Assembly (NCBI GenBank): GCA_013288555.1
Contig: JABDBQ010000011.1
Coordinates: forward strand, 1,820 to 65,819
DNA: 64,000 bases
Reading direction: 5' to 3'
Source: Bacteroidota bacterium
Lineage (GTDB): Bacteria > Bacteroidota > Bacteroidia > CAILMK01
This document shows positions 1 to 64,000 of this stretch, piece after piece; within the stretch, counting starts at the first letter, position 1, and each line of letters starts with the position of its first letter. Both the position numbers and the translations under genes were made by a program. The notes beneath the pieces were generated by a model. That model did not search any database, had not been told where the DNA came from, and saw only the letters and a list, made by a program, of their open reading frames with translations.

Positions 1-61
1 ATTGGCTCAAAAGTAGAAAAATTCTATGGATTGGGAGATGGTTCTTTGCTTTGATTGACCC

Positions 62-607
62 TCATTCCTTATACCCCGGGTATAATCTGAACAAACTGTC
101 CTGCAAATCATCATGCACCGATTTTCTTTTCAGCCACTCGTATCTAAGGTATTTGAGTTCTGATATGGTCCATTGGCTAAATGGTTTCGATTTGATAAAA
201 ATAACATGTTTGATATGATATTCTTCCATGGCTCCCATGCACATGGTACAGGGCTCGAAAGTGCTGTACATCATCAGTTCTTCATGGTCCAGGTTACGGA
301 ACCCATCCCATCCCAGTTTATTCAGGGCATTAGAAATGGCATTGATCTCTGCATGCCCACCGGCAAGATGATCTCGTCTAACCGTATTAAATCCTCTGCC
401 TATAATGGAATCATGATAAACTAGAATAGCACCGACAGGCACATCCAGGCTTGCAATGGCTTTATTACCAAGATTGGCGAGTTCTTTACGATAGGATGGT
501 TTGATTTCTGATCGAGACTTTATCAGGTACCATTTAGAAGCACAAAGAATGAGTATGATGCATCCGACAGAAGAAATCAACGCCCATAAAATGATTCTTT
601 TCTTCAT
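62..607 (-). CDS. Nucleoside deaminase (TadA/cytidine deaminase superfamily) with N-terminal hydrophobic anchor or signal
   Basis: Zn motifs HAE (GGHAEINA) and PCxxC (EPCTMC); PVGA motif; N-terminal MKKRIILWALISSVGCIILIL hydrophobic segment. Confidence 0.8.
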   Translation of the reverse strand: MKKRIILWALISSVGCIILILCASKWYLIKSRSEIKPSYRKELANLGNKAIASLDVPVGAILVYHDSIIGRGFNTVRRDHLAGGHAEINAISNALNKLGWDGFRNLDHEELMMYSTFEPCTMCMGAMEEYHIKHVIFIKSKPFSQWTISELKYLRYEWLKRKSVHDDLQDSLFRLYPGYKE

Positions 608-690
608 AAATATATTTTGTCAAACGCCATTCTCAAATCCTCAAATCCTCAAAACTTGTCCCGACCTCTTCGGGATTCCCAAATAATTCC

Positions 691-1470
691 TCACTCAAAC
701 TCCACCAATATCAGATGCCCGGTTTTAATGCCCAGCAAACTTGTGCAACTGCCTTTGTTAATGGCAATTTCCAGCAGGCCATTTGTACTGAACAAACACA
801 CTCTTTCCCCATCCTGAACTTCATTGTAATGGCTGTGGATCTTGTCGAAAAACTCATTACGGTTGTAACTGATTTTGAAATTTCTGCCTTTGGCGACTCT
901 TTCAAAACTTGACTTGTCAATATTCACAATGGCATTGCCGATATTGTCGATATAAATCACTGTTCCCCTGATGATAGATTCCTCAATCAGAGGTCGCATA
1001 TTGGCCTTGCGCACATAGTCAGGCATTGTCTTACCAAGCTTGCTTAAATTACCTGTTTCTGCCATCAGTAAAGCTGCAGGGGCAAATATTTTTTTTAGGG
1101 GAAAAATCAGGTCTTCGAGTGTGGCGGGTAGTTCCACAACTGCTTCAATATCTTCTTCATCAACTACCAGTGTAATAATTCCATTGTTATGACATATGAA
1201 AAAATGGCCTTTGGCTTTTGCTGCGATAAAACGGGTATCAGATCCGCGGCTGGCATCAATGCTTATAATATGTACCGTGCCGGGCGGGAAATCCTCAAAA
1301 CAACCGCGCAAAATAAAAGATGCTTCATCCAGCCTGAAGGGTTTTATTTGATGGGTTATATCCACTATATTTGCATCAGGCATCGTCTTCCATATGACAC
1401 CCTTTGCCGAAGGCACATAGAAATCTTTGTAGCCGAGGTCAGTGGTGAGTGTAATGATAGGTGAAGCCAT
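691..1470 (-). CDS. SAM hydrolase / SAM-dependent halogenase family protein (DUF62)
   Basis: N-terminal IITLTTDLG, VDITH, FPPGTVH, YIDNIGN and LLEIAIN motifs typical of the family. Confidence 0.85.
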   Translation of the reverse strand: MASPIITLTTDLGYKDFYVPSAKGVIWKTMPDANIVDITHQIKPFRLDEASFILRGCFEDFPPGTVHIISIDASRGSDTRFIAAKAKGHFFICHNNGIITLVVDEEDIEAVVELPATLEDLIFPLKKIFAPAALLMAETGNLSKLGKTMPDYVRKANMRPLIEESIIRGTVIYIDNIGNAIVNIDKSSFERVAKGRNFKISYNRNEFFDKIHSHYNEVQDGERVCLFSTNGLLEIAINKGSCTSLLGIKTGHLILVEFE

Positions 1471-1521
1471 AGGATTGAAACAAAATTATCCTATTTTTAT
1501 GTTATCCAGTGAGAGAACATC

Positions 1522-1633
1522 TAAAAACATACCTATTATCTTCTCCTTTAGGAGAAGGACTCAGGATGAGGCGATAAAAACATACCGATTTCCTTCTCCT
1601 TCGGGAGAAGGCAAGGATGAGGTGATAAAAACA
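1522..1633. repeat. Tandem pair of ~52 bp REP-like units (CTTCTCCTT..GGAGAAGG..GGATGAGG)
   Basis: Units 1522-1574 and 1575-1625 both start TAAAAACATACC and contain a CTTCTCC/GGAGAAG hairpin. Confidence 0.8.
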
Positions 1634-1666
1634 AAATTTTTAGAGGTTCTCATAAAATAAACCATT

Positions 1667-2626
1667 TTGAGCGAAGCAAAGATTAATCTCGACGATGTAC
1701 ACCCGATAAGTTTTCTCGGGATCAACAATCAAAATTTCAAGTTATTACAACAGGCATTTCCCAAGCTTAAGATCATAGCAAGGGGCAATGAGATCATTAT
1801 CAAGGGCGATCCTGAGGAAATAGAACGCTTGAGCGATAAAATAGAACTCATCCTGAAATACCTTAGCCGGTACAATACCATTACCGAGGAAAAACTGGTA
1901 GACCTCCTGGGCGATATTCCGCCACCGGCCGTGAGTGAGGATGCGGATCAGAAAGACGCGGGATTTTTATTGGTTGGGAACGACGGTGCTGTTATCCGTG
2001 CCAAAACGCCAAACCAGATTGCACTTGTAGAAGCGGCAAATGTGAATGACCTGATCTTTGCCGTTGGCCCTGCCGGTACAGGTAAAACCTATACATCTGT
2101 TGCTATAGCTGTCAGGGCTTTAAAGCGAAAAGAGATAAAGAGGATCATCATTGCACGTCCGGCAGTGGAAGCAGGGGAGAACCTCGGATTTTTGCCTGGT
2201 GACCTTAAAGAAAAAATAGATCCTTATCTACGCCCTGTTTATGATGCATTGGACGATATGATCCCGGCTGAGAAACTGAAGCAGTATTTTGAGCAGCGTA
2301 CCATTGAAGTGGCACCCCTGGCGTTCATGAGGGGACGTACCCTTAACAATGCCGTGGTGATCCTCGACGAAGCACAGAATGCCACACATTCGCAGCTTAA
2401 AATGTTTTTAACCCGGATGGGGCCGAATGCAAAGTTTATCATCACCGGAGACCTTACCCAGATAGACCTGCCCAAACAAGGCAGTTCGGGATTGCTGAAT
2501 GCCATACATATTCTTAAAAACATTCCGGGGATCAGTATTATTGAACTTACCGTACAGGATGTTATACGCCACAGGCTTGTGAAGAGCATCGTGAATGCCT
2601 ATGAGCAGTTTAAGCAGATTGATTAG
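1667..2626 (+). CDS. phoH: PhoH family ATPase
   Basis: GPAGTGKT Walker A, RPAVEAGENLGFLPGD, LAFMRGRT, DEAQN, GDLTQIDLP. Confidence 0.95.
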   Translation: MSEAKINLDDVHPISFLGINNQNFKLLQQAFPKLKIIARGNEIIIKGDPEEIERLSDKIELILKYLSRYNTITEEKLVDLLGDIPPPAVSEDADQKDAGFLLVGNDGAVIRAKTPNQIALVEAANVNDLIFAVGPAGTGKTYTSVAIAVRALKRKEIKRIIIARPAVEAGENLGFLPGDLKEKIDPYLRPVYDALDDMIPAEKLKQYFEQRTIEVAPLAFMRGRTLNNAVVILDEAQNATHSQLKMFLTRMGPNAKFIITGDLTQIDLPKQGSSGLLNAIHILKNIPGISIIELTVQDVIRHRLVKSIVNAYEQFKQID

Positions 2627-2640
2627 TTAAGGTCTGATGT

Positions 2641-2665
2641 GGAGACAAGGCAATGCCTTGTCTCC
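2641..2665. repeat. REP palindrome GGAGACAAGGCA-A-TGCCTTGTCTCC
   Basis: Perfect hairpin between convergent genes; related copies at ~6271-6295 and ~6385-6411. Confidence 0.8.
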
Positions 2666-2682
2666 TGTGGTTAATCGACATA

Positions 2683-3558
2683 TTATGTCTTAATTTCCCA
2701 TACCTTATACCTGCCATTAATATACCGAAGGACAATTTCCTTTATCGCTGATCCTTTGTATATTTTAATAACATAAGACGACCCACCGTTTTCATAAAGC
2801 CTTAAGTTTTCATCGTAAACAGTTGTATCTTTTGTATTTATATTTTCAAGATTCCGGCTTATTTTTTTTATCAACCTGAAAACTCCTGATTTATCGTTTT
2901 CAATTTCTGAACCCATATTTCTTTTGAAAAAAATAGCTTTTTTACCTTCATATATTTCTAAATCAGGGGCAACCATGGCGCTGATTTCTTTATTTGAGGA
3001 TGATGTGAAAGCTTTAACTATCTTTTTAAAAGAGGGAGTATCTGACCCGAGCTTAAGATCTTTTGAACTCCATGTGTTTTTTATTTTAATACTGGATAAA
3101 ACACCTTTTGGATTTATTTCAAATGAATAATTTGAACTGTCGTAATCCAATCGTTTCCCATATTCTCCAATGTCAACTATTTCGGTAGGTTTGCCAAATA
3201 AGGAAATTATATGGGCCTCAGGAACACCGAGTTTGAGATTGTGGAACCCCAGGTCGGTTGCAGTATTAGTTCCTGTAATTTGAATGGACCAGATTATTCC
3301 GGTATCTTCTGCTGCGTATTCAAATACGATATACAATGAAGTATCAGGCTTTATAATAAATGCCTCATAAACATAACCGTCTTCAAATTTATCGTGCTTG
3401 TACGATTTGCCAAATTCATTGGATGCTGTTTCGCGGTACTGCCCTATTTGGAAGCCATAGAGGTCTGTTTCACATTTCTGCCCATTCGTTTTTGATATTA
3501 GTAATAATCCAGAAACAATGACTAACAGCCTGATCTTATTTTTATAGTTTAACTGCAT
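2683..3558 (-). CDS. Hypothetical secreted protein
   Basis: 291 aa ORF with signal-peptide-like N-terminus; low GC; no family recognised. Confidence 0.6.
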   Translation of the reverse strand: MQLNYKNKIRLLVIVSGLLLISKTNGQKCETDLYGFQIGQYRETASNEFGKSYKHDKFEDGYVYEAFIIKPDTSLYIVFEYAAEDTGIIWSIQITGTNTATDLGFHNLKLGVPEAHIISLFGKPTEIVDIGEYGKRLDYDSSNYSFEINPKGVLSSIKIKNTWSSKDLKLGSDTPSFKKIVKAFTSSSNKEISAMVAPDLEIYEGKKAIFFKRNMGSEIENDKSGVFRLIKKISRNLENINTKDTTVYDENLRLYENGGSSYVIKIYKGSAIKEIVLRYINGRYKVWEIKT

Positions 3559-3653
3559 AGAGCAAATATAATTAAATCCTCTTTTTCATGGTCTTCCGCA
3601 AATACATCAATTTCGCCTTATTCCATTTTGTTTGAGGCATATTTATTCATTAA

Positions 3654-3671
3654 ACATGATTTTAATCATGT
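3654..3671. promoter_or_regulatory. CRP/FNR-like palindrome ACATGAT-TTTA-ATCATGT
   Basis: Perfect 7-4-7 inverted repeat resembling TGAT-N4-ATCA, ~30 nt upstream of the ATG at 3704. Confidence 0.5.
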
Positions 3672-3685
3672 AACAGGAAATTGAT

Positions 3686-5512
3686 TTGCTGGAAATTTGT
3701 AGAATGGGAAGTAGTATTCATTCATTTCATATACCCGTCATGGGTCTGGCTTTTACAATTGACAGTCCGATAAAAGTAGCCAGATACGGCATTTCGAGCG
3801 TTATTTCTATCATTGATGATGTTTTGATAGAAGACATGCGCAAGTATTACAGCAAAGAATTTGGTTTGGATTATGAGCCGATAAAAGAATTTGACGATGA
3901 TTTCCGTGCGCGGCGTATCACGGCTTATCTCGACCTGGTGCATGATGAAGTAAACCGGCAGTTTGATATTTTAAAAAATGAGTCACTGGATACTGAAAGT
4001 GACCTGACCAAATATCTTGATATGCTGGATGATCGGTCATCCATTAAAATGCTGTATCATAAATACCGGGAAACGAAAAATGAAAATGAAAAGCGGATGC
4101 TTTCAAAAAGCATTCGTGAAGCCATAAAGCCGGGAAGTATAGATGTCAATGTGATGTCGAAAATTGATCCTCCCGCCCATACCAAAAAAGGAGAGCTCCT
4201 GCCACCGGAATATTCTGCTGCGGTAGCGGCTTTGCGCGGTTTTGCCAAAAGCAAGCTGAATTCGTCGGTTGTATTGTCGGCAGGTTTTAATCCCAGGTTG
4301 TATGGCTTTTTAGATAAACTGGACGACTTTTTTCCGGATGAAGAGGGTGAAATGAAGAAAAGAGTTATTCTCAAAGTAAGTGATTTCCGTTCGGCACGCA
4401 TCCAGGGACAATACCTTGCCAAAAGAGGCATATTTGTTTCCGAGTTCCGCATAGAATCGGGACTGAATTGTGGGGGCCATGCATTCCCAACCGAAGGATA
4501 TCTGCTGGGACCGATCTTGCAGGAATTTAAAAGCAACCGCAAACAACTTTCTGTTGAGCTAAGCGATCTATGCGCCAAAGCATGGACGGAGAAAGGGCTT
4601 AATGTTCATGGTCTTATCCCTGAAGTCCGAGTTACCGTTCAGGGAGGTATTGGCACAGCCAACGAAAATCGTTTTCTTCTGGATCATTATGAAGTAAACA
4701 GCACCGGCTGGGGTACACCATTTTTGTTAGTTCCTGAGGCTACCAACCTTGATGCTGAAACACTTGAAGCTCTTGCGCATGCGACACCCGATCAGTTGTT
4801 CCTGAGCCAGTCATCACCACTTGGTGTGCCGTTCAATAATTTCAGTATGTCGGCAAGTGAATTGCAAAGAAAAGACCGCATTGCGCATAACAAACCAGGT
4901 AGTCCTTGTCTGAAAAAATTCCTGGTTTCAAATACAGAATTTTCAAAAGACCCGATTTGCACCGCTTCCAAACAGTACATTCATCATAAGCTCCAGGCAC
5001 TGGAGGCCGGCAATTTGCCGAAGGAAGAATATGATATACAATATGAGACTGTTACAGCCAAAGAATGTCTTTGTGAAGACCTCGCTGCACCGGCATATAT
5101 CAATGGGCATATAAAAACGAGGCTAAAACAATTTACCGCCGTATGTCCCGGGCCCAACCTGCCTTTTTTTACAGGTAAGTTTACCTTAAAGCAAATGGTA
5201 GATCATATCTATGGCCGCATCAACCTGCTTAATAATACCTATAGGCCGAATATGTTTCTCAATGAACTGAAATTATATATCGATTATATCGCCAAAGAGA
5301 TCAAGAAGCATTTCAAGGCATTGTCACCCAAGCAGATCAATTTCTTTTCGAGCTTCATTAAAAATCTGCAGGATGGTATACAATACTACAAAGAGCTTAT
5401 CCCTCTAATGAAAATTGAAACGGCAGAATACCTGAAAAGAATGCAGGAAGACCTCGCCAGCCTGGAAGTTAGCTTACTGGAAATCCGCTTGCCGGAACTG
5501 GTATTAGCCTGA
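3686..5512 (+). CDS. Conserved hypothetical protein (Cys-rich, possible redox enzyme); likely start ATG 3704
   Basis: 608 aa; HSFHIPVMG, ESGLNCGGHAF, VQGGIG, GWGTPFL, CLCEDL and VCPGPN motifs. Confidence 0.7.
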   Translation: MLEICRMGSSIHSFHIPVMGLAFTIDSPIKVARYGISSVISIIDDVLIEDMRKYYSKEFGLDYEPIKEFDDDFRARRITAYLDLVHDEVNRQFDILKNESLDTESDLTKYLDMLDDRSSIKMLYHKYRETKNENEKRMLSKSIREAIKPGSIDVNVMSKIDPPAHTKKGELLPPEYSAAVAALRGFAKSKLNSSVVLSAGFNPRLYGFLDKLDDFFPDEEGEMKKRVILKVSDFRSARIQGQYLAKRGIFVSEFRIESGLNCGGHAFPTEGYLLGPILQEFKSNRKQLSVELSDLCAKAWTEKGLNVHGLIPEVRVTVQGGIGTANENRFLLDHYEVNSTGWGTPFLLVPEATNLDAETLEALAHATPDQLFLSQSSPLGVPFNNFSMSASELQRKDRIAHNKPGSPCLKKFLVSNTEFSKDPICTASKQYIHHKLQALEAGNLPKEEYDIQYETVTAKECLCEDLAAPAYINGHIKTRLKQFTAVCPGPNLPFFTGKFTLKQMVDHIYGRINLLNNTYRPNMFLNELKLYIDYIAKEIKKHFKALSPKQINFFSSFIKNLQDGIQYYKELIPLMKIETAEYLKRMQEDLASLEVSLLEIRLPELVLA

Positions 5513-5553
5513 CCTGTTATAAAATTTTTTTCTCCTCTTCTATTGCTGAATTG

Positions 5554-5584
5554 ATCCCCACAGGTTAATAAGACCTGCGGGGAT
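5554..5584 (+). terminator. Stem-loop, probable intrinsic terminator
   Basis: ATCCCCACAGGT...ACCTGCGGGGAT hairpin just after the stop at 5512. Confidence 0.5.
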
Positions 5585-5691
5585 TCGGTTATATTCCTAA
5601 CCTTTGCGTTGACAGGATCGTCTCATTGCTAAAGTAAAATTATTCCGAAGCAGGAGCTTTTCAAAAAAACAAAATTCAAAAACCCAAACCC

Positions 5692-6252
5692 ATGAAAAGC
5701 TTATTTTATGTTGTCCTATTATTCCTGATAAGCATTCTGAGTTCCTGTAAAATCGCGCAAAAGCCTCAGCATATTCAGATTGATAAGCTTTTTTCAGAGC
5801 AGCAATTAAAGAGAGAAAACGATTCTGTATCTCAGAAACAAAAACGGATTCGAGTTAATGATCAATTACAATCCGAATCCGGGCACGACAGTATTACAAA
5901 ACAGGACGTTCTCAATAATACATCTAAAAGTGAATCATTGACTCAAATCAAGGCTTTCAAAAACCATATTGAAACGGCTATAAATCTTCCGATTAATGAA
6001 ATTAAAACAATAAGAATTTCAATGCTGAAGCCATCTTCATCGGCAGCTGGTTTTTCAAAAAATGCAAATGTAGAATCAAATATTTATTCAAAACTGGCCA
6101 CTGTTTTTCTTTTATTGACATTAGCCATGATTGTACTTTTTTTTATTGGCAGTGGAACTTCCCTTGCCCTGGTCGGGGTTGCAATTTTACTAGGAGGACT
6201 ATCTTTATTTCTTTGTCTTCTGTTTTTCATTCTGGGATTGGTGATTAAATAG
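5692..6252 (+). CDS. Hypothetical lipoprotein with two C-terminal TM helices
   Basis: Lipobox LSSC; two hydrophobic segments at the C-terminus. Confidence 0.6.
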   Translation: MKSLFYVVLLFLISILSSCKIAQKPQHIQIDKLFSEQQLKRENDSVSQKQKRIRVNDQLQSESGHDSITKQDVLNNTSKSESLTQIKAFKNHIETAINLPINEIKTIRISMLKPSSSAAGFSKNANVESNIYSKLATVFLLLTLAMIVLFFIGSGTSLALVGVAILLGGLSLFLCLLFFILGLVIK

Positions 6253-6724
6253 GGAATTTCATTTTTCTGCAGAGACAAGTCATTGCCTTGTCTCCTGTCT
6301 GGATCAAATTATTAATTTGAATACCAGGGAATCAATCAGGCAGTTGTCATATATATATTTATCAATCTAAATGATTTCTCTCGGGGAGACAAGGCAGTGC
6401 CTTTGTCTCTACAATGCATCTAGTCAGGGCTTCGAGAAACCAGCCACTGTATTGTTCGTTATTTTCTATTTCCTATTCTCATTCTCGAATTCCCAAATTC
6501 CAAGTTTCAAGTTTCAAATTTGAACTTTCCATCAGAGTCTCACCCGGAACCATGTTGCTGACCCACAAATCAATGTGGACTCTGATGTTCTACTCACAAG
6601 AATTGTGCTTGCATTCGCGTATTCCTCAGAGTCCCCTCGGCGATGGATGGGTTAGGATCATATAAGGGGGAGACATCTGAGGGAAAGATAAAAAAATGAA
6701 ACATTTTGAAAAATATTTTCGCTT

Positions 6725-6810
6725 GTAACATATTGAATATATATAAGTTAAAAAATATTTTTCACGAGCACCCACCCACTTGGGCAGTTCGCTATATATG
6801 TATGTAAAAA
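6725..6810 (+). promoter_or_regulatory. Dispersed motif P, copy A (IHF-like site + CCACCCACTT + CTATATATGTA); putative alternative-sigma promoter
   Basis: Gap-free alignment with 37370-37454 (+) and 28643-28729 (-). Confidence 0.7.
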
Positions 6811-6849
6811 CAGGCGTAAGGGATAAGGCGTAAGGCGTAAGTGGATGGC
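6811..6849. repeat. Heptamer-type tandem repeat (AGGCGTA) unit
   Basis: 38/39 identical to 35962-36000; diverged inverted copy at 28802-28834. Confidence 0.8.
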
Positions 6850-6960
6850 GCGAGAGAATCATGCTAATCATTTAATCATATGAATCAAGGTTCAGACAAT
6901 TTTCGGGAACAAAATCAGATCTCTTCCCGAGCACTCGGGATCGAGATGACAGAAATTAAA

Positions 6961-7162
6961 AAGATAAACCGCCGTTTTTGGGCATTCTGGATTGATATTT
7001 CTCTGTTATCGCCTGTTATTTGTCAATGAGTTACGCGTAATTAGTTTAAAATAAATAAGTTAAAAAATGAAAAAAATGAAATTTGTCAAATATCAGGCCA
7101 GTTTGCTGGAAATGGCGTTTTTAAGAATTTATCAGGCCAGAATGCCGGAAGCGCGGTTTTTG
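6961..7162. repeat. Dispersed element D, copy 1 (inverted/direct arms around IHF-like sites)
   Basis: First 100 nt are 81/100 identical, without gaps, to 37561-37660; left arm 6981-6996 is inverted relative to 7092-7107 and 7131-7146. Confidence 0.75.
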
Positions 7163-7345
7163 ATTCGGACCAAATCCCCCTGCCCTCCCGAAGAAGTCGG
7201 GACAGGCCGTTGGAAGGGGGATTCCCTTCTTATTACTTTGAAATTGTAAATGAAAATTAAAGCATTGTCTCAACATTGTTTTTGTAAAGTCAAATATTGA
7301 ATGAATGTCAACAGGTTTTGTTAATTGATCATTGGTTATTGATCA

Positions 7346-8356
7346 TTGGTGCCTTTGGTCAATGAATATAAAACTTCTAACTTCGCACACAAGATGACAA
7401 CAGAATCCACATCCATCAAACAAACCAGTTTTCAGCTGCCGGGGCAGACAAATTTCTATCGCGGCAAGGTACGCGATGTGTATGAAATAGATTATCGCCT
7501 GATGGTGATGGTGGCTTCCGACCGAATTTCAGCTTTTGATTATATCCTGCCACGGGAGATACCTGGTAAGGGCGCCATCCTGAATACTATCGCGGCTTTT
7601 TTCCTGGAAATGACGCACCATGATGTCCCGAACTGGCTTTTAAAAGTGCCTGACGGCAGGGTATCTATCGGATACAAATGTGAACCCTTTCCTGTAGAAA
7701 TGGTGATCAGGGGCCGGCTTTGCGGACACGCATTGAGAGAATATTCATCCGGCAAAAGAATATTATGCGGCATGCCAATGCCTGAAAACATGAAGCCCTA
7801 TGAGGCATTTCCTGAACCGATTATAACGCCGTCTACCAAGGCGCATGAAGGGCACGATGAAGACATATCGAGAGAAGAGATTCTGAAAAGAGGATTGGTT
7901 TCAGCCGAGGATTATGCCGCCCTCGAAAACTATACCTGCAAACTTTTTGAGGCCGGGGCAAACTATGCTTCAGAGCGCGGATTGATCCTTGCGGATACCA
8001 AATTTGAATTCGGAAAAAAGGACGGGAACATATACCTGATAGATGAAATACTGACCCCTGATTCTTCCAGGTATTATTATGCTGATGGGTACGATGATCA
8101 TGTAAAACAGGGAATCACACCAAAGCAACTTTCAAAAGAATTTGTGCGGGAATGGCTGATGGAGAATGGGTTCCAGGGACTGGAAGGCCAGAAAATGCCG
8201 GAAATGAGTGATGAAGTCGTAGAGATGATATCAAACCGGTACAAAGAACTTTTCAGCCTGGTTACCGGCCAGGATTTCGAAACGGTAAAAACGGCATCCG
8301 ATGTAAATGCCCTCGAAAGAAAAATACAATCGGCCTTAAAAGAGATTGATATTTAA
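7346..8356 (+). CDS. purC: Phosphoribosylaminoimidazole-succinocarboxamide synthase (likely start ATG 7394)
   Basis: YRGKVRDVY, SDRISAFD, TPSTKA, ADTKFEFG, DEILTPDSSRY, LSKEFVR. Confidence 0.95.
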   Translation: MVPLVNEYKTSNFAHKMTTESTSIKQTSFQLPGQTNFYRGKVRDVYEIDYRLMVMVASDRISAFDYILPREIPGKGAILNTIAAFFLEMTHHDVPNWLLKVPDGRVSIGYKCEPFPVEMVIRGRLCGHALREYSSGKRILCGMPMPENMKPYEAFPEPIITPSTKAHEGHDEDISREEILKRGLVSAEDYAALENYTCKLFEAGANYASERGLILADTKFEFGKKDGNIYLIDEILTPDSSRYYYADGYDDHVKQGITPKQLSKEFVREWLMENGFQGLEGQKMPEMSDEVVEMISNRYKELFSLVTGQDFETVKTASDVNALERKIQSALKEIDI

Positions 8357-8426
8357 TTTCCTGAGGACTCTTTTTTATATGTTTTCTTTTACATTTGCAA
8401 TATTCTCAACCTGAATTAAATCCCTT

Positions 8427-9770
8427 ATGAAAAAAACATTACTCACATTCATTCTTTTTGCCCTGAGCTTAACCATACATGCACAGGTGACAACATTATA
8501 TGGAAACGGAACAGCCGGATATAGCAACAGCAATTCATCAGCAGATTCTATAAATACAGAATTCACTACCCCTTACGGTGTTGCGTTCGACACCAAAGGG
8601 AATCTGTGGATCACCGACCAGGGCAACAATTTTATTGTGCTGATCAACAATGGAAAATACCAGCTCAGAGAAGGATATCAGCAGGGCGGTTTTAATGACG
8701 GAGCTTCGGTCGGACAGTTGGGCGGGATTACTTTTTATCCTGCAGGAATTGTCGTCGCACCGGGGAAAACTTCGGCAGATGATCAGATATATCTTTGTGA
8801 TGCAGGTAATAACGCAATACGGAAAATTGATTCTTTTGTGAGTATTGGTAATGCGCAATACCTGAGTACAGTGGCCGGAGGCGGAAAAAAGAATGGTGGT
8901 TTGGGTGTCAGCGGCTTTACAAACGGATCAGGTGCAACAGCATTATTCAATAATCCAATTGGCATTGGTTATGTGAAAGATGCCAGTGGAGGCTATCTTG
9001 TTGTAGCTGATCAGAACAACAATGCTTTACGTAAAGTAAGCCTGCACAAAAGCGACTATGGAACAACATCAACCATTACAACTTCTATAAGCGCGCCGTC
9101 AGGGATTTATGTAGATCATTCAAATAATATATGGGTCACTTCACTTGGCAGCGGAATTTCAAAAGTTTCAAGCACAGGAACGGTAACTTCTATTGCAACG
9201 AGTTCCAATTTTGAAGCACCTACCTCATTGGTAATCAGGGGAACAGATATGTATATCGGAGACAATTGCCATATCGCTTACCTGGATATGACCCAGCCTG
9301 TGAGCGCTTCAAATCCTACGGTTCTTGCCGGCGACCCTACTGATACTATTTGCAAATTTCAAGATGGTTCAGATGAATCTGCCCTCTTTAACGGCATAGG
9401 CAGCATGGCATTGTCACCCGATTCATCTTATCTTGTCGTGGCTGATGGACAAACCAACAGGATCAGGAAAGTAATACTTCCCAAAGCACATGTTCATACC
9501 TCTGGTTTCGCATTATCAACCATGAATCCCGACAGGTTTGATATTTATCCAAATCCTGCCCAGGGACATGTTTATATCAAAAACCGGATTTCAGGCGAGG
9601 CAGATCTGACAATGTTAACTGCAACAGGAAGGCAGGTTATGCATAGCAATATAAATATCACAGCCGGAGATCCTTATGATATTAATCTCGAAAACTTTGT
9701 CCCAGGCGTTTATATTATGCAGATTTCCACCGTGACTGGTGTTTATAACAATAAGATTATCATCAGGTAA
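8427..9770 (+). CDS. NHL-repeat beta-propeller protein with T9SS type A C-terminal sorting domain
   Basis: Repeated F.P.G.A.D..GNL...D.GN..IR motifs; C-terminal IYPNPA...GVYIMQI...KIIIR. Confidence 0.85.
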   Translation: MKKTLLTFILFALSLTIHAQVTTLYGNGTAGYSNSNSSADSINTEFTTPYGVAFDTKGNLWITDQGNNFIVLINNGKYQLREGYQQGGFNDGASVGQLGGITFYPAGIVVAPGKTSADDQIYLCDAGNNAIRKIDSFVSIGNAQYLSTVAGGGKKNGGLGVSGFTNGSGATALFNNPIGIGYVKDASGGYLVVADQNNNALRKVSLHKSDYGTTSTITTSISAPSGIYVDHSNNIWVTSLGSGISKVSSTGTVTSIATSSNFEAPTSLVIRGTDMYIGDNCHIAYLDMTQPVSASNPTVLAGDPTDTICKFQDGSDESALFNGIGSMALSPDSSYLVVADGQTNRIRKVILPKAHVHTSGFALSTMNPDRFDIYPNPAQGHVYIKNRISGEADLTMLTATGRQVMHSNINITAGDPYDINLENFVPGVYIMQISTVTGVYNNKIIIR

Positions 9771-9785
9771 TAAAAGCTCTGAATG

Positions 9786-10898
9786 TTATAGAAACCTTTG
9801 AAGGGTATTCATCTTTTCTTCGGTTTCAAGCCATTCTTTTTCAGGAACAGAACCCGGAACTACCCCGGCACCGGCATAAAGTAGTGCCGTATGAGGAAAG
9901 ACCTGCATACACCTGAGGTTTACGAACAGATCGGCTGCGGAAGGTGAAACCGGTCCCAGAAAGCCGCTGTAAAAAGATCTGTCAAAATTTTCATGCTGCA
10001 AAAGAAATTCCCGTGCTGGGTGCAATGGCATGCCGCATACAGCCGGCGTGGGATGAAGTTCTTTGATGATCCTTAAATGGGCCGACTGATATTCAGATCT
10101 CAGGATTCCGTTAAAATAAGTTGCCAGATGAAAAATATTACCGGCACTGATTGTACGAGGGCCATCCAATTCGATATCAGTGCAATAGCGTTGCAGAATA
10201 TCATAAATATAACCTGTTACAATGGCTTGCTCTTCATTTTCCTTAGAGGTAAAGGGATTAGTAGTTCCAGATTTCCGGGTGCCTGCAAGTGAAAGCGTGC
10301 TCAGTTTATTGTTCTTTATCCTCGCTAAAGTTTCAGGAGTAGATCCGATCCATGTGCCTGTTTGCGGCGTACTTAGCAGGTAAACAAAAGCATTGGGATA
10401 TGCTTCTGATAAAGAACGAAACAAGTTAAGAGGAGAAAAACCGGGTTTTAAATCTATTTGTTTCATCCTTGCAGGCACGGCTTTTTGCATTTTGCCTAAC
10501 GCAATGTATTCAAGTACCCGTTCGACCAATGCCTCATACCCTTCTTTTGTACTGCTACTAGAAGTTGGATGATCCTGATATGAAAAGTCAAGAGATGGCG
10601 CCAGTTTTGAAAATTCTGAATCGCTCAATTCACATTGCAACTTGTTTTCAATACACCAGAATTTCTGTTCAGATCTGAAAAAAGGGGCTATTAAAAACCC
10701 TGTAACCGACTCGTTATTAAATGATAATTCAGCAATGTTCCCACCTGCAAAATTTATAGAGTTACTTCCCGGGAAACGATATAAGACCCATCCAAACCCG
10801 GGTTTGAAAATATCTGACCATTGCTTGGCCAGTTCTGTGGTACTTAATTTTTCCATCCGGGCGATAATGCACAAAAGTAAAGCAATAAAAAAGGCCAC
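9786..10898 (-). CDS. menF: Isochorismate synthase (chorismate-binding protein)
   Basis: GSTPETL, LAGT, HPTPAVCG, RSFYSG, VNLRC, AGAGVV; menD present in the window. Confidence 0.85.
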   Translation of the reverse strand: MAFFIALLLCIIARMEKLSTTELAKQWSDIFKPGFGWVLYRFPGSNSINFAGGNIAELSFNNESVTGFLIAPFFRSEQKFWCIENKLQCELSDSEFSKLAPSLDFSYQDHPTSSSSTKEGYEALVERVLEYIALGKMQKAVPARMKQIDLKPGFSPLNLFRSLSEAYPNAFVYLLSTPQTGTWIGSTPETLARIKNNKLSTLSLAGTRKSGTTNPFTSKENEEQAIVTGYIYDILQRYCTDIELDGPRTISAGNIFHLATYFNGILRSEYQSAHLRIIKELHPTPAVCGMPLHPAREFLLQHENFDRSFYSGFLGPVSPSAADLFVNLRCMQVFPHTALLYAGAGVVPGSVPEKEWLETEEKMNTLQRFL

Positions 10899-10941
10899 AT
10901 GTTTTTTGCGGCCTTTTTATCCATTATATTGTTTTTCGTTT

Positions 10942-11340
10942 TCATCTGAAATCATCATCATCGTCCCAATCGTCTTCAGATGATGTACTTTCAAAAAAAT
11001 CGTCGTCTTCAATGTCTTCAAAATTGTCTTCTTTATCCAATGGATCTACAACGTCCTCGTAGTCTTCCATATCGTATCCCTCTTCTCCTATGAAAATATC
11101 ATCCTTCCCGCTATCCAATACATCCAGTTTTTCAAGATTGGCATCGATGGACTCATCGCTTAAATCTATATCCGGGTATTTTTCAAATAGTTTCTGAATA
11201 GCTCTTTCATCAATGGCAAAATCTTCTACGTTGATCATGCATTGCTGGACATACGCCGAATCGGTACGAAAGACTTCATCTAATGACTTTCCTTCATATT
11301 TACCGAAAGCAAAACTGGTGTTCAAATCATACACTTTCAT
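10942..11340 (-). CDS. Small protein with FGKY.G domain (exodeoxyribonuclease X C-terminal-like) and very acidic tail
   Basis: FAFGKYEGKSL motif; D/E-rich C-terminal half. Confidence 0.55.
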   Translation of the reverse strand: MKVYDLNTSFAFGKYEGKSLDEVFRTDSAYVQQCMINVEDFAIDERAIQKLFEKYPDIDLSDESIDANLEKLDVLDSGKDDIFIGEEGYDMEDYEDVVDPLDKEDNFEDIEDDDFFESTSSEDDWDDDDDFR

Positions 11341-11624
11341 GACTGCAATTATTTCTCATTTTGGTTGCTAACAAAGTTACTGATATGTATATTTCTTTCA
11401 AAGAATTTTTTTTCAAAAAGAATAAAATTTCCTGAATGATGTTGCGTATCGTGAAAATATTTTTTAAAAATAGTATATTGCATTGATTAAAAGCAGTTTA
11501 TATTAAGCCCATTCTTTCCATCTTTCGGAATTTATACCGGATTTCTCCCGCTTCCCTCAAAAAAATCTTTCGAAATCATTTAACCAACAGGTTGAAACAG
11601 CGACCTCTTCCTATATTTTCCGGT

Positions 11625-14600
11625 TTATCCAACCATTAATATTGTTTCAGATTCAGGAATTGAGGATTGCTCCCGATTCATTTTCTCAACTGTTTGTCCG
11701 GGAGTATTATCGTTGGTGAGAGTTGTTGAATTTTGTATATCTTTTGAAAAACTGATCGCCATCCGCTCCCAACTGATGAGGTCTAAAGTACATACATCAT
11801 ATTCCATGATGATCTTTCCTTTCAGGGCATAGATACCCTTGCCGGTATAATAATATTGGCGGTATACCTGCGGAAATGAAACCGTTTCAAAAGTCTGTCC
11901 CTCAGCATCCAGGAAGGAGCCGAACTGCATGGCCGCTCCCTTGGATGTGGTGACGCTCTTGGTATTGGTAAGATAGCCGACCATGGTAACCGTATGGCCC
12001 ATATTGTTGATCATATCATTGGCCATAATATCGCCGCGGTACGGTGAAACCAGAAGATCAAACCGGGTACAGATCGGAAACCCGAGGGCTTCTATTTCCT
12101 GGTAAGCGTCTTCGCGGTATGATTGCCGGAGTGGTGGTAGTTTGAAGTCTTTGATCACAACAGGAAAAAGCGACGGACCTTTCTGTTTCTCTTTCTCTTT
12201 CTGTTTCTCATTTTTTGCTGTAATCATATAGGCATCCCAGAGCATCTGTCTTTTATCGCGACCCATCCCGCGCAGCGCCCCGATACGGATGAGGATAAGG
12301 AGTTGCTCAGGCTTGGGCTGGAGGCGTTCATATACATCGCTTACGCTCCGGTAAGGACCATTTGCTTCCCGCTCTGGCACAATGCGTTCCGCCAGTTCAC
12401 TTTCCAGTGATTTGATATGAATAAACCCAAGAAAAATATCTTTTCCACTGATGGATGTCAGGTGTTCACTCCTGTTAACGCAAGGTGCATGAATAATGCC
12501 ACCCCGCTGCCTTGCTTCATTCACATAAAATTCGGTGCTGTAATATCCCCCGAAATTATTGATTACAGCCACCATAAATTCCAGCGGGAAATAGGTCTTC
12601 AGGTACAGGCTCTGGTAGCTCTCCACGGCATAGCTGGCCGAGTGTGCTTTGCAGAATGAGAACCCGGCAAAACCTTCCATCTGCCGCCATACTTCACGGC
12701 TCACGTCATCAGGATAACCCTGCGCCCGGCAACTGTCGAAATATTCTCTTTCCATTTTCTCAAAACCATCATCCACCCTGAATTTCCATGCCATGGCACG
12801 ACGCAAAATATCTGCCCCGGCCAGGCTGAGTCCGGCAAACTGGTGCGCTACTTTTATAATATCTTCCTGGTACACCATCACTCCATAGGTCTCGCCAAGT
12901 ATCTCACCGAGTTTGGGATGCACGGGTTTATATTTATCGGGGTCGCGATGACGCTGGATATAGGCGCGCATCATTCCGCTCTCCGATACGCCGGGCCGGA
13001 TGATGGAACTGGCAGCTACCAGGCACTTGAACGTATCACAGCGCAGCTTACGCAACAGCTGCCGCATGGCTGGTGATTCTATATAAAAACACCCGATGGT
13101 ATCCCCCGCTTTTAGTAGGCTGTTGAGATGCGGGTTTTGGGTGAATTCTTTTACGGCATTTATGTCCACATCCACACCCTGGTTCTGCTTGATCAGCTGG
13201 ATGCTGTCTTTAATATGGCCCAGTCCCCGCTGGCTGAGGATGTCTAGTTTGTGCAGGTTGAACTTATCAGCAGTGTACATATCAAAATGTGTAATCGGGA
13301 AACCTTTGGGCGGCATATCGGTAGCCGTATAATAATGCAAAGGCATATCAGACACCACGATACCGCTGGCATGTACCGACAGGTTTCTTGGGAATTTGAT
13401 GATCCTCCGGGCATAATAATCTACCTTATATTTATACAGATCCATCACAGTAGCGCTCTTCTCCGGCTTGATGCGCGCTTCAATTTCGCGGGTATCTATG
13501 AAGGCATCAATTTCTTCTTTGGGCAGTCCATACACTTTGCCTATTTCGCGGGCTGCTCCCCTGTAATGTAAGGTAGTATGCGAGCCGAGCATGGCAGTAT
13601 AGGTTTCGCCATAGGTTTTAAAAATATAACTGATGATATCGTCGCGGTCTTTCCACGAAAAATCAATATCAAAATCGGGGGGTGAACTCCTGTGCATATT
13701 CAAAAATCGTTCGAAATACAAGTCTAGTTCTATCGGGTCAACTTCTGTGATCCTGAGGCAATAGGCCACGATGCTGTTGGCGCCGCTGCCACGACCCGCA
13801 TGGTAATAGCCCTGCTGTTTGGCATAGCGCACAATATCCCAGGCAGTAAGGAAATAAGCTACGAATTTTTTATCGCTGATAACATTCAGTTCCTTTTCAA
13901 TGCGACTCAATGCTTCCGGGTCGTCAAGGGCATAACGTCCTTCCATTCCGGCAAAGCAGAGCTCGCGCAACATCCTGGCATCCCCCTCCGGGCTTTCGGT
14001 AAAACAGCGCCGGTTTTTTTCAAGCGTGAAATCAAATTCCAATGCGCACTGCTCCATGATCGCCTCGGTATTTCGGATCAAAAAAGGATAGCGCGCATAG
14101 AGCATTACCAGTTCAGCCTGGCTAATGAAATACTCCTGCCGCGCACCCGCCTGCAAGGGCTGTAGTTTGCTAAGGAGGATATTGCAATCTACAGCCCTGA
14201 GGAGGCAATGCAGGTAAAAATCATCCTTCGAAAAAAAACTGACCGGATATAATGCCATGGCTTTGGCCCGGAGTTTTTCTTCGGGGACGAGGATAAGAAG
14301 AGGCAGGTCCTGCGGGCGGATGCCGAGGTACTCGTTGGCACCCAGTTGGTTGATAAGCCGGGGTTGGAAAGGATATATAAAAATGACATCAGTCAGGTAA
14401 GGTGCACGTGCCGGGAATGGTGTGTCATTAAAGAGATGTTTCGATAAAAAGATATTGAGGTTTTTATACCCTTCATTATTAACCGCCAGTCCTACATAAA
14501 GGCAAGCGGCACTCTCTTTCATATTCCTGAAATCGATACCCAACACGGGTTTGATGCCCTGCTCCCGGCAATGCAATACAAAATCGAGACCCGCACAGGT

Positions 14601-14720
14601 ATTATTAATATCTGTCAGAGCAAGAGTCGTATAGCCACTTCCGGCACCCAGTTCCGCCAGTGTTTTCACCGGTAAAGTGCCATAAGTATGCGAAAAAAAT
14701 GTATGACAATTGGCGAGCAT
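11625..14720 (-). CDS. dnaE2: DNA polymerase III alpha subunit, error-prone DnaE2 type
   Basis: PHP domain (LALTDIN), GRGSGANS, PPDFDIDF, GFSFCKAH, C-terminal OB fold; 1031 aa. Confidence 0.85.
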   Translation of the reverse strand: MLANCHTFFSHTYGTLPVKTLAELGAGSGYTTLALTDINNTCAGLDFVLHCREQGIKPVLGIDFRNMKESAACLYVGLAVNNEGYKNLNIFLSKHLFNDTPFPARAPYLTDVIFIYPFQPRLINQLGANEYLGIRPQDLPLLILVPEEKLRAKAMALYPVSFFSKDDFYLHCLLRAVDCNILLSKLQPLQAGARQEYFISQAELVMLYARYPFLIRNTEAIMEQCALEFDFTLEKNRRCFTESPEGDARMLRELCFAGMEGRYALDDPEALSRIEKELNVISDKKFVAYFLTAWDIVRYAKQQGYYHAGRGSGANSIVAYCLRITEVDPIELDLYFERFLNMHRSSPPDFDIDFSWKDRDDIISYIFKTYGETYTAMLGSHTTLHYRGAAREIGKVYGLPKEEIDAFIDTREIEARIKPEKSATVMDLYKYKVDYYARRIIKFPRNLSVHASGIVVSDMPLHYYTATDMPPKGFPITHFDMYTADKFNLHKLDILSQRGLGHIKDSIQLIKQNQGVDVDINAVKEFTQNPHLNSLLKAGDTIGCFYIESPAMRQLLRKLRCDTFKCLVAASSIIRPGVSESGMMRAYIQRHRDPDKYKPVHPKLGEILGETYGVMVYQEDIIKVAHQFAGLSLAGADILRRAMAWKFRVDDGFEKMEREYFDSCRAQGYPDDVSREVWRQMEGFAGFSFCKAHSASYAVESYQSLYLKTYFPLEFMVAVINNFGGYYSTEFYVNEARQRGGIIHAPCVNRSEHLTSISGKDIFLGFIHIKSLESELAERIVPEREANGPYRSVSDVYERLQPKPEQLLILIRIGALRGMGRDKRQMLWDAYMITAKNEKQKEKEKQKGPSLFPVVIKDFKLPPLRQSYREDAYQEIEALGFPICTRFDLLVSPYRGDIMANDMINNMGHTVTMVGYLTNTKSVTTSKGAAMQFGSFLDAEGQTFETVSFPQVYRQYYYTGKGIYALKGKIIMEYDVCTLDLISWERMAISFSKDIQNSTTLTNDNTPGQTVEKMNREQSSIPESETILMVG

Positions 14721-14756
14721 CGTTGTCCATAAATTGGGGTTGCAAGATACAGCATA

Positions 14757-14784
14757 TTTGTCATATTGACAAAATTATTGTCAA
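14757..14784. promoter_or_regulatory. Overlapping palindromes upstream of dnaE2 (candidate SOS-type operator)
   Basis: TTTGTCA-TAT-TGACAAA (14757-14773) and TTGACAA-AATTA-TTGTCAA (14766-14784). Confidence 0.55.
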
Positions 14785-14923
14785 TTAATTTTTACACTTG
14801 CATGATACTTATTGATGTTTATGCGAGAATATTTATCTGCAAAAGATGAGTATTCATTGTTGAGGAACATTTTTGCTATAAATTTGCGTTTAGGTTTACA
14901 TACTTATAAAGAATAAACCAGGC

Positions 14924-15130
14924 ATGAAATTAATACTTGACGTAAAAGATGACAAGGCTGCTTTTTTTATAGAACTTCTAAAGAATTTCTCATACGTAAA
15001 AGCCAGGCCGATTTCGTCTGAAAAGTCAGAAATCCTGGAAGGATTGAAAGAAGCTGTAGAACAGGTAAACCTAGCCAAACAGGGAAAGATCAAACTTAAA
15101 CCAGCCAGGCAATTACTTGATGAGCTTTGA
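14924..15130 (+). CDS. Putative type II antitoxin
   Basis: 68 aa; GLKEAVEQV...KLKPARQLLDEL C-terminus; overlaps the downstream RelE-like gene. Confidence 0.75.
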   Translation: MKLILDVKDDKAAFFIELLKNFSYVKARPISSEKSEILEGLKEAVEQVNLAKQGKIKLKPARQLLDEL

Positions 15131-15446
15131 GATTGTCTATACTGATAACTTTGAGCGGGAAGTCAAAAAACTTGCAAAAAAATATCAGTCGTTAAAAACT
15201 GACATCGAAGCTTTTATAGATTCACTGGAAAAAGATCCGTTTCAGGGAACGGCGTTAGGTCTTGATTGCTATAAAATCCGATTGGCAATTAAATCAAAAG
15301 GGAAGGGCAAATCAGGTGGTGCGAGGGTTATTACCCATGTTTACGTGTTAGATAAAATGGTTTATCTATTATCTATTTATGATAAATCTCAACAGGAGAA
15401 TATCAGCGATAAGCAATTGCAATCGTTAATAAACCAGATCAGGTAA
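15117..15446 (+). CDS. RelE/ParE family toxin
   Basis: F.REVKKLAKKY.SL, YKIRLAIKSKGKGKSGGARVI, LLSIYDKS. Confidence 0.85.
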   Translation: MMSFEIVYTDNFEREVKKLAKKYQSLKTDIEAFIDSLEKDPFQGTALGLDCYKIRLAIKSKGKGKSGGARVITHVYVLDKMVYLLSIYDKSQQENISDKQLQSLINQIR

Positions 15447-15456
15447 TCCTCTAAAT

Positions 15457-15618
15457 ATGAAGATTAAAAAAGAAAAAACTACGTTTCATAGTGTTGCTTT
15501 TTCCCGAAAAGTAAAAGAACAGATTGCCCAAGAACTGGATGGCAAATCTTTTGAACAACAAAAAGAAATTATAAGAAAATTTCTTTCAGGGGAGCTTAAA
15601 CTGAAAGCAGTAAGGTAA
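15457..15618 (+). CDS. Small 53 aa antitoxin-like protein (not in ORF track)
   Basis: Own translation: MKIKKEKTTFHSVAFSRKVKEQIAQELDGKSFEQQKEIIRKFLSGELKLKAVR*. Confidence 0.5.
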   Translation: MKIKKEKTTFHSVAFSRKVKEQIAQELDGKSFEQQKEIIRKFLSGELKLKAVR

Positions 15619-15684
15619 AGATGAAACCTCGTCTATTGTAGACGAATGTGTTGTAAATTTGTCATAAAATGAAGCTAAATCTAT

Positions 15685-15972
15685 ATGAGACTTGTTGTTG
15701 AAATAGGGAATGAGAAGGATGCGAGCCTTTTTATTTCACTGGTAAAGAGGCTCAATGGGAGGATTGTAGAAAAAGGGGAATCCCTTTCCAAAACCAATAA
15801 GGAACCCGAAGTCAATCCTGTCTCTATATTAGAAAATATTTCAAAAAGAGGCGGAATAAATTCCATACCCACTCCTTTCAAACAGGCAAAGCCTTCAAGA
15901 AAAGCCGGCCTTGCGAAGGGACTAATTAGAATGAAAGACGATTTCGATAAGCCGATTACATTCGACCGCTAG
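15685..15972 (+). CDS. DUF2281-like orphan antitoxin
   Basis: C-terminal RKAGLAKGLIRMKDDFDKPI motif typical of VapB/DUF2281-type antitoxins. Confidence 0.6.
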   Translation: MRLVVEIGNEKDASLFISLVKRLNGRIVEKGESLSKTNKEPEVNPVSILENISKRGGINSIPTPFKQAKPSRKAGLAKGLIRMKDDFDKPITFDR

Positions 15973-15997
15973 AAATCATAAAATCAACGGTTAAAAA

Positions 15998-16789
15998 TCA
16001 AGGCCCTCCGAATGGGACGAATTTATGTTCCGGTTCATACCAGATACTCGTCCACCCATCAATAAAATTAGTTCCTTTTATAATATATCCATGAAAGTGA
16101 AGGAGATAGTCTTTAAATTCTTTCTGATCTTTTTCAATTTTCTTATTTGAAATATGTTGACTTTGTAAATCCCATTTTCTATTTGTCATATACATATCTT
16201 CATTTTTTAAAAATTCAGATTTGCTGAATTTTACATCCATTGGAATATATTCAAGCAGGCCTCCAAAATACGAATATGGATAAAATGCATTATCAATATC
16301 GTCTACAAATCCTGTATTAAAATTTAAAGTATCGCAATAAATGTTTTCTTTCCCCAAATAGACATTATGAGTCAAAATAAAAGTTTCAGTATCAGACCCA
16401 GGCGTTTTTATATGGAACAAATGGCTAACCAGTTTCTCTGGTTTACAATCGCCGGTTACATCCCTGTATATGACAAGTGTAGAATCAAGATTCATACCTC
16501 TCCAATGATTAGCAATAGAGTCGATCAAATGCTCTTCCTTCAGTATTGAATCAACCTCTTTAATTTCCGTACTAATAACAATTCGTTTTCCTGCGATCAT
16601 AAAAATTAGAGTAGTATCGCTAACTTCATTATCACTCGAAACAGATTTAGGATCAGATGGATCATTATTCAATCTCTTTACAGAGCCTGACGCATGATTT
16701 TTGCTTGCTGATTGATTGCCATTGCCACTAGATGAACAACTAAAAACAAGGAGGACAAATGCTGAAAAAATTAACCTATTGAATATCAT
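15998..16789 (-). CDS. Hypothetical lipoprotein
   Basis: Lipobox VFSC; 263 aa; low GC. Confidence 0.6.
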   Translation of the reverse strand: MIFNRLIFSAFVLLVFSCSSSGNGNQSASKNHASGSVKRLNNDPSDPKSVSSDNEVSDTTLIFMIAGKRIVISTEIKEVDSILKEEHLIDSIANHWRGMNLDSTLVIYRDVTGDCKPEKLVSHLFHIKTPGSDTETFILTHNVYLGKENIYCDTLNFNTGFVDDIDNAFYPYSYFGGLLEYIPMDVKFSKSEFLKNEDMYMTNRKWDLQSQHISNKKIEKDQKEFKDYLLHFHGYIIKGTNFIDGWTSIWYEPEHKFVPFGGP

Positions 16790-16985
16790 TGCATTGTTTC
16801 TAAATCAAAATGAAGACCGGCAAATCTTAATTATTGTTAACAAATATAACAAAATCCATTACCTGGAACATTCAACCGGTTTGCCAAACCTATAATCTGG
16901 AATCAGTTCATGATTAATACCTCCTTACATCTCAAGACTTTTTTCATAACTTTGCCTTTTCAAACAAACTACATATTCATATACA

Positions 16986-18128
16986 ATGGATTTCCAACTC
17001 TCCGAAGAACATTTAATGATCCAGAAAGCCGCACGTGATTTTGCGCAGACTGAACTCTGGAAAGACGTGATTGAGCGCGATATACACGCCAAATTTCCAA
17101 AAGACCATGTAAAAAAAATGGGCGAACTGGGTTTTCTGGGTATGATGGTTGACCCCAAATACGGTGGCAGCGGGCTTGATACCATTTCTTATGTGCTTGC
17201 CATGGAAGAAATTTCCAAAGTAGATGCTTCCTGCTCGGTCATCATGTCGGTAAATAACTCACTGGTTTGCTGGGGACTGGAAACATTTGGCAATGAAGAA
17301 CAAAAACAAAAATACCTGACCCGTCTGGCTACCGGCGATTGCATCGGCGCATTTCTGCTCTCTGAACCGGAAGCTGGATCTGATGCCACTTCGCAACGCA
17401 CCACGGCACTGGATATGGGCGACCACTACCTGGTGAACGGTACCAAAAACTGGATCACCAACGGCGGCAGCGCTGAAGTATATATGGTAATGTGCCAGAC
17501 CCATGTGGAAAAAGGACATAAAGGCATCAACTGCCTCATTATAGAAAGAGATAGCCCCGGGGTAACCGTGGGTAAAAAAGAAGACAAAATGGGTATTCGA
17601 TCTTCCGATACGCATTCCATTATGTTCCAGGACGTAAAAGTGCCCAAAGAAAACCGCATCGGTGAAGATGGGTTCGGGTTTAAGTTTGCCATGAAAACCC
17701 TCGATGGCGGACGTATCGGCATTGCATCGCAGGCATTGGGTATTGCAAGCGGGGCTTATGAGCTGGCGCTGAAATATTCTAAAGAACGTAAGGCATTTGG
17801 CAAGGAGATATCCAACCACCAGGCCATCCAGTTTAAGCTGGCAGATATGGCTACCAAAATAGAAGCCGCACGGTTGCTCTGCCTCAAAGCAGCCTGGCTC
17901 AAAGACCAGCACGCCGACTACGGACTGGCCTCTGCCATGGCGAAAGTATTTGCATCTGAAACAGCAATGTGGGTAACCACCGAAGCCGTACAGATACATG
18001 GTGGCTATGGCTATGTGCGTGAATACCATGTAGAACGTATGATGCGTGATGCCAAAATAACCCAGATATACGAAGGCACATCAGAAGTGCAGCGCATTGT
18101 GATTTCGAGACATATCATAGGAAAATGA
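16986..18128 (+). CDS. Acyl-CoA dehydrogenase (short-chain type)
   Basis: LSEPEAGSDA, NGTKNWITNG, KMGIRSS, QIHGGYGY, IYEGTSEVQR. Confidence 0.95.
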   Translation: MDFQLSEEHLMIQKAARDFAQTELWKDVIERDIHAKFPKDHVKKMGELGFLGMMVDPKYGGSGLDTISYVLAMEEISKVDASCSVIMSVNNSLVCWGLETFGNEEQKQKYLTRLATGDCIGAFLLSEPEAGSDATSQRTTALDMGDHYLVNGTKNWITNGGSAEVYMVMCQTHVEKGHKGINCLIIERDSPGVTVGKKEDKMGIRSSDTHSIMFQDVKVPKENRIGEDGFGFKFAMKTLDGGRIGIASQALGIASGAYELALKYSKERKAFGKEISNHQAIQFKLADMATKIEAARLLCLKAAWLKDQHADYGLASAMAKVFASETAMWVTTEAVQIHGGYGYVREYHVERMMRDAKITQIYEGTSEVQRIVISRHIIGK

Positions 18129-18220
18129 TTGAATGAAGGAATGAGAGAATGAGGGAATAGGCTTACGCAAGATACATTTACTAACCCCTGATTCCTGACT
18201 CCTGATTCCTGATAAAACCC

Positions 18221-18293
18221 GCCGCTTTAGCTCAGTTGGTAGAGCATCGCATTCGTAATGCGAGGGTCGAGGGTTCAAGTCCCTTGAGCGGCT
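18221..18293 (+). tRNA. tRNA-Thr (anticodon CGT)
   Basis: Acceptor GCCGCTT/GAGCGGC, D-arm GCTCAGTTGGTAGAGC, anticodon arm TCGCA-TTCGTAA-TGCGA, T-loop GGTTCAAGTCC; CCA not encoded. Confidence 0.95.
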
Positions 18294-18297
18294 CTAA

Positions 18298-18535
18298 GTT
18301 CAACCCCTTCGGGGTTGTGAAAAACCTGATATTCTTCATTCCGTGGGTTTTACCCACGGCTATTATTATTCAACCCTTTCAGGGTTGCTAAAACCAGTTT
18401 TATCAAAAATCAAATCCGGAGCATGCAGGGAGCATATATCAATTTCCAGAAGCCTGAAGGGCTTCAACTATAATAACCGCGGGTGAAACCCGTGGAAACG
18501 AAACTCACTGAGATACAACCCTGAAAGGGTTGAAC
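18298..18535. repeat. BIME/REPIN-like cluster of six palindromes forming two inverted halves
   Basis: CAACCC(C/T)TTC(G/A)GGGTTG and CCGTGGGTTTTACCCACGG units; 18298-18388 is an imperfect inverted copy of 18449-18535. Confidence 0.8.
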
Positions 18536-18671
18536 AATATGCCGAAAAACAATCTTCCCAGATCCCTTCAAAAAAACAAATCAATTTTATTCATTATTAA
18601 TTGATTTTTAATATTATTGCATATAATATGCTCTAACCTTTTAATTTATTTTTATTTAAAAAATCCCTTGT

Positions 18672-19817
18672 ATGAAACCAAAATTACCACATCGTTATGT
18701 GCTGATTTTCTTATGCTTAATCGGCCTTAATATCTCTTTAAAAGCACAAACCGGTAATCCCACCATGGATGCAGAATGGACTATAAAAACAAATGACGGT
18801 ACACATCTGGTCCTGGAACTCGGTATCAAAACCGGTACCACACATGAACATCTTGGCCCTGCACAATTTATTTTTTTATTTAATGATAGTTTTGTCCATT
18901 TTGCGGGTGGAGACACTAACGCTATTAACGGTACAGATTATAACTGGATCGACAGTTTCCGACCCTCCCTGTATGCAGGAGATACTTTCGGATATCCGGC
19001 TTCTTCTAATGTAACCCAACCAACACCTGGGGAAGTTATTATTACCCTCAATTTTAACGGTGCACCCGGTGCATCTATTTCATCATCATCGTCTTACATA
19101 CCTGTTATTGATATTATTTTCAGCATTTCTGATCCATCGAAACACACTTCTATTAAATGGCAAATGAATGAAAGTTCTCCTCCAACATTTGATGCCGTAG
19201 AGGATGATGGCTATGGTAATATTGACGAAGGCTCTTTTAGTGGAATTCCCATCAATACTCTTCCTGTTACATTAATTCATTTTAATGCCGGAATAAAGAA
19301 TGCCTTGACCTCTATTTTATGGACTACGGCTTCTGAAATTAATAATGATTATTTCATGGTGGAAAGAAGCGCTGACGGAAAGAACTTCAATTCAATTGCC
19401 TGGGTTCAAGGAGCAGGCAACAGCGAATCCATTAAAGAATATTCTGCCATTGATCCTGATCCGCTGCCTGGAATATCTTATTATAGATTGCGACAAACGG
19501 ATTATAATGGTGATTTTCAAATATTTTATATAGTCGCTGTGAACAATAAGCAAGGAATCAACACTGGAATTAAAAATTTAAATACTTCCATTTCAGGACC
19601 TTATCCCGAAATTACTTATTCAACAAACACGCAGTCTGATGTCAGATTTCGTATTACAGATGTGAATGGGAAACTGATCCTGAATCAGCCAGTTCCATCT
19701 TATCCGGGAATGAATAAAATTGACTTACGTAACATCCCAACATTGAAGCCTGGTATGTATTTTATTTCATTGTATTCTGATGAAGATGCGGTTTATACTA
19801 AGATGATTGTGCCGTAA
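18672..19817 (+). CDS. Secreted protein with cohesin-like beta domain and T9SS type A CTD
   Basis: LPVTLIHF..WTTASEINNDYF..ERS..YYRLRQTD module; CTD GMYFISL. Confidence 0.8.
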   Translation: MKPKLPHRYVLIFLCLIGLNISLKAQTGNPTMDAEWTIKTNDGTHLVLELGIKTGTTHEHLGPAQFIFLFNDSFVHFAGGDTNAINGTDYNWIDSFRPSLYAGDTFGYPASSNVTQPTPGEVIITLNFNGAPGASISSSSSYIPVIDIIFSISDPSKHTSIKWQMNESSPPTFDAVEDDGYGNIDEGSFSGIPINTLPVTLIHFNAGIKNALTSILWTTASEINNDYFMVERSADGKNFNSIAWVQGAGNSESIKEYSAIDPDPLPGISYYRLRQTDYNGDFQIFYIVAVNNKQGINTGIKNLNTSISGPYPEITYSTNTQSDVRFRITDVNGKLILNQPVPSYPGMNKIDLRNIPTLKPGMYFISLYSDEDAVYTKMIVP

Positions 19818-19857
19818 CATTTTTCTTATGACCAACTTGTCATTTCGACCACCCCGT

Positions 19858-19958
19858 TTGTCATTTCGACGCAGGAGAAATCTGGCGTATACTAATTGAA
19901 ATCTCTGTACTTAATTAAACTAAGCTTAAATCAGATTTCTCCTGCGTCGGAATGACAA
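19858..19958. repeat. REP-type 27 bp inverted repeat pair (TTGTCATTTCGACGCAGGAGAAATCTG), probable bidirectional terminator
   Basis: 19858-19884 vs 19932-19958 are 26/27 complementary; related half-sites at ~6915-6951, ~37769-37797 and ~39522-39561. Confidence 0.8.
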
Positions 19959-19982
19959 GAACGTAGGGATAGAAAACGCCGA

Positions 19983-20588
19983 TCAATTACCCTTACCGAA
20001 ATGCAATTTCCATCTCAACCCGAGACTATGTGCCCCTGAGATCATATCATAATGATATTGAATCAATGCATCTTTTTTGGTAAGCAGTGCTAATGAAATA
20101 CCTGCCACAGGCTGCAGATTTCGTGATGAATATCCCGCGAATCCGCCAATAAAAATTCTGTTCGTTGGCTTTGTAGACAATGTCGTTAAATGCAGGTTTC
20201 GGCTATTCTCAATCAGCACTTTATGTCCTGCTATTTTATTATCAGAAACACTGTCTTCTATGACAGCCGTCACATCCCTGGCCTCAATAGTATCCCTGTA
20301 AATCCGGCTCGCAAAATAATCTTTGATCATAGCAGATGTATCTACTTTTGAAATACTTTGCGGATAATAAATTTTATACGGTTTAAAAACAGTGTCCTGT
20401 ACCAGAAATAATTGACTGTCTCCATGAACTACGATAGTATCATGTTTGAACAGATTATCTTTTTGTTTTTGAATGGAACAGGAACGCTGCAACAAGATAA
20501 TGACAAGGAGCAGGCACGACAATATCCATCCTGTCCATTTTAATTTATCAATCATGTGAATTATGGTTTTCAAGGGTTTGCTTGACAA
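19983..20588 (-). CDS. Phage membrane-anchored protein (spanin-like lysis module component); likely start ATG 20555
   Basis: N-terminal TM then DT-rich stalk and beta-rich C-terminus; follows holin-like genes. Confidence 0.5.
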   Translation of the reverse strand: MSSKPLKTIIHMIDKLKWTGWILSCLLLVIILLQRSCSIQKQKDNLFKHDTIVVHGDSQLFLVQDTVFKPYKIYYPQSISKVDTSAMIKDYFASRIYRDTIEARDVTAVIEDSVSDNKIAGHKVLIENSRNLHLTTLSTKPTNRIFIGGFAGYSSRNLQPVAGISLALLTKKDALIQYHYDMISGAHSLGLRWKLHFGKGN

Positions 20589-20763
20589 TTTCTTCTGGTG
20601 ATTTTTGAGCGTCTTTGGAAAAGAGCAGTCCTATGCCTGAAAGGATAATTGGGCCACTTTCAATCCAGTTTTGTTTGGCAGTCAAGCCGGTGTACAAGCC
20701 GGCTGCAATTAAGATACAGCCGAGCAGGCTGGTTTTCCAGTTTTCAATGATCATTGTTTTCAT
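20548..20763 (-). CDS. Holin-like small membrane protein
   Basis: 71 aa, two TM helices, NWKTSLLG...GLLFSKD pattern. Confidence 0.55.
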   Translation of the reverse strand: MKTMIIENWKTSLLGCILIAAGLYTGLTAKQNWIESGPIILSGIGLLFSKDAQKSPEEIVKQTLENHNSHD

Positions 20764-20947
20764 GATTGTTTTCTTTTTGATTTTCGGGTTTTAAAAATTC
20801 GTGGTATATCTTAAGACAGACATAGATGGCTGATGGAAGGCCGAATGCCAGTTTGATACTCCAGTCGATGGCGCTGAGCCAGATACCGGCATTTACTGCG
20901 GATACCTGGACGGTATTGTTTGATATAAAACTTATTAATGATTTCAA
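20744..20947 (-). CDS. Holin-like small membrane protein
   Basis: 67 aa hydrophobic protein overlapping the next gene. Confidence 0.5.
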   Translation of the reverse strand: MKSLISFISNNTVQVSAVNAGIWLSAIDWSIKLAFGLPSAIYVCLKIYHEFLKPENQKENNHENNDH

Positions 20948-20960
20948 GGATTCGATTCAT

Positions 20961-22235
20961 TTAAAAATGTTTGCGGCAAAGTAGATAAGGTTGAGTGGCA
21001 CTTTTAGCAACGGAAGATGCAGTTGGAAATGTTTGATAGGAAATCCTTAGCGCTGCCGTGGTTGCACTATAATTCGTGGTCGAGGACCAGACCTGTGCAG
21101 AGCTGACAGGGTTCAAATTAAAGGGCGCATAATTCAAACAAACGGCAGAATACTGTGTAATAGAAAGCACTTCATTGGCATTGGGCAATTTGAAATCATT
21201 ATAGGTATTCGCTCCAACAGTGAGTGATAATGTGTTTGCAATGGCTGTCGCCCAGGTGGCGGAGGTTTGCAATGTGGTACACCATCCCAGCCCGGTAGCA
21301 TGGTCAATAACATAATTGCTTCCAAATACCTGTGCGCCATTCTCGTCCGTAAAGCGGTGGGTGTTCCCAAAACTGTTGTTGGTCTTCAGGGTAAAAAAAT
21401 CAGTGAGCCTACCATGCTGCAGGTTGCCGTCATCACCGGTGGCATAAGAGGTAGTCTGCCCGGTCTGGAGCGTATAAATCTCATTTATGGAATTTCGTTG
21501 TATTGTACTCAGGTTATCCTGCAAAAACTGGTTGCTCATTACAGTGCCTAAAACGTATTTCAACTGGGAAGAAGTGAGGTTTGCCAACTGGCTGTTTACC
21601 AGTTCCTGAACCTGGGCGGCACTCATATATCCGATCTGGGTATTTGTAAGGGAATACGTTGACAGCAAAGTACCGGATGAATTATATGTTTTCAATACCA
21701 GTTTTGCAACGACATTTGTATCTGTCATAAAATGCAGCCATGCATTTGTTCCAGGTCTTATACTCTGAACTATAGGTGCATTGGTCAGGAATTTCTTTTG
21801 GACAGATGCTGCAATCAGCCAGTCGGTCTGGTTATAATTCAGGAAATCCGGGAAATCAAAAACAGAATTAAATACGTATCGCTTTTCTTCTGTTACAAGA
21901 GAAAGATATTGAACCGGGCCGGTAGGATCCGAGCCATACTCCTCGCCAAACTTTACGATATAAGGATAGCCACTTGCACTGTTCTTTTCGAAATTTACCG
22001 TAGCCGCATCAATATCGTAGTGGACATAATTTTCAAGGATCCTATGCAGGTCGAACATGCCGTAGCCATCCGGTTGCGGGATACGTTTGATGCGTGCCAA
22101 CCTTGTAGTACCGTCGGCTGCATATATATCACAGATATACTTATAGTTGGGCTGACTCTGATTGCTGCTGGTAACTACGTATACCAGTTCGTTATACGCA
22201 GGACTGAATTTTGATGGGTATTGGGTTATGGTCAT
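20961..22235 (-). CDS. Phage virion/tail protein with C-terminal DUF1566 (Lcl-C, C-type-lectin-like) domain
   Basis: TGQTTSYATGDDG, VIDHATGLGW, TWATA, FKLPNANEV, WSSTT motifs; N-terminal virion-structural-like segment. Confidence 0.7.
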   Translation of the reverse strand: MTITQYPSKFSPAYNELVYVVTSSNQSQPNYKYICDIYAADGTTRLARIKRIPQPDGYGMFDLHRILENYVHYDIDAATVNFEKNSASGYPYIVKFGEEYGSDPTGPVQYLSLVTEEKRYVFNSVFDFPDFLNYNQTDWLIAASVQKKFLTNAPIVQSIRPGTNAWLHFMTDTNVVAKLVLKTYNSSGTLLSTYSLTNTQIGYMSAAQVQELVNSQLANLTSSQLKYVLGTVMSNQFLQDNLSTIQRNSINEIYTLQTGQTTSYATGDDGNLQHGRLTDFFTLKTNNSFGNTHRFTDENGAQVFGSNYVIDHATGLGWCTTLQTSATWATAIANTLSLTVGANTYNDFKLPNANEVLSITQYSAVCLNYAPFNLNPVSSAQVWSSTTNYSATTAALRISYQTFPTASSVAKSATQPYLLCRKHF

Positions 22236-22284
22236 GGGGAAATTGGTGAGTTAGTGAGTTAAAAGAATTCCACAAAATCGTAAT

Positions 22285-22785
22285 TCATAATTCGTAATTC
22301 ATAATTGATTTTACGTCTTGTTTGAAGGCAGCACTTAAACTATTATTTAACTCCTTAAATAAGTCGGGGTTAATTGTATTCGAATAGAAATTCGTGGCAG
22401 GAATTCCATCCCTGGCTATCTTCCTTCCGATAAGATATGCAAGACTTTTGAGCTGGTTTTGTTGTGATAAAACGGTCGACATTCCGTTTCTGTTTTTAAT
22501 TTTTTTTAGCGTCGACTTTTGGATTACGTTGAGTTGCTTATTTTGAATCCAACTGGCTATAATATCCGGCGGCGGGAACTTTCCGGGCTTCCTGCCCCGG
22601 TCTATAAAATTATAATAATCTGCCAGTTGCAACTGAAACACAATCGGGAAGCCTGCATAATTAATGCTAAAGCTGATACTATTGCCCAAGAATTGATCAG
22701 GATCTTTTTCAGGAGGTATGGCAGTCTTTAATGCAGATACAATCTTCTCACCCCAGGCTTCTAAAGTGTTTTGAATATTTTCCAT
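22285..22785 (-). CDS. Phage neck/tail-completion protein (HK97 gp10-like)
   Basis: Y.FIDRGRKPGK.PP..I..WI and LAYLIGRKIARDGIPAT.F motifs. Confidence 0.6.
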   Translation of the reverse strand: MENIQNTLEAWGEKIVSALKTAIPPEKDPDQFLGNSISFSINYAGFPIVFQLQLADYYNFIDRGRKPGKFPPPDIIASWIQNKQLNVIQKSTLKKIKNRNGMSTVLSQQNQLKSLAYLIGRKIARDGIPATNFYSNTINPDLFKELNNSLSAAFKQDVKSIMNYEL

Positions 22786-22838
22786 TATACTTCATATTTA
22801 TTGTATATCAAACTATCTTAACTGTTGGCCGTTGACTG

Positions 22839-23087
22839 CTAATTGTTTACTTTTTGTTGATTCTTCGCCTTCAAAAACGAGATCCTGTTCATGAATTCGA
22901 TAACATTCATTTTTTCATAATACTGCCAGAGGTTTCCGTTCCCGTTACTTAAGGCATCAAGGACTATAAACCAGCCGTAACGCTCATGATATCCATCATT
23001 TCTGTTTGTATCTGGTTCATCTTCTTTGTCGTCTCGGTCTTCAAATAATCCTGCATAGCTACTGTTAAATGCTGCGAGAGATTGCAA
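22839..23087 (-). CDS. -1 frame extension of tail assembly chaperone (G-T type)
   Basis: Opens at the T9 slippery run; YGWFIVLDALS...MNVIEF.N.ISF motif. Confidence 0.7.
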   Translation of the reverse strand: MQSLAAFNSSYAGLFEDRDDKEDEPDTNRNDGYHERYGWFIVLDALSNGNGNLWQYYEKMNVIEFMNRISFLKAKNQQKVNN

Positions 23088-23596
23088 AAAAAAACCAGTA
23101 TCGGATAAGCGATCGACATTGACATGTTTTCATATAAAAATGCGGCCCGCTCTGAGTGATCTTTGCCATCATATTTTATGGGAATCAAGCCCCATTTCAA
23201 TGGGGCTACTATCACTGCCAGGACATTATGAATATTCGCTGTGGGGTTTTCATTTTCTTTCAAAAATGTCATCAGGTCAATATACTGTCCGCCGCTAAGA
23301 TCGGAGGCATTTAAGTTGATTTTGAACCATTTGCCTTTGATGCAAAAGCGCAAATGCTTAGAACTCTTCAATGGCCTGATCAAATCAAGGTTGTTCAGGA
23401 AGCTGATCTTATCAAGGCATTCGTGCAAAGTTTTCAGCGGCAAAGCCAGGATTTCGCTCCTGGATATGCCTGAAAGAAGCGAAATGATTTCAACATCTTT
23501 ACCGTGATTATCAAGACTTTTGTCGTTAATTATTTTTTCAAAACCGCAATAGGTTTTCAGGGAAATCTCTTTCCATGAGGTTGGTAGTTTGGGCAT
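22964..23596 (-). CDS. Phage tail assembly chaperone (G type)
   Basis: LPTSWKEISL, GQYIDL; ...VFFC encoded by GTT TTT TTT TGC. Confidence 0.7.
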   Translation of the reverse strand: MPKLPTSWKEISLKTYCGFEKIINDKSLDNHGKDVEIISLLSGISRSEILALPLKTLHECLDKISFLNNLDLIRPLKSSKHLRFCIKGKWFKINLNASDLSGGQYIDLMTFLKENENPTANIHNVLAVIVAPLKWGLIPIKYDGKDHSERAAFLYENMSMSIAYPILVFFCNLSQHLTVAMQDYLKTETTKKMNQIQTEMMDIMSVTAGL

Positions 23597-23654
23597 AAAA
23601 ATCTTTTAATATATAAATTTTTTAATCTTCAATTTTTTAATCTTTTAATTGTCT

Positions 23655-24809
23655 CTATCTCATCGCATATTTCCCACTTGGTCTTAATCCATGGGTATGA
23701 ACAGCATATCTGATCGCATCAAGCGCATGATCATTGAATTTGACCGGTTCATCAATCAGGTTCCCGTTCGCATCTTCTTTCCATTTGTAGCCTTGTCGTT
23801 CTTTGAGGATATTGGTACTGCGGCGTGTTACAAATACTTTCATCCGTTTCATCTTATCAATCCCATCTTTCACACTTTTGTCAGCTGATTTGCAGTTTAA
23901 TCCCGCCTTCCTGATCTCAGCTATCCGCTGTGGTTCTGCAGCATCAGCATAGATACTTGCATGAGCTGGCAGTAAATCATTCATCCTTATAATGAGCTCA
24001 CTATTTGTAAGGTAGGTCTGATAGATCAATTCATCCACCCAAAGCTGGTTCCCGTCTTTCAAACAGCATTTCACAAGGGCAGTGGGAACATTATACCCGA
24101 AATCCAATCCGTAAAACACATCTCCTCCTTCTGGTAACTCATCCACGATATCCCAGGCATTGTATATGGTTGTTTTCAACTGACCTCTCTCACCGAGCCC
24201 GTATATCCTCCAGAGATTTTCATCCGTTTCTTTCAGTCTTTCAATTTCCTTTATGATATTTTTATCCAGGAAGTGATTGTCTTTATATGTTGACTTTATA
24301 AAAGTGCAATCAGTCCTTATCAACAGATGCTCATAGATCCAATGGTTCTCATCAACAGGATTGTAATCGATAAATACCTGTTTCCGGGTTCGTAACATCA
24401 ACTGGTTAAATGTTTCATAAGGAACTAAATTACATTCGTTTACAAACAGGATATCTCTTCTTGGGCCACGGGCTTTGCCGGGATCATCGAGACTGAAAAA
24501 TTCGATGCGGCTTTTACTGATTTTGAAAATATTATCCGTTTTGTTATAAAATTGCTCATCATACAAATCATATGCGTTCAGCATATTGGTAAAGTCAAGC
24601 AAGGCACCTTTTTTCAGATGCGGCAAACTCACCGAACAAACCGAAATATGCAATTTCTCTTTGATGGCTTTTGCAACCAATGCCTGCAAAACCGACCAGG
24701 TCTTCCCTGAAGATGTACCTCCCTGGTTGACAATAATCCGATCCGGCGATTCAAGATTTTTTGATAATATCTCCGATCCTTTGTATTTGAGTTTTTTAGT
24801 CTTCAACAT
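23655..24809 (-). CDS. Terminase large subunit (PBSX family)
   Basis: QGGTSSGKT Walker A, LFVNE Walker B, DYNP, GLDFGY, YADAAEP, NDHALDAIRY nuclease motifs. Confidence 0.92.
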   Translation of the reverse strand: MLKTKKLKYKGSEILSKNLESPDRIIVNQGGTSSGKTWSVLQALVAKAIKEKLHISVCSVSLPHLKKGALLDFTNMLNAYDLYDEQFYNKTDNIFKISKSRIEFFSLDDPGKARGPRRDILFVNECNLVPYETFNQLMLRTRKQVFIDYNPVDENHWIYEHLLIRTDCTFIKSTYKDNHFLDKNIIKEIERLKETDENLWRIYGLGERGQLKTTIYNAWDIVDELPEGGDVFYGLDFGYNVPTALVKCCLKDGNQLWVDELIYQTYLTNSELIIRMNDLLPAHASIYADAAEPQRIAEIRKAGLNCKSADKSVKDGIDKMKRMKVFVTRRSTNILKERQGYKWKEDANGNLIDEPVKFNDHALDAIRYAVHTHGLRPSGKYAMR

Positions 24810-25140
24810 CGTCGATACATTTATGGATAATGGTTATTTCCACTTCATTAATATCGCTACCCGGTGGTTCTTTCCTGGCCTTAATTTCAGGACTAAAATA
24901 TTTGGCGACAGCATTACCAAACGCTATCCGGTCTTTGTGACTGAGACTTTCAACATCTTCATTCAATGTCTTGATGCACTTATCAAAAACTTGACGTAAA
25001 GCATCATCCCAGTTTTGACCTCATCCTTCTGCGCCTGACTTTTCTGCCGCGCTTTTTCGGGCTTGCGTTTTGGTGCTGACTTTCCTTTTGGTTGCCGGTC
25101 GGGAGGAGGCTTTGGGTTTCTGATGGGTCTTTGGTTTCAT
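24796..25140 (-). pseudogene. Terminase small-subunit-like frame with in-frame TGA at 25021-25023
   Basis: Own translation: 39 aa basic segment, TGA, then 74 aa GQNWDDALRQ...SLSHKDRI...EVEITIIHKCIDDVED*, overlapping the terL start. Confidence 0.5.
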
Positions 25141-25384
25141 GGGTTTCTTTTTGTTTGATTTGATTCAATATCTCACGCTCATACTGGTTAAAAAGCGTCG
25201 TGATCATTTCTTCTACACATACACTGCAGTACAACCTCACAGGTGCCGGATGAAGTTCTTCGCGATACACAGAAGCAATGGCTTCCAGGGTCGGCAGGTT
25301 GATAGGTGGAATGCATTTGTTAGCCTTATAATATTCCCAGAATGGCAGGTAATTGCGTAGCTTTTCTAAGTTGGTTGGCGACAT
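25004..25384 (-). CDS. Phage hypothetical protein with CxxC motif
   Basis: YCSVCV motif, basic tail; position upstream of terminase. Confidence 0.6.
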   Translation of the reverse strand: MSPTNLEKLRNYLPFWEYYKANKCIPPINLPTLEAIASVYREELHPAPVRLYCSVCVEEMITTLFNQYEREILNQIKQKETHETKDPSETQSLLPTGNQKESQHQNASPKKRGRKVRRRRMRSKLG

Positions 25385-25428
25385 AAATCAATTGGTTGGT
25401 TTAGGGTTATTTATTCTTGTTTCATCAA

Positions 25429-26415
25429 TCAGGATTTAAATGCATCTGTTACGATTTTTAATGAATCTTCAAATCGTTTGAGTTGGAAATTATGCTTGAG
25501 TTGCTCCATGTGTACGAGGCCATATTGCTGCCTGACTTCATCGCTTTCTAAAGTGATTCTACCTGCCCACAATCCCTCGTGAAATATACTGAAATCCTGC
25601 CTGTTAAAATTAAGATCGATGGGCGTTTTTGCAGTAATAGTTAAAAGGAATACGAAATAAGCCATCCCTACAACCTGCCGCATCAGGAATAACCGGGCAT
25701 GCTGGTATTCAGTTGCTTTCGCCCCGAAATAACTACACAGGAAATCCTTTTCCTCTGTATCGTTTCTTACAACAAAGTTTGCGACCATTGCCAGGTCTGA
25801 ATATCGGTCATTCAAAAATGCAGCTTCCCAGTCCACAAGCCAGGGTCGCTCCCCATCATAGATAATATTTTCAGGCTTCACGTCATTGTGACAGGATACC
25901 ATATCAGGACCTATGCGTGGGTAAATGCTTGAAATTCTTGAATACTGATGGAACAAATCTTCGGTCATGTTTTCAGGTAATATTTTCACGTCCCTGAATT
26001 TCTGGATAAAACTATCAATAAAATCAAAATACTTTACCGTGTACGGGAAAGGCGGAAGTGCATGCAAATCTTTTAGCAACAAAGGCATTTTAACTCTTGC
26101 TTCATCTACAGAAAAAGGTTCAGGCTCTATAAAATCCGTAATAGAAATACGGTCTTCGATGCCAGTATACCAGATCTTTGGGGCAAGACCCGCCTCTGCT
26201 GCCGGCTTCATGCAGGAATAATAGTGCGTTGGGTCGGCCATCGCATCTGTTCGCATAATGACACGAAGGAGATAGGCATTGCCCTTCACCACAATCCGGA
26301 AAATAAGAGCAGATGAAAGTCCGGCAGTGAGTTGGCGGATATCTTCAAATTCATTTGTCCCGAAAGCAATATTAAGAGCGTTAGCAACAGCAGATTTTTT
26401 CTCTTCAGGAATCAT
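25429..26415 (-). CDS. APH / choline-kinase-like phosphotransferase (moron within phage cassette)
   Basis: CHNDVKPENI and VDWE motifs; own TATATTTG -7 element near 26447-26454 (minus strand). Confidence 0.85.
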   Translation of the reverse strand: MIPEEKKSAVANALNIAFGTNEFEDIRQLTAGLSSALIFRIVVKGNAYLLRVIMRTDAMADPTHYYSCMKPAAEAGLAPKIWYTGIEDRISITDFIEPEPFSVDEARVKMPLLLKDLHALPPFPYTVKYFDFIDSFIQKFRDVKILPENMTEDLFHQYSRISSIYPRIGPDMVSCHNDVKPENIIYDGERPWLVDWEAAFLNDRYSDLAMVANFVVRNDTEEKDFLCSYFGAKATEYQHARLFLMRQVVGMAYFVFLLTITAKTPIDLNFNRQDFSIFHEGLWAGRITLESDEVRQQYGLVHMEQLKHNFQLKRFEDSLKIVTDAFKS

Positions 26416-26616
26416 AAAAGTTATCAGTTAATGTTGTTTAAATGGGCCAAATATATAGTCGTTTTGAAGCTTCCGGCAAGCATTTTATGTTTATTTTTTT
26501 TATTTGAACTTTGTTTAAAAAATGGACGTTAAGCCTATAACTGACCTTGTATTTTAATCGCTGAATATTTTAATTTATCGGACTTTAGTACCGGATCATT
26601 GATTATTGATCATTGA

Positions 26617-26874
26617 TCATTTCTTCAGTGTTTTAGAAATAAAAACAGCAACAATAGAACTCATTGCGGCAAACAATGGCGCAGCCAGAAATTGCTTTTG
26701 AAACATAAACAAAATGAGTGCAATCCACCATGCAAGGCACATTGGGCAATCAAACGGTTTCAGTCGGTTAAAATTCAGTCTATATTTGACCCATTGTACC
26801 AATCCTGAGGTTTCCGCAATTAAGACAGCCATACAGGCACAAGAAATTATTAATAGCAGGTTTTGCATTGTCAA
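26617..26874 (-). CDS. Phage small membrane protein with CxxC (DUF1360-like)
   Basis: KPFDCPMCLAWW within hydrophobic helices. Confidence 0.6.
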   Translation of the reverse strand: MTMQNLLLIISCACMAVLIAETSGLVQWVKYRLNFNRLKPFDCPMCLAWWIALILFMFQKQFLAAPLFAAMSSIVAVFISKTLKK

Positions 26875-26902
26875 TATTTTAATCTTTTAATTTTTCAATT
26901 TT

Positions 26903-27982
26903 TCAATTCAACAGGTTTCTGTACAACTCCGCCCTCGTTTTATTCACGATATCAATATGATAGGTTAGTATTATATCCTCATGCAATTGTTCCTCGAGAT
27001 CCTGTACAAGATTCGGATTATTTACCAGCTTTTTCATACTCAGGTACCAGGCTGATTTATAGTTGGTTTCTCTTATCACAAGACAATTGATCCCCGGCTT
27101 CGCTATTGCTTTATAAGGCATTACATCACTTACGATCATGGCCTTTTTCATAAAGCCGGCCTCGATCATTTTCAGTTCGCTTTTGCAGTTGTTAAACAGG
27201 TTATGGGTGAGAGGAGCGAGTGCGACATCAAACAAGTTATAGCCCTGCGCATAACTGAAAACATTTGCGGCATAGATCCGGTAATAGGTATTATCATTGC
27301 ATTCGAGTTGCCTGGTAAAAATATTTTCGAATTCCTGATACATTCCTGACGTGTCATCTTTACTAAAACCCATGAGATAAAGCTGGTACTTATACTTTAG
27401 TGTTTCATCAGAATTCAGTATTTTAAAACTGTTTTCCATGAGTTTAATATCTTCCTTATGACAAACGCCGCCCACCCAGCCAAATCGTGTCAGGGAAGAA
27501 GGAGCGGGATTGATTTCGAATTGTGGCTGGGCGGGATCAATGGCGTTTGGCAGGACCGTCACATAAGGGTTTATCCTTTTGATCAGGTCTGCAAAAAAGG
27601 GGGTAGTGGTGGTTATATGATCTGAATTTTTTAAACTAACTAACGTTTGTTCGCTTATTTTCTCTTTGGCATAAGCGGTATATAAAAGATGCCCGGGATA
27701 CAATTCCCAATAATCATCGATATCCAGTATGGAAATAATTCCAAGCTTTTTCAAACGGTACAGGACTTCTTTTGAATTTCCGTTCCAGGAAACCATTCGG
27801 CTGAACTGTATCAATTGAAACTGTCTCAGAAAATCATCGCTCGCCGACTCGATCTCATTGATCTGGTGTACCTCAAATTCATCTTTATAATGACTGTTGA
27901 GATGGTAATGCGGTATCAGCTGGCGATGGTATTCCACGCCGGTTAAATGCGTATTTACGACGATCAGGATTTTAGTTCTCAT
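26903..27982 (-). CDS. Phage-associated glycosyltransferase (GT-B fold)
   Basis: GVEYHR, LDIDDYW, VLPNAID, FGWVGG..H..D, FNNCKSELKMIEAG, SDVMPY. Confidence 0.85.
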   Translation of the reverse strand: MRTKILIVVNTHLTGVEYHRQLIPHYHLNSHYKDEFEVHQINEIESASDDFLRQFQLIQFSRMVSWNGNSKEVLYRLKKLGIISILDIDDYWELYPGHLLYTAYAKEKISEQTLVSLKNSDHITTTTPFFADLIKRINPYVTVLPNAIDPAQPQFEINPAPSSLTRFGWVGGVCHKEDIKLMENSFKILNSDETLKYKYQLYLMGFSKDDTSGMYQEFENIFTRQLECNDNTYYRIYAANVFSYAQGYNLFDVALAPLTHNLFNNCKSELKMIEAGFMKKAMIVSDVMPYKAIAKPGINCLVIRETNYKSAWYLSMKKLVNNPNLVQDLEEQLHEDIILTYHIDIVNKTRAELYRNLLN

Positions 27983-28506
27983 CTGTACATGAATTGTTTG
28001 AACTGTGGGTTTTTGCGGATGCGTTCTTTTACTTTATTCACAGTGTAACGAATGCTGTTGCGGTTGATCCGGGTTTTCCGTGCCAGCTTACGGGCGCTGT
28101 TCAGATCCATCACTGCCCTGAAAAGCTCACGCTCATACCAATCCATTTTATCCAGTTCCTTATTTATAAAGTTGATGATTTCTGTATCATCTTCTTCCAT
28201 CGCATCAGACTTTTCGGCCCATATTGTTGCCACTCCGGGCATATATTTTATCACCTTATCCATATGCCTGTATTTAAGAGAAAAAGTACTGGTTTGTGAG
28301 TGGTACAAATTATTGATGATCCTTTTCGCGAACAGCCTGAACCATTCTTTCGAATAAACCTCTGGCAGGTTATCGTATGTGAGTAAAGCAAAAATAAATT
28401 CCTGGTAGAGGTCATCTACAAGGTCGCGGCGGGCTATTTTACGGCAGAGATCCTTATAGTACCTACAGCGGCTGATTTCTATAATAATATGATTGTTGGT
28501 TTTCAT
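27979..28506 (-). CDS. ECF-like RNA polymerase sigma factor of phage origin
   Basis: 175 aa; region-2-like DDLYQEF; region-4 HTH SARKLARKTRINRNSIRYTVNKVKERI; ATGA overlap with the glycosyltransferase. Confidence 0.7.
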   Translation of the reverse strand: MKTNNHIIIEISRCRYYKDLCRKIARRDLVDDLYQEFIFALLTYDNLPEVYSKEWFRLFAKRIINNLYHSQTSTFSLKYRHMDKVIKYMPGVATIWAEKSDAMEEDDTEIINFINKELDKMDWYERELFRAVMDLNSARKLARKTRINRNSIRYTVNKVKERIRKNPQFKQFMYR

Positions 28507-28519
28507 TGTTTTGTGATTG

Positions 28520-28630
28520 GTGATTTGAAACTTGAAATTGGAAATTAGAAACTTGAAACTTGTGATTTGAAATTTGTGATTTGAAATTTGAAATTAGTAA
28601 ATGGTAAATGGTAGTTGGTAAATGGTCAGT
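28520..28630. repeat. Heptamer tandem repeat tract (GAAACTT/GAAATTT/GTAAATG)
   Basis: Consecutive degenerate 7-mers; similar tracts at ~6490-6522, 18185-18212 and 48100-48180. Confidence 0.7.
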
Positions 28631-28642
28631 GATTGTATCGCG

Positions 28643-28756
28643 TTTTTAATGTACATATATAGTGAAGTGGCAAAGTGGGTGGATGGTTTTGAAAAATAAT
28701 TTTCAATCAATTTTTAATCAATACGTTACAAGCGAAAATATTTTTGAAAATGTTTT
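28643..28756 (-). promoter_or_regulatory. Dispersed motif P, copy B, upstream of the phage sigma gene
   Basis: Reverse complement CCACCCACTTTGCCACTTCACTATATATGTAC; exact IHF consensus AATCAATACGTTA at 28716-28728. Confidence 0.7.
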
Positions 28757-28850
28757 ACTTTTCTAAAAACCGGTCTGATTTTAGTCTTCGAAGCAGGCTT
28801 TCACTTACGCCTTGCCCCCTTATTCCTTACGCCTCCTTTCAGGACGTATT

Positions 28851-28991
28851 TACAAATTTTGTTGGTATTTGCTCGTTTATTACAATAATAGTTGTATATT
28901 TGTAGCACATATTGGCATATTTTAAAATTGTGAGGAGCAAATATACTACTATAGTTGTAATTACAATGAAGTTTGTACAATTATTTTTGTA
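28851..28991. promoter_or_regulatory. Operator array TACAA-N6-TTGTA with face-to-face -7 promoters
   Basis: Sites 28881-28896, 28944-28959 (TACTA variant), 28962-28977, 28976-28991, degenerate 28851-28866; TATATTTG at 28895-28902 (+) and 28938-28945 (-). Confidence 0.75.
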
Positions 28992-29851
28992 AAAATATTA
29001 TGAATAAATTAACGGTTTCAAACTCAGATAGTTTCCGCGAACGCATTGGATATTTCCACAAAGAATTCCTGGGAATGCCTCAATATGTCTTCGCCGAAAG
29101 CATCGGTCTTGGACAGGAAAGGGTACGCAAAAGCCTCATGCCGGGAAAGCAACCCACCGCTGAATTTTTTGAAGCTATCTTCAACACCTACCCCGATCTG
29201 AATCCGGATTGGATCTTTACCGGGCGAGGCGCAATGCTTCATTCCAAAGAGGAGACGCTCACACCCTATATGGCTCAAGAATCATTTTCAAAACCAAGCT
29301 CAGAACAAGTGTCAGGCAAAAACCTCCGCGTGCTTTGTATTACCAACGACTCATCAGGCAATGAAAACGTGGAAGTGGTGAATACCAAAGCCGCCGCAAG
29401 CTATATCGACAATATACAGGAGCCGCAGTTCCTTTCCAGTCTGCCCAAGATAAGCCTGCCGGGCAATGTCTTCCGTGGCGGCACCTTCAGGGCCTTTGAG
29501 GTAAAGGGAAACAGTATGGAGCCTACCATTCAGCAGGGCTCATGGGTAATTGGTCAGTATGTACAAGACTGGTTGACGCTCAAAGATGATTATATCTATA
29601 TCGTGGTGATGCAGGATGCTATACTTATCAAACGGATTCTCAACCGTATTGATAAGCGACAAGGCCTCGTGCTGAAAAGCGATAACCGCGAATATGAAAA
29701 TAAAAACATTGACATTGACGAAGTAAAAGAACTCTGGCTATTGAAAGCCGAAATGCGCTACGACTTTAAAAACCCGAGCAAGGAAATGTATCTGCAACTT
29801 CAACATCTGATGGCTGATGTGGAAGATATTAAGAATAAGATCGGGCTTTAG
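28973..29851 (+). CDS. XRE-HTH / S24 peptidase repressor (CI/LexA-like); likely start ATG 29000
   Basis: N-terminal HTH and NPDWIFTGRG; AAASY cleavage-like site; FEVKGNSMEP (Ser) and LIKRI (Lys); LKSDN. Confidence 0.9.
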   Translation: MYNYFCKNIMNKLTVSNSDSFRERIGYFHKEFLGMPQYVFAESIGLGQERVRKSLMPGKQPTAEFFEAIFNTYPDLNPDWIFTGRGAMLHSKEETLTPYMAQESFSKPSSEQVSGKNLRVLCITNDSSGNENVEVVNTKAAASYIDNIQEPQFLSSLPKISLPGNVFRGGTFRAFEVKGNSMEPTIQQGSWVIGQYVQDWLTLKDDYIYIVVMQDAILIKRILNRIDKRQGLVLKSDNREYENKNIDIDEVKELWLLKAEMRYDFKNPSKEMYLQLQHLMADVEDIKNKIGL

Positions 29852-29954
29852 GCATTAAGAATAGAGGTTAGGAACTGCAATTGCAGGAAGCCTGATTTAC
29901 CTCAGTATTATTCATGATGCAAATCAGTCAGCGCATGGAATCATTCGTTCAATT

Positions 29955-31379
29955 TTGCGAATTAGTCTAATCCGCAAAATAATCATGAAGCAAAGTCGCA
30001 TCGTTATTGAAAACGAATTCAGTATAACCGTCCTCCTGAATGAAAAACTGGAGCCCATTTACAGAAGCCCATCTTTCGAAAAAATACTCGGTTGGACCCC
30101 TGAAGAATTAATAGCGATGGTTCCGGGAACCTTAGTTCATCCTGATGATGTGGGATTATGGCAATTATTAATTGAAGAAACAAAGACAGAACCGGGAAAA
30201 GAATGCCATGCAGTGATACGAATAAAAAACAAAGCCGGCAACTATTTATGGATGGAAAAAATGAGAGTTAACAGGCTGAATGACCCTGACTGCGGTGCCA
30301 TTGTTATTAATATGCATGACATTACAAGGTATAAAGAAAAGGAAAAAGAGCTTAACAAAAACATGCTTAATTTTAACAAGGCGCAATCCATAGGACATGT
30401 GGGAAATTGGGAGCTTGATTTCTCCAAAGGATACGCGATATGGTCTGAGGAACATTGCAGAATTTACGGGCTTGAAACCGATGATAACAAGCATACTTAT
30501 GAGTCATGGCTCAGTTTAATCCATCCCCAGGACCTGGCGTATGTCAAACATGAAATTGCGACTGCCAAAATTTCTTTCAGCAAATCTTCGATTCATCACA
30601 GGATTCTATTGAAAGATGGAAGTGTAAAATATCTGCTTACAGAGTGTCGTTATGAATTTAATGCAGAGGGGAACCCTATTGGCATGTACGGAATTGCTCA
30701 TGACGAGACAGATAAAGTAAATTCAAAAAACAAGCTCATACACAATGAGATGAGAATGAAAGAAGCCCAGGCCTTAGCCCACGTCGGGCATTGGGAGCTC
30801 GATTTTAATACCGGCATAGGTATCTGGTCTGACGAATCATTGAAAATATATGGTTTGGGGCCGGACGAATACGTCCAGTCTTATGACTCATGGCTTTCTT
30901 TTATTCATCCTGAAGACATGGATTACGTAATGAAAGTAATCAAAGATGGTGAAAAAGATTTTCGGGGATCTTCTTTTGTTCACAGAATTATCAAAAAAGA
31001 TGGCACTATCAGGTGGATACACTCTCAAAGCAGGTTCGATTTTGATAAGGACAGAAAACTGATAGGCCTTCATGGCGTTTCCCATGATATTACCGAGGCA
31101 AAAGAAGCAGAAGACAAAATAATGGCACAGCTCGAAATTCTAAGAGAAATATCATCCATGCAATCACACCAGGTAAGATCACCTATTTCGAGCCTTTTGG
31201 GTCTGATCAATCTTATCGATTTTGACAACCCTTCCTCCACACTTAATTTTGAAATAATAAGCAAGGTAAAAATTGTTGGGGAAAAGCTCGACGAAACCAT
31301 ACACAACATTGTCTCAAAAACAAATGAAGTAGAAATTTTGAATGGAGATGAAGCTATTTTCAATTCCAGTTATGCGTAG
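29955..31379 (+). CDS. Multi-PAS sensor protein with HisKA-like tail and no HATPase domain; likely start ATG 29985
   Basis: Three PAS/PAC repeats (HPDD, HPQD, HPED); SHQVRSPI; ends ~70 aa later. Confidence 0.8.
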   Translation: MRISLIRKIIMKQSRIVIENEFSITVLLNEKLEPIYRSPSFEKILGWTPEELIAMVPGTLVHPDDVGLWQLLIEETKTEPGKECHAVIRIKNKAGNYLWMEKMRVNRLNDPDCGAIVINMHDITRYKEKEKELNKNMLNFNKAQSIGHVGNWELDFSKGYAIWSEEHCRIYGLETDDNKHTYESWLSLIHPQDLAYVKHEIATAKISFSKSSIHHRILLKDGSVKYLLTECRYEFNAEGNPIGMYGIAHDETDKVNSKNKLIHNEMRMKEAQALAHVGHWELDFNTGIGIWSDESLKIYGLGPDEYVQSYDSWLSFIHPEDMDYVMKVIKDGEKDFRGSSFVHRIIKKDGTIRWIHSQSRFDFDKDRKLIGLHGVSHDITEAKEAEDKIMAQLEILREISSMQSHQVRSPISSLLGLINLIDFDNPSSTLNFEIISKVKIVGEKLDETIHNIVSKTNEVEILNGDEAIFNSSYA

Positions 31380-31541
31380 TATCACGGCTCCTTATTTTTA
31401 AACTAACAGCTTACTGATCCAGAATCCGGCTCAAGTTAATCTCTAATAACCTCAACCTTGCCCCCGGAACCTATATCGTACAGGTAATATCTGAAACCGG
31501 GCAGGGAAGCAAAATGCCGGTGATAAGAAAATGACCAATGA

Positions 31542-32657
31542 TCAATGATCATCTTTAAGATTGAGCAAGTAGTGTGTGCTACGTCCCCCACCTTCAATGA
31601 TGAATGCTTTAATCCCTGAGAGGTGTTGTAAGTCCCTTGTCGCAGTGGCTTTTGTGGTTTTCGCGATGGCTATATATTTCGCTGCGCTCATGCCACCTTC
31701 AAATCCCTCAGGGCCAGCATCAAACATCCTTTTCATTACTTTTAGCTGACGCTCATTGAGCATATCCTTGAAATGATCGAAGAACTTCGTTTTCTTCAAG
31801 GTGAAATCTATGAGTTGTCGCGCTTGTCGCTGAGCCAGAAGAATCGTTTCTATGAAATATTTTATCCATGGAGAAATATGGTTGCTTCGTTGCCCTTTTT
31901 CCAATGCTGCATAGTATTGCCGTTTATTGACTTCTATGGTTTTCGAAAGGCTTAGTAATACAGGACGTTTCAATGTTTGCGACAAGGCTTTTTCAGCAAT
32001 GGCACGTCCGATCCTTCCATTACCATCTTCGAAAGGGTGGATAGACTCAAAATACAAATGCGCAATGGCAGACCTTACCAGAGCTTTTTTGATCTGCTTT
32101 TTGCCCCCCGGCGCCGTTTCATTAAACCATGCAATAAACCGATCCATTTCGGAGGGTACCTGTTTTGAAGATGGCGCCTCAAAGTGAATTTTTTCTTTGC
32201 CTGCCGCACCTGAAATCACCTGCATAGGCTCTTTATGCGAACGCCATTTCCCGATCTGCAACCCGCGACTGCCTTCCATCAGCATTTTATGCCAGGAAAA
32301 TAATTTTTCTTTGCTTAATGGTTCCTGGTAGGTTTGCCTTACATCTACCATCAAACTACCAATGCCATGCACCCTTTTGTCGCGGACATTTGCGGGTTTC
32401 CTGTTCAACCCCAGATTATTCCGGATAGAAGAAACCACATCCTGCCTGTTGAGGTATTCTCCTTCTATCTCAGAAGTTTTTATAGCCTCCGAAACCATCA
32501 TGTTTACCAAAGTATCCGACTGCGAATCTTTTGACAAGGCATTCAGAATACCTGAAACACGTCCCATCTCTTCCGCAAAAGAGAACATAATATCCTCTAT
32601 TTCTGTGATATCGTATTTGAAATCAGGCCAGTCAGGCTGTTGCCAGTTATAAATCAT
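31542..32657 (-). CDS. Fic family protein (DUF4172 N-terminus, C-terminal wHTH)
   Basis: MIYNWQQPDWP start; HPFEDGNGRIGR Fic motif; TKATATRDL. Confidence 0.9.
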   Translation of the reverse strand: MIYNWQQPDWPDFKYDITEIEDIMFSFAEEMGRVSGILNALSKDSQSDTLVNMMVSEAIKTSEIEGEYLNRQDVVSSIRNNLGLNRKPANVRDKRVHGIGSLMVDVRQTYQEPLSKEKLFSWHKMLMEGSRGLQIGKWRSHKEPMQVISGAAGKEKIHFEAPSSKQVPSEMDRFIAWFNETAPGGKKQIKKALVRSAIAHLYFESIHPFEDGNGRIGRAIAEKALSQTLKRPVLLSLSKTIEVNKRQYYAALEKGQRSNHISPWIKYFIETILLAQRQARQLIDFTLKKTKFFDHFKDMLNERQLKVMKRMFDAGPEGFEGGMSAAKYIAIAKTTKATATRDLQHLSGIKAFIIEGGGRSTHYLLNLKDDH

Positions 32658-32730
32658 GAGCCAAATATACAACTTATTCGGCTCATAATATCACAATTTT
32701 TGAGCCGAATAGACATTTTATTCGGCTCAT
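32656..32730. promoter_or_regulatory. Two 12-7-12 palindromic operators over the fic promoter
   Basis: ATGAGCCAAATA-N7-TATTCGGCTCAT (32656-32686) and TTGAGCCGAATA-N7-TATTCGGCTCAT (32700-32730). Confidence 0.7.
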
Positions 32731-32857
32731 CCAGTTAGTTGAATGCAGTTGACCGTGCTTATCGTAGTCAGATCTAAAAGTATAAATACAGCAGTCAGGA
32801 TGAATATCTACAAGTAAATCACTACTTACTTCTCACCTTTCACTTCTGACTCTTAAA

Positions 32858-34333
32858 TCAAATCTCTTTCCTCAACCTCGCCACCGGAATATTCAGCTGT
32901 TCGCGGTATTTGGCTACTGTACGACGTGCAATATTATACCCTTTTTCGTTGAGCATGCTCGTGAGTTTCTCATCGGTAAGTGGACGTTTTTTGCTCTCTT
33001 TGCCGATATACTCTTTCAGAAATTCCTTCACTTCCCGGTTCGAAACTTCATCACCAGATTCGGTCTGGATACCTTCTGAGAAAAACTCTTTTAATGAAAA
33101 TATACCGAAATCTGTCTGTACATATTTGCTGTTTGCCACCCGGCTCACCGTGGAAATATCCATTCCGATCCGGTCTGCGATATCTTTCAGGATCATTGGG
33201 TTCAGCTTTTCAATATCTCCCGTTAAAAAGAAATCCTTTTGAAATTCCACAATGCATTTCATCGTCTGCAGCAGGGTGTTCTGTCGCTGCTTGATTGCAT
33301 CGATAAACCACTTGGCGCTATCCAGTTTTTGTTTGATAAACTGTACCTGATTTTTGAGGGCCTTGTTCTTAGTCGTACTTTCATTATAACCTTTCAGGGT
33401 TTCGGCATAGCCGCGGTTCACACGAAGTTCGGGGGCATTTTTAGAGTTAAGGCTTACCTGGATTTCATTGTCAAGCGTTGTAACTATAAAGTCAGGGATA
33501 ATATATTGTGCCTTTACATTTATCTGGCTTTCACCGGGTTTGGGGTTGAGATGTGTAATGGTATCGATTACACCTTTCAGGTCGTCACGGTCTATTTTCA
33601 GCGACTTCATCAGCTTGTCGTAGTGCTTCTTGGCTAGGTCGTCCATGTGGTGGTGGATGATCTTTTTGGCCTGCTGCACTTCATGGGTCTGTTCCATTTT
33701 ACTTAGCTGGATGGTCAGACATTCTTCAAGACTTCGAGCACCGATACCCGGCGGGTCAAAACTCTGAATAATATGTAATATACGTTCGAGTTCGTGTTCA
33801 TCGGTCTGCAGCTGGTTAAGAAAAGCGAGATCATTGGCGATACTTTTCAAGGGGCGGCGCAGGTAGCCATCTTCTTCCAGCATTCCTATAAGATGTCCTG
33901 CCAGAATTTTTTCGCGTTCGTTGAGATCCACAGCATTCAGTTGCTCGTAAAGCACATCATACAAAGTATTTACGTTGGCTATCGGCAGTTCACGTTTTTC
34001 CTCGTTGGGATCTGTCTGACCGCTATAGGCATAATCATCCCCATCATCCCCGATATATTCATCCAGCCCGGTTTCATAATCGTCATAGTCATTATCTTCA
34101 TTTTCATCACTATCATCAAAATCATTTTCAGATTCCGCCTCAAATTTCTCTTCTTCAGGTTCTTCACCCTCCGAAGATTCAGTTTTTTCGGTTTCGAGGG
34201 CAGGATTTTCCGTGATCTCCTCATCTACCCTTTTCTCCAGCTCCTGGGTGTTCAGCTGGAGCAACTGGATAAATTGTATCTGCTGTGGCGATAGTTTTTG
34301 AAGTAGTTTCTGACTTAGTCCTTGTTTTAACAT
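32858..34333 (-). CDS. rpoN: RNA polymerase sigma-54 factor
   Basis: Q-rich N-terminus, DPPGIGAR, ISTVSR, RpoN box ARRTVAKYR. Confidence 0.97.
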   Translation of the reverse strand: MLKQGLSQKLLQKLSPQQIQFIQLLQLNTQELEKRVDEEITENPALETEKTESSEGEEPEEEKFEAESENDFDDSDENEDNDYDDYETGLDEYIGDDGDDYAYSGQTDPNEEKRELPIANVNTLYDVLYEQLNAVDLNEREKILAGHLIGMLEEDGYLRRPLKSIANDLAFLNQLQTDEHELERILHIIQSFDPPGIGARSLEECLTIQLSKMEQTHEVQQAKKIIHHHMDDLAKKHYDKLMKSLKIDRDDLKGVIDTITHLNPKPGESQINVKAQYIIPDFIVTTLDNEIQVSLNSKNAPELRVNRGYAETLKGYNESTTKNKALKNQVQFIKQKLDSAKWFIDAIKQRQNTLLQTMKCIVEFQKDFFLTGDIEKLNPMILKDIADRIGMDISTVSRVANSKYVQTDFGIFSLKEFFSEGIQTESGDEVSNREVKEFLKEYIGKESKKRPLTDEKLTSMLNEKGYNIARRTVAKYREQLNIPVARLRKEI

Positions 34334-34427
34334 TTATATACCCCTAATTTTGCAACGCCGCACTTTAAAATTAACTTACGCAAATATATAAACATTTCGC
34401 AAGCCTTTTCACTCAAATAGAACCGTT

Positions 34428-35960
34428 ATGCCAGTTTTAACTAAAAAATTTGTCTACATCTCCGATTTAAAAAAACATGAAGGCCAACAGGTGGTACTAC
34501 AGGGATGGGTGCAAAACCGCCGCGATAGCAAGGGCATCGTATTTATTGTCCTGCGCGATGGAACAGGTTTCATCCAATGTGTCATCCTTGAAGACGTAAT
34601 AGGTGTAGAATTGTTCGACAAAGTAAAACGCCTTGGCTTGGAAAGTTCTCTCAGGATAACCGGAACTGTTAAGACCGATGAAAAACAAACGGGAGGTTAT
34701 GAAATACAGGCAGATGCCGTAGAAATATTTTCAGAAGCCGAAGAATACCCGATCGGAAAAAAAGATCATGGGGTTGATTTTCTCCTCAGTCGCAGGCATT
34801 TATGGCTTCGTTCCAAAAAGCAGTGGGCCATTATGCGTATCCGCAACCAGATCATTTATTCCATCCATAACTTCTTCCAGAACAGGGGATTTGTGCAGAT
34901 GGATTCACCCATATTTACCGGTAACGCTGTGGAAGGAACCACCAACCTTTTTGAAACTGAATTTTTTGATCAGCCTGCTTATCTAAGCCAAAGTGGGCAG
35001 CTCTATGGTGAAGCGATGGCAATGGCGATGGGCAAGATATATACTTTCGGCCCAACATTCAGGGCAGAAAAATCTAAGACCCGCAGGCACTTATCAGAGT
35101 TTTGGATGATAGAACCTGAGATGGCATTCTATGACCTGGAAATGGATATGGATGTGATTGAGGATTTTATACGCACTGTGGTTGGCGACGTCATTGAAAA
35201 ATGCAAAGAAGAACTGGCCATTATCGAAAGAGATTTGACCAAACTTGAAACCGTTGTAAAACCTTTTCCAAGAATATTATATGATGATGCGGTTTCCATA
35301 ATTCGTGGGGAAAAAGATGTGGACGGAAAGAACGCCATCAAGACATTAGAACAAGATCTGGAAAATATCAAAACCCGGATCAGCGAGATAAAAACCGATA
35401 TCGAAATCCGCGAACAATCCCTAAAACAGGCAGGATTGAAAAAGGGCGTTATTGCTTTTAATGAGGAAAAAGTCCGCCAGCTGAAACTGGAACTCAAAGA
35501 CCTCGAAGAAGACGAACGCAATATCCCAAACTGGCTGGAATCGGCAAAGAATTTCAAGCGCGGGGAAGATTTCGGCGGAAGCGATGAAACGGTGATTACC
35601 CGGATGTTCGACACACCTATTATGGTGTATAACTGGCCCAAAGCCGTCAAGGCTTTCTACATGAAAGAAGATGCACCGGGTATTGCAAAAGGAGTGGACG
35701 TTCTTGCCCCTGAAGGTTATGGCGAAATCGTTGGCGGCGGCGAACGTGAAACTGATATCAATAAATTGCTGGAAGCCATTCATCATCACCAACTCCCTAT
35801 GGAAGCTTTTGAATGGTACCTGGACCTCAGAAGATTCGGATCTGTACCACATAGTGGTTTCGGCCTTGGTTTAGAACGCATTATATGCTGGGTTTGCAAG
35901 CTGCCTCACGTCAGGGAATCTATTCCATTCCCGAGGTTTGTAGGGAATTTGTTTCCTTAA
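34428..35960 (+). CDS. asnS: Asparagine--tRNA ligase with coiled-coil insertion
   Basis: LRDGTG OB fold, YLSQSGQLY, FRAEKSKTRRHLSEFWMIEPE, PHSGFGLGLER. Confidence 0.93.
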   Translation: MPVLTKKFVYISDLKKHEGQQVVLQGWVQNRRDSKGIVFIVLRDGTGFIQCVILEDVIGVELFDKVKRLGLESSLRITGTVKTDEKQTGGYEIQADAVEIFSEAEEYPIGKKDHGVDFLLSRRHLWLRSKKQWAIMRIRNQIIYSIHNFFQNRGFVQMDSPIFTGNAVEGTTNLFETEFFDQPAYLSQSGQLYGEAMAMAMGKIYTFGPTFRAEKSKTRRHLSEFWMIEPEMAFYDLEMDMDVIEDFIRTVVGDVIEKCKEELAIIERDLTKLETVVKPFPRILYDDAVSIIRGEKDVDGKNAIKTLEQDLENIKTRISEIKTDIEIREQSLKQAGLKKGVIAFNEEKVRQLKLELKDLEEDERNIPNWLESAKNFKRGEDFGGSDETVITRMFDTPIMVYNWPKAVKAFYMKEDAPGIAKGVDVLAPEGYGEIVGGGERETDINKLLEAIHHHQLPMEAFEWYLDLRRFGSVPHSGFGLGLERIICWVCKLPHVRESIPFPRFVGNLFP

Positions 35961-36130
35961 TCAGGCGTAAGGGATAAGGCGTAAGGCGTAAGTGGCTGGC
36001 AAAAGTAATTCACAGTACTTTGCCTCTAATCACATTTGAATTCATATTGGGGCCAAGCTATCATGTATAAAAAAATCAACTTTCTTTACATGACAACCCC
36101 CTCATGTATAAATTTTATACATGAAGGCCT

Positions 36131-37231
36131 CTACTCATTACCATTTGTAATAATATTCATAAGTTTCGTGTTTATATAGTACATCTCTTTGCCAACTTTA
36201 AGCGGTGTTAAAATCCCGTGTTGTGCTAGTTTTTGTAAATACCCGCTGGCAGTTTGTCTTTTTGCAATTCCCTTATCTTCAAGCACTTTTATTTTGATAT
36301 ACGGATAACTAAAAAGCAGTTCGGTTAAATCAGTAGCTGGTATTTTTTGTGAGATCTTTCTTACTGCATTTAAAGTCTGTTCTTTAAGGTCGAGCATGCT
36401 CTCTATAATATTTAATGTTCTTTGAGCGGTTTCAGTTACAGCATCAAGCATAAAAATAACCCAGTTTTCCCAATTCCCCTTTTCGGTAACTTCTCTAAGG
36501 CAGGTATAATATTCGGTTTTATGCTGAATGATGTAGGCGCTATGGTATAGTACCGGAAGCGTAAGCAAACCTTCCTTAAGCAGGTATAAAACATTTAGTA
36601 TTCTGCCCGTTCTTCCATTACCATCAGCAAAAGGGTGAATTGCCTCAAACTGATAATGCATGAGCGCCATTTTTATAACAGGGTCAACCTCTGACGGTTC
36701 ATTTACAAACCGCTCCCATTGGGCCATCATATCCGCAACATGAACCGGTTCCGGGGGTGTATATATAATTTTCTTGCTGGCTGGATTACCTAACTGCGTA
36801 CCAGGTAATTTGCGGTAGCCTTCCTGTGTATTCTTTATTTTTTGCATGATTTCGATTGCCGTCTTCCCCAAAAGAAGATTGCTATTTGTAGACATTGAAT
36901 CAACCCCAGCATATATTGCATGTTTATATCTCAGCACTTCTTTTGTTTGATGAGGTATCAGGTCATTCGGAGATATGACGGCCTGGTATAGGGCATCCTG
37001 GGTTGTAACGATATTTTCAATGGCGCTGCTGTCTTTGCTCTCCTGCATCACAACCGTATTGATCAGAATTTGTGGATCAGGTAATCTTTGACATGACCAT
37101 TTCAATCCTGCAAGGTATTTATTGGCTTCAATAGCTTTCTTTAGTATCTCTTTTGTCTCTAATTCCCTTGCAGGAGGCAATTCAGGGAGATTATTGTATG
37201 GTGTTTCAGAATTTGTCCACATTATGTTCAT
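36131..37231 (-). CDS. Fic family protein (SoFic-like AMPylase)
   Basis: PYNNLPELPP, SSAIENI inhibitory-like motif, HPFADGNGRTGR, C-terminal wHTH RQTASGYL. Confidence 0.9.
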   Translation of the reverse strand: MNIMWTNSETPYNNLPELPPARELETKEILKKAIEANKYLAGLKWSCQRLPDPQILINTVVMQESKDSSAIENIVTTQDALYQAVISPNDLIPHQTKEVLRYKHAIYAGVDSMSTNSNLLLGKTAIEIMQKIKNTQEGYRKLPGTQLGNPASKKIIYTPPEPVHVADMMAQWERFVNEPSEVDPVIKMALMHYQFEAIHPFADGNGRTGRILNVLYLLKEGLLTLPVLYHSAYIIQHKTEYYTCLREVTEKGNWENWVIFMLDAVTETAQRTLNIIESMLDLKEQTLNAVRKISQKIPATDLTELLFSYPYIKIKVLEDKGIAKRQTASGYLQKLAQHGILTPLKVGKEMYYINTKLMNIITNGNE

Positions 37232-37369
37232 ATTTTAAACATGTATCTGGCAAATGTACACATTCCGCACAAAATGTGTACACGTCTGTGACATATCTTT
37301 ATCTAATCGACATATTCTATCTAACACATCACCGTCATAGTGACAACAAATTCCAAAAAAAATGAGTCT

Positions 37370-37454
37370 ATAACTCATTGAATAAATATAAGTTAAAAAA
37401 CATTTTTCCAAAACACCCACCCACTTTGGCATCTCACTATATATGTACATAAAA
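37370..37454 (+). promoter_or_regulatory. Dispersed motif P, copy C
   Basis: TAACTCATTGAAT...CACCCACCCACTTTGGCATCTCACTATATATGTACAT, colinear with copies A and B. Confidence 0.7.
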
Positions 37455-37560
37455 GCCGGGACCAAGAAGTTATCGTTTCGGTATCGCTCTTTATTTATTG
37501 AAAGGAATCAGTGTTTAGGCAAATTGGCCCAGCCTTCGTCGAGACTACAGCAGGCAATGA

Positions 37561-37766
37561 AAGATAAACCTGCGTTTTTTGCTATTCTGGATTGATCTTT
37601 CCCTGTTATCTATTGATATTTGTCAATGAGTTACGTGCATGAAGCTTAAAATCAATGAGTTGAAAATCGCAAAAAAAATGTAATCATTGTTTATCAATCC
37701 AGAATAGTCAAAAAGGCCGTTTTTGGGAAATTATCAATAGAAAACAATAAAAAAGGGCATTTTGAG
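37561..37766. repeat. Dispersed element D, copy 2
   Basis: Homologous to 6961-7162; perfect 15 bp inverted repeat 37582-37596 / 37693-37707; IHF consensus AATCAATGAGTTG at 37650-37662. Confidence 0.75.
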
Positions 37767-37780
37767 GAATCAGATCTCTC

Positions 37781-39481
37781 CTATGGCCGAGATGACAAAA
37801 TCATCTTTTTCACATCCTGGATACTGACCATATTCGTAAAATCCAGTTCCAGTATAGCAGGCTTGCCTTTGGTCGCTAAGAAATCATTGAGTGTCTGACT
37901 GTAATCCTCTAATTTATTGCAAAATAAATAATTACAGTTATGCTGCAAGGCTATATGCTCAAAATTAAGTGGCTGTTTCACTGCAAAATATTCTTCCAGT
38001 TCTTTCTGAGCTTTTGCGCCGGGTAGGGTACGGAAAATACCGCCGCCGTGATTATTAAATACAACGATTTTCAGGTTGTCCCTGAGATAGTTGTTCCATA
38101 ATCCGTTACTGTCATACATAAAACCCAGGTCTCCTACAATAAGTACATGATTGCGATCATCTACCATGGATTGTCCTGCTGTAGAACTTACCGTTCCATC
38201 AATACCACTGGTACCACGATTGGAATAGATTTCGATATCCGGATTGATGAACGGAAATACGGAAGCATACCTGACCGGCAAACTGTTACCCAAATGCAGA
38301 ACTGTATTTTTTTCTAATTTGAAAACGATCTCATAAGCTGCACGTATTTCACTGAATTCCAATGATTCAATAACTTTTTGCGAAGCTGTTTTTAGCTCTG
38401 AATCTTTCTTAGACCATAGGGTGAAATATTCGTTATTGAACTTGATAATATCATTCGATGCCAAGGCCTTGAAAAATGCCGGTGCACTGAAATCAAATAC
38501 ATTCGTTAATTTCTGAAAAGTATCAGCAGAAGATGAGTGTCCGCTCAGGTACCAGTGTTCTTTGATAGACTTGCCTTTAAGGAAATTTTTCAGGGTTTTG
38601 GAGACGATCGGTCCGCCGAAACTGATGACCAATTCTGGAGAAAAATTCTCTTTCTCCGTCGTTGATAATGAGTCAATAACCAATTCTGCAAAAGATACGG
38701 AGCCGGGGATATTTACCAGGTTGGAAGTGATATCGGGAACAAATACGAGATTTTTATTCGCGCATGCTTTTGTAACGGCTTCTTTTAGTGAAGGGTTTAC
38801 TCTGTGCGTACCAGCAATAACCAGGATCTTATTGAATTTCCCAAGTCTTTCAAATATCTCTAACGGAACTGTCTTATCTGCAGATTCCAGTTTAATGATC
38901 TTAGGGTTTAATCCACTGAAGTCAGGCTCAGTATCCAGGTACAAAGGCTCTCTTAAAGGTACATTAATGTGTACCGGTCCTTTGGGTTGCTGGTTCGCTG
39001 TATTCAGTGCTTCATTTACTATTCTTATGGCAAACCATTCAGAATCAGGGTGCGAAAATTCTGTCTGGAAAGTATAGGTATTCTTCACATGTTTGCCATA
39101 CAGATTTGCCTGGTATATCGCCTGGTTATCAGCCTGCCCGATCCATTCAGCCGGACGATCTGCGGTAAATACGATCAATGGTATTTCACAGAAAAATGCT
39201 TCCGCAACAGCAGGTGCAAAATTGAGTGCTGCCGTACCTGATGTACAAACCAATGCCACAGGTTTTTTTGATTGTCTCGCGATTCCTAATGCCGTATAAG
39301 CCGCTGATCTTTCATCCGGAATGACATAATGTTTAATCCCCTCAAACCGCATGAAACTCAAAGCCAGCGGCGCACTCCGCGATCCCGGACATAGCACCAC
39401 ATTTTCTACCCCGTGGGCTTTACATACCTGTACTGCCTGATGGAGTATCTCGTACGTTTTTATGGTGTCCCGGTTGTCCAA
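37781..39481 (-). CDS. menD: SEPHCHC synthase (menaquinone biosynthesis)
   Basis: CPGSRSAPL, DERSA, CTSGTAALN, TADRP, NRGTSGIDG, GDL...NNHGGGIF. Confidence 0.95.
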   Translation of the reverse strand: MDNRDTIKTYEILHQAVQVCKAHGVENVVLCPGSRSAPLALSFMRFEGIKHYVIPDERSAAYTALGIARQSKKPVALVCTSGTAALNFAPAVAEAFFCEIPLIVFTADRPAEWIGQADNQAIYQANLYGKHVKNTYTFQTEFSHPDSEWFAIRIVNEALNTANQQPKGPVHINVPLREPLYLDTEPDFSGLNPKIIKLESADKTVPLEIFERLGKFNKILVIAGTHRVNPSLKEAVTKACANKNLVFVPDITSNLVNIPGSVSFAELVIDSLSTTEKENFSPELVISFGGPIVSKTLKNFLKGKSIKEHWYLSGHSSSADTFQKLTNVFDFSAPAFFKALASNDIIKFNNEYFTLWSKKDSELKTASQKVIESLEFSEIRAAYEIVFKLEKNTVLHLGNSLPVRYASVFPFINPDIEIYSNRGTSGIDGTVSSTAGQSMVDDRNHVLIVGDLGFMYDSNGLWNNYLRDNLKIVVFNNHGGGIFRTLPGAKAQKELEEYFAVKQPLNFEHIALQHNCNYLFCNKLEDYSQTLNDFLATKGKPAILELDFTNMVSIQDVKKMILSSRP

Positions 39482-39616
39482 TTTTCAATGATCAATAAGA
39501 TTTGGATGAATCTATGAAGAAATCAGATTTCTCTCCCTAGCATTCGGGATCGAAATGACAATAAGATTCAAAAAAAACTTGCGTCAGCCCAAATATCAAA
39601 TTTCAAATCACAAATT

Positions 39617-40171
39617 TCACTTCTTCAGCTTCATCCATTGTTTACGGTATCCTTCTTCAAATACATTCACGTGTTCTGAAGGAGGGGTTACCGGTTCTAC
39701 CAGTTTGTCTTTGCCGTAAATGAATGTGCCACGGTCGTAGTTGGCGCTGGCAATGCTATTGCTCAGGAATATCGCTTCTTTTGGGCAAGCTTCTTCGCAG
39801 AGTCCGCAGAAGATACAGCGCAACATATTGATCTCGTATTTAGCAGCATATTTTTCTTCACGATATAAGCCAACTTCGTTTGGCTTACGCTCAGCGGCTT
39901 CCATGGTGATGGCTTCGGCGGGACAAGCCAGCGCGCACAAACCACATGCTGTGCAGCGCTCAGCGCCGTTCTCATCCCTTTTAAGGATATGCACGCCGCG
40001 CCATACAGAACTGAAAGGTTTTTTCACTTCAGGGTACCTGATGGTAGGCACTTTTTTGAACATGTGCTTAAACGTGATCGCCATGCCTTTGAGTATCCCT
40101 GGCAAATAGGTTTTCTCCATACCTTGCAGGGCATGGGTGTCAACTTTTTTGGAACGGTTCGTAAGTTGCAT
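39617..40171 (-). CDS. nuoI: NADH-quinone oxidoreductase subunit I
   Basis: Two CxxCxxCxxxCP 4Fe-4S motifs. Confidence 0.95.
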   Translation of the reverse strand: MQLTNRSKKVDTHALQGMEKTYLPGILKGMAITFKHMFKKVPTIRYPEVKKPFSSVWRGVHILKRDENGAERCTACGLCALACPAEAITMEAAERKPNEVGLYREEKYAAKYEINMLRCIFCGLCEEACPKEAIFLSNSIASANYDRGTFIYGKDKLVEPVTPPSEHVNVFEEGYRKQWMKLKK

Positions 40172-40176
40172 GTATC

Positions 40177-41238
40177 TTATTTGAAGAGGTTTTGTATGAA
40201 TAAAATGCCACCGCCTGTGAGGACGATATTCAGGATGGAAAGTGGTATCAATACCTGCCAGCCGAGGCGCATGAGTTGATCATAGCGGAAACGCGGCAAT
40301 GTCCAGCGTACCCACATGAATATGAAAATAAAGATAAAGATCTTGGCAAAAAACACCCCTACCGCGATGAGCGATACCAGGTTGGCATTCATTACTTCGG
40401 CCAGCTTATCGATATAAGGGAAATTGTATCCGCCAAAATAAAGCGTGGCCATAATAGCTGAAGACACGAACATATTAATATACTCAGAAAACAGGTACAT
40501 ACCCAGTTTCATAGAACTATATTCTGTATGGTATCCCCCTATCAATTCCGTTTCACATTCCGGCAGGTCGAATGGCGCCCTGTTGGTTTCAGCAAAAGCA
40601 CAAATGATAAAGAGAAAAAATCCCAGCGGCTGGAAAATAATATTCCAACGCATACCATGCCAGGCGCTTTGCTGGGTAACGATATGATTCAAAGAAAGCG
40701 AACCGGTCACCATCAATAGTGCTATGATCGCAAGACCCATAGCCAACTCGTAGCTGATCATTTGCGAAGAAGCCCTGATAGCACCAAGCAATGAAAATTT
40801 ATTGTTGGATGCCCATCCACCGATCATCACACCATATACACCAAGGCTCACGATACCAAGTACATAAAGGATACCAACATTGATATCGGCTACCTGAAGT
40901 GGAACCAATGTTCCATTTATGGTAATATTCGGGCCCCAGGGAATCACGGCGCTGGTCATCAATGCGGTAAGCATCGCCAGCGAAGGACCAAGAATAAACA
41001 AAAATTTATTGGATGTAGCCGGGATGATTTCTTCTTTCATAAAGAATTTGCCTCCGTCGGCCAATGGCTGGAGGATACCCCACGGACCTGCACGGTCGGG
41101 GCCAACCCTGTCCTGCATTACCGCTGCAATCTTACGTTCGCCATAGGTGCTATACATCGCGATCACCAGGGTTATGGTAAAGACCAACACCACCAATACT
41201 ATTTTAAAAAACAATGCGCTTACAAAAAATGCTGCCAT
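40177..41238 (-). CDS. nuoH: NADH-quinone oxidoreductase subunit H
   Basis: ERKIAA.MQDRVGP, QPLADGGK, ETNRAPFDLPE, RFRYDQLM. Confidence 0.96.
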   Translation of the reverse strand: MAAFFVSALFFKIVLVVLVFTITLVIAMYSTYGERKIAAVMQDRVGPDRAGPWGILQPLADGGKFFMKEEIIPATSNKFLFILGPSLAMLTALMTSAVIPWGPNITINGTLVPLQVADINVGILYVLGIVSLGVYGVMIGGWASNNKFSLLGAIRASSQMISYELAMGLAIIALLMVTGSLSLNHIVTQQSAWHGMRWNIIFQPLGFFLFIICAFAETNRAPFDLPECETELIGGYHTEYSSMKLGMYLFSEYINMFVSSAIMATLYFGGYNFPYIDKLAEVMNANLVSLIAVGVFFAKIFIFIFIFMWVRWTLPRFRYDQLMRLGWQVLIPLSILNIVLTGGGILFIQNLFK

Positions 41239-41239
41239 A

Positions 41240-42226
41240 TTAGTTTTGCACCTCCTCAGTTTTTGCGGCCATTAAACTTCTTTTATTTCCGGGTTTCAGC
41301 AATCCCTGGTAGGGTGCATCGTAATGGTTTTGCCCGATCACAGAATGCCGGTTGATGGTGCGCGGACCTTCTATCACCCAGTCACCCATTTCTTTTTTCT
41401 CAAACCTGCAAGTGTTGCAGATGAACTCTTCCAGTTCGCCATAGGTATCCTTTCGGCCTGTGACACGGTATATTTCATTGCCATGGTTCCAGAGAACCAC
41501 TTTACCGCTGCAGGTCGGGCATTCGCGGTGGGCATCAAATGGTTTGGTAAACCATACCCGGCTCTTGAAACGGAATGTATTATCAGTAAGCGCTCCCACA
41601 GGACAAACATCTATCATGTTGCCGGAGAACTCATTATCTATCGAATTTTCAATATAAGTGCTTATCTCGCTCACTTCACCGCGCCACATGATACCATGAA
41701 CCCGGTTTGGGGTCAGCTGGTCGGCCACCATGGTGCAACGGTAGCACAAAATACAGCGGGTCATATGCAGTTTGATATAAGGACCGATATCAATTGGTTT
41801 AAAAGTTCTGCGGCCTTCCTGGTAGCGGGTACCTTCGCGGCCATGCTCGAAACCGAGGTCCTGCAAATGACATTCGCCTGCCTGGTCGCAAATGGGGCAA
41901 TCAAGAGGATGGTTCAGCAACAGGAATTCCACCACGCCTCTGCGTGCTTCGAGTACTTCCTGGGAAAGTAAGTTTTCCACCACCATGCCGTCCTGCACCG
42001 GGGTAACGCAACTGGCTACCAGCTTGGGCATGGGACGAGGGTCCTTTTCGGAACCAGCCGCCACCCGAACCAGGCAAACACGGCATTTGCCGCCGCTGCC
42101 CTTAAGTTTAGAATAGTAGCACATGGCGGGCGGCACATGATGCCCCCCTATTTTGCGGGCCGCCTGGAGAATGGATGTCCCCGGTTCAACCTCTGTCTGA
42201 ACGCCGTCTATGGTTACTTTAAACAT
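41240..42226 (-). CDS. nuoG: NADH-quinone oxidoreductase subunit G (short, Fe-S part only)
   Basis: CRVCLV, HPLDCPICDQAGECHLQD, CILCYRC, DVCPVGAL. Confidence 0.9.
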   Translation of the reverse strand: MFKVTIDGVQTEVEPGTSILQAARKIGGHHVPPAMCYYSKLKGSGGKCRVCLVRVAAGSEKDPRPMPKLVASCVTPVQDGMVVENLLSQEVLEARRGVVEFLLLNHPLDCPICDQAGECHLQDLGFEHGREGTRYQEGRRTFKPIDIGPYIKLHMTRCILCYRCTMVADQLTPNRVHGIMWRGEVSEISTYIENSIDNEFSGNMIDVCPVGALTDNTFRFKSRVWFTKPFDAHRECPTCSGKVVLWNHGNEIYRVTGRKDTYGELEEFICNTCRFEKKEMGDWVIEGPRTINRHSVIGQNHYDAPYQGLLKPGNKRSLMAAKTEEVQN

Positions 42227-42564
42227 GTTTGTGAATCCCTATATAACGTTTCCTTTTACGAAGCAGATGCAAATTTAGGACTTATTTAAGTGCGTGATAT
42301 GGGTTAGAAACTATTTTCCTGAAATAGATGAAATTGCTTTAAAAGCTGATTTTTGTCAATGGTCAATTGCTCTAAAGATGGTAAATGTTACATTCCCTTA
42401 AACAAAGAAAGGAAATGGAGCATTACAGTCGTTCTCCGGATCAAAAAATACCAACCCGGGCCTTCGTGCTCAAGATTCAAATTTCAAATGACCAATGAAT
42501 CAAATATGGCTGTATTTTTGTTGCTTGTCTTAAATGGACATCCCCTGAATACAGGTAAACCCTT

Positions 42565-44397
42565 ATGAAATATATATTTTCACTCTTTCTGGTTTTTGCT
42601 ATCGCATTACTGTTACCATATAAGTTATTGGCCCAGACGAATCTTGAAGAATCTCTTGCGGCACAGTATTACCAGACCGGCGAATTTGCCAAGGCAGCCG
42701 TGCTATATAAAAAACTCATGGATAATTCTCCTGGAAATGCGTTATACTATGACTCATACCTGAACTGCCTGCTGAACCAGAAGGATTATAAAACAGCAGA
42801 AAAGGAACTGAAAAAGCTCACAAAAAAGCGGAACAGTGTTGATGAACTGAAGTATGAAGTAGACCTTGGATATGTTTACGGGCTAGATAGCATGGATAAA
42901 GAAAAGATATCGCTGTATGACAAGATTATCAGCGGATTGAAGGCCGATCCCGGAGAAATACAATTTACGGCAGCAGATTTTGAGCACAGAGATCAGAAGG
43001 ACTATGCCATAAAGGCCTATGAAAGAGGACGTAAGCTGTTGCGGGATAAAGATGTTTTTGGCATGGAACTCGGAGCCTTGTATAGCGATACAAAGGACTA
43101 CCAGCATATGTTTGATGAATACCTCCAGTTATTGAATAAAAATCCTTTTGAACTAGAGGCTGTTGAGAATTATATGCAGGATGCAGTGAATAATGACCAG
43201 GCCTATGATATCCTGAGAAAGATGGTTCTCAAGCGTGCCCAGGCCGAACCGGAAAGCATTACCTATTCGAATTTGCTGATATGGCTTTTTATACAGCGCA
43301 AAGATTTTAATTCAGCGTACATCCAGGAAAAAGCTATTGACAAAAGGCTGCATATGGGTGGACAGCTATTGATAACCCTGGCCCCCATGGTTATCCAGTA
43401 CCGAGATTTTGACCTTGCACAAAAAATTTACCAGACCGTTATCGATCTAGGGCAGGAAGAACCGTACTATGTCATTGCCCGTCAGGGAATGCTTGACATC
43501 AGTTATACCAAGATAACACAGAGCGCCAATTATTCTGATTCGGATGTGGTAAGTCTGATAAGTGCCTATAATAAGTTCCTTGATGTATATGGTTCTCAAC
43601 GTCGTGAAAGTGGCGAAGTAGTTTTGCGTATGGCAGAGATGTATGCATTGTACAATAAACAACCTGACAAAGCTATAGAAGTACTTAAAAGCTATATCAG
43701 GAATGAAGGTATTGAAAAAATGCTGATAGCCAAGGCAAAACTTGCCCTTGGAGACTACAGTTTGCTTAGTGGCCTTACCTGGGATGCTTCTTTATATTAT
43801 TCACAGGTAGAAAAAATGTATGAAGATGAGCCCATGGGGCATGAGGCTAAGTTCAGGAATGCGAAATTGTTTTTTTATACCGGTGACTTTGCTTTTGCAA
43901 AAGCCGACCTGGATATTCTTAAAAGTTCTACTTCAGAACTCATTGCCAACGACGCCATGCAGCTGGCCCTCGAAATAGAAGAAAATACAGGACTTGATTC
44001 TACCGAAAAGCCATTGAAACTTTTTGCTGAAGCTGATTTCCTGGCTTATAAATACCAGTTCGATAAAGCAGAAGTATTACTCGATTCCATAAATGCAAAA
44101 TACCCGGGCAATTCGCTTGACGATGATGTCCTTATGATGCGCGGTGATATATCATTTAAGAAAAGGGATTATAATAAAGCACTTGGGTTTTACCAGAAAG
44201 TCTATACCGATTTTGGCGAAGATGTACTGGGAGATGTTGCCATGTTTAAAGCTGCCGAACTTGAAGAGAGATACCTGAATGATCCAGTGAAGGCCAAGGA
44301 CTTGTATGAAAAGCTGATCCTTACTTATCATGGCAGCGTGTATGCTGTAGAGGCCCGTAACAGGTTCAGGAGATTAAGAGGAGATGTGGTGAATTAG
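42565..44397 (+). CDS. Periplasmic tetratricopeptide repeat protein
   Basis: Signal peptide plus many TPR-like helical repeats; C-terminal RFRRLRGD. Confidence 0.8.
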   Translation: MKYIFSLFLVFAIALLLPYKLLAQTNLEESLAAQYYQTGEFAKAAVLYKKLMDNSPGNALYYDSYLNCLLNQKDYKTAEKELKKLTKKRNSVDELKYEVDLGYVYGLDSMDKEKISLYDKIISGLKADPGEIQFTAADFEHRDQKDYAIKAYERGRKLLRDKDVFGMELGALYSDTKDYQHMFDEYLQLLNKNPFELEAVENYMQDAVNNDQAYDILRKMVLKRAQAEPESITYSNLLIWLFIQRKDFNSAYIQEKAIDKRLHMGGQLLITLAPMVIQYRDFDLAQKIYQTVIDLGQEEPYYVIARQGMLDISYTKITQSANYSDSDVVSLISAYNKFLDVYGSQRRESGEVVLRMAEMYALYNKQPDKAIEVLKSYIRNEGIEKMLIAKAKLALGDYSLLSGLTWDASLYYSQVEKMYEDEPMGHEAKFRNAKLFFYTGDFAFAKADLDILKSSTSELIANDAMQLALEIEENTGLDSTEKPLKLFAEADFLAYKYQFDKAEVLLDSINAKYPGNSLDDDVLMMRGDISFKKRDYNKALGFYQKVYTDFGEDVLGDVAMFKAAELEERYLNDPVKAKDLYEKLILTYHGSVYAVEARNRFRRLRGDVVN

Positions 44398-44482
44398 AGG
44401 GGTTGGGAGACAGGAATTAGGATTCAGGAATCTGAAGAATAAAAGCTATTATTAATTAGAAACCGGAAACAATACTAATTCT

Positions 44483-45199
44483 CTAATTTACCGTAATTTT
44501 TGCAGAAGTAATATTCGTCACACCACTGGTATTGGCGACCGTAAATTCCAGAACAATGATATCGCCAACATTGCTGGTTGCAGGCACTCCGTATTTGTAT
44601 ATTGTAGTCACAGATTTTTGAGTTCCCGGAAAAGGGACACTGGGAAGATTGGTTGATGAGCTGCTGTTTATCACCTGGGCTACATTAAGTGTCTGGATAA
44701 ATTTGTCAGGAGATTTCATGACGACATTAAAAGACAGGCTATCCTTTGCATGCGCTGTTGTACTACCCGGTGTAACCACAATTGAAGGCCTGCTGCCTGT
44801 TACAGTTATGGTTGCCGTTTTAGTAGTAGCATTGCCGTTACCATCCGTTATTGTAAAAGTTATTATTGACTGTTGACCTCTAACTGCCGTGTCAGGAATT
44901 GTATATATAAAATTCTGATCCATAACCGGTTTTGTGGTTGGAAGGGTAGAATCTTTAGCGGTAATTTTTGTATTTGTAAGATATTGTGTGAAAATTTGAA
45001 TCCGTTTAATGCCATTGGCCGCTGTCACAGAATAATCAATGGAAACCTGGCTGTTTGCATAACCTGAATCAGAAGAAGGGGTCAAAACCAATATAGGGCT
45101 GTTTATTACAGGGACAATATTATTGGTTTTGGCACATGAATATATCAGTGAGACCAGAGCAATGACGAAGGAATATTTTATGAATGTTTTTATAGACAT
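44483..45199 (-). CDS. Lipoprotein with Ig-like beta domains
   Basis: Lipobox IYSC; Thr-rich beta strands. Confidence 0.65.
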   Translation of the reverse strand: MSIKTFIKYSFVIALVSLIYSCAKTNNIVPVINSPILVLTPSSDSGYANSQVSIDYSVTAANGIKRIQIFTQYLTNTKITAKDSTLPTTKPVMDQNFIYTIPDTAVRGQQSIITFTITDGNGNATTKTATITVTGSRPSIVVTPGSTTAHAKDSLSFNVVMKSPDKFIQTLNVAQVINSSSSTNLPSVPFPGTQKSVTTIYKYGVPATSNVGDIIVLEFTVANTSGVTNITSAKITVN

Positions 45200-45366
45200 A
45201 CGTTAAACTATTTAAGAATTAGGAACTCCAAATTTAAGGAAATATTGATTTTTCAATAGAAATTATAATGTACAACACAAAAGATAAGGCATCTGTTCAA
45301 ACTTTGTTTGTAGATTTGTTCCTGAACCTCATTTCAGTGTAAAAAAACCAGGTTATAGAAGATAAA

Positions 45367-46299
45367 ATGAAGTATTTGATTATAATATCCTTCACGCTCA
45401 TATTGATTGCCTCCTCTTTCTGGGGTTGTCAGAAAGAAGATCTGGGCAATCTTGATGGCATATTTTCAGATACGACGCAAGCAGGTCCCGTATCGCAGAT
45501 GAACGCCAGGATTAGTGGTATCCCCTGGGCCGCTACTTCATACACCATCTCTTTGACGCCAGGAACGCCGGGCCAGATCATTATTTCAGGACAATCAGAC
45601 AATGGACAGACCATTACCCTTGTCGTAGCGAATTCTAAACCCGGAGATTATCTTATTGCTGCAAAGTCTCCAAGCGTGGCATATTATTCTCCTGACACTT
45701 CTGCCACAATTGTTTATAAATCAAATGACACGCTTACAACCGGAGGTGTTATCAATATAGATTCAATAGACACTGCAAATCTTGTTATGTCGGGTGAGTT
45801 TAATTTTATAGGAGGTACTCCGGGTTCAAAAACAAGAGCAACCATTACAGATGGCAATTTTATAAATCTTGGTTATATAAATACTGCTGCCAATACCCAG
45901 TTTGCTGCAAAAGTAAACCAGAAAACCTGGCTTCCTCAAAAAGTTTCAACCAGTGTATCAGCTACCAATGTGCTTACTATTACGGCAGTAAATGCTGATG
46001 GAACCGAAATGATATTAAGTTTCCCTGCCGGAATTCTGGCTTCTAAAACAGCATATCCATTGACATCCTCAGGGGCTTATACTGCCTTGTATGAAGATAA
46101 TGGCACAAATCTTGTCCCGGATGTTTTATCAACCCACAACACACCTAAAATTGCTTGTAGTCTGAGGATTACTTCTAATACAAAAACCGGATCTCCCAGG
46201 AATATCAAAGGCACATTCCTGTTTTATGCGGTGCCTTCAAATTCTTTAACTTCAAAAGGATCGAGAATTACATTCGGACAGTTTAATGTCAATTACTGA
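45367..46299 (+). CDS. Lipoprotein (DUF6252-like duplicated domain)
   Basis: Lipobox FWGC; repeated A.I.G..W / A.VN.K.W and G.F.F...IT.G.F motifs. Confidence 0.6.
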   Translation: MKYLIIISFTLILIASSFWGCQKEDLGNLDGIFSDTTQAGPVSQMNARISGIPWAATSYTISLTPGTPGQIIISGQSDNGQTITLVVANSKPGDYLIAAKSPSVAYYSPDTSATIVYKSNDTLTTGGVINIDSIDTANLVMSGEFNFIGGTPGSKTRATITDGNFINLGYINTAANTQFAAKVNQKTWLPQKVSTSVSATNVLTITAVNADGTEMILSFPAGILASKTAYPLTSSGAYTALYEDNGTNLVPDVLSTHNTPKIACSLRITSNTKTGSPRNIKGTFLFYAVPSNSLTSKGSRITFGQFNVNY

Positions 46300-48057
46300 T
46301 TAAGAACCAGGCTTTAAATGAAGATACTTCCATTGTTCCTGTGATATTGGTCCCGGAGCATCGAGCATAATATCACGCCCTGAATTGTTTTTAGGGAACG
46401 CGATGACATCCCTTATAGATTCTGTGCCGGCCATGATGGCACAGAGCCTGTCAAAACCAAAAGCACAACCACCATGTGGCGGGGCGCCATATTCTAAAGC
46501 TCCCAGCAGAAACCCGAATTTTTCCTGGGCTTCTTCTTCTGATAATCCGATGGCCTTAAATATTTTAGACTGAATTTCTCTGTCATGGATACGGATAGAA
46601 CCACTGCAGCATTCCCAGCCATTTATAACAAAATCATAGGCGTTGGCAAGCACTTCACCGGGATGGGTAAATATCTTATCGAGATGTTCCGCTTTGGGTG
46701 ATGTAAAAGGGTGGTGCTCAAAAGTCCATGTCTGGCTTTCTTCATCAAAAGCAAACATGGGAAAATCCACAACCCAGAGGGCCGCAAATTTGTTTTTGTC
46801 CCTGAGCCCCATCTGACTTCCGATTTCAAGTCGCAGGTCGCCAATGGCTTTCTGAACTTTACGTGTAGCGCCAGAACTGATGAGGAGCAAATCACCCTGC
46901 TGGCCATTAAAGGTTTTAAACCATTCTTTCAACTGATCTTCAGAGAAGAACTTATTGACAGATGACGATATTGTGTTGTCTTCATTCCATTTGACATATA
47001 TTAGGCCTTTCATGCCCCGGTTAGGCTCTTTTACATATTCGGTATAGGCATCTAATTGTTTCCGTGTGAAAACAGCGCCGTTTTCAATACAGATTCCTGC
47101 TATAGATCCTTTTTGATCCAGTGCATCTTTGAACGGAGCAAAATCTGTATCGCCTAACTGTGAATCAAGATATTTGATCTCCATGCCAAAGCGCATATCC
47201 GGCTTGTCACTCCCGAACCGATTCATAGCATCTGCATAGGTCAATACAGGTATTTCACCCAGCTCAACTTCTCTTACTTCTTTAAAAATATGCTTTACAA
47301 AACCTGTAAATACATCAATAATATCCTGCTGGTGTATGAATGACATTTCACAATCCACCTGTGTAAATTCCGGCTGTCGGTCGGCCCTGAAATCCTCATC
47401 CCTGAAGCATTTTACAATCTGGAAATATTTGTCATATCCCGACATCATCAGGATTTGTTTAAACGTTTGAGGGCTTTGAGGTAAGGCATAAAAGTTGCTT
47501 TCATGTACGCGACTCGGTACTACGAAGTCACGGGCTCCTTCCGGAGTGGATTTGATCAAAAATGGCGTTTCAATTTCCAGGAAACCCTGCCCGGCAAGAT
47601 ATTTACGAACTTCCTGCCCCAGTTTGTGCCTGAGAATTAAATTGTCCCTGATCGGCCTTCTTCTCAGGTCAAGATAACGGTATTTCATCCTGAGCTCTTC
47701 ACCTCCGTCGGTATCGTCTTCTATTGTAAATGGAGGCAGTTTGGAGGCATTTAAAAGAGTAAGTTCAGTTACAATTATTTCAATATCGCCAGTGGGGATA
47801 TTGTTATTTTTATTGCTTCTTTCATTTACCTTTCCTGTTACCTGGACCACAAATTCGCGTCCGAGGGTACGGGCTTTTTCACATAGATTGTTGTCAATAT
47901 CCATCCCAAAAACCAGCTGCGTGATGCCAAAACGATCGCGCAGGTCAATAAATGTCATTCCCCCGAAATCCCGGTTATACTGTACCCAGCCAGATAGGGT
48001 AACTGTTTGATTAATATGTTCTGACCGGAGTTCTCCGCAGGTATGGGTACGATACAT
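46300..48057 (-). CDS. aspS: Aspartate--tRNA ligase
   Basis: MYRTHTCGEL, TPEGARDF, LPQSPQ, FRDED.RADRQPEF, GAPPHGG. Confidence 0.97.
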   Translation of the reverse strand: MYRTHTCGELRSEHINQTVTLSGWVQYNRDFGGMTFIDLRDRFGITQLVFGMDIDNNLCEKARTLGREFVVQVTGKVNERSNKNNNIPTGDIEIIVTELTLLNASKLPPFTIEDDTDGGEELRMKYRYLDLRRRPIRDNLILRHKLGQEVRKYLAGQGFLEIETPFLIKSTPEGARDFVVPSRVHESNFYALPQSPQTFKQILMMSGYDKYFQIVKCFRDEDFRADRQPEFTQVDCEMSFIHQQDIIDVFTGFVKHIFKEVREVELGEIPVLTYADAMNRFGSDKPDMRFGMEIKYLDSQLGDTDFAPFKDALDQKGSIAGICIENGAVFTRKQLDAYTEYVKEPNRGMKGLIYVKWNEDNTISSSVNKFFSEDQLKEWFKTFNGQQGDLLLISSGATRKVQKAIGDLRLEIGSQMGLRDKNKFAALWVVDFPMFAFDEESQTWTFEHHPFTSPKAEHLDKIFTHPGEVLANAYDFVINGWECCSGSIRIHDREIQSKIFKAIGLSEEEAQEKFGFLLGALEYGAPPHGGCAFGFDRLCAIMAGTESIRDVIAFPKNNSGRDIMLDAPGPISQEQWKYLHLKPGS

Positions 48058-48183
48058 AGATGATTTGAATTTGATGCAAAGGTAAGGAGAAACGGGGAAC
48101 AGTGAGAAGTAAGTAATGAGAAGTGAGATGTATATGGTGCTTTTATAAAAAGCCTTTCACTTCTCACTTTTCACTTCTTACCC

Positions 48184-49059
48184 CTATTGACTGTTATTAT
48201 CATCATCCCTGATGATATGCTGTGGAGGGGTGATTTGTTTCACCCTGAATGACATGCCTACAAATACGTTCAAAGATATATACTGGCTGGAAAAGCCTGC
48301 CAATACATCGTCATGAGATGCTCTTTCATCTTTTTTGGTGCTCACCGGGTACATCCATTCTACGGGTGCATTACCGGGCAATACATAATTTGTATTCTCA
48401 ATATTGGTAATGCTCCGGTCGAAACGTACTCCGATATGGGCATATTCCCAGTCCCTGATTTTGATATTAAACTCGGCACCGGCTGTAAGGCCAAAATCAA
48501 TGGGATTATAAAGCTGTTTGAAATTAAAATTCGGATAATTTTTTAAAATGGAATCAGGAGCATTTGGACGTGTGAATACCTTGACATTCATAAGATAACC
48601 CAATTGAAATCCCATAAAAATGCTCACATTGATCCTTGAATTTTCGGCGATTTCCGAATTGAAACGAAGCAGGAATGGCACGCGTATGTAATCCATATAT
48701 ACATGTGAAGTATAAGGAATTGAATCATGGGTACTGTAAATGTTATAAAAATCACGGATCGTGCCGGTATATTTTTGCCCGACACCGGAATAATACAACC
48801 CGGTTTGAAGGCCGTAGTTTGTGTTAAAATTGTGAATATAGTCCATGCCGGCACCTACTTTATATGTTGGAACTATGTTTTGCTGCCCACTAAGATTTGT
48901 AGCGCTGTAATCACTGAAATTTTCTATTCCAACATATTGAGGGCCGCCCCAGAACTGGATAAAATTTCCCGATTGGGCATATATATGTCCACACTGGAAA
49001 ACTGATATAACAACCAAAAGGGTTGCTAATGATAAATTCCCGTATTTTTTATGTTTCAT
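48184..49059 (-). CDS. Outer membrane beta-barrel (porin family) protein
   Basis: Signal peptide; alternating strands; MDYIRVPFLLRF and DFGLTAG motifs. Confidence 0.75.
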   Translation of the reverse strand: MKHKKYGNLSLATLLVVISVFQCGHIYAQSGNFIQFWGGPQYVGIENFSDYSATNLSGQQNIVPTYKVGAGMDYIHNFNTNYGLQTGLYYSGVGQKYTGTIRDFYNIYSTHDSIPYTSHVYMDYIRVPFLLRFNSEIAENSRINVSIFMGFQLGYLMNVKVFTRPNAPDSILKNYPNFNFKQLYNPIDFGLTAGAEFNIKIRDWEYAHIGVRFDRSITNIENTNYVLPGNAPVEWMYPVSTKKDERASHDDVLAGFSSQYISLNVFVGMSFRVKQITPPQHIIRDDDNNSQ

Positions 49060-49194
49060 TCTTATTTAGAATCTTTTAACGGACTGTTATGTATTTTATT
49101 ATAAGTTAACAATCTGCTAAATAATATGTTCCTGATGGATTCAATGAGAGCAAATTTTATACCGTTTAAATGCTCAATTTCATATTCAGCGTCC

Positions 49195-52100
49195 TTATTT
49201 CCTGGCCTGTAATTCTCCGATCAATGTATTTTGACTTCTGATACGACGGGATAAAATGGTTAAAATGCCCTGGGCAACCTCAGGCCTTTCTTCTATGAGT
49301 TCGTTGAATTCTAATTGATCAATGCGTAAGAGCAGGCAATCATTAAGCGCCGTAGCTGTGGCAGATCGCGGTTCAGGATCCAGAAGGGCAAGTTCTCCAA
49401 AAAGATCCCTGCTGTGAAGGACGGAAAGTTCTTTGCCGTCAATATGAATGGAAATATCTCCTTCGCAGATGATATAAAGGCAGTTACCAAGGTCGTCTTT
49501 TACAAATATGTCTTCTCCTTTCCGCTTGCGTTCTTCTCTGGCAATACCTGCAATACCAACCAATATATTTTCAGGTGTTGCGGCAAACATATTGGCGCTC
49601 TTCAGGATCAGGATCTTTTCAATTTCGAGCATGGATTCTTTTTCAGAATGCCCTTTATGCCCATGATGCTTTTCTTCTTTCATATCTGTTAAGATTTGAT
49701 TTTTTTTATTGGTGGCTAACAAAGTTTTATTTGCAGATTCAGCACATTCTGAAAGCAGTTTGTTCCCTGAAATCAAATATCGCCCATGAATTTTCTCATC
49801 AAACTGTAGACAGAATTTGTAAAGAGTTATGGCCTTGGTCCATTGAAGAAAGGGGTTGTTTTTTTCGCGGAGAATACTGTTGATAATCCCTTGCCTGCTT
49901 TGATGTGCATCGGGTTCCATGAGTTTTGACAGCAGCTCAATCTTATGATCTCCCGGAATATCTTCAAGCATAGGGAAAAGCTTCATTTTTAGATCTCTGT
50001 CAATAATATTTTCGAGATATTCCAATGCATTGGCGCGGTTTTCTTTATCGGGAGAACCATACGCTGTTTTCGCTTTTTGAATGACATTCCTGTCATGCAA
50101 AAAAGAAAGCAAATAAAACAAACGGGTTTTTGAATTTTCAATTTCATGCTCCAATGCTGATTTGAGATAGTTGTTTTCAGCCTCTGTTGAAACCTGCTCG
50201 AATATCTGGAGGCAATGAAAAGAAAACTGCAATTCTTTTTCCAGTTTACCAGAAATATATAGGTTGTATTTTTTTACATCTGATCTGTTGCGATCAATGG
50301 CTTTCAAGACTTCATCAAGTGTTTCAGCATGTGCATTTTCAAAATAGTCATTGAATAAGATTTCAAGTGCCTGTGGACCGCCGATCCGGGAACAGATTTT
50401 AATTGCTTCTGTTTCATAATTTTCACGAAATTCCGGTTTTTTAATATATTCAAAAACCGGGGCCCCGATCTGACTCAATGCCTCCAGGGTTGCCTTTTTC
50501 AAAAATTTATTGTCAAGGTATGGAACCAGGGGTTCTATCAATTTTGGGTTTCCTATCCGGCCACAGGCATTTATTGCAGCTTTCTGTACCTCAGGGTTTT
50601 CGTGATGGATGAGTTCAAGCACCGGTTTGTAGTAATTCCTAAAGCCAAGTTCACCGATAATATCAATGGCGATGATAAGGTCTTCAATATTCCTGGATTC
50701 CAACATTTTAAGTAATTGCTGACCGCCGATAATCATGGGTTCCAAGTCGCCACTTTTTAGAAATCCTTTTATGGCAGCAGCCCTGATTACAGGATTCGGA
50801 TTGTCCAATACCTGGGCAATCCGGTCGATAATGTCTTCATATTGGCTGCAGTAAAGTTTTATTGCTGCCTCACATACTTCTCCTGAAAGATCAGCATTTA
50901 TTATGTTGATTAAGATTTCACTATTTGTCTTTAATTTTAATGCATACATCGTATTCAATGTATACAACCGAACTTCCATAACGGGGTGGGAAAGGAGCTG
51001 AGGAATGGCCGATTCAAAAACAGGAATATGCGTTTTTGATAATATCTCACTTGCATAAATTACTTCGTCAGGGCGCTCGCTCTTTAGCCTGGCTTTTAAA
51101 ATCTTCACCGAACTTTCATCACCCAGGTTCAATTCGCCGCTGTCTATCATTCTTTTATTTATAGCCGTGCGCAAGGCATCCATATATTTTCGTGCCGCGA
51201 AGAATATGAGTACAATCCAGATCATAATCAGCACGATCAATATATAATTGATCTTATACAGGTTTACATTATGATATACCAGTATACCTATATACAATGA
51301 CAAGCCGCTGATTCCCAATCCTAACGGGTCGATTATTCCACTGATGATACTATGCGCTTTATGTCTCGCATCCGCTGGTAAAGGTTGAAAAAGTGCGAGA
51401 AACAACGGCTCATAAAGTACAGCTTTAAATATTTCAGAAAACACAATCATAATGGTAAAAAACCACATGATAATATATTCCCCCTGGTATATTCTGTCGA
51501 TAATTACCATGCTTATACACATCAGGATCAGAAAAAGGGGTAGCGCCAAAAGACTTCTTCTAACCCCGAGTCTTTCAATGGCTTTGCCTGAGAAAAGCAG
51601 TTTGCAAAGGATAATAATTCCATTAGAGATAGCAAATACTATGGCAAAAAATTGATCCAGTTCCTTCAATGTGTGAAACTTATGTTCTACACCGGATAAA
51701 AACGAAAATTCAATAAAAGTAATGACGATGGCTGCCGTTAAATAGAGTATTGAGAGTGCCATAACCAGTTCCGATTGAAAAAAACGCGAAAGAAAACTTA
51801 TTCCTGCCGGTTTGCGATGCACGTGTTCTACGGAATGATGCTCAAAATGTGATGGCTTCATTTTTGAAAATAAAAGCTTGAGAATCAAGGCTCCTGCAAG
51901 AAAAGCCACGGTAGAAATAATGAGCAGGTTAGACCCTCCTCCCAGGTAAGGAGCCAGCAGGAACACCATAAGTGAGCCCAGTAATTTGGCAGGCACATCT
52001 CCAACACTGATGAGTCCATATAATCTTTTGGCCTGCCTTACATCAAAAATATAGCTGGAAAGAGTCCAGAATTCTGTATCAACCTGTAAGTTAACTACCT

Positions 52101-52500
52101 GGTATAATATATAAATCGCAAAGGGTATCCAAAGAACTTTAAAACTCAGTGCCCCTATAAAAAAGAGAAAAATAGTGATGGCAACAAAGATGACAATTGC
52201 CATAAGCATTTTAGGTGGCGGCCATCTGTGGCTTAAGGAATCGTTTAGTTTACCCAGCAAAGAAAGAACTACGGCTGAGCACATGAATACAAGCGGGAGG
52301 GATTCTATTTCAAACCGGGAAAGAAATAATGCATTAGCTACGATGAAAAGAACTGAAATACCGATACCCTGGAAGAAATAATGCAATAAGAGATAACCCA
52401 CATACATGGATTCTCCTTGTCTCACATTTAAAAACCTACTTATTCTCTCCTTCATAAACGCTTTCAGCTTCAAACCGGTAATATTAGGAAATTTTATCAA
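49195..52500 (-). CDS. Npt1/TLC-like membrane transporter fused to HEAT repeats and a cNMP-binding domain
   Basis: ~12 TM N-terminus (FDVRQAKRLYG), HEAT-like repeats, C-terminal FGELALLDPEPRSATA. Confidence 0.8.
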   Translation of the reverse strand: MIKFPNITGLKLKAFMKERISRFLNVRQGESMYVGYLLLHYFFQGIGISVLFIVANALFLSRFEIESLPLVFMCSAVVLSLLGKLNDSLSHRWPPPKMLMAIVIFVAITIFLFFIGALSFKVLWIPFAIYILYQVVNLQVDTEFWTLSSYIFDVRQAKRLYGLISVGDVPAKLLGSLMVFLLAPYLGGGSNLLIISTVAFLAGALILKLLFSKMKPSHFEHHSVEHVHRKPAGISFLSRFFQSELVMALSILYLTAAIVITFIEFSFLSGVEHKFHTLKELDQFFAIVFAISNGIIILCKLLFSGKAIERLGVRRSLLALPLFLILMCISMVIIDRIYQGEYIIMWFFTIMIVFSEIFKAVLYEPLFLALFQPLPADARHKAHSIISGIIDPLGLGISGLSLYIGILVYHNVNLYKINYILIVLIMIWIVLIFFAARKYMDALRTAINKRMIDSGELNLGDESSVKILKARLKSERPDEVIYASEILSKTHIPVFESAIPQLLSHPVMEVRLYTLNTMYALKLKTNSEILINIINADLSGEVCEAAIKLYCSQYEDIIDRIAQVLDNPNPVIRAAAIKGFLKSGDLEPMIIGGQQLLKMLESRNIEDLIIAIDIIGELGFRNYYKPVLELIHHENPEVQKAAINACGRIGNPKLIEPLVPYLDNKFLKKATLEALSQIGAPVFEYIKKPEFRENYETEAIKICSRIGGPQALEILFNDYFENAHAETLDEVLKAIDRNRSDVKKYNLYISGKLEKELQFSFHCLQIFEQVSTEAENNYLKSALEHEIENSKTRLFYLLSFLHDRNVIQKAKTAYGSPDKENRANALEYLENIIDRDLKMKLFPMLEDIPGDHKIELLSKLMEPDAHQSRQGIINSILREKNNPFLQWTKAITLYKFCLQFDEKIHGRYLISGNKLLSECAESANKTLLATNKKNQILTDMKEEKHHGHKGHSEKESMLEIEKILILKSANMFAATPENILVGIAGIAREERKRKGEDIFVKDDLGNCLYIICEGDISIHIDGKELSVLHSRDLFGELALLDPEPRSATATALNDCLLLRIDQLEFNELIEERPEVAQGILTILSRRIRSQNTLIGELQARK

Positions 52501-52541
52501 GCTTTTGCCACCTGATCTCCCCAGTCCTAAAAATTTACGAT

Positions 52542-53639
52542 CTAACTGAAGTTGATATCAACGTCTTTTTCAATGGGTTTTCCCTGCAGGATGTACTCAG
52601 CCAGCTGCAGGGCAAAATACGGTGCCAGGATCACGCCTTTGGTGCCTAAGCCATTTAATATGAACATTTTGTCATTGATATGACTTTTGCCCAATAAAGG
52701 CCTTCTCTGTTTTACAGCAGGTCGTATGCCTGCCTCATGATTGAGAATTTCAAATGGCAATTCCGTTATTTTTTTTAATTTACCTATCAGTTCTTTGCGT
52801 CCCTTTTCGGTGGGTAGCGTTGTGAGATCATCCCATTCATATGTGGAACCCATTTTATAAATATCATTGCCAACAGGCACAAGATATCCGGTTGACATCA
52901 GGATATTTTCCGCATATAATCCCGGAATCCGAACGGTTAGAATTTCGCCCTTCGCAAGATTAAAGGGTAAGCCCGGGAAATATGGATTTTCAGTTGCGCG
53001 ATATCCTTCACAAAATATAATAGAGCAGGCCTGAAAATCTCCCCAAACTATATTTAATTCGTTGATTATAATATCATTATACGCAAAATTGGATTCCACG
53101 AAACTATGCTGTTGGTCAAGGTATTTCCTGAAAGCGGTAATCAGCAATAATGTGTCGATATACCCACCGCCTTTTATTTCGCATGAGGCATATTTATTGC
53201 CTGATTCCGAAGCCGTAAAGCCCGCGATATATTTTTTTTTGTCATCCTGGATTGACCTTTCATACACTTCTTTTTCTTCCTCGCCTGATAGATATTTTAC
53301 TATAGGCAGTTTATAAAGTAATTTTTTGCCAAGAATGACTTCCATATCCTTGTAAACAGTTTCTGCACATGGAAGTAATTCATCTATGAGCCAGGATTTT
53401 ACAAATCTTCTGCCGGTGACCGGGTTAAATAATCCGCCTGCAATCATTGAAGATGAGCTGACACCGTTGTCAACCACCAGGATTCGCTTACCAGCTTTAA
53501 TCAGGTGATAAGCCATCATAGTACCTGCAATACCCTGTCCTACAATGAGGTAGTCAATTTTAATCTGCTTATTAAAATTAGAATCCAAAGATCTGTTCCA
53601 GGTTAAGTTCTTCAATTTTACCGTATCTGGCCAGGTCAT
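52542..53639 (-). CDS. FAD-dependent oxidoreductase (DAO/ThiO-like); start uncertain
   Basis: IVGQGIAG Rossmann motif, AGIRP, NGLGTKG. Confidence 0.85.
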   Translation of the reverse strand: MTWPDTVKLKNLTWNRSLDSNFNKQIKIDYLIVGQGIAGTMMAYHLIKAGKRILVVDNGVSSSSMIAGGLFNPVTGRRFVKSWLIDELLPCAETVYKDMEVILGKKLLYKLPIVKYLSGEEEKEVYERSIQDDKKKYIAGFTASESGNKYASCEIKGGGYIDTLLLITAFRKYLDQQHSFVESNFAYNDIIINELNIVWGDFQACSIIFCEGYRATENPYFPGLPFNLAKGEILTVRIPGLYAENILMSTGYLVPVGNDIYKMGSTYEWDDLTTLPTEKGRKELIGKLKKITELPFEILNHEAGIRPAVKQRRPLLGKSHINDKMFILNGLGTKGVILAPYFALQLAEYILQGKPIEKDVDINFS

Positions 53640-56469
53640 TTAAATTGATTTTGTCTTTTGCACCTAAAACGCACAATGTATATTTGGGTGATGCGTAATT
53701 TTCCCTGTGAAATTTTTCAAGATCATTCATGCCGAGTTTATCTAAAGAATTGTAAATATCTTCCCTTATATCATGATCATTCCCCATTCTAACAGCCTGG
53801 TCATAATTCATGAGGATATCACTGCGAATGATTCTTTGTGCTTCGATCTGCCCGATCAATCCTTTTCTGGCATTTTCCAGGAGAACATCTGTTGCAGGCA
53901 AATGATGTAATAAATCATTCATTCCATCGACGGCTTCTGTTATTTTATCTGCCTGTGTACCAATAAATGCGGTCGTAAAAAATGGGTCGTTTCTTCGATT
54001 TGGCGTTTCAAACCTGGAATACGTGCTATAAGCCAAAGCTTTAGATTCCCTAAGGGTCTGAAACACGATAGAGCCCATGCTTCCTCCAAAATATTCATTG
54101 AACAAAGTTGCCACAGAAAGTTCATCAACATTGTATTTCCCGGCTTTTGCCACCCAGTAAATATTTGCCTGAACCATATCAAAATCAGCGAAATAAACCT
54201 TATTCTCCTCAACATCCTGCGCTGTAAATTTTAGTGCATCCGGATAAGGTTTTAATTCTGACGGTGTCCGGTGTCTGGTATTCAAAGTATGCACCAGATC
54301 ATTTTGATCAGCGGGGCCGTAGTAATATATTTTGTGTTTGTACCCGCACAGGTTCTTGATGTATTCTGTTAGTTGTTCCGGCTTTATTTTTTTGAGTTCC
54401 TCATTGCTAAGGTTATTGTTAAAAGGATTCCGCGGTCCGTATTTTGCATAAGCCACCATGCCGCGCATGAGGATTATATCCTTGTTTTTCTTTTGATTTT
54501 CACGGTCCTGGATTGTGTTTTCTATGAGCGCATCCAGAGCATCCCTGTCCGGTTTTGCATGGTTAAGTAGTTCTTCAAACAATGTGATAGAGGCATCAAA
54601 ATTTTCCTGCAAACCCGTGAGGTATATGTACGTTCTGTCATTCGAAGCAGATACGCCGAAATTGGCCGCCAGTTTATAAAATTCATTGCTTATGTCTTCA
54701 GCGCTTTTGTTGCCCGCGCCTAAAAACTGGAGATAGTTTGCCGCCAATGGAAGCATTGAATCATTATCTTTACCCATGTCCAGGAAATAATACAGTGTAA
54801 AACGTTCATTTTCTGTATTTTTCAAATACCAGAGCGGTACGCCATGACTCAGGGTTGATATTGAAACCTGGTTTTTATAATCCAGAAATACAGGTTTTAA
54901 TGGTTTTGCCGGCGCATGAAGTATTTCATTCGCAAATTCGGAAATATCATCCCGGTTAAGTGTTACCTGTGTGATAGGTGGTTTAGGCACTTTAATAATA
55001 TTCTTATCTTCTCCGATTCGCTTGTAAACTACAGTATAATCATTTGTATACCATGCATTGGCAAATGCAATAACATCTTTTTTACTGATCTTTTTCAGTT
55101 CCGTTTTTTCAGCCACTACATCTGCCCAGTTTCTTCCGGTAACAAAGGCATCCATAATGCTGAAAGTGCGGGAGGTATTGTTCTCCTGTTTTTGCATTTC
55201 TTCAATGCGAATGTTATTTATGATTGCAGTAATGAGTCCCGGTTCAAACTGGCCTGTTTTAATTTTGCCGATTTGTTCCAAAAGCAAATTTTCCACCTCT
55301 TCAAGTTTTTGCCCGGCTATGGGAGTTCCCTGTAGTATCTGGTAACTGTAATCCTTGTTAGAACCATAATCCGCATAAGCCTCCAATACTTTCTGGCTTT
55401 TAACAAGATTGATATCGATGAGTCCGGCTTTATCGTTGTACAACAATGAGTTGGTTATTTTCAACAAGAGCGCTTCTTTTGTCCCTGCACCTGGAAAACG
55501 AAATGCGATTTCTACTTCTTCCGCTTTTGGCCCCAGTACTGTTTTAACAGTTGGTTCTGTTTTTTCTATTTCAGGCTGAAAACTGAAACCAGGTATTGGT
55601 TTTGACTGCAGCTCCGAAAAATATTTATCTACCAACATGATAGCAATATCCGGATCAAGGTCCCCTGCCAGGATCATGGCCATATTGTTGGGCACATAGT
55701 ATGTATTATAATATTCCTTAATACTTTTAAGAGAAGGATTTTTAAGATGTTCTATGGTGCCAATGGTTGTTTGCGTGCCATAGGGGTGGTTTCTGAACAA
55801 TCCTGCAAGCAATGCCTCATGTATCTTAACATCATCATTATCAAGACCCCTGTTTTTTTCTTCATATACGGCCTCGAGTTCCGTATGAAATAACCTGAAT
55901 ACAGGGCTTCTGAAGCGCTCTCCTTCCAGTTTCAGCCAGTTTTCAAGTTCATTTGCCGGAATATTGTTGATATATACAGTTTCCTCAACCGAAGTAAAGG
56001 CATTGGTACCCGTAGCTCCCAGGGCAGTAGCCATTTTGTCATATTCGTTAGGAATGGCATATTTTGCAGCAATACCGGATACTTCATCGATCTTTTTATA
56101 GATTTCCTTCCTCAGGGCTTCATCAGTAGTATGATTATAGTCTTCATACAACTGGTCTATCTGATCCAGGTATATTTTTTCGGTAGCATAATCTTTGGTG
56201 CCGTACCTGTCGGTGCCTTTGAACATCATGTGCTCCAGGTAATGGGCCAGCCCTGTATGATCTGATGGGTCATTTTTACTGCCTGCTTTAACGGCTACAA
56301 ATGCCTGGATACGGGGTTCGGTTTTATTTACACTCAATATTACCGTTAATCCGTTGTCAAGGGTATAATACCTGACACCCAGCGGATCGCCGGTAACAGT
56401 AGTGTATGGATATTTTTTCTGGGTATCTGTGCCGGAATTTTTTTCCTGGGCAGTTGCTGATATGCTCAT
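53578..56469 (-). CDS. M16 (insulinase) zinc metallopeptidase
   Basis: HYLEH inverted zinc motif, NAFTS, LRESKALAY. Confidence 0.92.
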   Translation of the reverse strand: MSISATAQEKNSGTDTQKKYPYTTVTGDPLGVRYYTLDNGLTVILSVNKTEPRIQAFVAVKAGSKNDPSDHTGLAHYLEHMMFKGTDRYGTKDYATEKIYLDQIDQLYEDYNHTTDEALRKEIYKKIDEVSGIAAKYAIPNEYDKMATALGATGTNAFTSVEETVYINNIPANELENWLKLEGERFRSPVFRLFHTELEAVYEEKNRGLDNDDVKIHEALLAGLFRNHPYGTQTTIGTIEHLKNPSLKSIKEYYNTYYVPNNMAMILAGDLDPDIAIMLVDKYFSELQSKPIPGFSFQPEIEKTEPTVKTVLGPKAEEVEIAFRFPGAGTKEALLLKITNSLLYNDKAGLIDINLVKSQKVLEAYADYGSNKDYSYQILQGTPIAGQKLEEVENLLLEQIGKIKTGQFEPGLITAIINNIRIEEMQKQENNTSRTFSIMDAFVTGRNWADVVAEKTELKKISKKDVIAFANAWYTNDYTVVYKRIGEDKNIIKVPKPPITQVTLNRDDISEFANEILHAPAKPLKPVFLDYKNQVSISTLSHGVPLWYLKNTENERFTLYYFLDMGKDNDSMLPLAANYLQFLGAGNKSAEDISNEFYKLAANFGVSASNDRTYIYLTGLQENFDASITLFEELLNHAKPDRDALDALIENTIQDRENQKKNKDIILMRGMVAYAKYGPRNPFNNNLSNEELKKIKPEQLTEYIKNLCGYKHKIYYYGPADQNDLVHTLNTRHRTPSELKPYPDALKFTAQDVEENKVYFADFDMVQANIYWVAKAGKYNVDELSVATLFNEYFGGSMGSIVFQTLRESKALAYSTYSRFETPNRRNDPFFTTAFIGTQADKITEAVDGMNDLLHHLPATDVLLENARKGLIGQIEAQRIIRSDILMNYDQAVRMGNDHDIREDIYNSLDKLGMNDLEKFHRENYASPKYTLCVLGAKDKINLNDLARYGKIEELNLEQIFGF

Positions 56470-56615
56470 TTTAGATATTAAAATATTGAAATAGAACTTG
56501 ATTTAAACGCAATCGAATATCGTATTTTTTCTTTGCTATGTGCCGACTGCAAAAAACATGCACAACTTCAATTAAGGACAAAAAATATTGAATTATGAAA
56601 TTAATAGGCAATTTA

Positions 56616-59600
56616 TCAGGGCAGCACTGTTACATTTCCCTGGAAAAAGTAAAGGTTGTTATCTACGCCCTTTACATCAATGAGGTATTTATAAACATCA
56701 TTGATTGGTTTCGCTCCTTTGAATGAACCATTCCATGAATCTTTAATGTTATGGGATTCAAAAACAAGGGTTCCCCAGCGATCATATATCCTGATATGAT
56801 ATTCGTTGATGAACAAGCCTTTTATGTCTAAAGAATCGTTCAGGCCGTCATTATTGGGTGTAAAAGCATTAGGCACAAAAACCCTTGTTTTTGCCTGGAT
56901 GCATGCGACATTAGAAATGCTGCTTATTGCCAGGTTTTGATCAGGATTTGATGGGGGGCCGTTTCTATGCGCAATCACCCTATAGCAATATTGCGGTAAT
57001 GAGTTAAGGTCAGTAGAATAATCAATAAAGGTTGTATCGCTGCCCGATTTTGTTCTGCCCAGCGTGTCAAATTTTCCGCTCGTGTTTTCAAAATCTATTT
57101 CATAATATCTCACTCCTTCCGGCCATGACCTGTAAGCCGTCCAGTTCAGTATAGGTCTTACATCCTGGGTGGTATCTGCTTTCAGTAAAATAGTTTTAGC
57201 TATATTCCCATGTTCACTGATATCTCCGCAGCTATCCATAAGGCTCAGGCGGTAGGAATAAGAATTGTTGTGAACATCCGCTTTTGAATCATAGTAAGAA
57301 AATGTAGTGCTGTTAAATGGCGTATCTAAAATATTGTATTTCACACCATCATAAGATTTTTCCAGGATCCATTTTCTTACTTTCAAAGAAGGTATATTGC
57401 TCCATTCAATAAGAACGTTACGGTTATCAGGAACGGTAGCGTCTATCAGCTGAGGATTAGGAAGTTTAGGTATATGAACGGGTAAAGTGGTGCTGGTATC
57501 ACTCCATGAAAACTGTCCATAGCCGCCACTTTCATAGGCTTTGATTTTGTATGTAACCGGTTTATAGCATATTATATTTGAATCGATATACTGTAAGGTG
57601 TCAGGCCCCACAAAATTAAGCGGGATATAAGAATTTGAATAATAACTTTTTCTGAATACCTGGTATTTTAATACATTCCATCCTACATAAGGAGTCCATG
57701 AAATTAGCGCCTCATCAACACCCGGTCTGGCCGTAACATCCATGCTGCAGTGTACAGGGGAATGCAATGAGTAATGACCGCAGATATTGCGTGATTGTAC
57801 ATTAAAGCAATATACATTCTTCAGGGTATTAAGTTTGCCAATATTTATTACGGTATCATTCAAATTAAGCGTGCTGTCGACGGGTATAAAATTACCGTTT
57901 ATATCTTCCATATAGATGATATAACTATGAAAATCCACATCAATAAATTTTGAAAAATCAATTTCAACACTGGTGTCACTTGCTACTGTAACGCGGTATA
58001 ACACAGGTGGGGGCGGTGGTATGGTGTCTCCAACCAGGATGGCAGCTTTGCGGATGAGCGAATCTGTACATGCCTTATAATTTTCAGCAAATAATGAAAC
58101 GGTGTACAACCCTTTTTTTACATACATGTGGGTCGGATTAATCGAAGTAGATGAATCACCGTCCCCGAAATGCCAAAGCCTTGATTTAATGGCAGTGTCA
58201 CTTTTAGACGTATCGGTAAACTGGTTAATGGTGCCTACACAACTTGTTGCCGGTGATTTGAAACCAGCTATAATCCCCCCTATTTTTATTTTTCTGATAA
58301 TCATGCCGACACAGCCATGGCTGTTGGTAACTGTAAGCCCAAGATCATAAGTCCCGTTCTTTTTATAAACATGAGTTGGATTTTGTGCAGATGATTTAGC
58401 AGTGCTGTCTCCAAAATCCCAGGACCACGATACGAGAGTCCCGCCATTAGCATGCGCTACAGATCTGTCATAAAAAAAGGTAGGGAATCCTGAACAAATG
58501 GAATCAAAAACAAAATCAGGGGTTGGAAGTGAATCAACGATTATAGTATCCTTGATGGGCAAAGCATAAGAGCAATTAAAACTATCGCTAAGAATAAGGA
58601 CAGGGGTATAATTTCTGGCAGATACATATGTATTCGTAAATACGGCATTGGTATCTATATTTCCGTCTCCGGCATCCCAGGTAAATTTCTTGGCATTTTT
58701 TGATAACGCAGTAAAATTAACAGTAAGGGGAACACAACCGCGATGGGGGCTTTCGCTGTAGGAACCTACGGCACCTTTTATCTTAATAATGCCCGGTATG
58801 GTTATAGAGTCCTGGCATCCCAATGAATCTGTGATTTTAAGGCTTACTGTATAACTTCCGGGTAAAAAATAAACTTTACTCGGACTTTCGGTAAATACAT
58901 GCGGCGATCCATCCCCAAAATCCCACTCATATCCAGTATATCCTCCGAAAACAAAGTGTGATTTATCGATAAAATTGACAGGATATGGAGGGCAATTGTT
59001 TAGATCTGTAGTGCTGTAACTAAAATTAGCCTTTGAAAATGATTTTTTAACTTTAAGAATTTTGGAAATAGTATCAGCACATCCGTTCATATCCGTCATT
59101 TTCAGGGTGACTTTGTAAGTGCCGTTTTTGGCATATCCATATACTGGATTGCGCTGATTTGATTTGGCGGAACCATCGCCAAAATCCCAGAGATAGTTGA
59201 ATGGACCCAGGCCACTGTCAGTAGGGGTAAATATGTATAAGGTCGTGGTGCAGGTATATCCTGAATCGATTGTAAAGTCAGCTATTGGCTGAGAAGGATA
59301 TACTATCTGTGAATAAAAATTCGTACATAATGGATCAGATTCAGTAAGATAATTTGTGTAGCCCCAGTTCTGGTTTGTTGGCGGTGTCTTAAAAGTATAA
59401 AACATCGTGTCTGCCGTATCTTTCAGAATAGTTCCATCGCCCATATTGTAGGCTCTGGAAATAATACTAGAATCCGCGTTTGGAATTTCAATCATCCGGA
59501 TCTTCAATGGCACGCATCCGCTGTTTTTATCGATAATAAATTTTGGTAATGGGCCGCCAACTTTTACGGGAGGCGTTATTACTATCTTTTGGATACAATT

Positions 59601-62039
59601 TGTGGCTGAATTGACTGATTTAAGTTTTACAGTATCAATACCCCTGCCCTGATAAACATATGTGATTTTCTGCAGTGTATCCTTAGGGGGACGAAGATCG
59701 GTTGAGCTAAGCGTACTATCCCCGTTGCCGAAATAGATGACATCGTGTGTCGAGTCATTTGAAGTAATAAAAAACTTATTCGTAAATGGGATGCAACCAA
59801 TTGACAGTGAATCTTTAAAAGTAACCGTCCAGGGCTGCGGAATAACAATTCCTAAATTGTATTTAAATGTATCGGTACAGCCTGAAGTATCATTTTTTAC
59901 GATCATATAAGGATTAAATGTCCCTTGTTTGTATATATGTACCAGGTTTCGTTTTGTAGCGGTATCATTATCACCAAAAAAATATTCAACATGGTTGTTG
60001 TCAAGCGATTTATCGGTGAAAGTTACCGCACTAAGATTGCAGGGATCTTTCTGGGCCCATGCAAAATTAGACCAGGGCCCAACTATCTTTATTAAGTTTT
60101 TCTTTATCAATGTATCATTACAACCGTGGTTGGTGGTTATGAGGGTAGCGCCGTAAACACCAGGTTTATCATCTAAAAAGGGAGAAACCCTAGATGTAAA
60201 GGTAACAACAGGTGTATAGGCAGTGCGTCCTTCAGTGAAAGTCCATGCATAACTTTCGGCGCGCACAGCATTCGGGCCAAGGGAATCATTTGACGTGCTG
60301 ATGAATTTCAGGTTGCGCATATTGTTGAGACATCCCGAATCAGGCCCTCCGATAAAACTAACAGGGGGTTTATCTCCTGCCAGAATGGAGTCCAATGCAG
60401 TTACTTTGCAGCCATGGTCTGTTTCAATCATCAGCGAAATATCAAATGTTCCGGTATCATTATAGATTCGGTTCCCCGGATTTTTAACGTTGGAAGTATC
60501 TCCAATCTTTTTACTGAATTTCCATGAATATGTTTTTACAGGATCATAGGTAGAAATATTGCTTAAAAGGGACACTGTCAGGGGTACACATCCACTGGGC
60601 GGGCTCGCAGTTATTGCGGCAGTAGTTGCCCAGGCATAAATATAATCGCTTTTAGTTAGTGTTTCAACACATTGATTGTCATCTATAACGACCATCGTAA
60701 TTGTAAATGGGCTGGTTGGAGGTTGTGGTGGTCCTAACGGCGGCTTGTCAGGATATCTATGCATTGAAGCCGTATCATGTTTAGTGCTGTCTCCATAATC
60801 CCAATAAAGCACTTTTGTATTTGCTCCCGAAGTATTTATCAATGTCGTAATAAAAGGCAACTGACATAAAACCGTATCAGCTGAAAAAGAAGCAGTGTAT
60901 GCTTTTGTGACATGTATCAGGCTCGTTTTGGTCACAGAGTTGGTGCATCCCGTAGGATTTGTCACCGTCTCTTTCACATCATATGTGCCAATAGCATAGG
61001 TATGTACCGGGAATTGTGAAGTTGAGGTATTCCCATCTCCAAAATCCCAGCTGAAGCTTGCACCTGAAAATACACCTGTACTGATGTCTGTGAAATCAAC
61101 AACAAATGGTGCGCATCCATTCGTAGCACTAGCAAGAAAATCTGCAATCGGATTTCCTATGTAAATATATCCGGGCCTATCTGCTGTCCCAATACATCCG
61201 GTTGAATCGGTTACGGTTAGCTTTACTTCGAAATTACCGTCCACAATATAGTCGTGTGTTGGGTTGGCAACAGTTGCCGGGTTTGATCCATCCCCGAAAT
61301 TCCAGTTGTACGAAAATCCCCCGAAACTGGACGAAACCTTTGCAGTAAATTTAATACTTTGAGTCGGGGCACATCCTCCGCCAGAATTTGAGCTAAAATT
61401 AACTACAGGTGGCGATCCGACAACGATCGGAGAGGCGAAATGATAAGATCCGGGGCAACCGTTTGTATCTGTAAGGTATAGCGAAACTTTATAAGTGTTA
61501 AGCATGGAATAGGAATGCGGAGGGGGGCTTTGGTCTGAAGAAGTGTTGCCATCCCCAAAATCCCAGAGATATTTTGAAATGGGAGCCGATCCTGATGAGC
61601 TGTTGTCGGTAATGGAAATAGTAAACGGAGAACATCCGGCAGTTTTAGCTACTGAAAAATTTGCAGTCGGGCCATTAAATATCGTTACGCTTTTGGTTAC
61701 AGAGTCAACTTTATTGCCATCGGTTACAATAAGAGTTATATAATACGTTTTAGGGTTTACATAAATTGCACTTGCATCTTGAGTCGTTGCTTTATTTCCG
61801 TTTCCAAGCTTCCAGAGATAAGTAGCAGCCGAAGAAGCTCCGGAAGTAGCGTTCTTATAAGATTCCTGGAGATAGGTGCAGCCCGTCGCCTTTGGAGATG
61901 AAAGGGTAAAATTTGCCTTCAATTGTGCCTGCGCATCAAAACTGAGCACTGCGCAAAACATTATAAGCCAATACCTGAAATTATGGATAGGAGTGAACAT
62001 ATACCAAAACAAAGGTATAAAAATACGGTAAAATAACAA
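56616..62039 (-). CDS. Large PKD-repeat surface protein with T9SS type B (gliding-associated) CTD
   Basis: Many WDFGDG PKD repeats; VPNAFTPNNDGLND...IYDRWG. Confidence 0.9.
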   Translation of the reverse strand: MLFYRIFIPLFWYMFTPIHNFRYWLIMFCAVLSFDAQAQLKANFTLSSPKATGCTYLQESYKNATSGASSAATYLWKLGNGNKATTQDASAIYVNPKTYYITLIVTDGNKVDSVTKSVTIFNGPTANFSVAKTAGCSPFTISITDNSSSGSAPISKYLWDFGDGNTSSDQSPPPHSYSMLNTYKVSLYLTDTNGCPGSYHFASPIVVGSPPVVNFSSNSGGGCAPTQSIKFTAKVSSSFGGFSYNWNFGDGSNPATVANPTHDYIVDGNFEVKLTVTDSTGCIGTADRPGYIYIGNPIADFLASATNGCAPFVVDFTDISTGVFSGASFSWDFGDGNTSTSQFPVHTYAIGTYDVKETVTNPTGCTNSVTKTSLIHVTKAYTASFSADTVLCQLPFITTLINTSGANTKVLYWDYGDSTKHDTASMHRYPDKPPLGPPQPPTSPFTITMVVIDDNQCVETLTKSDYIYAWATTAAITASPPSGCVPLTVSLLSNISTYDPVKTYSWKFSKKIGDTSNVKNPGNRIYNDTGTFDISLMIETDHGCKVTALDSILAGDKPPVSFIGGPDSGCLNNMRNLKFISTSNDSLGPNAVRAESYAWTFTEGRTAYTPVVTFTSRVSPFLDDKPGVYGATLITTNHGCNDTLIKKNLIKIVGPWSNFAWAQKDPCNLSAVTFTDKSLDNNHVEYFFGDNDTATKRNLVHIYKQGTFNPYMIVKNDTSGCTDTFKYNLGIVIPQPWTVTFKDSLSIGCIPFTNKFFITSNDSTHDVIYFGNGDSTLSSTDLRPPKDTLQKITYVYQGRGIDTVKLKSVNSATNCIQKIVITPPVKVGGPLPKFIIDKNSGCVPLKIRMIEIPNADSSIISRAYNMGDGTILKDTADTMFYTFKTPPTNQNWGYTNYLTESDPLCTNFYSQIVYPSQPIADFTIDSGYTCTTTLYIFTPTDSGLGPFNYLWDFGDGSAKSNQRNPVYGYAKNGTYKVTLKMTDMNGCADTISKILKVKKSFSKANFSYSTTDLNNCPPYPVNFIDKSHFVFGGYTGYEWDFGDGSPHVFTESPSKVYFLPGSYTVSLKITDSLGCQDSITIPGIIKIKGAVGSYSESPHRGCVPLTVNFTALSKNAKKFTWDAGDGNIDTNAVFTNTYVSARNYTPVLILSDSFNCSYALPIKDTIIVDSLPTPDFVFDSICSGFPTFFYDRSVAHANGGTLVSWSWDFGDSTAKSSAQNPTHVYKKNGTYDLGLTVTNSHGCVGMIIRKIKIGGIIAGFKSPATSCVGTINQFTDTSKSDTAIKSRLWHFGDGDSSTSINPTHMYVKKGLYTVSLFAENYKACTDSLIRKAAILVGDTIPPPPPVLYRVTVASDTSVEIDFSKFIDVDFHSYIIYMEDINGNFIPVDSTLNLNDTVINIGKLNTLKNVYCFNVQSRNICGHYSLHSPVHCSMDVTARPGVDEALISWTPYVGWNVLKYQVFRKSYYSNSYIPLNFVGPDTLQYIDSNIICYKPVTYKIKAYESGGYGQFSWSDTSTTLPVHIPKLPNPQLIDATVPDNRNVLIEWSNIPSLKVRKWILEKSYDGVKYNILDTPFNSTTFSYYDSKADVHNNSYSYRLSLMDSCGDISEHGNIAKTILLKADTTQDVRPILNWTAYRSWPEGVRYYEIDFENTSGKFDTLGRTKSGSDTTFIDYSTDLNSLPQYCYRVIAHRNGPPSNPDQNLAISSISNVACIQAKTRVFVPNAFTPNNDGLNDSLDIKGLFINEYHIRIYDRWGTLVFESHNIKDSWNGSFKGAKPINDVYKYLIDVKGVDNNLYFFQGNVTVLP

Positions 62040-62235
62040 CTATTACAATATTTGCGCCTGTTTTTTTTATTAACTCTGAAATTGAACCGAATTTAATATC
62101 TTCTTGTTTACTCTGCTTTCGAACCCGGGAATCGGGATTTTTCCTTCAATTAACCACTGAAAATGATACTTTTGCAGTAATGATGATTGTTGAAAATCAT
62201 TTTTTTCCTTGTAATTGCTTGTTTAAACACATATT

Positions 62236-64000
62236 ATGAACATTCTTTTAGGATATTTAAAAAAGTACTGGCCCATGTGTCTTCTCGCTCTGGGGCTTGC
62301 CACTATTAACCAGACTTTCTCATTGCTTGACCCATTGATTATGAGAAGGATTATTGATCATTATATTACGCCAAAAGCAACTTTATCAGAAAAAGTTTTC
62401 GTCAACGGTGTCATTGGCCTTATTTTGCTCGGGATGGGGTTCGCTATGGTATCCCGGATTGCAAAAAATTTCCAGGATTATTTTTTAAATGTGATTATTC
62501 AAAAAAATGGTGCGAAAATATATCAGGATGGGTTGAAACACTCCCTGAGCCTTCCATACCAGGTATTTGAGGATCAGCGCAGCGGGCATACCCTTAATAT
62601 TTTGCAGCAGGTACGGTCAGATAGTGAAAGACTTATCAGCTCAGTTGTGAATATTTTATTTACATCATTAATAGGGTTTGCATTTGTTACCATTTTTGCT
62701 TTCAGGGTAAACTGGATGGTAGCGGTTACTTATCTTGGAGCTATACCTGTTATAGGGGTTTTGAGTTCTGTACTTAGCCGCAAAATAAAGAAAGTACAAC
62801 GTGTTATTGTGGGCGAAACCGCGTCACTTGCAGGGGCAACAACTGAATCATTAAGAAATATTGAGCTTATCAAGAGCCTGGGCCTTAGCAAACAAGAAGA
62901 AGCACGACTCAATCTTACTACGGACAAAATTTTGAAACTTGAATTAAGAAAAGTAAAGTTTATCCGTTCATTGTCTTTTATTCAGGGCACAACCATTAAC
63001 CTGATCAGAAGCGCCATTATTGCACTAATGATGTACCTGATATTCAGGAATAGTTTAACAATAGGCGATTATCTTGCTTTAATGGTGTATTCTTTTTTTA
63101 TTTTCGGGCCTTTGCAGGAATTAGGAACTGTGATACAGGTTTATAGGGAGGCACAGGTTTCTCTGAATAATTTTGCTAACATCATGAATACACCTGCCGA
63201 AGAAAAACCGGCGAATCCAACTCCGATTCCGCAAATAGAAAGTCTTGAATTTCTGAACGTTAGCTTCAAACATCTGTCCTCTGAAAAGCCGGCCTTGAAC
63301 CACATTGGTTTTAAGGCGGAAAGAGGCAATACTTTCGCATTTGTCGGTCCATCAGGGGCGGGTAAAACGACCCTAGTCAAGCTGCTTGTAGGTTTATATC
63401 AACCCATGGAAGGACAAATTTTATACAACGGAATTTCGGGGAAAGATATTGATCTGGATGACCTTCGGGAGCGCATTGGTTTTGTGACCCAGGATACCCA
63501 ATTGTTTTCGGGATCCATTCGTGAAAATTTATTATTTGTAAACCCGAATGCTACTGAGAGCCAGTGCTATGATGTGCTGCTAAAGGCAGAATGCGAGAAC
63601 CTCCTTGCCCGTGCTGATAAAGGCCTTGATACCATTATTGGTGAGAGGGGGGTAAAGGTTTCGGGTGGGGAAAAACAACGGCTTTCCATTGCAAGAGCCT
63701 TGCTGCGAAACCCGGATCTGCTTGTTTTTGATGAAGCTACATCATCTCTCGATTCACTCACTGAAGAGGAAATTACGAAAACCATCCGTGAAATCTCGGC
63801 ACGTGAGGAACAAATTACTATTTTAATAGCACACCGCCTTTCTACAATACTACATGCTGATAAAATATTCGTACTTGAGAAAGGAAAAATCATAGAATCG
63901 GGCAAACATGAAGAACTGGTAGAATCTAAAGGTTTGTACTATGCAATGTGGCGTCAGCAAATAGGCGAAAGCAGGGAAGAAGAAGAGACTTTAAGCGTTG
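62236..64000 (+). CDS. ABC exporter, fused TMD-NBD (runs off window end; absent from ORF track)
   Basis: ATG 62236 MNILLGYLKKYW...; GPSGAGKT, VSGGEKQR, FDEATSSLD, IAHRLST. Confidence 0.92.
   Translation, partial: MNILLGYLKKYWPMCLLALGLATINQTFSLLDPLIMRRIIDHYITPKATLSEKVFVNGVIGLILLGMGFAMVSRIAKNFQDYFLNVIIQKNGAKIYQDGLKHSLSLPYQVFEDQRSGHTLNILQQVRSDSERLISSVVNILFTSLIGFAFVTIFAFRVNWMVAVTYLGAIPVIGVLSSVLSRKIKKVQRVIVGETASLAGATTESLRNIELIKSLGLSKQEEARLNLTTDKILKLELRKVKFIRSLSFIQGTTINLIRSAIIALMMYLIFRNSLTIGDYLALMVYSFFIFGPLQELGTVIQVYREAQVSLNNFANIMNTPAEEKPANPTPIPQIESLEFLNVSFKHLSSEKPALNHIGFKAERGNTFAFVGPSGAGKTTLVKLLVGLYQPMEGQILYNGISGKDIDLDDLRERIGFVTQDTQLFSGSIRENLLFVNPNATESQCYDVLLKAECENLLARADKGLDTIIGERGVKVSGGEKQRLSIARALLRNPDLLVFDEATSSLDSLTEEEITKTIREISAREEQITILIAHRLSTILHADKIFVLEKGKIIESGKHEELVESKGLYYAMWRQQIGESREEEETLSV

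Follow-up and report, generated by a model that had tools for sequence, protein, structure and literature searches.

A family of dispersed, promoter-like intergenic repeats in a narrow lineage of uncultured soil Bacteroidota

What is a promoter-like sequence that stands upstream of a phage-type sigma gene doing at two further places far outside the phage cassette? The question is raised by a 64,000-nucleotide stretch of DNA from a Bacteroidota bacterium (the window; contig C11:1820-65819), part of an assembly of 2.84 Mb in 102 contigs that is 67.5% complete and has 39.7% G+C. A preliminary description of the window had aligned three segments of about 85 bp, at 6725-6810 and 37370-37454 on the plus strand and at 28643-28729 on the minus strand. 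It took two of their boxes for the -35 and -10 elements of promoters read by the nearby sigma factor, which could then drive a chromosome-wide regulon including non-coding loci.

Copies and distribution of the P module

All three segments lie at these coordinates and on these strands, and their core alignment is essentially gap-free, with the CCACCCA and CTATATATGTA boxes identical across copies A, B and C. The homology reaches further in the 5' direction than first noted, an extra 35 nt being common to copies A and B. We use the name P for the whole repeat module of 113-121 nt (roughly 115 nt), of which the 85 bp noted first form the core. Copy C is full length, with a variant 5' arm (GTGACAACAAATTCC...) that we term type 2; this arm also occurs in other P copies and predominates in some metagenome contigs. 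The three copies in the window comprise the following features.

6690-6810, plus strand: P copy A, with a type 1 5' arm
6707-6719 and 6752-6764, plus strand: the two palindromic AAAATATTTT boxes of copy A
6772-6778, plus strand: CCACCCA box of copy A
6792-6802, plus strand: CTATATATGTA box of copy A
28644-28765, minus strand: P copy B, type 1, with the motif at 28652-28682
37340-37454, plus strand: P copy C, with a type 2 5' arm and the motif at 37417-37447

The count of three proved too low because a single 64-kb window samples a genome-wide family. The exact pattern CCACCCA-N13-CTATATATGTA has 37 sites in the same genome, all of them within P, and shortened versions of the motif added no sites lacking P there. 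The bipartite motif was outside the full module at none of the 37 exact sites, which is the signature of a duplicated repeat and leaves the idea of independently evolved sigma sites unsupported. A BLAST search of the genome with the 121 nt of copy A (threshold E<1e-8) returned 38 matches: two are partial, and the other 36 cover 90 nt or more of the query. A 38th copy of P, on contig C6, deviates from the pattern at one position and is interrupted by an IS element. A scan of metagenomes found at least 93 loci matching the pattern. From 89 metagenome sequences with enough flank we set aside 15 with less than 50% identity to the consensus and kept 74, giving at least 74 further P copies in metagenome contigs, from several sources and more than one organism and in two 5'-arm subtypes.

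Outside this group the searches were negative. BLAST detected no P in 40 relatives, of which 24 belong to the same order, the exact pattern had no match among the GTDB species representatives, and P had no counterpart in phage and plasmid collections. Among IMG/VR viral contigs the pattern gave a single chance match. A relaxed pattern, allowing one or two mismatches, matched six times in the 24 same-order genomes; the four matches inspected bear no likeness to the AT-rich part of P, and one relaxed match (locus L245) resembles coding sequence. The nearest relatives of the LysRS of this genome are in Chitinophagales/Bacteroidia MAGs, at about 67% identity, and the genome has a T9SS sorting domain. 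On this sequence evidence the P family is real, multi-copy and limited to a narrow, genus-level lineage of uncultured soil Bacteroidota.

Anatomy, constraint and genomic placement

P is AT-rich and overall non-palindromic. The 36 BLAST-defined copies have a mean identity of 86% to the consensus, yet 39 of the 106 columns do not vary at all, where a uniform substitution rate would leave 0.5. The conserved blocks, invariant or nearly so, are a 5' ACA triplet, the two AAAATATTTT boxes (paired palindromes about 42 bp apart), TAAC and TTGA, CCACCCA, and CTATATATGTA. Conservation fades 6-9 nt past the TATA-rich box, at ATAAAA. The fixed spacing of 56 nt between an IHF-like site and the end of the first box, described from the three segments, holds from RTAAY to the end of CCACCCAnn in all 32 copies (of 37) that match the RTAAY pattern. 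Copy B carries AATCAATACGTTA, as first noted. The exact IHF consensus did not extend to the family, and we rejected an IHF-binding site, since WATCAANNNNTTR is exact in just 4 of 37 copies; most copies have TTCAAT.

Comparisons between copies bear on whether individual copies are under selection. The only copy with a decayed box is the split one, in which CCACCCA has become CCAGCCA. The insertion has terminal repeats GGAAACAATATAC and an 8-bp duplication AATATTTT.

C6:79400-82200 (locus L239:1900-4700): IS1595-family element of 2.65 kb in a P copy, with a DDE_Tnp_IS1595 transposase

At an orthologous locus in a relative (L097, compared with C21), P is 92% identical and the adjacent leader 52-79%. 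Among 11 cross-organism pairs, the orthologous copy is the best match in five, each with at least 82% flank identity. In the remaining six pairs (74-84% flank identity) it ranks 4th to 25th among the own-genome copies, pointing to turnover or gene conversion in the longer term. In this cross-organism comparison the subtype of the 5' arm tends to track the genome. Taken together, the invariant columns, the decayed split copy, the 92% ortholog identity and the best-match orthologs suggest selection on individual copies.

All 36 BLAST-defined copies are intergenic, in spacers with a median of 844 nt vs a genome median of 105 nt. With genes taken as ORFs of at least 200 aa, the downstream gene is co-stranded with P in 31 of 36 cases (p=1.3e-5) and the upstream gene in 16 of 33; the median distance from P to the downstream gene is 625 nt. 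The promoter-like look noted at the outset is thus borne out by the 31 of 36 copies that face a downstream gene, by the TATA-rich box at the 3' edge and by the end of conservation a few bases later. Five of the 36 copies aim at the 3' end of a convergent gene, as does copy C at a TPP-enzyme gene (37781-39481, minus strand), and non-coding DNA does follow some P copies, as had been said. A terminator-like hairpin lies upstream of P in 8 of 37 copies.

The genes 3' of P have no common theme. They include purC, yebC, ndk, adenine deaminase, ccmB, ThrRS, HisRS, H+-PPase, a MiaB-like gene, MatE, CorC, a GH25 muramidase, YfhO, an ordinary ECF sigma, tRNA-Leu and unknowns. The proposed link between motif and phage-type sigma found no support here, as the 36 copies are followed by housekeeping genes unrelated to one another, along with a second ECF sigma of the ordinary kind. 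P is no phage-specific signal; the copy at the phage-type sigma gene is one of many. Copy A faces purC.

7346-8356, plus strand: purC (SAICAR synthetase)

The purC start is probably the ATG at 7395, and a near-canonical -7 box, TGCCTTTG, is at 7350-7357, 38 nt before this ATG. The tRNA-Leu (C12:34968-35050) lies about 520 nt 3' of a P copy in the same orientation. A 256-aa ORF first called at this place overlaps the tRNA, has no Pfam match and is probably spurious.

Mosaic leaders and a possible selfish repeat

P usually heads a mosaic that runs from P through heptamer repeats and a second module, M2, to GC-rich hairpins. In the window the mosaics contain the following parts.

6812-6841, plus strand: heptamer repeat AGGCGTA, 4.3 copies, adjoining copy A
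6955-7150, plus strand: M2 beside copy A, a MITE-like palindromic module with an AT-rich centre
7173-7232, plus strand: GC-rich REP-like or terminator-like hairpin that closes the copy A mosaic
28516-28626, minus strand: heptamer repeats that fill the 145-nt leader from copy B to the sigma-like ORF
37557 to about 37684-37700, plus strand: M2 beside copy C, with arms complementary at 26 of 31 positions

Heptamer arrays of the AGGCGTA type stand directly 3' of P in 25 of 37 copies and those of the AATTACG type in 6 of 37. Heptamer repeats (AGGCGTA, ATTTGAA, GTAAATG, AATTACG and others) are plentiful in intergenic DNA, for example at 7324-7350 of the window. Some AGGCGTA arrays have a reverse-complement partner, CTTACGCCTTATGCC, 100-150 nt in the 3' direction, like the arms of another palindromic element.

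M2 has about 130 nt plus arms (about 130-200 nt); on its right side, one to three tandem units are complementary to the left arm. In the copy at 6955-7150 the arm on the left, GGCATTCTGGATTGATA (6981-6997), can pair with repeated right-arm units at 7088-7106 and 7130-7146. The arms covary across subtypes (CATTCTGGATTGAT/ATCAATCCAGAATG, TTTCCTATTGAT/ATCAATAGGAAA and GCATTTTGGCCT/AGGCCAAAATGC), and with these covarying, complementary arms M2 looks like a MITE or a long hairpin. The genome has 32 copies of M2, 28 of them with P 175-700 nt upstream on the same strand, and M2 is found in about two thirds of P loci. A small ORF in M2 (MKKIN...) was rejected: its ATG is present in 17 of 32 copies, neither the frame nor the stop codons are constant, and inserted hairpins interrupt the reading frame; no conserved peptide was found in the 32 copies. 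RNAalifold predicted no structure for the M2 core from 64 sequences, in an alignment that excluded the downstream arms, which do pair. Several other short ORFs called within mosaics overlap M2.

GC-rich, REP-like nested hairpins occur at 29 genome sites, 12 of them downstream of P. Their sequences include AATCCCCCTGCC...CCCGAAGAAGTCGGGACAGG...GGGGGATT and CCCGACTTATTCGGG. A further sequence, 'module 4' (...GCACAAATGTACACCCAAACGTGACAG...AGATAAACC...), is repeated in P leaders on contigs C1, C5, C12, C39 and C74, and a related sequence lies just 5' of copy C (window 37250-37330).

Related assemblies differ at these loci. One relative has a mosaic of about 910 nt, with P and M2, between convergent genes that are 16 nt apart in the own genome, a polymorphism more suggestive of mobile DNA than of a regulatory element. 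Between related assemblies, the flank on the upstream side of P can be different, swapped or altered by indels. In assembly L053, the upstream flank of the P locus on C1 is joined to the downstream flank of that on C19. Logan contigs from two DNA runs (window 6799-7178) break within P and M2, with a summed depth 40-170 times that of the flanks. The joining in L053 and the Logan contig ends arise either because the repeats recombine or because the assembly is chimeric at P. The Logan contigs flanking copy A have depths of 35 and 157, and this inequality means that some joins at P may be chimeric. Repeats of this kind break assemblies and may cause chimeric MAG joins, so annotators should mask P and distrust short ORFs in mosaics.

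These observations bring in an alternative in which P is not a promoter and serves instead as the recognition end or protein-binding platform of a selfish composite repeat made of P, heptamers and M2. Its orientation bias would then reflect where insertions are tolerated, and its invariant boxes would be sites for a recombinase or an architectural protein. The boxes could indeed serve a recombinase or another DNA-binding protein rather than RNA polymerase. We regard this alternative as possible but doubtful. It accounts well for the homology of the entire 113 nt in all copies with the motif never alone, for the coupling of P to M2 (28 of 32), for M2 arms that covary like MITE terminal repeats, and for the presence or absence of the 910-nt mosaic between convergent genes. 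The swapped or indel-changed flanks, the six pairs with low ortholog ranks together with an arm subtype that tends to follow the genome, and neighbour genes lacking a common function are likewise in its favour. However, P has no terminal inverted repeats. We rejected MITE status for P itself, the ends of which are not complementary and the only internal inverted repeat of which is the AAAATATTTT pair; A-runs on both sides (AAAAAA...ATAAAA) may belong to the element. An inverton was also rejected, as only 1 of 37 copies is flanked by exact inverted repeats of 11 bp or more, and these are of low complexity. We found no clean empty site for P alone, the sole polymorphism being the 910-nt mosaic. 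No transposase is associated with P, and the only one nearby is that of the IS1595 element inserted into a P copy. The strong constraint on columns and the long orthologous retention argue for a function at the level of the host, and tolerated insertion cannot explain a 31:5 orientation towards the downstream gene without a bias towards the upstream gene. The preliminary description had allowed that the copies might turn out to be the ends of a known IS or MITE. P is a dispersed repeat in MITE-like mosaics, but it does not form the ends of a known IS or MITE.

Promoter reading, candidate factors and known systems

In Bacteroidota the -33 element of sigma-A promoters is TTTG. The -7 box is TAnnTTTG, according to PMC9723704. 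In the own genome TAnnTTTG is about ten-fold enriched 20-50 nt before predicted starts (763 upstream regions), with about 59 counts per 10-nt bin at -40 to -20 vs 1-9 further upstream, indicating that promoters of the canonical phylum type, with short 5' UTRs, are in use in the lineage. In P, TATATATG matches TAnnTTTG at 7 of 8 positions, position 6 being A and not T in 37 of 37 copies. TTTG is absent 19-21 nt upstream of this -7-like box, where CACC, ACCC or GCAC is found; the sole TTTG of P is 9 nt upstream of the TATA-rich box. A sigma-70-type promoter scan did not call P. Judged by its letters, P is not a canonical sigma-A promoter.

Other classes were examined in turn. ECF promoters typically combine a -35 element containing AAC with a -10 element containing CGT, at a spacing of 16-17 nt. 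This pattern is missing from the invariant core of P, and the loose AAAC-N17-CGCT occurs only in the type 1 5' arm and is not retained in type 2 copies. Sigma-54 promoters have GG at -24 and GC at -12 (TGGCAC-N5-TTGC); in P, TGGCA varies among copies and the -12 position reads TATA, so that this class was rejected as well. We take CACTATA and ATATATGTA in P to resemble T7 and mitochondrial promoters. A T7-like RNA polymerase (PF00940) had no match in the 67.5%-complete genome, a search in which control genomes were equally silent. A small ORF starting at an ATG in the TATA-rich box was rejected, as TAA follows the ATG directly in several metagenome copies. A search of the window with Rfam 15 at gathering score found only a tRNA, and at E<=1 positions 6600-7400 gave only a chance match to a plant miRNA. 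Since P fails the MITE, inverton, IHF and standard promoter tests, we class it as a new family of a known kind, the dispersed intergenic, promoter-bearing repeat, and assign it to none of the named families.

The reading that we prefer is that P is a new family of dispersed, promoter-like intergenic repeats and probably a portable, outward-firing promoter, a prediction to which we give slightly better than even odds (about 0.55). The copies would have arisen from one another by duplication, each staying intact at the CCACCCA-N13-CTATATATGTA core and the two AAAATATTTT boxes. As an outward-firing promoter, P would head the mosaic, oriented towards an unrelated downstream gene. Its A/T boxes, which we take to resemble UP elements, may be UP-like or factor-binding sites at about -50 and about -92, and TATATATG may act as a near-match of the phylum -7 box. 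The transcript would begin within the conserved ATAAAA that follows the -7-like box and run through the mosaic leader to the gene, and the promoter reading predicts primary 5' ends 5-9 nt beyond CTATATATG at many copies. The hairpins ahead of 8 of the 37 copies, and a copy B leader devoid of any canonical -7 box, also fit an outward-firing promoter. As the -35-equivalent CCCACCCAC is not the phylum TTTG, an activator or an alternative sigma factor would have to read P at this element.

Several points weigh against a promoter: P has no TTTG at the -33 position and is not called by the sigma-70-type scan, it lies a median of 625 nt upstream of genes with likely promoters of their own, five of 36 copies face convergent gene ends, the downstream genes share no function, the 910-nt mosaic polymorphism resembles mobile DNA, and the whole module behaves as a duplicated repeat. 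A strict -7 box occurs within 90 nt of the start in 6 of 28 genes after P vs about a third of genes genome-wide, a comparison based on crude start codons. Genes after P thus seem to have retained proximal promoters about as often as genes in general, and so may not need P.

The phage-type ORF beside copy B was the sigma factor first proposed to read P. It lies in the following setting.

18221-18294: tRNA-Thr
19983-29851: phage-like cassette, which also has an APH/choline-kinase-like ORF
23655-24809: terminase large subunit of the cassette
26903-27982: phage-type glycosyltransferase-like ORF of the cassette
27979-28506, minus strand: sigma-like ORF of 175 aa, the first gene of a phage-like operon that reaches the terminase gene
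28973-29851, plus strand: CI/LexA-like repressor with a Peptidase_S24 domain, divergent from the sigma-like ORF

No portal or capsid gene was recognised in the cassette (19983-29851), which may be a prophage remnant conserved in the lineage. The ORF had been called a phage sigma, and this is tenable: it matches TIGR02937 over its full length with E=1.6e-7 (31.1 bits, below the cut-off of 42.9), the top Foldseek rows are all sigma factors (E>=0.012, TM about 0.3), and the nearest Atlas clusters are viral. Its AF2 model, of low confidence (pLDDT 60), has two helical domains. Pfam gave no match at 1e-3, and a PDB sequence search with the sigma alignment gave chance rows only. A divergent, phage-type protein resembling sigma-70/ECF factors is a plausible identity for the ORF. 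Among 5.8 billion proteins its homologues form only 8 clusters (64-92% identity), and no relatives were found in the 24 same-order genomes or in IMG/VR.

On this basis, P could be the cognate promoter of the phage-type sigma, autoregulated through copy B and fired at some 40-55 P copies, with expression triggered, for example, by cleavage of the adjacent CI/LexA-like repressor. We consider both the cognate pairing and such a trigger unlikely. The ORF is sigma-like and phage-like, and the CTATATATGTA box of copy B ends 145 nt ahead of its start at 28506 (about 140 nt in the preliminary description), with no canonical TAnnTTTG in the 145-nt leader between them. The departure of the core from the sigma-A consensus calls for another specificity factor, and sigma and P are both limited to the same narrow lineage, each with 0 of 24 same-order genomes. 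However, a shared range is trivial for two lineage-specific features, and only a same-strain locus (L035) has both. A second, ordinary ECF sigma gene, on contig C19, also follows P, so that autoregulation as an argument would fit more than one sigma. The AAC...CGT pattern typical of ECF promoters is missing from P, the similarity of the ORF to sigma factors is below curated and significance thresholds, and no copy of P stands before other phage-like genes in the window. The full scheme, in which a domesticated phage-derived sigma, restricted to this lineage and held behind the CI/LexA-like repressor, would read the P core, and about 40-55 copies of P as a self-propagating promoter module would yield long non-coding mosaic transcripts ahead of housekeeping genes, as a global regulon built by a mobile element, we regard as improbable.

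The boxes may instead act in RNA. Here transcription would start at a weak sigma-A-like promoter within P, ATTG-N20-TATTTTTC, upstream of the boxes, and CCACCCA...CUAUAUAUGUA would belong to the 5' leader, as a conserved element at which the RNA is processed or bound by a protein. Most copies have ATTG-N20-TATTTTTY with phylum-like spacing and a highly conserved T-run, but the key final G of TAnnTTTG is absent or variable in this candidate -7 box. No Rfam family matches, inspection by eye showed no covarying pairing around CCCAC..GGG, and the TAA after the ATG of the box in several metagenome copies leaves no conserved peptide. This explanation appears very improbable.

The preferred reading of P as a dispersed, promoter-like repeat has analogues in other bacteria. 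The Correia elements of Neisseria, about 100-150 bp long, are likewise scattered between genes; they contain an IHF site, and their outward-facing promoters change how neighbouring genes are expressed. Correia elements end in inverted repeats and are flanked by a TA target duplication; P is free of the former and appears to lack the latter, and the exact IHF consensus is confined to the 4 of 37 copies given above. REP/BIME/REPIN and ERIC repeats are species-specific, multi-copy, mosaic and intergenic. P mosaics share with them the GC-rich REP-like hairpins, whereas P itself is AT-rich, non-palindromic overall and 5' of genes. In the same phylum, the BrickBuilt MITE of Porphyromonas gingivalis has 19 copies, always intergenic and 49-591 nt from coding sequences, according to PMC4596501. 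As described there, it consists of a leader, a minisatellite of 23-nt tandem repeats and a tail, is found in one species, and has parts with bidirectional promoter activity (PMC4596501). BrickBuilt resembles P, by this description, in phylum, multi-copy state, intergenic location, modular build and narrow range. It differs by small inverted-repeat ends, the 23-nt minisatellite and bidirectionality; P is without terminal inverted repeats, precedes repeats of 7 nt and is strongly biased to one direction. On the features given in that source, BrickBuilt is the closest described same-phylum analogue of P. Putative mobile or reused promoters are closely similar upstream regions before non-homologous genes of one genome, as outlined in PMC3575422. 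P differs from these, so far as they are outlined there, in its median distance of 625 nt, in downstream genes that seem to keep proximal promoters, and in the MITE-like modules attached. Within these limits, Correia elements and reused promoters may be seen as functional analogues of P.

If P is an active promoter, one portable module would have been copied before dozens of unrelated genes and then held there by selection. Its non-canonical core would further imply an undescribed Bacteroidota specificity factor. If true, this would be natural regulatory rewiring through the spread of a repeat, in a phylum with unusual and poorly mapped transcription signals.

Follow-up and report, generated by a model that had tools for sequence, protein, structure and literature searches.

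Element D is an imperfect palindrome of ~200 bp without coding capacity and is, on balance, probably one module of a lineage-specific modular intergenic repeat of the Correia/ERIC/BIME kind. We likened D to these small intergenic repeats because it is multi-copy, non-coding and palindromic and nearly always follows a second motif, P. The modules stand in a fixed order, namely P, a heptamer tract and then one to three D. The analysis started from a window of 64,000 nt of contig JABDBQ010000011.1 (C11; positions 1,820-65,819, forward strand) in assembly GCA_013288555.1 of an uncultured soil Bacteroidota bacterium (2.84 Mb, 67% complete).

Anatomy of D and of its companion modules

The window contains two copies of D, both on the plus strand. 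Copy 1 extends as a whole module over approximately 6959-7166 (C11:8778-8985; nhmmer 174 bits), with the profile R1 match at C11:8778-8903, and copy 2 was located by nhmmer at 37560-37765 (C11:39379-39584), where it separates the 3' end of menD from the 5' end of a Fic gene and runs antisense to both (Pfam on the neighbours). The similarity on which the earlier note had built was reproduced: 6961-7060 and 37561-37660 matched at 81 of 100 positions without gaps, compared with 46 for the second-best 100-mer offset in the window. Pairwise alignment likewise confirmed that P and D are alike at both loci and that the DNA between them is unrelated and of unequal length. The arms and sites that the note had named were all located at the positions it gave, but the arms are longer than it described (~35 nt); both loci are real, but D is not limited to two copies, with 35 places in the genome. 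The arm pairs are GGCATTCTGG at 6981 with CCAGAATGCC at 7137 in copy 1 and CTATTCTGG at 37582 with CCAGAATAG at 37699 in copy 2. The first central site, TGTCAATGAGTTA, was found at 7021 in copy 1 and at 37621 in copy 2, and AATCAATGAGTTG at 37650, 29 nt past the first site, is the sole perfect match to WATCAANNNNTTR within both loci.

D carries five sites with the 7-bp core YYTGWTA, three of them direct (left) and two inverted (right), all set in ~35-nt arms; the direct sites are helically phased. In copy 1 the left arm (6966-6997, plus strand) includes site a (core ATTGATA, 6991-6997) and pairs with either right arm, and the direct sites b (TCTGTTA) and c (CCTGTTA) follow at 7002-7018 (plus strand), their TGs 11 and 10 bp after the preceding site. 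The right arms R1 (7090-7122, plus strand, ending in GGCGTTTTT) and R2 (7128-7161, plus strand, ending in GCGCGGTTTTT) are inverted relative to the left arm, and R2 supplies the closing stem of the minimum-energy fold. The centre is A/T-rich and combines a near-invariant 12-mer, TCAAYGAGTTAC, with a second site fitting the IHF consensus, which is an enterobacterial rule. The 12-mer of copy 1, TCAATGAGTTAC (7023-7034, plus strand), is the first IHF-like site of the earlier note, and its columns are invariant in alignments A2 and A3. In copy 1 the second site reads AATAAATAAGTTA (7050-7062, plus strand), a degenerate form; AATCAATAAGTTG, the consensus of the family, fits WATCAANNNNTTR. With up to one mismatch, the 12-mer occurred 34 times in D, 11 times in P (inverted) and 21 times elsewhere in the genome, and the reversed genome, used as a control for this last figure, gave 27. 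One HU/IHF-family gene (C6:68202-68468) is present in the assembled 67% of the genome. Comparison by eye with the consensus sequences for ParB parS and the DnaA, Fur and Pho boxes revealed mismatches at defining positions, and these candidates were dropped.

The left arm was complementary to R1 in 81% and to R2 in 77% of alignment cells, compared with 29-55% when the partner columns were slid. Double changes were present in 8 of 12 pairs between the left arm and R2 and in 4 of 12 between the left arm and R1. All five sites switch jointly between CCTG.TA and ATTG.TA within a copy, and since the direct repeats b and c take part in this switching, base pairing does not explain the covariation. 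D most likely acts as DNA: its sites would form a bendable array for a putative sequence-specific binder together with an HU/IHF-type protein. A transcript crossing D would fold as a long hairpin, and effects on neighbouring genes (insulation, RNA stability) would therefore be secondary.

Motif P (~112 nt, profile R2) was found three times in the window: upstream of D copy 1 at 6701-6812 (plus strand; C11:8520-8631), upstream of copy 2 at 37346-37457 (plus strand; C11:39165-39276), and with no D at 28643-28753 (minus strand; C11:30462-30572). Alignments of 39 copies from this genome and of 57 copies from genome and metagenomes combined revealed the conserved blocks ACATTTTCAAAAATATTTTCGCTTGTAAC, AAGTTAAAAAATATTTTT, CCCACCCACTT.GGCA and CGCTATATATGTA. 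P copy 1 is followed at 6813-6858 (plus strand) by a tract of GGCGTAA-type heptamers ending in GGATGGCGCGAGA, and most P copies are trailed by a similar tract with other unit sequences. The variable spacer between P and D contains a REP-like hairpin, CCCGAGCACTCGGG (6926-6939, plus strand), from a family of the form CCCGA(N2-8)TCGGG with 149 genome copies compared with 6 in a reversed-sequence control; this family is separate from D and inserts into it. Another separate family, a nested hairpin (GACCAAATCCCCC...GGGGGATT, 7170-7229, plus strand), often abuts the 3' end of D, and many D right flanks start with its GATTC.GACCAAATCC; at copy 1 it is the sole terminator-like match nearby. Intergenic DNA in this lineage is an ordered mosaic of hairpins, P, heptamer tracts, D and nested hairpins.

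Copy number, linkage and turnover of P and D

Iterated nhmmer searches of the 67%-complete assembly identified 35 distinct places with D, a lower bound, and 39 with P; the D copies are spread over 25 contigs. The dispersal of D and its association with P, which had been proposed from two loci, held across the genome: 31 of the 35 D have a P on their own strand no more than 1 kb upstream, and they form 23 P-D units, each with one to three tandem D. Metagenome loci were collected by searching for a D pattern, and the 60 whose D scored 50 bits or more were counted. P was upstream on the same strand in all 47 that hold both motifs, was never otherwise placed, and was missing from 13, at least three of which are cut by a contig end. 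These loci are not all independent because near-identical strains are among them (L097, 100% identical; L131, 98.6%). An invertible promoter (inverton) was considered and rejected because the asymmetric centre of D keeps the same orientation relative to P in the 31 D of the genome and in the 47 metagenome loci. Such strict order and orientation would be unexpected for independent selfish insertions and fit a transcription unit at least as well as they fit a repeat.

D lies mostly in 5' intergenic regions. Units occupied divergent regions in 11-14 cases compared with 1-2 convergent ones, and in tandem regions 12-14 units were codirectional with the flanking genes and 5-7 opposite. Overall 25-27 units are aimed at a downstream gene and 7-9 away from one, and six of the 39 P copies point away from both neighbouring genes. 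The genes downstream of units are unrelated housekeeping genes, in agreement with the earlier judgement that D is not a leader specific to purC.

The repeat is restricted to one lineage, a single genus. BLAST with P and D returned nothing from 40 relatives, and with the P and D profiles 24 further genomes of the order yielded no more than single marginal matches (E 0.002-0.009). Exact D-core and P-core patterns had no match in ~185,000 species genomes and none in 2.9 million viral contigs. D had no Rfam match: the window yielded one tRNA only at gathering thresholds, and at E<=1 six P-D loci gave two chance-level matches, both outside P and D.

Comparison of orthologous loci revealed that copies stay in place and change by conversion-like patches, subfamily replacement and small hairpin insertions. 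Between C62 and L093 the flanks are 95-98% identical, the first D holds a patch of ~75 nt with ~16 substitutions, and there are clean hairpin indels of 42 nt and 20 nt. Comparison of C2 with its orthologue L111 revealed 86-92% conservation of P together with different heptamers and another D subfamily. L078 has a crossover within P that has brought together two loci lying apart in the genome. P and D counts were equal in all six orthologous pairs showing both motifs, down to ~80% flank identity, and among seven pairs P was 75-90% conserved in all but L095/L099 (31%). Two further pairs were compared in the search for empty sites: C1:32.5k differs from L115, with intergenic DNA that could not be aligned, and the similarity of L126 to C43 is confined to the conserved tail of a secretion-tagged gene. 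With a D pattern as the bait for every metagenome locus, the set could contain no empty sites. We infer that the family spreads and stays homogeneous through ectopic recombination between copies, for which P and the other repeats would provide portable homology; cut-and-paste transposition is an unlikely means of spread.

Other readings of D

The main alternative, possible though we consider it unlikely, is that P, heptamers and D form a transcription unit in which P is a promoter for an ECF-like alternative sigma factor and D forms the main, structured part of an ncRNA or 5' leader present in many copies, with the closing stem and a U-run as terminator. The constant placement of D downstream of P on the same strand and the excess of units facing a downstream gene are both consistent with this, as is the retention of P at orthologous loci while the surroundings turn over. 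P also holds GTAAC, 15 nt and GTTAAA, which resembles the sigma-E type consensus of GGAACTT followed by GTCAAA. P copy 3, followed by ~130 nt of heptamer repeats, sits at an early-promoter position in a phage-like cassette, between a CI-like S24 repressor gene (28973-29851, plus strand), from which it diverges, and the first cassette gene (28506-27979, minus strand), with no TAnnTTTG before the ATG. The product of that gene (175 aa) has eight close homologues, all without an assigned name, and a poor AlphaFold model (pLDDT 60); Foldseek gave nothing at E<=0.001 with this model, and the top ~50 weak matches were all sigma factors (best E 0.012), which weakly suggests a sigma factor. Against this assignment, Pfam gave no match to the protein at E up to 5.

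The promoter and RNA analyses argued in the opposite direction. The genome as a whole uses a TAnnTTTG -7 box (411 forward compared with 233 reverse occurrences across 854 upstream regions, with a peak at -40 to -21), yet this canonical Bacteroidota sigma-A box was present in only 1 of 29 P-D units, and 16 of the 29 downstream genes have a box of their own between unit and gene. RNAalifold returned 0 consensus pairs for 59 D copies, a result that weighs little because the alignment mixes subfamilies with one and two right arms, and no consensus fold for P on either strand. The dyad symmetry of D folds on both strands, and fold z-scores relative to shuffled sequences were -2.7 and -2.0 for plus and -3.8 and -3.2 for minus, so the minus strand equals or exceeds the plus strand. 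D thus gave no consensus structure with strand-specific support, and the covariation of its direct repeats is not due to pairing. All three arms end G/C-rich and then T5 on the plus strand, as a terminator would, but a scan identified no local intrinsic terminator or terminator-like hairpin in the D arms. Absence from every other genus searched would also be unusual for a functional RNA class.

Two strand asymmetries would favour an RNA role: plus-strand folds were the more stable ones in 61 of 72 D copies, and mismatches of G:U type outnumber those of A:C type (173 vs 85). The base composition of D (G 19%, C 15%) and the z-scores suggest that much of this reflects composition; the stability preference is largely of this kind in view of the z-scores, and the G:U excess is compatible with the surplus of G over C.

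A classical non-autonomous transposon (MITE), with the arms as terminal inverted repeats bound by a DDE transposase from another locus, perhaps in the third of the genome that is missing from the assembly, is a weaker candidate to which we give little credence. The inverted complementarity of the ~35-nt arms described above is what a MITE would have, and their repeated subterminal sites, three left and two right, resemble the ends of IS21, Mu and Tn7. Subfamilies in which all sites change jointly, the many copies in one lineage and the 67% completeness of the genome are also in its favour. In 46 D copies, however, there was no target-site duplication: with boundaries set where conservation drops, the longest flank match averaged 2.07 nt compared with 2.17 (sd 0.16) for re-paired flanks. 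An arm-only HMM gave no significant match outside D in the 67%-complete genome, and thus no autonomous partner. D is linked to P instead of being scattered, its number was equal in the six orthologous pairs, and its centre is more conserved than its ends, unlike most MITEs. Nor does D conform to REP/BIME elements of the REPIN type, since its arms are ~35 nt, A/T-rich and form no self-hairpins; the genome has two strong RAYT-like Y1_Tnp genes, and no hairpin repeats were found within 500 nt of them.

The phage-like cassette (~19.9-28.5 kb; cassette and repressor genes annotated by Pfam and PHROGs) encodes a TerL at 23655-24809 (Pfam Terminase_3, E 2e-25; PHROG 2), and neither resource identified a portal or capsid family in its ORFs. 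A speculative scheme, which we rate as improbable, would make the P copies dispersed promoters of a regulon run by this phage-derived cassette. On DNA damage the S24 repressor would be cleaved, the divergent ECF-like sigma factor would be expressed from its own P, and ~40-60 chromosomal P would fire to give a heptamer-D transcript or an opened D array, with D serving as a recombination or packaging entry point or as a source of stress-induced hairpin RNAs. If true, a chromosome-wide system would be wired to a domesticated phage module. The P copy beside a possible sigma gene of the cassette is a testable lead.

Less credible still is the proposal of the earlier note that D is a dispersed pac/cos-like or recombination site for the terminase or another cassette protein. 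Lambda cosB and attP have short protein-site repeats in both orientations around IHF sites and occur once per phage, beside the terminase or integrase gene. D is similar in its ~200 bp and in its protein-site-like repeats of both orientations around IHF-consensus-like sites; the window has TerL beside a CI-like S24 repressor gene, and one P heads the cassette. Unlike these phage sites, however, D has at least 35 chromosomal copies on 25 contigs, with none in or beside the cassette (the nearest are ~13 kb and 16.5 kb from TerL), and the D and P patterns are absent from the viral contigs. Only one of the 39 P copies adjoins the cassette, and D persists at orthologous loci irrespective of it. D is thus neither beside a terminase gene, nor present in related phages, nor limited to about one copy per element, and we infer that it is not a phage packaging site.

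Equally remote is a small protein encoded by D (MKKIN..., 24-40 aa), such as a leader peptide or type I toxin with the arms as mRNA fold-back elements: at least 19 of the 35 genome copies have an ATG in A-rich surroundings ahead of AAAAAGATAAAC, the frame is open to a common C-Q-stop or C-Q-R point in most copies, and three hairpin insertions inside it are multiples of three (9, 21 and 21 nt), but variation is lowest at third codon positions (entropy 0.71, 0.76 and 0.50 for positions 1, 2 and 3), residue differences between subfamilies are non-conservative (RFWAFW vs PLKPFP), the stop is polymorphic (TGA or CGA) with nearly invariant nucleotides after it, the start is missing from 16 of 35 genome copies under the anchoring used (copy 2 and several others have no in-frame ATG), further copies have in-frame stops, and no -7 box lies upstream. 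D therefore had neither the third-position variation nor the conserved start and stop of a protein-coding small ORF.

Relation to known repeats and significance

Small dispersed repeats are, to our knowledge, well studied in Proteobacteria and Firmicutes and hardly in free-living Bacteroidota. In its modularity the P-heptamer-D repeat is like BOX of Streptococcus pneumoniae (boxA-boxB(n)-boxC), which has a fixed module order and one module variable in number; here D is the module whose number varies. Sequence and host are different, and the modules here comprise an unstructured motif of 112 nt, a heptamer tract and a palindrome of 200 bp. BIME-1/RIP (REP-IHF-REP) and ERIC/IRU are vertically inherited intergenic mosaics or palindromes of 100-170 bp with inverted units around an IHF-type site. 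D is likewise an intergenic imperfect palindrome with inverted units around an IHF-consensus-like site, but its arms are not G+C-rich REP hairpins, which in this genome form a separate family, and it is found mostly in 5' rather than 3' regions. The enterobacterial elements are treated in PMC2229807, PMC2759123 and PMC3184786.

Correia elements (CREE) of Neisseria, as described in PMC2649163, combine an inverted repeat with a conserved core and have end promoters and binding of IHF and RNase III. D appears similar in being small, multi-copy and intergenic, with inverted ends around a core that holds an IHF-consensus-like site; like CREE (100-200 bp) it is often upstream of genes and would form a hairpin if transcribed. 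In contrast to CREE, D has phased sites, three of them direct and two inverted, rather than one pair of terminal repeats, has no TA or other target duplication, showed no mobility polymorphism in the six orthologous pairs, keeps a fixed order and strand relative to another module, P, and contained no promoter box in the scan. P itself would seem comparable to the reused or 'mobile' prokaryotic promoters, described in PMC3575422 as highly similar segments upstream of unrelated genes, in that its copies are highly similar segments of ~112 nt before unrelated genes. Unlike those promoters it has no canonical Bacteroidota -7 box, and six of its 39 copies face away from both neighbours.

Viewed in one window alone, repeats of this kind mimic conserved regulatory or phage sites, and recognition of the family therefore prevents their over-interpretation as such. 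The constant order from P to D, the five-site layout and the recombination at P offer a compact model of how such repeats originate and are kept homogeneous. As a probable intergenic repeat, the P-D mosaic may also serve as a model for the reshuffling of gene neighbourhoods and for a possible double role of repeats as regulatory DNA.

The P-D repeat family

Comparison of the two window copies of D, a non-coding palindromic element of about 200 bp (copy 1, 6959-7166; copy 2, 37560-37765), gave 81 matches in 100 ungapped positions between 6961-7060 and 37561-37660, the identity claimed in the earlier note, compared with 46/100 for the next-best offset within the window. The motifs named there were all found where it had placed them, and pairwise alignment of both loci confirmed two conserved blocks, D and the upstream motif P (6701-6812 and 37346-37457), with a spacer between them that differs in sequence and length. 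BLAST and iterated nhmmer searches of the home assembly, which totals 2.84 Mb in 102 contigs and is 67% complete, revealed D at 35 distinct places and P at 39. The co-occurrence of P and D extended across the genome, with 31/35 D places within 1 kb downstream of a same-strand P. The 23 P-D units contained one D (16 units), two tandem D (6) or three (1), with a median P-to-first-D gap of 131 nt (range 44-746 nt); 16 P had no D and four D had no P. We also analyzed 62 metagenome loci retrieved by a D-core pattern, 60 of which carried D at >=50 bits. P was located upstream on the same strand in 47/60 and placed otherwise in 0/60; the other 13 had no visible P, and at least 3 of these end at a contig edge. 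These loci are not all independent, because some are near-identical to the home genome (L097, 100%; L131, 98.6%).

P and D were absent from 40 relatives by BLAST, the sole match being an unrelated short spacer repeat, and when 24 other genomes of the order were searched with profiles R1 (D core) and R2 (P), only single matches resulted (E 0.002-0.009). P and D patterns had no match in the GTDB collection (one genome per species) or in viral contigs, and an Rfam search, suggested for D by the earlier note, identified neither D nor P. Enrichment of TAnnTTTG, the Bacteroidota -7 box, 20-40 nt before start codons (411 forward vs 233 reverse in 854 upstream regions) and Por_Secre_tail domains in neighbouring genes fit the Bacteroidota label. 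D is a real conserved element that belongs to a repeat family specific to this lineage; it is not a site tied to one locus.

The anatomy of D was derived from alignments of 35, 59 and 52 copies. The left arm (~35 nt) follows the order AAAC-GC-rich-T5/TTTAAA-GGCAT-TCTGG-YYTGWTA, and sites b and c are two more direct YYTGWTA cores at spacings of 11 and 10 bp. The centre carries a near-invariant TTGTCAAYGAGTTACGTG. A second site in an A/T-rich stretch has the consensus AATCAATAAGTTG, followed by AAAAATGAAAAAAATGAA; in D copy 2 it is a perfect WATCAANNNNTTR match. One or two right arms, R1 and R2, are inverted left-arm copies ending in GGCGTTTTT. The five cores of one D copy are mostly of the same kind, all CCTG.TA or all ATTG.TA. 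Because the direct cores b and c switch along with the inverted ones, pairing alone cannot explain core covariation; joint switching points to a common recognition motif or to concerted evolution. Within D there were 34 occurrences of the 12-mer TCAAYGAGTTAC (<=1 mismatch); P contained 11, in the opposite orientation, and the rest of the genome 21, vs 27 in a reversed-genome control. Copies without the ATG have, at their 5' edge, a G+C-rich hairpin (GACCCGCC...GGCGGGC) immediately next to AAAGATAAACC, where D starts (contig loci C27:16989, C33:20905, C16:6419, C5:7790 and C3:68348); it is possibly a separate inserted module.

Alternative readings of P and D

The main alternative is that P is an alternative-sigma promoter and D its non-coding RNA. 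Gene context was assessed from crude ORF sets (minimum lengths 90 to 250 aa). P-D units lay in divergent intergenic regions in 11-14 cases and in convergent ones in 1-2; in tandem regions, 12-14 ran along the gene direction and 5-7 against it. Divergent and convergent regions are about equal genome-wide (311 vs 338; 111 vs 93 for those >300 nt), and units therefore show a preference for 5' regions. Their downstream genes have no relation to one another and include purC, hisS, ndk, an ECF sigma gene, ccmB, a proton pyrophosphatase and adenine deaminase, among others (names read from translations; purC and menD by Pfam). A co-oriented ORF follows 29 units. In 16 of these a perfect TAnnTTTG was present between unit and gene, often just before the start, so half or more of the downstream genes carry their own canonical -7 box; only 1/29 contained this box inside the unit, which means that P is no canonical promoter. 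P contains GTAAC-N15-GTTAAA, which we take to resemble sigma-E type promoters. A third P copy (28643-28753, minus strand) lies between a CI-like S24 repressor gene (28973-29851, plus strand), from which it diverges, and, after ~130 nt of heptamer repeats, a 175-aa gene (27979-28506, minus strand), the first of the terminase cassette that includes TerL (23655-24809, minus strand). The 175-aa protein matched nothing in Pfam at E up to 5 and had only eight close homologues, all unnamed. Foldseek with its low-confidence model (pLDDT 60) gave no match at E<=0.001; the top ~50 weak matches were all sigma factors (best E 0.012), and judged from this model the protein may be a divergent ECF-like sigma factor. 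The alternative-sigma reading and the boldest form of it rest on the cassette P, this protein and GTAAC-N15-GTTAAA, each a weak link, and we regard a P-driven transcription unit as possible but doubtful.

A transcript crossing D would form a long hairpin fold. In the multi-copy D alignment A2, pairing with the left arm occupies 77% of cells for R2 and 81% for R1, compared with 29-55% for slid partners; double changes were seen at 8/12 and 4/12 pairs, respectively, and the covariation score was reached by no shuffle. Arm complementarity is real and without strand specificity. Copy 1 of D folded with z-scores of -2.7 (plus strand) and -3.8 (minus strand), copy 2 with -2.0 and -3.2, respectively. 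The plus strand was lower in absolute energy in 61/72 copies, and G:U-type mismatches exceeded A:C-type mismatches (173 vs 85); both go with the G>C composition of that strand. RNAalifold on 59 D copies revealed no consensus pairs, which is weak evidence because the alignment is heterogeneous. P, a 112-nt repeat with 39 copies genome-wide, has no predicted RNA structure (RNAalifold, no consensus pairs on either strand).

A true MITE is an improbable reading of D. No target-site duplication was detected (mean longest flank match 2.07 nt vs 2.17 re-paired, 46 copies), an arm-only profile search of the home genome found nothing outside D, P and D counts were equal in 6/6 orthologous pairs where both show P and D (flank identity down to ~80%), and the best-conserved part of D is its centre, not its ends. 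Because of these four results a classical MITE is not supported, in tests that covered an incomplete genome and, in metagenome loci fetched by D pattern, filled sites only.

It is very unlikely that D encodes a small protein: an MKKIN... frame beginning at conserved AAAATGAAAAAGATAAAC is open in most copies but varies least at third codon positions (0.50 vs 0.71 and 0.76 bits), has a polymorphic stop though the bases just after it are nearly invariant, differs non-conservatively between subfamilies and lacks an in-frame ATG in D copy 2. Equally remote is the earlier proposal of a packaging or recombination site for the terminase cassette, since the phage-like cassette contains no D and D belongs to a repeat family. 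We conclude that D has no coding role and that the symmetry resides in the DNA.

Probable recombination and neighbouring repeats

Comparison of contig C62 with metagenome locus L093 revealed flanks and spacers 95-98% identical and, in the first D, a ~75-nt patch with ~16 substitutions between identical sequence on both sides. This patch resembles sequence from other D copies, which is what ectopic gene conversion would produce. At the orthologous locus of C2 and L111, P is 86-92% conserved, and heptamer tract type and D subfamily differ. In L078 the upstream flank of the C1 P locus is fused to the P-D-ndk of C19 with the switch inside P, a junction for which chimeric metagenome assembly is an alternative source. 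Of seven orthologous pairs, three or four had non-homologous DNA upstream of P and homologous sequence from P onward. P identity was 75-90% in 6/7 pairs (31% in L095/L099); D identity was 58-88% with many indels, not better than its surroundings. From these orthologous-locus comparisons, the P-D family seems to be old and passed on vertically, with recombination among its copies homogenising or reshuffling it. P coincides with apparent synteny breakpoints, including the crossover inside P in L078, and its flanks turn over.

Other repeats share these intergenic regions. Heptamer tracts (units GGCGTAA, AATTACG, AATTTGG, ATTTCAA) follow P and D at many loci, as at 6813-6858 (plus strand) and 28507-28640 (minus strand), often end in GGCTGGCGCGAGA and, ahead of the 175-aa gene, occupy everything from P to the start codon. 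A REP-like hairpin, CCCGA(N2-8)TCGGG (e.g. window 6926-6939), has 149 genome copies vs 6 in the reversed control; it appears currently mobile, because clean 42-nt and 20-nt presence/absence differences occur inside D between near-identical relatives (C62:10.9-11.3k vs L093). The genome also carries at least two strong Y1_Tnp (RAYT/IS200-like) genes (C2:57764-58108, C9:4603-4947). A second hairpin repeat, GCTCC(N3-5)GGAGC then ATTTT..TGAGTATTCTAAAAAA, has 19 copies vs 0 in the control and is often directly upstream of P, sometimes in tandem (at least 8 loci, e.g. C19:38.3k, C1:123.7k, L126:560-640). The non-coding stretch at ~6523-6700, upstream of P copy 1, recurs at C6:89606-89883 (75%) and in L121 (84% over 305 nt including P); Rfam returned nothing for it, and this stretch could represent a further repeat module or else an RNA lacking annotation.

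We take ERIC, BIME-1/RIP and modular BOX elements to be among the closest known analogues of D; related work includes PMC2229807, PMC3184786 and PMC10969869. Correia elements also rank among these, with an IHF site in a conserved core between inverted ends and with effects on nearby genes, as described in PMC2649163, and reused promoters, as outlined in PMC3575422, are the closest analogue of P. Compared with all of these, D lacks transposition hallmarks, and its five-site layout and strict coupling to P are particular to it. Taken together, we consider it somewhat probable that D is a modular repeat operating at the DNA level, that recombination maintains it, and that any effect on regulation is secondary at most.
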